Assembly (NCBI GenBank): GCA_017499595.2
Contig: CM039001.1
Coordinates: forward strand, 62,001-126,000
Length of the DNA stretch: 64,000 bases
Direction: 5' to 3'
From: Psilocybe cubensis
Taxonomy: Eukaryota
Shown: piece by piece, positions 1 to 64,000 of the stretch
Layout of the letters: every line of letters starts with the position of its first letter
Position numbering within the stretch: position 1 is the first letter of the stretch
Notes under the pieces: model-generated
The model's database searches: none
What the model was told of the DNA's origin: nothing
The model's input: only the letters and a program-made list of their open reading frames with translations
Program-made: the position numbers and the translations under genes

Positions 1-60
1 ATCCCTAACCCTAACCAAGGCTAATATGTGCTTTGTGATGTAGGTGTTACATTGTGTTAA
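1..60 (+). repeat. Subtelomeric repeat unit with telomere-like CCCTAA motifs (copy 1, truncated by window edge)
   Basis: ccctaaccctaacc followed by gctaatatgtgctttgtg..gtaggtgttac; a near-identical string occurs at ~16072 and ~20429. Confidence 0.75.
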
Positions 61-631
61 TTGTATGTTTGTGAATGTGAATATGGATTGTAGATAGATG
101 ACACTAAATCCTTGAATATGTATTGACTGTGAATATGTGCATTGAATGCAACTATACAGACGGAGCGCATACTTTAATGCAAATGCAGTCTGTGATGTCA
201 TGCTATTGACTGCCATTTCAGAAGACTTTACGAGACGTGCTTACTCCAAGAGTCACAATCTCGATGCAGGTCAACACCAAACAAAAGTAGAACCATCGAA
301 ATCTGCACTGTTCAAATCTCAACATTTGTGCACACGGAGGGTTTGCCGCAGTTGCGTAACGGTTGCAAATTGCGAATCGGGACTAGCAAATTTTGGCCCG
401 ATGACAGTTATAGTGCGCTGTAAATTTGAAATTGAAGGAGTAATGCATACTTCTTGAACAATTAAACAGTTACATGATTAAATTGAACGAAAGCCATGCG
501 AAAAAGATATTTCCAGTACACTCGTGTTAATGGGTGCTTCAGTTACCACCCCACAACACGCAACAAGCCCACGTCTGCACTCCGTAAGTTAAAGCATACA
601 TAGATCAAATACCCCGCCATGCGTGTCAGAG

Positions 632-672
632 CGGAGTTTGAATGTCCTTGACAACAGCAAGGACAAACAACT
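632..672 (+). repeat. Fragment of the Helitron-like repeat family
   Basis: ggagtttgaatgtccttgacaacagcaaggacaaacaac is identical at ~5734 and ~26474, inside the larger repeats. Confidence 0.7.
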
Positions 673-2479
673 GGACACTTGTCATCTTCCACCACCGTGA
701 ACTCTCTGTTCCCCCAGCCACTTAAACAACAGCATGAGAATTGTAGTACGTGACTGGGCAGATGTGATGCAGGATAGCAAGGTCAAGGCACAGAGGAGGG
801 AAGAGGAGCGTCGAGGTGAGTGGTTTTTATTCAATGTTTGTTTTTTTGCCTGGAACGGACACACGGAAATCCCTGCAAGCCTCCGCCTCCATCTCTATTA
901 CCTCTATCCCCCTCTCTTTCACACACTACTGGAATACACTCTACATCGACGCCAGTGCAGCTAAACTGGGTCCATTTGACAGTTCGTGCGCTGCCTGCGT
1001 CGTGTCGGATGATCGAGTCTGTGCTCTCTGGTGCAGTGGAAATGTTGGTTTCGCTATCTCGCTTTCCCTATGTTGTTCCCTGTACAAGTCTATACAGATA
1101 TTCATGCGTTATATGCTACCCTGTATGTACGACGTCGAGCTTGACATAGACGCCAGCACCTCTCATCCGGTTTCACCTGTTTGCTGTCATCTGTGGGTGT
1201 CTTAGTACTGGTCAGTCAGATTGTATCAGAACCATTGTACCTGCACAATCCGGTCCTCCTGAACACAGGCTCAAACAACGGACACTGCCCTTGGTGTCTC
1301 TACTACAATACTGTTGGCGTTTCCCCTGCAAGGTCTCGGTTGAGCACACCCTACACCGTTGTATGCCTCCCACATTTGCACTCTAATGAATGTACTCTCC
1401 GACCATTGTTTTCCTGATTGTGTCTTATGTGCTCTCCATTGCCTCTACCAGCACCACCTTTCCATCCCCGTCAGCGTCCCCATCCTCGTCTTTGTCTGCT
1501 TTGCCCTTCACACAATCTATACTGATCGTACATGCGTCGCATCGTCTTGAACAAGAAGAAGAACACAATACGGCTCGCAAAATCAATGAAAAGGCACATC
1601 TAGGGGTAAGATCACCAACAGTAACGCGCGGGGAGACGAGGGTACTGTTTGAAAGACTCGTTGACCTCGAAATGTGCGCATATATGCGCTTCAACATCAA
1701 GGGAAGTACATATACAATGATGCTTACGGGTTCAATAGATGTCGTTTGGGTTTAGATGGAGGTGAGGCTGATCGATCCTGTTTAGAAGCTGGGTATGCAT
1801 CCAGGAGTGTTGCACAATGTCTTTGCAAGTGAGTGGTTCGACTCGCATGCACATCATGATGGGCCTTGAGACACCTTGCTCGCAATTTCATTCGCAGTTG
1901 TCACTTTCTGCGGTTCGATGTGTTTTTTGTAAGGGCTGAGCAACCAAAGGCCGCGAAGGAAGAGGATCGCACTTTTTGCAGTTCATTATCCTGCGTGCTT
2001 GTACATGTTTGCGAACCATTGTCCAATGTACCCTAAAGCTCAATTCTGGATTACCCACTACAACTCTACAAAATCTGGACTGCAGTGCTGTAACTATTTG
2101 ACATGTAGCTTGCTCTGAGCGCCCAACCGCCGCTTTGTCAGGTCAGTTCCAGTGTGCGTTGCAACCTATTTGTCAAATATATGCGCAAATTGCTCATCTA
2201 GCGAATGGGTGAAACCGTCTGAGAGAGGGTTGCGAATGCTGGCAGGTTTGTGGCAAAGTTGTAAGATGTGTACTTTGGATGCGCAAGGACAGGCGGATTC
2301 GTCGTTGTCGTGCAGGGTTGTGAGGCCGTTGGTGCACTTGGCGTCCATTTAGAGTTATAAGTTGTACTCGGATGTGTGGGCATGCACTGACGGTGCATTC
2401 ACATTCACTGACGTACACTAACCTTCAGTGATGGCACACTGACGATACCAGGGATAGTGTGAGCAAACACAAACAAACA

Positions 2480-3109
2480 CGAAAGCTTCCTCTGCTGCGC
2501 GGCGGGGTGGGGGAGTCGGCGGCAGCGGCAGCGGCGGCGGAGGCGCGGGGGTGGCGGTGCAATGACATGCAGCAATGTGTGTGTCGTTGTGGGCGGCGAG
2601 CGAAGGTGGTGGGGGCAGCAACAGGCAGCGACGAGCAGTGAACAACAACGACACGCGTCCAGTCAGGTGACCTCTCTAGGTGGGACCGACGCTGGAGGCC
2701 GGCCTCCACTCGCGCGTATGACGCGCGTACGAATCGAGGCCGGCCTCAGGTGGCCTCGACGTGTTTATTTTTAGATGGAGGCCGGCCTCCAGTGCCTGTC
2801 AAAAATTATTTTTAGACGGAGGCCGGCCTCCAATGCCTGTCAAAGTTATTTTTAGACGGAGGCCGGCCTCCAGTGACCTCCATCTATTTGGAGGCCGGCC
2901 TCCAGTGACCTCCATCAATTTGGAGGCTGGCCTTGGTAAAATACACCTTTAATTGCATAGCACCTCCGTATGTACAAAATAAAATATTTTGAAAGTGTAT
3001 TTGGGGGTTTTTGGGGTCCAGGAATCCGAATCTGCCATCAGATTTCTGGAATTCTGAACAGGAGGCCCAATGCAACAAAGGCCCCCCCTTCGGGGGGGAA
3101 TAAGCCTAG
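2480..3109 (+). mobile_element. Non-autonomous Helitron-like element, copy 1 (5' boundary uncertain)
   Basis: GC-rich repeats, then a GGAGGCCGGCCTCC array (~2694-2935), a conserved ~170-bp tail, hairpin C7-TTC-G7 (3082-3098) and CTAG (3106-3109), matching the Helitron 3' signature (hairpin then CTRR). Confidence 0.65.
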
Positions 3110-4436
3110 GGTAAGATGACTAGTTATAAAAAATTTAACAAAATTACAGTACAGCAAGGCCGAGATGTATCAAAGACAAGACAGCAAAATGGCAGCGACA
3201 GGAGGCGAGTAGAGGCAGCGCGGCGGCAGCGACAGGCGGCGACGGCGGGACGACAGGCGGCGACGGCGGAATGACAGGCGGGGAGGGGAGGCGGCAGCGG
3301 CAGCGGCGGCCCGGTGTGGCGGCGCAACAACACGCAGCAGAGTGCGTGTCGTGGTGGGCGGCGAGTGGACGCGACGGCGGGACGACGCGCGGTGACGTCG
3401 TGACGACAGGCGGCGACGGCGGGACGACAGGCGTTGACAGCGGAATGACAGGCGGCGAGGCAGGCGGCAGCGGCAGCGGCGGCCCGGTGTGGCGGTGCAA
3501 CAACACGCAGCAGAGTGCGTGTCGTGGTGGGCGGCGAGTGGACGCGACGGCGGGACGACGCGCGGTGACGTCGTGACGACAGGCGACGACGGCGGGATAA
3601 CACGCGGTGACGGCTGAACGACATGCGGCAACGGCGGGACGACAGGCGGCGACGGCGGGACGACACGCGCTGACGGCGGAATGACAGGCGGCGAGGGAAG
3701 GCGGCAGCGGCATGACAGGGGACGAGGAGAGGCGGCAGCAGCAGCAGCGGCCCGGGTGTGGCGGCACAACAACACGCAGCAGAGTGCGTGTTGTGGTGGG
3801 CGGCGACTAGACGCGACGTCGGGACGACGCGCGGTGACGTCGTGACGACAGGCGGCGACGGCGGGATGACACGCGGTGACGGCTGAACGACAGGCGTCGA
3901 GTGGAGGTGGCGGCAGCAGCAGTGGCCCGGAGGTGGCAGCGCAACAACATGCAGTGGCAAGCGCAGGCGTCGGGCAGACGGCGAGCGCAAGCGTTGGGAC
4001 GGCAAGCGCTGGCGTTGGGACGGCAAGCGCTGGCATCGGGACGGCGAGCGCTGGCATCGGGACGGCGAGCGCTGGCATCGGGAGACAGGCGGGAGGCCGG
4101 CCTCCAGTGCCTGTCAAAAATTTATTTTTAGACGGAGGCCGGCCTCCAGTGCCTGTCAAAAATTTATTTTTAGACGGAGGCCGGCCTCCAGTGCCTGTCA
4201 AAAGTTATTTTTAGACGGAGGCCGGCCTCCAGTGGCCTCCATCAATTTGGAGGCCGGCCTCCGTAAATTACACATTTAATTATGTAGCACCTCCGTATGT
4301 ACAAAATAAAATATTTTGAAAGTGTATTTGGGGGTTTTTGGGGTCCAGGAATCCGAATCTGCCATCAGATTTCAGGATTTCTGAACAGGAGGCCCAATGC
4401 AATGAAGGCCCCCCCTTCGGGGGGGAATAAGCCTAG
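3110..4436 (+). mobile_element. Non-autonomous Helitron-like element, copy 2, directly downstream of copy 1
   Basis: Long GC-rich minisatellite (~3200-4090), five palindromes at 4092-4262, same tail, hairpin 4409-4425, CTAG 4433-4436. Confidence 0.65.
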
Positions 4437-5329
4437 CCTCGACGATTGCTCAACGAATCCACACACCGTGTTGCAGGTGTTTTAAAGAGGTCAGTAACTA
4501 CATTCTGAAGCCATTTTCATACTCACTCACATTTTGTTTGACGTGCCGCCACCTTTGGATGATACTTTGCACGGAAGGTCAATGTTGTTGAAAGCCCTTG
4601 AGAAGGTTAGCAACCCTGTCAATCTCGTTTTAACACCGTACTCACTGACGTGTCCAGCCTGAATGCCTCATCTCGCGTTGAACGTGGCCCACCGACGTGT
4701 CCTCCATCCATCCCAGCTCGCAAATGACGCGTTCAAGTGCTCGTCTCGTTCTGCAATTCACCTGTGTCTCGGAGGCTGTCCGCACCACCATCCATTCCCG
4801 CACGCCCGCATGCTGTGCCACCTCGTGAAGACTTGCTTGTAGAACATTGAAGGGGCTTCAAACGGTGAGTAACTATGTGCGCATCATATTAATATTCTAC
4901 TCACCAATATGGCCAGCATACCCGGCTGATGTTGTGTTGGACACACTCCGCCAACACAGGCTGCATGCATCCCGCCACATCCGCATGCTGTTCCTCCTCG
5001 AAAACATGTCGAACGTTGAAGGACCTTGAGAAGGTCAGTGAGGTGTTAATGTTGTCATGATGCCGTACTCACCAACATAGCCAGCGTACTCGCACCATGC
5101 CGTGTTGTGTTCAACAAGGTCCGCCCACCCACTCATTCACCTGTGTCCCGCCTTGACAACAACATGATGGAATCACATTGAAGCTTCTCGCACGCCGTCC
5201 CGTCTTGACAACGATACATTTTCCAACATCCAAGAACGATGGAAAGTCTGTAAGCACTCACCAAACTTGACATCTGAATCTATTGACACCTCCCCAAAGT
5301 CAACTTGCATCGCTATCCACCATGTACCC

Positions 5330-6501
5330 TGCATTTTGCGAGTGTTTTGAGCTTCCGTTTCTTCCGAAAATTCCCATTTGCAAAGTGCAAATGAGACCGA
5401 GTGCTGCTCACCTAAAGCCGTCTGGTCTACATTGCATTGCAGTGTAGTTGTGATTAGTCAAACATATGTGTAATTTCATGAATATTTTGCCACCATTCAA
5501 TGACGACCATGGTTAGATGTCTGGGACAATGGGAATATGGAGATGGGAGGAGGGGAGCGAGAGCGAGAGCAATGAAGTGGCGTAGGTGGGAGACAAAGGC
5601 ACTGCGTATATGCATCATAGTACGCACATGCAAGGTGGTGGATGACGTGTCTCAACAGGTGGACTCAATGCGCGGAGGATGGACACTGAACTGCACTGAC
5701 ACCTTACAAAATGTACAGAGGAGCTGCAGGTTCGGAGTTTGAATGTCCTTGACAACAGCAAGGACAAACAACGCGACTCTTGGGCGGCGAGTGTCGGCGG
5801 TGGCGGGGGCTGCAACTGCGGCTGCGTGGGGGTGGCAGTGCAACGACACACAGCAGAGTGTGTGTCGTTGTGGGCGGCAAGTGGAGGCGGCGGCAGGACG
5901 AAAGGTGGCAAGTGGAGGCGGCGCGGCGGCAGCAACAGGCGACGAGTGGAGGCCGCGGTGGCAGAAGCGGCCCGGAGTGGCGGCACAATAACACGCAGCG
6001 GCAAGCAAAGGCGTCGGGACGGCGAGCGCAGGCGTCGGGCAGGCGGCGAGCGCAAGTGTTGGGACGGTGAGCGCAGGCGTTAGGAGACAGGCGGGAGGCC
6101 GGCCTCCACTCGTGCGTACGACGCGCGTACAAGTCGAGGCTGGTCTCAGGTGGCCTCGACACATTTATTTTTAGACGGAGGCCGGCCTCCAGTGCCTGTC
6201 AAAAAATATTTTTAGACGGAGGCCGGCCTCCAGTGACCTCCATCTATTTGGAGGCCGGCCTCCAGTGACCTCCATCAATTTGGAGGCCGGCCTCCAGTGG
6301 CCTCCATCAATTTGGAGGCCGGCCTCGGTAAAATACACATTTAATTACATAGCACCTCCGTATGTACAAAATAAAATATTTTGAAAATGTATTTGGGGGT
6401 TTTTGGGGTCCAGGAATCCGAATCTGGCATCAGATTTCAGCAATTCTGAATAGAATGCCCAATGCAACGAAGGCCCCCCCTTCGAGGGGGAATAAGCTTA
6501 G
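5330..6501 (+). mobile_element. Non-autonomous Helitron-like element, copy 3
   Basis: Palindrome array ~6094-6327, same tail, hairpin 6474-6490 with one mismatch, ends TTAG (6498-6501). Upstream 5330-5415 is similar to 26230-26313. Confidence 0.6.
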
Positions 6502-9500
6502 AACGCAGGTAAGCTACGCTGTCCAATACATAAAAAAGAGCTGACATACCCGAAATGCGATTGCATGGGCAGACACCGCCGCCGGAGCTCACCAATCGAC
6601 TTTTCACACTCTCTATCAAAGCTTGCACGTCAATAAGGGACCCCGCCATGCAGAAAGATTTCTAAAGGCTGAATACGGATTGACATACCAACCAGTTGAT
6701 ACACGCTTGCCGCGGCGCTGACGGTGTGCTCGACATTGACAGAACAACTTCAAGGATGCACCATGGTGAGTTGCATTCCATGAACGACGTGCTGGATGCT
6801 CACCTCCCGCTCATTGCTGGGTCACATTTCCATTTCCCAAGTACACATTTTCCCCTGCAAAAACCGTTGAGTTGTTGATATTGCTGAATTTTGCATTGGT
6901 GAATGCTTGAAATCCTGCGATGGTAAATGGCGCTGTGAGAAGATTACTCGACCTACAAGTGAAAACCTCGACATGACACCCTACCTGTCGGAGTCATCGA
7001 ATGACTCAAAGTGCTCATTTATGGCGTGCTTTGATATTCGATGGTAATGTAGAGGTATTGTCTGTATTGTTTGTTAAGAGATATTATGAGGTGCGATGGT
7101 CTCCTGCTTGATTCCATGCTTCATTTAAACACCCTTGTTGAGTCGTGTGGGTGTTGTAAAAATAGTCCAAGTGTAGTGTCATTTGCCACCCAATTTGGAA
7201 AGCTTTGTTGCATACTGACACGGCCTGTCGAAGTTGCTTGATGGTTGACAAAAGCGACAAGTATATGACAAGCAGTTAAAATATATTTGTTCAGAATATT
7301 CGCTAAATTGACAGACAGCTGCCACGGCTACGTCTAAGATTTGAGTTCACCTTGTTCTGAATCGTATAATGCATTGTATCCACCCCAAATTCAGTGGTCG
7401 ATGTGCACAATGTAGACGTCGCACCTGTGCACAAGGTTCATGTTGTTACATTGAATCTTAACATTCCATCTAAATCTGTTTTTATTGCTTATACGCGCAA
7501 TGTAATACTTATTCACCTTGTACATCTGTCATGGATTCGTGTTTCGTAGGTGAATCTGTCCCTGAGTAGCATAGCCAGACAGCTGGCCAGACAGTTAAAT
7601 GACGGAGGAGTCGAAGAGGTTCTGCCACACGCTTCTGTATAACACATCACACATCATTGGGACGAACAGACAAGCAGACAGACGCACAAACATGCAATGA
7701 ACAGCCGGCTAGACACACGGACACACAACCACTCACCCAGAACAAGTACAAGTTACGAAAGGTAAATACATACAATCCAGAAGAACACCGACAACGCGTG
7801 TCGCGTCGTGTTTAGCTTACCCCGCTGCGTACCCGGATCAGCGTCTAGGTGCCGGCGTTAGGAAATTTAAGTTCGGCGTCCTGTGCATAGACGCCTAGCC
7901 AGATGCATAGATGCACGAGGGTCTGGTTTTTCCAGCTAGCCAGCAATGCAGCGGCCAGAGACGAAGCGACTCAAAGCTAGCCATACAGACTACGACGAGA
8001 CAGCGATACAGTGTCTGCCTCTATTTGCGAATCAAATTTTCCACTTGTACTAGAACAAACCCCAAATAGCAACAACAAGGAGATTCGGCGACGACCACCA
8101 CCACGCAAGGGCTGCATCCGATTCCAAGTTCGAGATTTATTCAAAGGTAAGAGTTGCACAGAGAACGTACATATCGTGTTCCTGGTCATAGAGAGGCGTT
8201 GCAGGTAATCGGGCATTGAGCATATAGTGGGCAGGTTCAGGTTTGAGCGTGGAGAGGCGGACGGTGGACAATGGAGCACGCAGAGCCAGTACAACACGGA
8301 GCAGAACACGAAATTGAAAGAAAGCAAGCTCATTAATGCTCCCACGGTGCTCCGTTGCTAGATACAGACGGATAGCGCTCTGCCCCGCACGCAATGGCAA
8401 GCGACAACCCAGAACATTGAGAATGTCGAGCCATAGGCGGTTAGTGGTGTGTATGAGAGCCGAAACATTCACTTACAAAACCATCGTTCCAACCTCCTAG
8501 CACTTACACCCCGGCCTCTCGCCGGGATCAACCACATCTCCATCTCTATCTGCACCCCAGACCCCGGCTTCAAACCCGTGCACATCAACGCATGTGCACT
8601 GCCCTTCTACATAGAGGTGCGTTTATTTACCTTTGTTAATCATTCCATCAACCCGACTCCTGTCATCTTACATCTACCTATCAATCCAGTCGTCGCCGTT
8701 GCGCACATCTGCATACACAAACAGAGAAGTGCGGTGCTCACCATTACTCCGCATCCCTTCTCTCTGTGACTACCGACCGAGAACCGCCGCCCATGTGGTG
8801 GTCTGCATGGTGGAGGTCGAATGCTGCCGAATATGTCCACTCGTACCTACGTGCCAGGCAAACTAGGCACCCAAGAGGAGGTGGCGCGTGTCTGATTGTG
8901 TTGTGTGAGGTGTCGGCGATGTGTGATGGAGCATGGGTTCGTCGACGAGGCTGTTTTCACGATGAAGAATGGGTAGCGGGTACTCACTTTGTCATTTCTC
9001 CCCCGCTCACTGTCTCCATCTATTCCATCAATGCTGAGCACGATGCAAACACCCGACAACGAGGACATCAGGATGGGGATAGTGTGTTGTTGTGCGAGAA
9101 AGTGAGTACTCACTTTGTAAACGCGCCATTATCCCACCAACGAGATGCAGTGTTTTCTTCTAGTGGGTACTCACTTGGTTACGGCGCTGTCATATATCCC
9201 TCCCAGACTATTGTCATCAACGCTGAGATCTTTGCTGTCTACGGCGAGGTCTATGACAAGCTTAGGGTAGGCATTAGCAGTGTTATTCTGCGAGTGTGTA
9301 CTCACTTGGTCACTGTGCTGTCATATCTCACTCTCAGCCTCCAGCTAGTCCCCCTATCCCATCAACGACAAGGTCGACGACAAGCCTAAGGTGGACATTA
9401 ACAGTGTTACTCGACAAAAAGGCGGTACTCACGTTGTTACTGCCCCTATGCACCTCTGTGAACAACCAATGCCGAGTCTAGGGTGCCTCCACACACTGGC

Positions 9501-10234
9501 ATTACCATTCTGTGCGTCTTTTGCTGATACAAGTCTGTCCAGTCGGTTGAGCTCTGCCAATAACGAGTCTAGGCATCAGCAGTCATTCCCCAAGGTATCG
9601 GCGCTCACGTCTTCACTGCGCTGTCGTCCCCTCGCTCCCTGCCTCCAGCTATTCACTATGGAACCCCTAAGCAAATGACGTGGCGCACGATGACGTACGT
9701 GCTTTAAGGTCTGTGCCAACGGCCAACGCCGTGTCTAGGCAACAGCGGTCGTTTCGCAAGGGTGTCGGTACTCACGTCGTCACTGCGCTGTCCTGCCCTC
9801 ACTCCTGCTATTCACTTTGGGAACCCCTGAGCAAGTGACATGACACACAAAGAGGTGCGTGCTCACCCTCAGATACATGTAGCCACTATACCATCGTCAT
9901 TTCGCAGAAATGGTGGGGGCAATCACCTGGTCAGTGAGTCGGGTGTCCCTGTTTCGTCGGCGGTGGCGGCAGTCTGCAGAATGAGTGACACCGCGACCCG
10001 TCGAGCGACAAACACTTACCATTCCTTTGTGCAGGTGCGGCCGGAGAGTGGTGCACTGTAACGCTGCCACGTCATTGTCAGTTTGTGGTCCTCAACAAAA
10101 GGTGTGTTGACTTGCCATGAAAGACTGCAATGACTGTCAGCTCGCTGTCCAGTTCAGATGCGATGCTGGATAGAGATGTGAGGATATCCGACATGACGCA
10201 GACCAAATTGGTCTTAAAGGTGATTCGGAGCCAG

Positions 10235-11959
10235 GGCGCCTCAAAGGGTGGGTATTCAATGGGCATATGGTTTCCAGCGGGCTCGGTTAAAGAAGAATCT
10301 AGCGATGATGTCGAGTCCTGTATACAATATGTTAGAAAACATCGTCACAGAATGAAATGTACAGCTTACAGGGTTCTTTGTTTTGCCTTTCGGTCCGTGG
10401 TGCTTGAATGTCCAGAGTACCCGTCCCTTTAAGATTAACGAATCGATTCCCGAATAGATAATTCCACCCCATAGCCACAAACGCGTTCCGAACGATGGCC
10501 GCAAGTTGCGCACTTCATGCAGATCCTTCTGCACCCATGACCTGTGCAACGTGTGCAACGAAGTATCCTACGATGACATGTCAGCAGCGGCTGCAACAGT
10601 GCCATCTGACGATTCCGCTTCACTAGGGTGCACAGCGTTCCAAGCAGCTTTGGCGGCAAGAATGCCGCTCTTCATCGCGTTATGGGTTCCTTTAATCTTT
10701 GCAATGTTGACGAATCCAGCGGAGAAGCCGACGAGAGCACCACCAGGGAAGTTTAGCTTGGGCACGGACTGCAAGCCTCCTTCGTTCAACACGCGCGCAG
10801 CGTAAGAGAGGCGTTCGGCTTTGGGGAATGTGAGGAGAGCGCGGAAGTATGGGTGGTGTTTCATGCGCTTTCGAGGGATGCTTCGTTAGCTATGAAAAAG
10901 GAATATCGCGCAAGAAAGCGCACCTGGAATTCACAATCCGGGCTCAGCCATGGATTTTTGTAATCCAGCCCAATTACTAGCCCCAGACTGACGAGCCCTC
11001 CATCCATGTGGTACACCCATCCACCGCCGTAAGTGTCTTTGTCTAGAGGCCATTCGAGCATGTGCACGACCTCTCCGGGTTTATGTTTCTCCGGATCGAC
11101 ACGCCAAACCTCCTTCAGACCGATTCCATACGTCTGGGGCTCTGCCTCCTTGCGAGGATTGTGCAAGATAATAGCTTGCTTCGACAGACTTCCGTGAGCA
11201 CCTTCGGCAAGAAGAGTTACCTTTGCACGGAACGCCATCCCAGGCTCAAACGAAGATTTCATGCGATAGTTCTTCGTCAAGCCAACTTCGTTGGTGATCA
11301 CGCCCTGCACGCTACGAAATTTGTTGCCCCATGGATTGGTGGAATCGGGTTCGTCGCTGAGAAGTAGCTGCGTGCCTGCGAAGCCGGGATATATCTCGAC
11401 GCCGTATTTGTTCTCGGCCACGCCGGCGAGCCACCTGGTAAATTGTGAGAGCGAAGCAACGTAGTTGCCCTTGTTAGACATTTGTGGGGGGTGGGGTATT
11501 GGCAGAGAGATTTTGGGGGTAAGGAAGAGCATTTTTGAAGAGGGTTTAGGGTTGTGTAAGAGGGTGGTCAGACATGGATGTCCAGTCTGGCAGCAATTCA
11601 TCCAGTGCGCGAGGTTCAATCACAGCACCAGAGACAATATGGGAACCTACACGAGATCTTCAATGCCCTGAGATAAGAACGGCGAGTTTCTGACTGCACG
11701 CACCTATTTCAGTGCCCTTCTCGAGCACAACAACACGGATTTCGTTCCCTTTTTCACGTTCGATCTGCTTCAGGCGAATCGCAGCACTGATACCAGCAGG
11801 TCCACCACCGACAATGCAGACATCGACCTCATCCTCCGCCCGCTCGACTGCGGCGGCGTTGAATGGCGCTGCCGAGGAGTCGTTCCTGTGCCAGACTGAG
11901 GTCTTGAAGGACCTTACCAGACTCAAAGCTGGCTTCAACGGTTTCCTGTACCGCAACAT
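10235..11959 (-). pseudogene. ETFDH: Electron transfer flavoprotein-ubiquinone oxidoreductase (ETF-QO) pseudogene
   Basis: Motifs [62 protein letters not shown], with GT-AG introns. Frameshift at ~11541-11553, in-frame TAG at 10568-10570, and homology ends after PIEYPPFEAP (~10235), so the C-terminal 4Fe-4S region is missing. Confidence 0.9.
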
Positions 11960-12180
11960 GGGATGTGGAACGAAGGAAGGGTATGATTTCCACCATAACC
12001 TATTGGCTGGGTGTCACATGATTATCTGGCGCGACGTTGGCCCGCGTTCCGGCGAGTCATCTCGACAACCCTTCAACTCTCCATCCACATCTGTTATCAG
12101 GGGTTCTGAAAGAGTTCTGACAACCGTGGTATACTCTCAAATCAAGGTTCTGCGATGGGCGTCCCTTCAACACGACCCAC

Positions 12181-12900
12181 ATGGCCTACCGCTGCTCGCA
12201 TCCAGAGGTTGAGCTCAAGGCCCTCGATATCTTCAACACCAAATCCGATAGAGACCAGCATAACACCCTCCTAGATCTCCTCGATGTGTACCCTGACTGG
12301 GTTGTATGGGCTCCGAAGCTGGATCACGCACGACTGGTCGAACATTTTCGTCGGGTACGGCTTCTTCACGATTCAGGAGTGGATTCTGGCTGATCCATAA
12401 CATCCAGATGGAAAGCATACCATCTAAGAGGAATGAAGTCCCTCCATTGCGTATGTTGCAAGTGTCACTTGAACGATTCGTGCTTCAGGCGCTCATCGAC
12501 ATTGCAGTTTCGTCGAAGCCCTCACTTACCTCAGCGAAGATGATGATTCAGAATTGCACACCGACACAACGGCATACTGGATGCACCAGCGATTCGGGGT
12601 GTCTCCCTTATTCTTCAGAGCGGTACTCTCTAGAAATTTCACTGGAAACGCCTGTCTCCTCCGCACTGAAGGAGGAAAACGGATTTCTCTCGGTTCTTCC
12701 CTTGTTTGCTGCCATTCTTGACTTACCTCAATCGATGTCCTAGATGGACTATACCGCTTCAGTTCCGGTCTAGGAGCTCTTATGAGCCGCGTCAGGTTCT
12801 CGCACAGTCTTCGCACAAATAGGTCCTCTGTGCTCTCTGGCTCTTGTGGCAGTGGTACCAAAGTCGCGTAGACGCAAAGTCTCTGGGGCTGGAGAACCGG
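12181..12900 (+). pseudogene. Degenerate intron-containing hypothetical gene, divergent from the ETF-QO copy
   Basis: Protein-like exons (MAYRCSHPEVELKALDIF..., AHRHCSFVEALTYLSEDDDSE...) can be joined by GT-AG introns, then run into stops. No family recognised. Confidence 0.3.
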
Positions 12901-15900
12901 CTGACTCTTGTTGACGACACTCATGGTACCTCGGAGAAGGATTTAGAAGCTTTGTTGGGTTAAGAGGGTATAACAATTTTTCTAGCTTTGTATTAACTGT
13001 ATCTCGCAGATTGAAAGATGTAACACGACTTTATACCGGACAACGTTAGCAATACTAAACGGTGCCTCTAAGCTGTCTGACTATGCAAAGGGGTGGTGAC
13101 TAGGTCCATGCAAATTTTCAGGAATCCTCGAGCCTGCCGGCTGCGAACGACGCTATATCTTTATCGTTCTCTGCGTTGGCGTAACAATGCGCTTGCCGCT
13201 TGTTTACAAACTTTCCCCCACAGATTTTAATGTACAGTGGTGAGTTCATCCCTGCCAAACCGAAACTACCGACACCTGTCCAAGTGTATCATTCTTTCAA
13301 TAAATCTGAACTTGTCAACTGGTAAACCCCTAGTATTGGATTCTGGTCCATCTGTCAGTGACTCATTTTCCTCTATTAGCCTGTAGACAGTTAGTCCGAC
13401 AATTTAAAACACAAATTACAGAATAGCCAGGATCGGTGATAATTAGTCTACCTTGTTGTTGAAGGAGTCCTAGTCTCGTCTGTGATACAACCGCCCCTCG
13501 CATTCTGAGCCGCTCCTGACCATCTCCCTTGTAGGAATGTGTATGACAACGAGTGGAGGATCTGGGAGGTAGAAGTCAACGACGCACGGTGAGTCCACTC
13601 GATCGTATGTACGTCCACGCGAATGGAATGTCAATTTGTTCTCCAGATTCAAATCAATCCGAACAGGCATTGGAGAACAACAAACAGAAGCGACTTTACC
13701 ATGCCAATTTCGCGACGGGGCGTTTATCAAATCAATATGCCGCTCCTCGTCTCCCCATCCGTTTTTACACCACTTCTCAAACATATGTATTCAGCTTAAT
13801 TCTATAGTATATGGACTAGTGCTAATTATCTGCGTAGCGTTGCCTTGAGAAACTACTTGGATTATGGAGTATGTCTTATTCGAAGGAGATACGTGGAGGC
13901 TCTCTTGGGCCATTTCAACACATTTTGGCGACTCAAAAGATGTCTAATTAGCCATGCCCCTATGTCAGTATGTAATAAAAACTGATGTATATTGAGAACC
14001 TTCTTTATTGCTCGCGTTTTCGCGCGAACGGACATGCAGGTACACACCTTTTAAATGTGTTTCTGTGTATGTATTACCATTTAAACGAACATACGGTCCT
14101 TTGCAACCGTTTAGATAGATGCCGTGAACATATACAATTTAGTTGAAATTCTGCTAATGAAATGATAAGCGCCCAGACGCGTCCTGGGCTTTACATTTGA
14201 TTTTCCAGGTATGAAAAGTGATAATACACTGCGACTGATGTCTTAAATCATACCATCACTCCTATACATCCTTCAAAGATGCCCGATACCATCAATGTCC
14301 ACCCACAATGGCGTAATGTCACCATAACGTATGCACACATCCTCCTCCCCAAATTCCGCATTTTGCACCCATTGCAGCCGCTTCCTTTTCTTTGCGACAT
14401 CCTTTCCCGATAACGTAAGACTAATCGGCTCGGACACAGCCTACCTTGAGACCTAGAAGCACGCTGGAAATGAGCTGCGACGAGATGCTCTTTGACGGAG
14501 AATACTTACGTGGCGTGCGTTTCCGCCTTGTGGGAGCGTTTTTGACCGGGTTTGTGTGTATCTTTGGAGTTTACAGGGGTTGGATGGGATGTATCTGTTC
14601 TCATATGGTCACAATTTCAGGTGCTGGAATGCAATTTGTGAAACTGACGACATATTGTTGCTGCGACTTGTAGATATCAAAATACGTCGTTTGGGACAAA
14701 TTCAGAGATGGATACGTTGAATATGGGTATGTGAGATGTAATTTCTACTAGTATGTATGTGAGTTCACTGTTCTGGATGCATCGAATTGAATACAAGGAC
14801 CCACAACGACGTTAAGCGCCTGACAAAGAAACAAGGAATAGGATTGAAAACCGTGAAATAGAAAGACATAGTACAGGACAGGGTTACCCAATGAGTGCAT
14901 GCTAATCCCTCTTTACAGTCATATCAACCCACACAGGTCAATTTTTTCAACAAACTCACCAACAATTACACCAATGCACCTATGCACATCCTCCCCGCAT
15001 CCCGATTCGCGATTCGAGCCATCCCAATTGCCTCCATTCCACACGGCACATCCCGCTCTTACCACCTAACTACTCGGCTCCGCTAGCGAGCTTTAAAATT
15101 TTTTTGTTCTTCAAATCCCTAGAAGATTTGTGAAATGAGAAACAACGACACTCATTGCAGCATGGTACGTACGTGGAATCCGGTTCTGCACTGTTCTCGC
15201 GGATTGGAGGGGTGGGGAATTTTGGATGGTGCATTTGGGTGGGTGTGAATAGGAGATCTTGGTGTGGATGTGAGGTTGGTGTAGTGTAGAAGAGATGCAG
15301 GTGTCTTGTACGTGCCCTCATCGTCTAATCAACACTCTTACTCCAATATGCTGATGTTCAGGAGCCCCTGAGGGATGTTGTTTGCTTGATTCAGTCCGTG
15401 AGTGAGTGTTAAAGTTGTACTGCAGCTGCTAATCCGTTGTGGAAATCAATATTGTTGAGTTGCATGCAGTTAAGCGCCGAAATAAACAAGTTCTATATAC
15501 ATATAATTGAATGCACAAATCTCGTATAAAAACGATCCATATACCTACCAGCATACCAAAGATTTTCAAACACTCCAAGGCATCCGCAAAGCACAACTGA
15601 TTGTGCAATTCCATCCCATGTAACAGGATTCTCTCCTCGCCCAAATTGCCGTTTCACGACATTTCAATGCATTTATTTTCGATTTCGATCCGATATAGTA
15701 CTAGGCTCGGCTATTCATAATGTCAGATGCACTAGTGGGGACACTATGTTCAATTTTTTGCATCCAGAAGATGGAATATGTACGCACTGCAACGAACACG
15801 AAATGCGCAAAGCATCAATTTCTGCTCGTAGTGTACGTACATACATACGAGTCTTGAATGCGTGAATTGAATACCGCATTCCACAAATCGCAGTAAATCA

Positions 15901-16005
15901 AACATAGCAGTTTACCAACTGCACCAGAACGCCGTGAAATGCACATTGGATACATTGGTACATACACACCAATCCTAACCTGCTACATATATAATTGTAT
16001 TTACC

Positions 16006-16110
16006 AACCCTAACCAGCCTAATCTGTGCTTTTATGGTATTATCAAATCCCAACCAACCCTAAAATCTAAACCCTAACCAACGCTAATATGTGCTTTGTG
16101 GTGGTGTATA
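16006..16110 (+). repeat. Subtelomeric repeat with CCCTAA motifs (copy 2)
   Basis: ccaaccctaacc..ctaatctgtgcttt..cccaaccaaccctaa..aaccctaaccaacgctaatatgtgctttgtgg. Confidence 0.75.
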
Positions 16111-19100
16111 TCGCACATTTTTGTTGTCTGAGCAGTTCAATAGTGTATTTAGAGTGCTAGAGTCGTGGAATAGGGTACTCAGTACCTGAATCAATGCTTC
16201 AATTAAGTGTTGTACGGCTGAGCAAGGTTAGAAATATCAAAATATGTTAAGCGCCCGAATACACTTTCAACACAATGAGGCAGAAACAAGAGAATACCTC
16301 AATGTTAAAGCCAATACTCAGATACTACTGTACGTTTGTATAATACTCTATACCCTACAGTACTCCTATGACCCATACCAAGTCAACAATCACAAAAAAT
16401 ATATCAAAACTTCAACTCACATACATGTCCACATCCTCCCCCTCCCCCAATTCTCAATTCCAGCCTGTTTCCAACGTTTCCTTTCGTTATGGGTCTTTTC
16501 GGGCAATAGCGGGGACCTGCTCAGCTCGGATAAACTGCCGTTATGCAACCTAGAAGGTCTGCGAAATGAGAGAAATGACATCCGTCCCTTAGCATTTGGA
16601 GGATTCAACGTACGTGGCGTGCCATTCTGCGTCGTTTCCGCGTCTTTCCCGGAAAAAGGAGCTTCAGTGTACGTTGGTGGTCATGTAATTCCGCCGATTA
16701 AGCCCAGAGTAATGCTTGGTAGGTCAGAAATTTTGTTCTATTTGCGTTCTGTCGTGGGGAGTCATGCCCTCATTATTCAAATAATGTTTTTACCTAGAAT
16801 ACGTCTGTTTCAATATAAAGCCTCCCCTCATTGAAGTGAAATTTACCTAAACTGTCCGTATGTCTTTGAGATTTACTGTGCCCGGAATGTGATATACAAC
16901 ATTGCATTGAATGTAACCATCAATTAAGCGCCGAAAATGCGCATCTTTGCATACAACAGAGATCACATACCTGTACTCGGCTGATATAGACGTCAGCAAA
17001 CCCCTACTACACCCCTCTAAACCACCATCCCAGCTGAACATTTCCAACAGCCTACTCAATCCCCATCTAACCGGATCCGCTCCTCCTCTCCCAAATCAGC
17101 ATTCCACCCCATTTCAATTGCATTCTTCAACTTCGGCTCCGACACGACACTAGCTTGAGAACCCTTGGCTATCCATAACGGCAGATCGACTAGCTGAAGC
17201 AGCGGCGTTCATTTGTTGCTGCTCAGAAGATGGATTCGCTGGGTCAACTCCAAGACAATTGTCCGCACACCAGGAGTGCTAGAACGCCATTTCTGCGTCG
17301 ATTTGATTAATTGGGTGTTTCAGGTGAATGTTTCTCAGTACGTACGAGTTCCCGAGTGAAGAAAATTTGTAAAATTTTGAGAGATTGTTTGAGATACATT
17401 GAGATTTGGGTATCCGCTCTTTGGGATATTTTGATTATCAGGGCGTATACAACAAATTACAAGCTTTGGACATAGCTTCTACAATACTTATCTGTATCCT
17501 GTTGTTCTGCATGACTTGTGCTTATGCACTAAATAGTCCTGTCGAGTGTTTTTTCAATCTGCTCAAACATGTTAGCTCAGGAAGACTGAGGGATGCAACA
17601 TGCACGTCACTCAAAGCTGGATTTATTCCATGAAGCACGAACACTTGCTGTCAATTTGCGTCGTTCATGAAGCATCATACGAGAATCTCTGTTGTGGGCA
17701 GAGAGCTAGAGGCTGTGCACAATAAAGGGCGCCTACTTCGGTGAGTTTTATTCGTGTGTGTCTTGACGATGACGTTGAAAATGATTGCTAGCACGGTGCA
17801 GAAGGTTGTGGCGCGACGAGGATCCGTGGAGATGGGCGAAGGAAGGTGTTGTAGGGTGCTGTATGCGACAGGAGATGAGCTAGAGAACATTGTTACTGCA
17901 GGTATGTACCGTTGACTTGGTGAATGACCCAGGCTGACAGCGAAATTGAGGCGCGAGTGATTGCTGTCGATACGCCTTGACTGCGACCTCGTACCATGGG
18001 GGTTGGTAAGGTCCTTGTCGGGCTCGTGTTGTTGAGGTTGAGGTGATAATGAGAGTGGAAAGAGGGGATGCCCGGATGTTGTGGGGTGTTGTGGCTGTCT
18101 GTGTGAGTGTTCTTTGTGGATATCGAGTGCAGGCTAACTGTGCAGTTCCTTAACACCACGACGGCGCACTGAACACTGCCCGTCAAATTTATGCTGACGT
18201 TGTCACTGGGTGGTATGTCAGCCTGCTGAATGTGCGTTGTAAAACACAACGATGGGTCGTGGTGCTGAAGGGCAAGCAGGTGTTATGGGTATCGTATGGG
18301 CAGTGTCTGCTGACAAGAGATGAAATGAAGGTCTGGGAAGCTTTGAAAACGATGTGACGTACATTTAACGCAATCAATGTTGAGCAGTACGAGGCTGACA
18401 GAAGAATTGAGGTGCGAGGCGTTTCAATAGTCAACAGTTGACGACTGGCGGTGTTTGTACCAAGAGGACGGGTGAGTTCCTTGTCGGGCACGATGTGACA
18501 GTTGGTAAACACGATGGCTAGTAAGTAATGTGCGACGATGGACCCAGTATGCGTTCGGAACAGGTCGAGTGAGAGCAAGTGTTGTGGGTATTGTATGAGA
18601 AGTGTCTCCAGCCGGGGGATGAGTTGGGCGTCTAGAAATCGTTGAATGACAACGGTACGTACCTTTTTCGCAGTCGATGTCGAGTACCAGGCCGAAAGCA
18701 AGGTTGAGGCGCAATGACTCGCTCTTGATCAGGAATTGTCCATCGGCGAGGTCGTACAATGAGGATCTCTGTTGTGGGCGGAGAGCTTGAGCCTGTACAT
18801 AATGAATGGCGCCTACGTTGGTGAGTTTTATGCTTTTGCATGCCGACAACGATGTTGAAACCGATGAGCAGCACGATGAGCAAGGTTGAGGTGTGAGGAT
18901 TGGTAGAATTGAGGTGGAGGCATGTTGTGAAGTAGCAGGTGGAGTGTCTGTTGACAGGGAATGAATTGGACACCTGGAAACCTTTGAATGACAGTACGTA
19001 CCTTTATCACGATGGATGTTGAATACCAGGCTGACAGAAATAAAAAGGGTTGCTCATCGTTGACCAGCGACCATAAAGACGGCTGTCGGTAGTGTCGAGG

Positions 19101-20306
19101 GTTAATGAGAGAGGGAGGGAAGTGCGCAATATGAGTTTTAGGTGAGTTTTTACGGTTGTACATGGAAGGCCACATAGCGATGCACTAAAGTAACAAGGAG
19201 TGTAAGATGCAGATGGAGGGTATGGGTGACGAGTCACCTGTCTCAACGGGTGACGATGGAGAGGTGGTGGAGGGTGACCGGTGAAGAGCCAAGTGGGATA
19301 GACAATGACCATTGTATACAGTAAAATGACAAGGAATAATAGGAGAGTGAATAGATATGATTCAAGCACATCTATTCAATGAATGGGAATAGCAGCGCTT
19401 CTTTCACGCACCTGTGCGCCCATCAAAAACACATTTCTTTCATCCCGTCATCAAACTCTCCCTCACCCTGAGCTCACTGGCGCCAACTCACATTCTGGAT
19501 CCCCACAGGACCATGCACCAGCGCACGCAAAAGTCTCGTTACAGTCTAAGCGGCATGGAGCGCTTGTCCTGGGCCTTGTTTTCGACAGCGTGCCTCGAGG
19601 AGTGGGGATCAGGACAGCCGTGTATGTGATTCTGATAGAGGTGCACCAGGTGATAGACTACGGACGACGTATTCTCAGAGAAGCCTCAGCAATTGGATGA
19701 CGGTTGGTGGTTGTAGTGAGGGCTTGGAGATTGGTAGAGAGAGATAGAGGGTAAGACAATATTTACTCACTCATATCCATACACGCACACGCTCGCCCTC
19801 TACAAAAAGCCCTCTTCATACCCAACAAGCAGTTTTCCACACCCCACACCTGCGCACGGGTGCACGCACTAGGGGACCACTGCTCAATGGGCCCCGCCAG
19901 ACGCTGCGTCTACACGCCACTCGTCGTCGAATCCGTACTCGTCAATATCAAGGCCGATGTGTTCACGCGCATACAGTCCATCAGCATCGAGTTCAGGGAG
20001 CCTTGCAGGGGGCTCAAGCGGGAGCTCAGTTGGCAAGTGTGAATATTTCAATGAGCATCGACAACCACATCGTGGCGGAGCGCGGAAGCTCCTCTCCTCT
20101 CCACAGCGAGTCCAATGGCCTTGTTTCCCTATCGAGCTCGCTGCTGGAATTGTCTTGAAAACAGGTGAGCTCGAGCTGTTGAATAGCGCGCAGTCACTTA
20201 CCACGTCGTTCTCAGCCACCCGACATGCTTCAAAGGTGAGTCGACACGCCCAGCGACCTCACCCTATCGTTGTAAACAACCCGCTACAGGTACAGACACA
20301 AACGTA

Positions 20307-20480
20307 ACCAACCCTAACCGGACTAATCTGTGCTTTTGTGGTATATCGAGTCCCAACCAACCCTAATGCTAAACCCTAAACCATCCTAATCTGTATTTTT
20401 GTGGTCACCACCAACCCTAAACTATAAACCCTAACCAATGCTAATATGTGCTTTGTGGTGTAGGTGTTACAATTGTTGTC
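20307..20480 (+). repeat. Subtelomeric repeat with CCCTAA motifs (copy 3, three sub-units)
   Basis: Three ~55-65 bp sub-units of the form ccctaa(a)cc..ctaatNtgtRYttt..gtgg; similar to 1-60 and 16006-16110. Confidence 0.75.
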
Positions 20481-21715
20481 AGGTATGTTCACCTTGCATC
20501 CATCCACACGGATTACTTGCTTGATTCGCATAGCACCATCTCATATCTAGTGCAAATACCCTGTTAGACTAGCCTAGTGACATTTGAAACACACCTGCGA
20601 GTAATTCAATGCCCCATTTTCTCTGTGAGGCGAATGCAAAGTGGCACCACATACATCTCCTCCTGCCCCAAATCACAAAATACAATGATTCTGAACATTC
20701 TCTGCATCTACCTAGCATTCAAGCGTTACATAATGACACCGGGAGCCTCCGTCGTTAATATGTAAAGAAGTTGGATGTACTTGAATCAAAGTTGAACATG
20801 GATCAAAGCCACACACTCGGTTTCAACGTACCTGGGCAGTAAACGAAGGAATACAGTTGTTCCATGAATATTCTGTGTAGTAGCATACTATGGGCCGATG
20901 TGGAATATGTAATATAGAGAGAATCAAACACTCAGACGTCATTTGGGTGAGAAATGAGAGTGGCATTTGTTAAGCGCCCAAACCAACAACCTTGTATATT
21001 TCAAACACAAAGAAGATATTTCTCGCACAATCGATTATCAAACGGTAATACAGAGTAAGGGACTGCATTACTAACATGATATGTCGAGACAGAACTGACT
21101 TGAATGAGATTTGCAAACAGGATGACGAGAACCAGTCGATGGATCTCATGCGGCCTCGTCCTCCAGCTCCAATTCCGCGTTTCTAGCGTGAAGGACGCCA
21201 TTTCCTCGCATCTCATGCTGTCATTAATAAACATACGCCGTGAGTACTAATACGACATTAGGGGCGACATTTGGAAAGCGAGAATGCATTGAATGGACGG
21301 TACGGGAATCATATACCTCGTATTTCCCATCCATACTTTGCACGTATGGGGAGTAATGACTGGATTACATGCCTCTGACATATTACAAGTCAATGTTAAT
21401 TGAGAATATGAGTATGTTCCATGAAATGAAAGTTCAATGGATACTCGCCATAATCACTCCTCCACTCGTCATTTTCTAGATTCGTGTTAATAACACATTC
21501 AGGAGAGATAATTAAGAAGCATTTGATACCACTCACACATGGAATAGCAGTCCCATCCTACAACCATAGTGGGACTCGAGACAAGAACCCTAAATGCGAA
21601 GTCAACTAACCAGCCTTCTCCTCCTGCCCTATTTCGCCGTTTCTCACCTTTTCAAACGCTGTTCCTTCTTGAACACATATGAGTATCTCTGCATTTCACC
21701 ATATGTATCCGAGTG

Positions 21716-21779
21716 ACATGAGTTGGGATGCTGTGTAGACGGTCAATACATGAGTTGGGATGCTGTGTAGACGGTCAAT
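21716..21779. repeat. Perfect 32-bp tandem duplication
   Basis: acatgagttgggatgctgtgtagacggtcaat occurs twice in tandem. Confidence 0.95.
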
Positions 21780-24700
21780 TAGTGGACTTGACATTTAAAG
21801 CGAATGAAGGCACACATATGTTATCCTTGTTTTCTGGAACTCCAAGCGTGTTTGCATAATATTTTCTTGTTTGAGTGAGGCTGGGAGAATGTATCGTATA
21901 CTGAATGATGTACAATGGCTGATAACGACCTCAGGAATTCTGCGAAAACTAATCGTCGTGATACGCACCTAATATCCATGATTTTGTATGTACATACCAT
22001 TCTCATACGGCCGCCACGCGTTCAAAGTATCTAGGTATTCAATTCAGTGTATTGAGGTCGTATGAGAATGGTATTTCAAGTTGATACACAACTCACTGGA
22101 CTTGGATATCTGAATCTCGATTCCCAACCCTCCTCCATCCCCCATTCACCCTAGCTCTCGTTTGCAAACGATTGCTTCGCTTCCGGGTGTTTTAGATATT
22201 CCCATCAGTCCTAAACATAATTACGACACCCATCAGTAGAGATGTAACTGAGAACCAAGAAAATTCCAGCATAAATTTTTATGAGTGTGCGGAGAACCTG
22301 GACAGCGGTTCTGAATGGAGAACGGTGGTTATGGTTGTAATTGAGGTGTGGTGCGTGTTTGGCAGACTTTGGGGTTACGATACCGTTATCCGGGTGGCGT
22401 TTATGGGGGATCTAGAGCTAAGTGCAGTCGAAATTGAACCGACACCTGTTTGAAGTTGAAGCCCAATGCACAAGTAGGAAACTCCTAAAATACACGCAAT
22501 TGACATAATATCCGTGCCAGAAGAACATAGCAGCACCGTCTAACAAGCAATAGTAAGAGTGCTTCGTCACTTGATACCACAAAGGAAACTCCAAGTCGTC
22601 AAGATACAAATGTGGAGAATGACATGCCCGTGGTCTTCCACCCCCAACTCGTCCATTTTCCGTGTTCCAAACGCTCGTTTCTCGCGCGGACCTGAGTTCC
22701 TTTCATCACAGAGTTACATTTCAGGGGTATCGGGTTCTGACACTATGACCAATGCTCAGAAGACAAAATATCAACGGCGAATCAAGATATTTGGATATAA
22801 TGTATCCTCGTCTCCTTTCCCAGCGCGATTTCGCCACCTCCTGCATTCATTCGCTTTCCAGCGGTGCACTCAACGTAAGGTACTCTATGACGTACGTTAT
22901 TGACATGTTTTGAACCTAGAAAATGCCCAGCGATAGCGGTAATCGCAACAAAGATAGGAAGTTTGCAACTCACCGTGAAGAAAGTAATACATGCATTTTG
23001 CCATGTATATCTTAGGTAGACACTTGCAGATACAATGGATTAGTGAACGACATCTGTGTGCACTATAAGTGAGTCGAAATGTATTAATACACGTTGGAAT
23101 TGTCAAGTTTTATTGAGATGTATCTACACGATGAGGTCTACTTCCAACGCAAATTAGAGTTCAACACAGTGATATGCAGCTAATGATTAACGCGGAGAAG
23201 CTTGGAATATCATGTCCATACAAGTCTGGACTTTCCAAACATCCGTCAAGTGCTCCAAATAACATAAACGACATACACGTATATGCAAATACAACATAAA
23301 TACACCCGTAAAACAGCTAATACGAGATACATACCTACATTCCCCACCCATCCCAACCCAAACACACAGACCCAGACTGCTCGCATGTTGAATAGACCGC
23401 GTACAATGCTGACACTACATTCTCTCCTCCTCCCCATTTACACATTTGCAGGTCATTCGAACCGCTCCCTTTTCACTCCCGTCGCGTTTCAGACCCATTA
23501 CGACACCTTTACACACCTGATTGAACTATCTGTCAAAGAGAAATGAGAGAAAGACGCAGTGAACTCGACAAACCTTGGTATGAGCTAGCAGCACCTACAG
23601 CGCGAAATACGCTGTTTGGGACGTGTCTGTGGACATGTAGGGGATACCTGGGTACTTGAGTGATATCCGGAAATTGTTTATGGGGGTTACTAAAGCTGTG
23701 TATCGTCAATGGATTAGTTTCATGTGTGTATGTTGCAATTATCCGTTTGCACTGATTACACTCACATAAACACCTACCTGTGTCTTTGGAAATGTTGAGT
23801 GTAGGTATAGGGTCAGTGTATAACCATAATTAAAATCTCAATTTGAGGATTGTGAAAGCAATTCCAATACTCATTGAAATGAGACCTATACGTACCTCGG
23901 AACTCGTTCTCCTCCATCCCGAATCCACCGCTCTTCTCTCAAATTTCGAGCTGGATTCATATCAGCCCTTAATTTATCAATAGATACTAGTAACACTCAC
24001 GTAGTACGTAGTCTCATAATTTTCAAGTTGCAACATGAAATTTTTTATCCATCCCCGGAGAACACCACTCAATGAATGCAACAATACAATGCTAGAGCAA
24101 AAAACAACGTACAAGCGGTAGCTTAGTCATATATCAAATCCATCCTAGTCCCTTCCGGATGCTCAGAACCATCTCCAAGTTTGAGCTTTTGCAACACAAC
24201 TCACCAAGTGCACATGAACGGGATACGACACTACCACACCTTCCCCGTCCCAATCTTCCAAAAGAACGCGGTTTTAATCGTCTGGAAATTAGGTCGTCAG
24301 GGTCCTATTTGGGTGATGTATTGTCAACGTCAGGTCTAGCGGCGTCTTGAAAAAAAAGTTGGAAACTAGAGCTCAAAGGAATTGGTGGAGATGATCTGTA
24401 ATTCAATGAATTAGCTTGTTTCCATTGAGAATTTTATTATACATACCTCTCTAACGCGATGGGAGTAGTATACCATGTAGCAGAATGAAGTGGGTACTCT
24501 GACCAGAGTTTCACGGTATGAGGAAAGTTATCATTGCATGAGCTGCCCGATTTTAACTTGAAACAAAATATCGAAATCAACATGAAATGAACAAACTGTG
24601 TGCTCAACAAAACATGAAAACATATCTATTCAAGATCTACAGACAGACAGGAGTGTAAGATACAGAAGCACAGTGTACATACACTCGGCTAACGCTCGGT

Positions 24701-26229
24701 TCGCGCTCAAATCGTCTGTTGATCCCAAAATTGGACCCTGAAAGCAGCACGGTACAACCCAAAAATGGATAGCGTAGTGGGTGTATGTACAGCGGCGTGT
24801 TTGGGGACTATAAAAGGGACCGTGAGTCGACTCAATTTTTCTCATCCCGCTCCTCCTCCTCTGCCCAGCTCAGGGGGTCTCTCCCCTCTCTCCTCTGCTC
24901 TCCAATTTTCTCCTCTTCGCTCCGCGTCCTCTGGTAACCAACGTCATCGTGTGAGCTGGGGGTTTGCCGCCGCGACTGACGACTTTTTTTGTTGTTTGAA
25001 TGCCAGGTCATCACCTGTGAAGACCCAAGGTAAGCAAACCAACACAGACGCGTCCAGCGACTCACCTTGACACCCACACAGGCCCCTCGACTCGACGGTG
25101 ACTTCACCCAAATGCGCCGTGTCGCCGTCATTGGTGAGTCCCAGTCATACGAAGTGCCCACTGACCTCATCCCAACGTGTCTCTTCCAGTCAGCGGCATC
25201 TGTGTTGTCTGACACCCATTGGAGGTAAGTAATCGTGCATAGACGTGTCCAGCTACTCACATTGACGAACCCACGTTGACACATGCAAGCCTCTTTGAAA
25301 CACACGAGACCCTTCACACGACACCTTGACTATCACCAACTGCACTCGTTGGTGAAGATGCACCGGGGCGCTGTTATTGGTGTGGTGAGTCCAAGTCACA
25401 GTAAACCGAACATGCCGACTGACTCACCTCATCCGACGCGTCTGTTCCTGCCGCGGTCTTCTTGAATGCCAGGTGCGCCTAGAGGTGAGTAGTCCACGAC
25501 AGATGTGTCCGACGCACACAAAACCCCTCGAAAAAATGACCTTGACTATCACTGACCAGCGTTCGCTGTTGAAGATGCACTTCGACGGCGTCATTGGTGA
25601 GTGCCAGTCACAATTAAACGGACACGCTCACTGACTCACCTCATCCCGACGCGCCTCTTTCAGCCAGCGGCTTTGTGAATGCCAGGCCATAGTGTCATCT
25701 GGTGCCCAGAGGTGAGTAGTAGTCCAGCGCAGACGTGTCTAGTCACTCACCTTGACAGAGATCCGACGTCAACACAGGCAAAGCCATCCATCCTGTCGTC
25801 ATATTACAGAACCACCACGCCGTTTACGTGTCCTCCAGCCCGTCGCTATTGTCTGTCAGTATGATACTGAGGGTGAGTGTCCGTGCTGTGCATCTGGCTA
25901 GGTCCTGCGGATGCGCATCGGCGACGGTGGAGTGGGAATAACCGTGAGTAACGATGTAGAAAGACACATGCAACTACTCACCGTCTGCAAGATGCGCTAC
26001 TGCCCAGCATCCCATCCTGCTCAACCCCGCTTCCCTTGTTCACTACAAGATTGCGCCCATCCAACTACCCCTGACGGGTTTGGGAAAGTATGGCGCCGGG
26101 TGCGAGCAATAGCAAAGGGTGGGGAGAGGATGGTGTGTGGTGATGGTGGTTTCTGTGGTTTCATGTAAAAGCAATGGAGGGCATGTAAAGCACTCACCGA
26201 ACTTGACATATCAATCCTTTGTCCCCTCT

Positions 26230-27403
26230 GCATTTCGCGAGTGTTTCAAGCTTTCCTTCCTTGCAAAGACGCCAGTTCGCAAAGTGCAAATGAAACTGAA
26301 TGCTACTCACCTAGAGCCAGGTTTGTTCTGAGGGTTCACATCAATCACTGGCTAGCTATGAAAGCCGTCCGTTTTGCGTTGTGTTGCAGTGAGATTGGTA
26401 TTAATCAAATATATGCGTCATTTGAGACCATGGTTTTGTGAACCCTGAAGCGCACGATTGACACGGGAGGGTCGGAGTTTGAATGTCCTTGACAACAGCA
26501 AGGACAAACAACATGACTCTGGGGGTCGAGGGTCGGCGGCGGTGGCGGCTGCGAGTGCGGCTGCGTGGAGGTGCCGGCACAACGACACGCAGCAGATTGC
26601 ATGTTGTTGTGGGCGGCGAGTGGAGGCGGCGGCGGGACGACAGGTGGCGAGTGGAGGCGGTGCGGCGGCAGCAACAGGCGACGAGTGGAGGTGGCGGCGG
26701 CAGCAGCGGCCCGGGTGTGGCGGCGCAACGACACGCAGCAGAGTGCGTGTTGTGGTGGGCGGCGACTAGACGCGACGGCGGGACGACGCGCGGTGACGTC
26801 GTGACGACAGGCGGCAACGGCGGGATGACACGCGGTGACGGCTGAACGACAGGCGTCGAGTGGAGGTGGCGGCAGCAGCAGCGGCCCGGAGGTGGCAGTG
26901 CGACAACACGCAGCTGCGAGCGCAGGCGTCAGGCAGGTGGCGAGCGCAGGCGTCGGGATAGCGAGCGCAGGCGTCGGGAGACAGGCGGGAGGCTGGCCTC
27001 CACTTGCGCGTACGATGTGCGCATGACTCGAGGCCGGCCTCAGGTGGCCTCGACGTGTTTATTTTTAGTTGGAGGCCGGCCTCCAGTGCCTGTCACTTTT
27101 TATTTTTAGACGGAGGCCGGCCTCCAGTGCCTGTCAAAGTTATTTTTAGACGGAGGCCGGCCTCCAGTGACCTCCATCAATTTGGAGGCCGGCCTCCAGT
27201 GGCCTCCATCAATTTGGAGGCCGGCCTCCATAAATTACATATTTAATTATGTAGCACCTCCGTATGTACAAAATAAAATATTTTGAAAATGGATTTGGGG
27301 GTTTTTGAGGTCGAGGAATCCGAATCTGGCATTAGATTTCAGGAATTCTAAACAGGAGGCCCAATGCAACGAAGGCCCCCCCTTCGGGGGGGAATAAGCC
27401 TAG
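26230..27403 (+). mobile_element. Non-autonomous Helitron-like element, copy 4 (may extend upstream to ~24.8 kb)
   Basis: GC-rich repeats shared with copies 2 and 3, palindrome array ~26987-27229, tail, hairpin 27376-27392, CTAG 27400-27403. Confidence 0.65.
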
Positions 27404-27727
27404 GTAAGGACCCAGGTAAGCTATTTATACTCTAGACATGTGAATATTCCCATGTCGCGGTTACTCGGAGCCACGTAACCAGAGTACTCTATATCCATGT
27501 GATTCACATCACAGTCAATAACCCACGATGTCAAAGAACAAAAGTGTTGGATCCACTTTTGACAAGTTACCATGTGCCACATCGACCCGTGACACTCTGT
27601 TCATCAGAGACCTGTCTAACTTGACAATAAACATTGACAGATTTGTGATTGTCGGTAAGATACATGACAGCTGCGCAGCATCACTTCACGCGCTGTCATC
27701 GGATGTCTAGAACATTCCTTCTAAGAA

Positions 27728-27794
27728 TAGCCACTGAAGAGTCTATAAAGACGAAAGGGCTGGTTGTTGGGATCCCCCAACAGCCCTCTGGCTA
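27728..27794 (+). ncRNA. Type I hammerhead ribozyme
   Basis: Stem I tagcca/tggcta; core CUGAAGA (27734-40); stem II gtct/agac; GAAA (27753-56); stem III gggctg/cagccc; UC cleavage site (after 27788). All core nucleotides are present. Confidence 0.9.
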
Positions 27795-27860
27795 CTTTCC
27801 ATTTTAACTCACAGTTTAAACTAGTCGCTCGCACCTCGCTTCGCTCGGTGCTCGCTCCCC

Positions 27861-27902
27861 CCCTAAACCCTAAACCCTAAACCCTAAACCCTAAACCCTA
27901 AA
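27861..27902 (+). repeat. Interstitial telomeric tract (CCCTAAA)6
   Basis: Six perfect heptamer copies. Confidence 0.95.
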
Positions 27903-28149
27903 GCTCGACAAGGATGTTCTTAATCCTGACGACAACGCTAATACGGCGCATGATATTAACAACGCCTCGAACGATTCCCGCTCCGGTGGGTCTCTAGTAG
28001 GGCCGCGCGAAATTGTGTTGCCGGGCGAAGTCAACGATGCTCCGTCTCCCATGTCTATAAATCTTCACGCGGGAAGTGATGATCCCATGGAAGGCGATCT
28101 GGAGTACGTCGAACGTCAAGATGTCCTTCTCGATAACTTATTCAGATAA
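27901..28149 (+). mobile_element. 5'-truncated ORF tail capped by telomeric repeats, probably the 3' end of a Penelope-like element ORF
   Basis: Stop-free frame KLDKDVLNPDD...DLEYVERQDVLLDNLFR* begins at the telomeric tract. It is followed by ~580 bp of non-coding sequence and another CCCTAAA tract. The assignment rests on context only. Confidence 0.4.
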
Positions 28150-28726
28150 AGCAGCACACGCTTAGATGTGTAAAGGTCTACACATAGGCCTTCTGCGGCG
28201 TGTCTAAACTAGACGTTTAATGCTAAAACCTGGTAATTCCTCTTCTGTCGTCGTATGACTTCGTCGAGGTTCTGTCCTGCTAGTTTGGGAGTGTAATTAG
28301 ATTTCCCTTGGGGTCGCCCATCTAGTAAAGATCAGGTAGTACGCTGGAAACAGCTGGTCTGGGCCTTAGGGTATCCAGTCAGTGACTGCTCCAACGTCCC
28401 GATTCCGAAAGGACAAAGGTGGTTCGACTCGTGAACGAATGAAAATGCATTACTCTGATGGCTTGCCATAGCCGTAATGGATAAGTTCAGCACTCTTGCG
28501 TTATAATATTATTCCTAACGAAAACCTATATTTGTTTTCACAGGACTTACGGTCCAACCGCGCTCGTCGATGAGGGTATCGGCGAATATTCTTGGGAAGC
28601 GGTGTCCACATAACCAGTGGTAGAGAGTTTTTAACACATTCTAAAAAAACCCTAACCGTAAGTCGACTCGATTAATCTCGAGATACTTTGTTGTATTGAT
28701 TATTCGGCGGTTTTGGCTTTAGCTAA

Positions 28727-28767
28727 CCCTAAACCCTAAACCCTAAACCCTAAATGCCCTAACCCTA
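28727..28767 (+). repeat. Interstitial telomeric tract (CCCTAAA)4 plus degenerate units
   Basis: Four perfect heptamers at 28727-28754, then tgccctaacccta. Confidence 0.95.
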
Positions 28768-28996
28768 CTAGCGTGGTAGGGTTGTCACATGACGTGATGA
28801 GTCACGCGACCTAGTAAGTCACATGACTCGGCCGGCATTTCGGCGATCAAGCCGAAATTCAAGCGGAGTTTAAAATTCGGAGATATTACTAATCCTCGGA
28901 GAAATTTGCCAAACTTCGGAACAACAAAGGTGAAAACTCGCTCCGAGGTTTCTTTAACTTCGGACCTCGGATTAATATAGGTAAAATGGCTATATA

Positions 28997-29066
28997 TGGA
29001 CCTGATGAGCCTTATAAAAAGGCGAAAAAGTGGAAGGGAGCTTCTCCAAGCCCCCACTTTTGTCCA
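28997..29066 (+). ncRNA. Type I hammerhead ribozyme
   Basis: Stem I tggac/gtcca; CUGAUGA (29002-08); stem II gcctt/aaggc; GAAA (29024-27); stem III aagtgg/ccactt; UU cleavage site (after 29061). Confidence 0.85.
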
Positions 29067-29133
29067 CAAGCCTTAGGCCATCCAGCCTTTTCTAACCAAC
29101 TCGCAGCTCGCTTCGCTCGCTGCTCGTTGGGCA

Positions 29134-29155
29134 CCCTAAACCCTAAACCCTAACC
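29134..29155 (+). repeat. Interstitial telomeric tract
   Basis: ccctaaaccctaaaccctaacc, fused directly to the RT fragment. Confidence 0.9.
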
Positions 29156-29417
29156 TTGGCAAAATCAATGTAAAGAAGCATGTCAAGGAAAGGCTGAGCC
29201 TTTGAAGCGGACCATTCTATTACACAGCCGGCGAATGTTAAAGTCTTCATAATGTTTACGGCTTCTAGTTCTGAAGAAGCGTAAACAATTGCTAGACAAT
29301 CGTCGATGTACCTGCCATAGAAAGCTACGGACAGGTGATTCATAATTCCACTTGAGCGCTCAAAATGCCAGCCGTAGAGATTGGCTAGATTAGGCCAAGA
29401 CACGACTCCCATTGTTA
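29156..29417 (-). mobile_element. Penelope-like element (Coprina-type) reverse transcriptase fragment
   Basis: TMGVVSWPNLANLYG...FYGRYIDDCLAIV...IEWSASKAQPFLDM matches PLE RT motifs (MG..sP.lANly, RYIDD, FLD). It is truncated on both sides and adjoins telomeric repeats. Confidence 0.8.
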
Positions 29418-29830
29418 CTATTTTATAATTTTTTTGAATAGAGATTTTTATTTGGCTAACAATGTATATATATCTATTAATATTCCATATGCATATTAAT
29501 TTTGAAATGTATATTGCATAGTAACATATAAACAAACCATAATATATTTAGTATAGCACAAGTTTAAATAAGTAAGAAAGATGAATAATAAAATTTTTAA
29601 TTGAATATCTTCATAAAACAAATAACCGGAGACCAGAAAACAAGTAGTCATAGTTGATATAGGCAAATGAAAGGATGCAAAATGAGACAAAATGTATATA
29701 CTTGTAGTATATGTATCAAAAGAAAAACATATAAAATAATTATAGACATAGAAATAAGAATTGTTAACCAAAAGAAATGAAATTCACTTGCATAGCTTAA
29801 CATATTCAATGAATAACATAAAATATATTG
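29418..29830. other. Strongly AT-rich low-complexity segment
   Basis: Abrupt switch to A/T-dominated sequence at the RT fragment boundary. Confidence 0.7.
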
Positions 29831-31650
29831 ACGTGCGCACATACATACACATATCAAGGCCGGCAAGTCTCTGCTTCCGGATACATACCAGCACTCCGGG
29901 GCCCAATTGTCAAATGGACGATGCAAAGTTGGTGGTCAGACTATTGGGCTGTGGATTACTTGTACAATGAATGAGAAAGGGCCTTTGGGAGACAATGTAC
30001 GGCCAGCTGTGGCACCTCCCTGATGACAATATTGGTAGCAGCGGTGGTGGGACTGTGGTGACAAAAACATAGCGAGGTTGCGGAAATTGAGGAATCAGGA
30101 AAGGTGATGGTGGCGGCAATATTGGTGGTGGATTTAGAGCCTGACCCAACAAAATGAGAACCGATTGAACGACCGTGACTCACCATCTGGAAGCGGGCTG
30201 AATATTGCCAATACCAGGGCTCTCATCCACGTCCAGAACCCAATATCCAACAATGAATATTTGCGTACGACATTGATGAGCATAAATTCCCTAGCAAGGA
30301 GCGTAGTGTTGTTTGGTTCGTGAATGGCAGTAGCGGGTGATATTGAAGGCGGTGCGTGGGCATTGATTGCGCAAAAGTCAACAGTGTAATTTTTTGTTAG
30401 GAAGCGGTGATTGAGTTGGAAGAAGTGGAAGAGGGGGAGGTAAACGAGAACGAGGACTCAGGACTCACTTGGTGTGAATATAAAGTAGTGTACCCTCAAT
30501 TGTATTCACTTTGCGGGTTTGTTTGTGTTGTTTGCGAATGCCAAGGTCGTTCGGGGAAATGCGCAATCATAACGAGAGGTAAGACGGAGAGGAATAGGGA
30601 CCCAAACACCTGAGAGGGAAACACAGACAACGAGCGGCGGTGATACTGCCAATTTGAGGGACCAAGAACCAGTGGCGGCAGAGCCGTCAATGTACGGTGA
30701 TGCAAACACACCTTGTTCCTGCTCGCGGCTCCTCCCCTCCTTCCCTTCCAACGACGGTTCATTTACCCCATCTCATCTCTTTCCATTCTACTCTGTCTCC
30801 AGCTCGCTCTCCTTGCATCTCAAGTTGTCGTTAGTGGTAGTAGTGGAAGACGAAGAAGAGGCATCGCTTTGTTTGTTCTTGTTGTGCATATGGCGGAGGC
30901 AAAAATTGGCCTTGTGCACAGCGTTTCCTGCTTGACTTTTACCTCACACGTACATTTTCCCTCAAGCGCCGTGAGTTTAAAACAGCAGTTTTTTTAAAAC
31001 GTTAACCACAGCTGATAATGGGTAGACACCCATGGTTCCTCTCAGTGATATCCAGGACATGAATGCGCTGTTTGGCTCTTCGCTGCTCTTCGTCGTAAAT
31101 GGCAGCGCAGACGTCGCGATGGGCAGGAACAGGTTAAACGTTAAAAACCCGAACGCAAAGGGGTCTCCAAGCGCCACGGCCAGCCATAAGCGGGAGACAG
31201 GCTATATGGTCCAGTATTATTGTCAGGAACGTGGGTGTGTTGTGTCGCTAGAATAATGATTGTGGCTGAGACGGAGAAAGCTGAGTTCGTCAATCCATAT
31301 ATTCCAGGTATGGTGGGGCAATGCAAAGCAATTTAACGGCATGATTCGACATTAGTTCGTTGTCTATGACTCCCCATGGAACGTGAAATGGCTGGGGAGG
31401 ACGGATAAGCAGGTACGGCGGTTTACTACAATTCTTCTTCATAATCCATCGATCTTTCACACTGACAGGCGTACAAGGCGCGTTATCGGACAAACCCTTC
31501 ACACCCTTTCTACTACAATCGAAAAACGATGATGAGCTTTCACGCGCCGAGAGAGGTCCAAGTCGACATTAACACTGAACAGCACATCACGACGGCCCCG
31601 TCGCCCTCCGCAGGCCATCGCCCTCAAGCCGTTCAGATTGCGTAACACCG

Positions 31651-32790
31651 TTATTTGTCCTTTCCACCCCTTACCTCAGTCTCGTCGTCTCCAATCAAAG
31701 AACGAAACCATCCTCCCATCTGTCGCCTCAGTCGCTGCGTCAACATTGGTGTGACCATCCAAACTTGCGACGGACACTGTACTGCATTGGAATGAGGGTT
31801 AGCTAAGGTGTTGTGGATGGGACGAGCAAGAATGTCATCACGAATGTATTCTTTGCGAGACGTGGGTCTTTCCCTGAGGGATGATGGGGTGTATGATAAA
31901 CTCCTGGTCCGTTGCGCATTGCTTAGATACGATGGCACCATGTTATTAATGCTTTCACCCGCTTTTCTCTTCCTACGATGTGTCCCTTTCACCTGCACAC
32001 GACCCGCTCTATCCCCACAATACACACATCCCCACTCGCGCTCCTATTCGATGCTTTCTGGGAGCAGACCATGTAGTATCGACTTAAATCGTCGACGTCC
32101 GCTCATTTGACACGCCATGCACCACCCTTTTCGCACACCCGCAGTCACTACTGCTCCTTCCATACGTGGCATAAACCACCCCGCGTCTGTCACTGCGGAT
32201 TTCTTACCACAGTGGCTTAATACAGCCATGAAACGTGGCTTATTCTGCAGGTCGGAGAGCGCGAACTACGCAGGATTGGGCAGCCTGACAGAAGTTGTAG
32301 ACTTATTGGGATACTTAGACATGGAACCAGGGCTTTTCGCTCTTTTGAATTCTTTCCTTTTCCGGTTCTTCCTCGTTTACATCTGCCTCTTCTTCCGGCA
32401 CAACCACCCCGTCGTCCCTTGCCAACAGTCATCGCTATGGTCGTATATTCGCAATGGAATCCCCCGCCGACTGCATGCTCTGCAGAACCATCCCTTCTAC
32501 CCAGCTTCCACCCCTTGTAGCGACTCGTCGCCGAGCAGGGGCCTCGTGTCCATGTTTGTGTCTTCGTCATTGGGCATTGGTACGTGCACCTTGTAACCAA
32601 ACAAGAATAGGGTTACCGGTACGGATGCAAGACACAGACGCGGGCGACTTTGATGGTTAGTGGGGTACAAATACTTGATCCAGATGAAATCATGCCATGT
32701 GTCGCATCAAGTAGCAGAGTGCCATCGCAAGCGCGGGTGTGCGTGTAAAGGTATGTGTGCTCACCGAGGCATTCTTCGATGATCGCGCAT
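31651..32790 (-). pseudogene. Degenerate hypothetical protein gene with Cys motifs
   Basis: A long protein-like frame (GWFCRAC, GWCMAC, DDILARPIH) is interrupted by several stops. No family recognised. Confidence 0.3.
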
Positions 32791-35700
32791 ATGTATGAAC
32801 CGCGCTTCTGCGCCTGTGTTGCGGATCTCGGCTAAACAGAGTGTCAATGGTCTGGCTGGTGGTGAGTCCTTGATTCTCAACTTCGCCTTTCCTTTCATTA
32901 CGTTGCTGTTCCTCAAAGCCTACCCCGCTCGTCTCCGCTCGTCCTCGTTTCCTGTGGCACTTCATTCCCTATCACCTTATCATTCTCTTTTTGTTATCTT
33001 GTGCTCGTGTGTAATTATTGTATACATGTGTAGCCGAATATCTCAAACTGGTATCGTATCTTATGGTCCCATGGGCGGCTTCTATCGTATTCTCGTATTC
33101 TGTTTCCATACCAATACACACAGTAAGCCACACCTCTGCTTTCCCCGTCGTCGTTGTCTTTCTAGCTGTCCCATCTGCTGTACAGCATCTAACATTCTGT
33201 AGCAGGTCTCCTCTATACCGCTTAGGCATACCTACATCTATACTTGATCGTGCATATCATGTGCACCCCACTTTGAACGATTTTTCTCCGATTTTTAAGT
33301 CAAATGTCGTCGTTGACTGGGTTTGATGAGCTTTCTAATTCTTTCAATGAACCCCGCACGCCGCACCACACCTTTATTTCTCATCCCTACCGCCGTCGCC
33401 GTCGCCGTACCCATCCCCTTTGGTCCGCTGCTTTCATTGCCCATCTTCGGAGTCGTGGGGAGCATGGTATGTAAAGTCTACGTTTATTCTCAACAACAAC
33501 AGTGAGGTGGAAGGACGGCAAGGAATGTATTTGGCAAAGGAGAGGGACACGATGGCAATAAAATCAGAGGAAGCAGGTGTAAATGAACCGAACGAGGAGT
33601 AGCTCAATAACCTCGACGAACCGGGTGATTATGCTGAGCGTGTTGAGGAGCTCTGCAGCACGTTTGAATTGGCGGGTGGATAAGAGGTAGCCGCGGTGAT
33701 CCCAGTCGCCGCCCTCGTCGGCGAGTCTTGGTAGTTTTGGTTCAACGTCATTGGGATGAGGTTTTAGGGTTGGTTAGTACCTTAATTTTGCACAAAATCG
33801 AAGCGTCTGTAAGTTTCCTACAACCTTCTCTGCATCTTTTCTTGCAGTTTCCCTCGCATTGCCCCTCGATCAACGATGTGTGTGATGCTTCCCACCGTTG
33901 ATATTTGGGGCGCATGGTAATGTCATGCCATACTTACATGCCGCGGCACATAAAGGATGAGGCATAAATTCATCCCAGAAACGTTAACGGATACATTGAC
34001 GTATTTATTGGCGCAATGTATCCTCTAGTGCGTAATTCCCAAGAATCACATAGGTGTTGCGTCGACATACCGTGCCGAATTCTTCATAGCAGGTTACACA
34101 AAGCGTGCAAGCCGCCGCTTCGCCGGATACTAACCCACTCTTCTGCCACGCTGTTTTATCTCTTTCATCCTTCCGAATTCGTTTGATTCCCGCTACTTTA
34201 TCTTATATGATAGAAGAGAAAATCGTCAAAAGAATTAATTTAATCTGTATATACTAGCCAGAAAGCAAGTGTCCGTTTCGATGAAAGCTTGCGTCGGACG
34301 CTGTGGCGATGCTCTGTTTTGGGCGGAGCTTTAATGGCTTTGTGTCTCTGACACAGCGATTCCGTTTCAATCTCTCCGATGGGCAAAGAAGAAACCCTCT
34401 TGAACTTGGTAAGTACCTCAATTCTGCATATAATCGAAGCGTATTTATTCAGCCAGCAACCTGCTTTGTATCTTCTCTCATGCATTTCATTCCGCCGATT
34501 CACCTCCCATTCCCCTTCGATCGGCGATGTTGATATCCCACCTTCCTCCGCAGGCCGCATTTGTCGAAACACTGCTGTTCGAGTAAGTGGGACTCGCCTT
34601 GGAACCCTTCCACTTTCCTAATTTGATAAATCGTATACAACAACAGCGCTAGTAGGTCCGCACCTCCGACGCACCCCCGTCCACCTCTCATATAACTCCA
34701 TCGGCACTTGTGAACGCAGCTCGTACACCTCCACTTCAGGCAACCAGCCGGCATCACTAGCACATCCTCAATAACTCCTCCTGTCACACCCAACAACGAC
34801 GGAAACAGCACTGTGGCGGGACAATAGCTAACCTACTTCGTTATCACTCGGGATGACCCCAATCCGCCGCTACCTCACCACCACCATGCGACCGTCGATT
34901 TGGCTCTTCATTTTCATGGTTCATGGCGGTGTCAGGGTCGTGGTAGACAGTCTGAACCCGCTTCACAACGGTGCGTCGCATAGTACACCTGTATAACTAT
35001 CAGCGTGATACTCACTGTTTGTCTAGACGGTCCCACTTTTTCCTCGGATGTTGTCAACTAAGTGGCGAAGGTCTGTGACTGGAGGCCTAGAGAGCTGGAG
35101 CGGCATATATCTGGGTGTGTCAGTGTTTCCTAGCCCGTCAATATATGCGCTGGCCCTACTATACTTTCTCTATCGTTCGTTGCATTGGAACAGTCGAGCA
35201 TCTCGCCAGCGGGGTTGGTCAGTGATGGATGGGGAACCTAGCATGCAGCGGTGAGTCAGCGCCATATCTCTCGATGATGAGTAGTTTAAAATTGATTTGA
35301 TGTCGGCACAATCGCAGTGGAGTAGGGTGCGCTTCAACGAGAGGACTAGAGGGCGAGAACAGTCATTACACGGCTGTGTCAGTATCGAACAGGCTGCCAC
35401 TCTTAATATATTTCGCGTTGGAAGGGTATGTCGCATCAATGACACCGCAAGGCTAAAGCTCAAAGGCTTACCGTCACACAGAAAGAGTCCATCAGGGGGA
35501 GACTCATAGAGATGGCTTGAATTTGACGGGATAGCAGAGTCACAGGAAGCACAAGAGCCCGCGATGGCTATCCTTCTACCTGCAACGGAGTTAATGACGG
35601 CGACAATGTACTACGAGGAAGTCATCATCGAAGTCGTCATCTCTCAATCTCAGCAACGAGCAGATGCCGGCTTACTGGGGTTGGCTTGTTATGCCAAGAT

Positions 35701-37819
35701 CGAGAAGTGACGCGCACCAGGTGAAGACAAGACACGAGAGGGAGAGAGAGGATAGAGAGACGAGAGGATGACAAACCCAACAACGGTGCGTGGCTCTTCT
35801 ATACATTGTGTATCTGCCACGCATATCCGCCACATACTCTCCCTCATTTTCATTATCCACAACACCTCCACCGGCGTCCTACACCCTACTCCACCTCGTT
35901 ATTGCTGTTGAGGCACCACACAGTGCTAACATACACCCCAACCAGGCTCCCGCTCTACTCCATTGCGCTCCCCAGGACCTCCCCTGCTTGGTCCGCTTGC
36001 ACCTCGTCGAGAGTTAAGGACAGTTTTCCACCCGAAATGCTCCAGCGTCTCGAACGAGGATGGGTTCAGGGGGGGTATGGATGCCGAAGATCTGGGATTT
36101 GTTAATCCCGTAGAGAGGTGGAGCAGAAGCAGGAGGATTGACGATGGGGTTTGAAATGGATTATTTGCACAGGCGCGCGTGTGTGAGTGGGTGAATAACT
36201 TCAATCTAAGTAATCCTCTGCCTTTCTAGCTACTCACCCTTCGTTTAATTCGTTTTTTTTTAGGTCCATGCCGTCTTTGATGCACTGTTCCACTGATTTC
36301 CGCTCGTTTAACACGAGTTTCTGTATATTACCCAGCTCATAGGCCTCTCCAATTTAAGTTCAGGAATTTATAACATTGTCACATTGTACTGATACACTAT
36401 ACATTCGCAGACACCATACAAGGCTTTTATACTCGCCAGATTCTGACTTGTGCAACGGCGGATCTGTACTAGGAATGCCTCATGCAGCTGAGCTGAACTC
36501 CTTCGTTTCTTTCTCTTTGGCGGGGAAGTACTGCCCTAACCCACATTCAGGCTGCACACCGGCGGATGGGGAATGCTCTAGAGTGCCAGTCCCACTTTCC
36601 AGATGCGAATTTCGAAAATCTATCGCTGATACGTGGGCGATGGTATTGGACATGCCCATGTGACGTGGGCCATCTGAATTTGACGCAAGTCGGAGCACCA
36701 TGGTCGTTGGCGCGAACCCCTAATAGTGCACACATATATAAGTGCACAACAACCCACCAAGTTCTGTATGTGCGATTTGGTTCCTGTGGACCTTTCTCTT
36801 TGTCGTCACTGAGATCAAGGCGGTGGCTAATTAGAGTGTCATATGTAGGATTTTAGTTACCGATATATATAATCATTCTTATCACTAGAGTGCGCGTGTA
36901 GATCATGTTTCATCGTGGGCGCAGGTGTACCGTGCAGTGGTCGGGTATAGCATATAGAGTGAGGCCTTGAAATAAACTCTATTCGTCGCCACCTCATATT
37001 AATACCATCAGTTCTTGAAATTCCTGAGTCCATCCAACACAAATATCTTTCAAACCAGTTTTGATGATTTCTCGAGATGCGCTGGGAAGTCACCATATTC
37101 AGGTAAAACTTTTGAAATGGCTCCTCAATGATGTTGCATGCATTTACATATTATACAAAATAATGGTGATAGCAAATTCGATTTATGCATATTGAGGATA
37201 TGTTCTAGATCAACCTCTTGGACACCGAGACAAAATATTCCACGTTGATGGTGGTGCTATATTGTTTTCAAGATGCGGCGGCTATGATGATCAACATCCT
37301 CCCTCGACCTCCATGCCAAAAAGATCAAAACATGGATCTCGTTTTATGAAACCACAAATGGTTTATAATAGATTTAATAAATTAGTAATTTTTATACATC
37401 AACTTCAGGGTATTTTCATCATCTCTGGAGATCGATACTTCATCCCGATGATGAGGATAATGTAATTGAAAACTATATGCGTCTGATATCACCTCTCGGA
37501 ATAAATTTCATCGGTTTCTGTTTCTGAGTAACCTCCTGTTGGTTGTCATTTTGTGTCATACGTAGAGACATATGCATGCACGCCCATGTTATACTTGTAC
37601 TTAGTTTTTTCCGAGACATTTGATTTTGGGGGGATTCTGATCAAACCAATTTGCTGTTATACACTCATACAAGCCGATGTTTCAATAGAGGATTTGTAGC
37701 TACTATTTTAAGGAATACATGGTATCAGTTCACCACTGCGCAGAGGAATGTTATAAAGGGAGAGAATTCCAATGCTGATTTTGCATCCACCAAGGCTGGT
37801 TTCTCACCACACTTTTATC

Positions 37820-39123
37820 ATGGATACATCTGCCAATACACTGAAGCCACCAAGCTACCAGACAAATGAAATCAGTTCGAACCTAAATGGCTTGATGCTG
37901 TACAGTTTCTTAATGGGTGCTTATTCTCTGTCTTTGTTTAATTCCGAATAATCCTAATTGATCGGATAAATCTACAGGGGTGTATACCGTCGTTTACAGC
38001 GGGACGGTATACGTCTATTGTATGCTCCAAAGGCTTCTGGACTCAACTACTAACCAATTATTCAGTGTCGAGGACGATAAAAAATCCAGGCCGTTGCATC
38101 GTTTTGGCAACAATTTCAATTTTATTTATTCTCGCATTGACCAATGCAACACTCCTATGGTGGGCACTCCACCAGTCCCTCGCTGAGAAAGGGGTTACTC
38201 GCATTTCCCAATTTTTTTGGATGGTAAACCCAGCGACATGGTTTTCTGGATTGTCTAATTTTTTTCAGAACGCACCCATCGTGGTTTCAGATGGCCTCCT
38301 AGTTAGTGATATACAATCTTTTAACAGAACCAAATAAGAACCACCGACATATGGACTTAAATAGATTTGGCGATGTTATCACGTGTGGGGAAAATGCATG
38401 AAGGTTACAGGCGTCTTATGTTTTCTGATGGTCGCTGAATGCGGTATGTGTGATCCCTGGATTGGAATACTACTTGAGAAGATGATAAACCTTGACATAG
38501 CCTTATTGATTTTCGACCTCATTGCCTACTATACTCTAAACAGCGATCAAGTTGGCAAAGCGACCCTATCAGAGAACATCGACTTCCCATTGGCATTAAT
38601 ATCCATAGGTGCTACCGTGTGCACAACAGTGCTCATTGGATACAAGGTTTACATATCCTCATCTACAACCACATCGAGCCCGCACAAGACAATGCGCACG
38701 CGTTACTCCCGCATCGTGTCCACAGTCGCTGAGTCGTCCGCGGCAGAGTCACTCATCCTCATCCTATATTCTCTAGTGTTAATCGTCCCACCAATGCACT
38801 CTATCCTATCCATCTGGGGGGAATCATCAAACTATATCGAAGCTCTCAGTAGCATCTCCCCGGTATGTTGATTCCCTTTCGCACCTACACATCTTGCATC
38901 TTTGGCGCCCCGCTAACTCAACGCCTCGTCATGCCAATATCAGGGGTTCTTCCCGACAATAATGGTACTTAGGCTTGCGCTCAACAGATCAAGCACCACA
39001 AACTCATCTGGTATCACAACCTACAATACCGGGTTACAATCCGACAATTTTCATCAGAATAGCACTATCAGCAATACCAGCAGCACCGTCACACACACAG
39101 ACTGTACCGCAGGAGGTCCTTGA
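37820..39123 (+). CDS. Multi-pass (about 7 TM) membrane protein of an agaricomycete-expanded family, paralog A
   Basis: Six exons: SNLNGLMLYSFLMG / VYTVVYSGT / ...SDGLL / IWRCYHVWG / ...LIGYKV..AESSA / GFFPTIMVLRL; stop at 39121-39123. Confidence 0.75.
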
Positions 39124-39399
39124 GCCAAGTTACCCGAAGCCAGAGTACTTGTCAATTGGAAAGATAAAGACACTGACTGTCAACGTAATCATGAATTTCC
39201 ATCGCACATCCCGACCTGAGGTGTGCTTAAGCCCTCATTTAAGTGGCTGGTGCCAAAATGAGCGTGCAATCTTGCGGTATCTTGTATTATCAGTTTTTCT
39301 TACCCTACAATTTCATTATATAGGCTGTATGTAAAGTTTATACCTAGAGTGATGCTAGAAAATCTGTGTATTTCGCACATCCTATAAATCAACGAAGAG

Positions 39400-40641
39400 T
39401 CATCGTTGTTCAGAAGGGGCATCCGTTCCATCGTTACAACTTCTCCCACGTTGCGCGCTTGTACCAAGCCCCGATATTTGACTTAATGTGGGCATTGAAG
39501 GAGAATTAGATACTCCAGGAAGAGCGAGCCTCAATACCATAACTGTTGGCGCCAATCCCTGAAAAATATCTCAGTCTCTATGTACACAATACCAGACAAA
39601 ATCACATACCGAAACAACACCCGTCACCACATCAACATAGTACTTCACCTGCACCGCAGGCGACCACAGCGGATAAAACAGTGGGACAACAGTTGTCAGT
39701 GCGAACAAAAACAGAGCCAGCGCATACACCGCGGATGACTCGATGACGGTGTTTGCGATGCGGCCGTATCTTGTCACCGCAGACTGTCTGCCAATATCCT
39801 GCGCGGCACTGTGGATCTTGTATCCTATGAGAAATGTCGCTGTCACTGTTGTGCAGAGAGATACAAGGGACAGTGCGGTGGTGATATGATTTTCTAGCGC
39901 TGCTTTTGTGCTGCTCGTGAGAAATGGGGATGATGATTGATATACGGCGTTGACGATGGTCAGAGCTGAAATGTGTAAAATTAATTCCCCTGCGTATATG
40001 AAAATGATTATACAAACCTGACTCTGCCAGGAAAAGCAAAGATGGGATGACAACAATCCCCAGTGACCCTTGCCAAACGTGAAAGCACCTCCAGATCTGT
40101 AGGTTGTTTTTGGGTGATCAGCATTCTCCAACGCCTGTTTAACTTAAGATGATAAATACAGACCAATAATGTGTCTGACACAATAAATATGAGGTCCTGT
40201 AATAAGCTAATTGTTGTGCTGAACCATACTGGGTAGCCCAAGTCGCCCAATACATTGAGGTTCGTGTACTCCCGCTGACGACGAGAGACCATCCAAAATA
40301 ATACCACTGTATAATGAATCCAACAAATTGGAACACATATATCACTGATATTGTGGTCAAGACTATACGATGACTTCTATTAAACGGTTTTTTCAACCCT
40401 GAATTGTTCAGTGTTAGATTCTGCACTTCCATTATAATGACACGCACAATATGCATACGCCGTGCACATAAAGATGGCCGTATATATTCCTGGGTTGGTC
40501 AACCGTCAATTCTTGTCTGCGGATACTTTGACAAGAAGAACTACCCATTAAGAAATTGTAAAGCAAAGACGAGTTCAAGCTTCCGCTGATTGCATACTCT
40601 TGAACCCTTGCAGAGAATATCCAGTCAAATTTGGTCGACAT
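39400..40641 (-). pseudogene. Multi-pass membrane protein paralog B with an apparent 1-nt frameshift
   Basis: Same exon pattern (SLNSSLLYNFLMG, SDTLL, LIGYKI, IESSA, GLAPTVMVLRL). The reading frame shifts near 40240 between ...MYWAT and LGYPVWF..., which could be an assembly error. Confidence 0.65.

Positions 40642-64000: not shown

What the first reader, a model, noticed from the sequence alone, without database searches (positions are those of the whole stretch)
27404..29417. Stack of telomere-capped retroelement modules: a fossil chromosome end extended by Penelope-like elements
Seen in sequence: three modules (27404-27902, 27903-28767, 28768-29155), each ending in (CCCTAAA)n on the + strand. 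Two carry a hammerhead about 65-70 nt before the tract, one starts with a truncated ORF, and a PLE RT fragment adjoins the stack. Established: endonuclease-deficient PLEs (Coprina in basidiomycetes, Athena in rotifers) attach to telomeres through C-rich repeats at their RNA 3' ends and carry hammerheads. Inference: this is a former terminus extended several times by different families and now buried at least 27 kb inside.
Basis: partly seen in the sequence, partly recalled or inferred. Interest (0 to 1): 0.75.

Follow-up and report, generated by a model that had tools for sequence, protein, structure and literature searches.

The report
Buried telomere-retroelement tails in a mushroom
This is a relic of a former chromosome end, made of the tail ends of two telomere-attaching retroelements of a known fungal kind, and its layout points to an intron inside telomere-like repeats and a DNA hairpin beside the priming site that may show how such elements copy themselves onto chromosome ends.

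Summary
The sequence features are real: three (CCCTAAA)n tracts, two type I hammerheads 66-67 nt before a tract, an ORF tail and a Penelope-like RT piece. The reading needs correcting. Against 80 loci of endonuclease-less relatives, "modules" 2 and 3 are one 5'-truncated Coprina-type element. Its middle tract is element-encoded and split by a 65-nt GT-AG intron-like segment, seen in 22 families of relatives. Module 1 is the terminal repeat of a second family. The RT piece lies on the opposite strand, so it is the healed substrate or an inversion, not the modules' gene. The template carries only one telomere unit, 31-93 nt before the ATG and downstream of the predicted ribozyme cut. The other two tracts therefore look telomerase-made. 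Beside the priming unit, 17 of 31 families have a C-GNA-G mini-hairpin on the cDNA strand. Best reading (0.7): a former end extended twice and later internalized. Copy number, empty sites and the distance to the present telomere stayed unchecked. The scan noted the intron and the hairpin before, on other DNA of this genome. Verdict: a known kind of element with testable mechanistic details.

The parts
26468..27403 (+). Left neighbour: repeat with four copies in the window, ending in a C7-TTC-G7 hairpin and CTAG/TTAG (Helitron-like 3' end, label from recall). It abuts element A with no telomere cap. Left limit not fixed.
   Evidence: self-BLAST; ends printed; hairpin at 27376-27392
27404..27867 (+). 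Element A: terminal repeat (pLTR) of a Coprina-type family, about 460 nt, no ORF
   Evidence: hammerhead region 95% identical over 41 nt to L110, L112, L113; hairpin 97% over 36 nt to L111; start-to-hammerhead 330 nt, within the 267-769 nt seen in relatives
27728..27794 (+). Type I hammerhead with long helix III and loop II TATAAA; predicted cut after 27788 (CUC, inferred from the hammerhead consensus)
27824..27858 (-). Hairpin that on the cDNA (G-rich) strand has a GCGAAGC cap and tandem GA/GA mismatches
27861..27902 (+). Six perfect CCCTAAA units: inferred telomerase cap on truncated element B and priming target of element A (the first unit may be from A's template)
   Evidence: templates hold one unit
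27903..29140 (+).
27904..28149 (+). Acidic ORF tail (81 codons) with GDLEYV; weak, motif-level likeness to the C-termini of relatives
   Evidence: motif in 10 of 124 relative tails; best BLASTP 23.1 bits, reached by 1 of 200 shuffles and by 3 of 415 unrelated window peptides
28645..28767 (+). Element-encoded telomere-like tract, split by the intron-like segment
28658..28722 (+). 65-nt GT-AG intron-like segment (GTAAGT...TTGAT...TAG); removing it gives an in-phase CCCTAA run. Splicing not shown.
28997..29066 (+). Type I hammerhead, loop II TATAAAA; predicted cut after 29061 (UUU, inferred)
29096..29130 (-). Second cDNA-strand hairpin: same GCGAAGC cap and GA/GA pairs, different stems
29134..29155 (+). 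Three telomere units: B's priming unit plus an inferred short telomere added on a break
29158..29417 (-). Inverted internal piece of an endonuclease-less Penelope-like RT gene (MG..P.LANLY, YGRYIDD, QPFLDM), cut at both ends, no stop codon
   Evidence: 23 of 26 aligned family-invariant positions kept

Best explanation
A former chromosome end, facing lower coordinates, was extended twice by endonuclease-less Coprina-type retroelements and later internalized. (1, inferred) The chromosome ended inside an inverted RT piece and gained a short TTTAGGG telomere. (2, inferred) Unspliced RNA of family B paired through its single CCCUAA unit with the G-rich overhang. An RT made elsewhere extended the chromosome 3' end through the hairpin, hammerhead, intron-split tract, 3' UTR and ORF tail, and stopped after about 1.23 kb. 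Telomerase capped the end (six units). (3, inferred) Family A primed on that cap and added at least 457 nt. (4, inferred) Other DNA was joined or inserted on the distal side, leaving at least 27.4 kb to the left. Shown: the parts, their polarity and their match to the layout of relatives. The predicted ribozyme cut lies 72 nt upstream of the priming unit. The template was therefore either cut RNA that was circularized or jumped across the cut, or uncut read-through RNA. I favour the first only slightly (about 55:45).
For: RT relatives are 1.1-1.3 kb-codon single ORFs with a DKN motif and no GIY-YIG domain (0 of 39 by motif; 0 of 35 by Pfam at E 0.1). In the 80 loci, tandem telomere-like tracts were found only on the RT sense strand, which fixes the polarity. 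Upstream repeats carry one unit or none (26 of 26), while 11 of 22 other hammerhead units carry 2-4. The six-unit tract joins two families at a mid-ORF truncation, so neither template explains it. One locus, L047, matches B at the hammerhead (86% over 35 nt), the exon/5' splice junction (20 of 20 nt) and the GDLEY tail. Coprina copies point away from the telomere with repeats on both sides (PMC13159263). Internalized telomeric-retroelement relics are documented in Pyricularia (PMC8381367).
Against: No genome, so neither the present chromosome end nor other copies were seen; read-level copy number and empty sites stayed unchecked. In L081, L112 and L113 the sequence after the terminal repeat is the element's own internal tract, so a multi-unit tract is not always telomerase-made; this could apply to the three-unit tract. 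B's ORF tail match is weak. No relative aligns along the whole of B's UTR, so 'one element' rests on layout and short motifs. The RT tree has no named reference and leaves the piece unresolved.
Confidence: 0.7

Rival explanations
1. Three separate additions: module 2 came from a different family that primed with its internal (pre-intron or post-intron) tract on a telomere capping module 3.
For: Four perfect units sit in the middle tract. Internal tracts could serve as second priming or jump sites, as the tandem terminal repeats of L081, L112 and L113 suggest.
Against: The tract follows an intron-like segment exactly as in relatives, where it is element-internal (19 of 25 loci with stop and hammerhead). 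The spacing (280 nt from tract to hammerhead) is in range. L047 matches both modules.
Confidence: 0.12
2. The stack was built at a real telomere elsewhere and copied or moved here as a block (ectopic repair, or carried by the adjoining Helitron-like repeat), so this site was never an end.
For: Element A has no distal cap and abuts the 3' end of a repeat with four copies in the window. The left 27 kb holds a gene fragment (ETF-QO piece) and more repeats than the right (20% against 12% covered by within-window repeats).
Against: The stack lies beyond the repeat's apparent 3' terminus, and the other three copies are followed by different sequence. The C-rich polarity agrees with an end to the left.
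Confidence: 0.12
3. The inverted RT piece and element B come from one complex insertion or fold-back event of the same subfamily, so the three-unit tract is a template-switch joint and not an older healed telomere.
For: Proteins with the GDLEY tail score higher against the RT piece (8 of 84 proteins, Mann-Whitney p 2e-4, kin not independent). L047 is the first locus hit for the RT piece. Inverted truncated copies are common in endonuclease-bearing PLEs (PMC8557442).
Against: Published inversions are at the 5' side, this one is at the 3' side. Only 1 of 80 loci holds an inverted RT piece, and it is divergent (L050, 34% identity). The piece is only 61-65% identical to its best relatives.
Confidence: 0.2
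4. Assembly chimera across short telomeric repeats.
For: Junctions are repeats, and they were not checked against reads.
Against: The tracts are only 22-42 nt, shorter than a read, and the parts are in a biologically coherent order. Eight of 20 listed runs, in three coded studies (one may be the source), hold half or more of the sampled words of 26900-30000; this shows presence, not adjacency.
Confidence: 0.04

Closest known systems
Coprina clade of endonuclease-deficient Penelope-like elements (Gladyshev and Arkhipova 2007, not held, recalled; described in PMC8557442 and PMC13159263)
   Same: Single RT ORF with DKN motif and no GIY-YIG in relatives; hammerhead next to reverse-complement telomere sequence; sense strand pointing away from the telomere; 5' truncation at telomeric repeats; direct terminal repeats of about 400 nt.
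   Different: Only 3' ends remain, at least 27 kb inside, with an inverted RT piece underneath. The intron inside the internal tract, the cDNA-strand mini-hairpin and the single priming unit in the 5' UTR are not in the passages I read.
Athena / Terminon elements of bdelloid rotifers (PMC6431247 passages; Arkhipova et al. 2017 not held)
   Same: Hammerhead plus short reverse-complement telomere stretch; 5'-truncated copies capped by repeats in head-to-tail chains.
   Different: Fungal single-ORF relatives of about 4.5 kb; no accessory ORFs; TTTAGGG repeat.
Fungal PLE hammerheads (Cervera and De la Pena 2014, PMC4209133)
   Same: Type I topology with a large helix III; the paper proposes cleavage and circular RNA templates, and reports that the Serpula motif cleaves as a monomer.
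   Different: Cleavage of these two was not tested. The TATA-like loop II is not mentioned in the half of the paper that I read.
MoTeR relics and interstitial telomeres of Pyricularia (PMC8381367)
   Same: Short 5'-truncated 3' ends of a telomere-targeted retroelement with vestigial telomere repeats at internal positions, read as internalized ends.
   Different: MoTeRs are another class of non-LTR retroelement that inserts into telomere arrays; the passages read mention no hammerhead.

Membership tests
Coprina (EN-less PLE) | RT of the PLE type (DKN/DKG motif, motifs 4-7) | tested here: met
   The piece holds motifs MG..P.LANLY, YGRYIDD, FLDM and is 52-67% identical to proteins whose alignment has a nearly invariant DKN; RVT_1 in 12 of 35. 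Applies to the RT piece and its relatives, not to A or B directly.
Coprina (EN-less PLE) | No GIY-YIG endonuclease | tested here: met
   0 of 39 long relatives by motif, 0 of 35 by Pfam at E 0.1. Tested on relatives; the window copies are fragments.
Coprina (EN-less PLE) | Groups with named Coprina RTs in a phylogeny | tested here: inconclusive
   Tree of 62 rows on 87 columns has no named reference and no supported placement; two named hits are Agaricomycete proteins (Sanghuangporus, Lyophyllum).
Coprina (EN-less PLE) | Hammerhead in the terminal repeat next to reverse-complement telomere sequence | tested here: met
   both hammerheads match those of RT-bearing loci.
Coprina (EN-less PLE) | Polarity: sense strand is the C-rich strand, 5' end toward the telomere | tested here: met
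   Met for A and B. Not met for the RT piece, which is inverted.
Coprina (EN-less PLE) | Copies at present chromosome ends of this genome | not testable with these tools
   No genome held; no read-level result.
Hammerhead ribozyme type I | Core CUGANGA / GAAA / NUH with three helices | tested here: met
   triplets CUC and UUU.
Hammerhead ribozyme type I | Self-cleavage | not testable with these tools
   Needs an assay.
Spliceosomal intron | GT-AG ends, branch-point-like motif, short fungal length, conserved position | tested here: met
   22 families, 50-67 nt, branch-point-like motif in 16 of 22, in-phase joint in 19 of 22; window segment 65 nt.
Spliceosomal intron | Spliced RNA observed | not testable with these tools
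   No RNA holder listed.
Helitron (left neighbour) | 3' hairpin plus CTRR, insertion between A and T, 5' TC (recalled) | tested here: inconclusive
   Hairpin and CTAG/TTAG present, but the next base is G, C, A, G in the four copies; 5' end not found.

The most novel reading that the evidence does not exclude
Agaric Coprina elements use a multi-part terminal device not found in the papers I could read. The hammerhead cuts about 70 nt upstream of a single telomere-pairing unit that lies in the 5' UTR, so the telomere primes internally on a circular or jumped template. The first cDNA made folds into a nuclease-resistant C-GNA-G mini-hairpin with tandem GA pairs that protects or hands over the short strong-stop product. 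A conserved intron inside a second telomere-like tract switches the RNA between two forms, with the unspliced form inserted here. Loop II of the ribozyme may double as the TATA box. Relics like this one would then be countable markers of past chromosome ends.
Probability: 0.35. Interest if true: 0.75.

Novelty: new member of a known kind. Interest (0 to 1): 0.48.

Why it matters
If right, the locus records the history of a chromosome end: break, healing, two retroelement additions, internalization. This was described for MoTeR relics in Pyricularia, and I found no such account for Coprina in my searches. The family-wide layout also makes open questions about Penelope-like elements testable: what the hammerhead is for, why introns are kept (called unknown in PMC8557442), and how a telomerase-related RT primes without an endonuclease. 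The hairpin, the intron and the single priming unit each give a specific mutation to test.

Tried and rejected
Whole-genome check: none held. No read-level depth or junction result was obtained. No RNA holder listed; this says nothing on expression. Pfam on the RT piece and ORF tail: nothing significant. PDB search with the RT alignment: two non-significant hits. RT relatives in viral contigs: none of 67 candidates confirmed. Hairpin-plus-CCCTAA pattern in viral contigs: 45 loci, none with an upstream hammerhead or an RT, so the hairpin motif alone does not mark these elements. Names for RT relatives were not obtained. RT tree unresolved. No further RT remnant in the window: only three single weak hits outside the piece. 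No protein-level match for module 1 beyond hammerhead and hairpin artefacts. No target-site duplication was evident by eye, and the repeat scan of 27905-30200 showed only the tracts and short chance-level pairs. Rejected: three families with three caps; the RT piece as the modules' own gene; the branch point lying inside the telomere-like repeats (a YAG precedes the second tract). Literature: nine searches gave no paper describing the intron-split tract or the cDNA hairpin in the listings or passages read. The two primary papers (2007, 2017) are not held, and no supplements were opened, so these details may be in print.

Full report
Observation. The three tracts are there: 27861-27902, 28727-28767 and 29134-29155, all C-rich on the + strand. 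A 14-mer of the repeat matches 10 times in the window and never in 100 shuffles. Two hammerhead cores at 27734 and 29002 fold as type I ribozymes with a long helix III. They end 66-67 nt before a tract. By the hammerhead consensus (recalled) they cut after 27788 and 29061. Rfam finds only the first, below threshold. The RT piece (29158-29417) is real but lies on the minus strand. The host looks like an agaric mushroom: HET, ricin-B lectin and ETF-QO domains in the window and Agaricomycete names among the RT hits. Earlier scan notes call it Psilocybe; I did not check that.

The RT. The piece found 142 relatives among 447 candidates; the 120 listed are 52-67% identical. None of the 39 relatives of 1000 aa or more has a GIY-YIG motif after the catalytic DD. 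None of the 35 aligned ones hits a GIY-YIG Pfam model, and 12 hit RVT_1. The alignment has the DKN motif that PMC13159263 lists for Coprina. The piece keeps 23 of 26 aligned invariant positions. A tree without named references leaves it unplaced, so clade membership rests on layout and motifs.

Layout of relatives. One metagenome scan gave 103 confirmed loci from 406 candidates, of which the best 80 were kept. Tandem telomere-like tracts occurred only on the RT sense strand. The recurring order is: hammerhead, hairpin, one CCCTAA unit, 31-93 nt, ATG, ORF, stop, 3' UTR with an internal telomere-like tract, spacer, hammerhead, hairpin, CCCTAA, then flanking repeats. Of 26 hammerheads followed by the ORF start, 23 have one telomere unit and 3 have none. 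Of 22 others, 11 have 2-4 units (two units with no tract, L097 and one hammerhead-like hit in L052 were left out). So the template supplies one pairing unit, and extra units come from the target.

The middle tract is part of an element. In 22 of 38 loci with at least 700 nt after the stop (L108 dropped, stop miscalled), a telomere-like motif is followed at once by a 5' splice site. The same motif occurs in 0 of 38 antisense strands and 0 of 38 coding controls. With patterns relaxed after seeing the data, 31 loci in 22 families have a complete 50-67 nt GT-AG segment, and two hits lack a 3' site. Sixteen of 22 families have a branch-point-like motif, and in 19 of 22 removal leaves the repeat in phase. 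The window has this at 28658-28722. In 19 of 25 loci with both a stop and a downstream hammerhead, a YAG-tract joint lies between them. L047 matches the window at the hammerhead of module 3, at the exon/intron joint of module 2 and by the GDLEY tail. Modules 2 and 3 are therefore best read as one 5'-truncated element, B. The limits: the ORF-tail match is weak (three unrelated window peptides score as high), no relative aligns along the whole UTR, and splicing is not shown. Module 1 has a hammerhead like that of L110-L113 and is a terminal repeat of another family, A.

The hairpin. Both elements have a hairpin just before the priming unit. On the G-rich strand it reads stem, GA, stem, GA, GC-GAA-GC, GA, stem, GA, stem, with different stems in A and B. 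Among relatives alone, 17 of 31 hammerhead families have a C-GNA-G triloop hairpin on that strand, 0 of 31 on the RNA strand, with 0.39 expected from shuffles. Loops are GAA 14, GCA 2, GTA 1, and 13 have GA/GA pairs. GCGNAGC and CCGNAGG are the very stable, nuclease-resistant DNA mini-hairpins named in PMC5009754. Against over-reading: 14 of 31 families lack it; the motif was defined from the window; families are related; six of the 17 (CCGAAGG) read as a cUUCGg tetraloop on the RNA strand (recalled as stable); and the motif also occurs in 45 viral loci with no hammerhead or RT.

Mechanism. The polarity puts the old end toward lower coordinates, as for Coprina-1_Alen. The simplest order is a break in an inverted RT piece, a short telomere, element B (1.23 kb), a six-unit cap, element A, then distal DNA. 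The six-unit tract is the best evidence for telomerase, because it joins two families at a mid-ORF truncation. The three-unit tract is weaker, because L081, L112 and L113 show element-derived tracts after a terminal repeat. The RT piece may also share a subfamily with B. The predicted cut lies 72 nt upstream of the priming unit, so cut RNA cannot end in the repeat. Either the cut RNA is circularized or jumped, as proposed in PMC4209133 and in line with internal initiation shown for an endonuclease-bearing PLE (PMC11167929), or uncut read-through RNA is used, as in the Terminon model (PMC6431247). The intron was kept, so the template was unspliced; PMC8557442 calls the meaning of intron retention unknown. 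A has no distal cap and abuts a Helitron-like repeat end, so how the 27.4 kb or more on the left was added is open. Duplicative repair of failed telomeres is the precedent (PMC8381367).

What stayed open. No genome was held and no read-level result was obtained. Copy number, junction support, empty alleles and the distance to today's telomere are unchecked. Eight of 20 listed runs in three coded studies hold at least half of the sampled words, which shows presence only.

Literature seen. PMC4209133: parts 1-2 of 4. PMC11167929: part 1 of 4. PMC13159263: passages and section 17. PMC8557442, PMC6431247, PMC8381367, PMC5009754, PMC7473861 and bioRxiv 10.64898/2026.07.22.740005: passages. Gladyshev and Arkhipova 2007 and Arkhipova et al. 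2017: not held, known from citing passages and recall. No supplements were opened. Nine searches showed no description of the intron-split tract or the cDNA hairpin, but the unread primary papers may have one. Earlier scan notes report both features, intact copies and a stacked array at a chromosome end in this genome. I had reached these features before looking (notes), and the notes are leads, not support.

Verdict. A real, internalized relic of a known kind of element. Interest 0.48; the mechanistic details would deserve 0.75 if confirmed.

Noticed in passing
window 27744-27749 and 29013-29019; loci L046-L125: Loop II of the hammerheads is TATA-like: 30 of 31 families by a loose pattern, 12 with TATAAA or TATATA, with the ATG 105-165 nt after the GAAA. 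It could be a promoter inside the ribozyme or only a structural preference for A/U.
   Followed up: partly
window 2691-3109, 3674-4436, 5728-6501, 26468-27403: Four copies of a repeat with GC-rich 21-nt arrays, 32/41-nt palindromic arrays and a terminal C7-TTC-G7 hairpin plus CTAG/TTAG. Helitron-like, but the base after the end is not T in any copy.
   Followed up: partly
window 1-50, 16003-16102, 20307-20460: A repeat family with degenerate ACCAACCCTAAC / CCCTAAA motifs, C-rich on the same strand as the stack, followed by CTAAT...TAG (intron 3' end-like). Possibly older telomere-derived sequence.
   Followed up: no
window 10861-11619 (-): ETF-ubiquinone oxidoreductase fragment (Pfam PF21162) in the repeat-rich left part; may be a captured or broken copy.
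   Followed up: no
window 48572-52268, 53208-55000, 56477-57625: Duplicated HET-domain genes, ricin-B-type lectin genes and a glycoside hydrolase-like ORF (label from recall), gene families often found near fungal chromosome ends.
   Followed up: no
window 28761-28783: An 8-bp hairpin overlaps the end of the internal tract, and 28826-28869 holds another inverted repeat.
   Followed up: no
L081 (6230-7900), L112 (4527-4779), L113 (4623-5060), L059 (4394-4653): After the 3' terminal repeat the sequence restarts at the element's own internal tract or hairpin, giving tandem hammerhead units that resemble retrozyme-like repeats or template jumps.
   Followed up: partly
L057, L059-L063, L068, L072, L075, L078: These families have a different hairpin (A-rich or longer loop) at the same place before the priming unit, with no GNA cap.
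   Followed up: no
L050 44-256: A divergent inverted RT piece (34% identity) upstream of a truncated copy; the only inverted RT piece in the 80 loci.
   Followed up: partly
window 29420-29850: Very AT-rich stretch directly beyond the RT piece, with no clear terminal repeats.
   Followed up: partly
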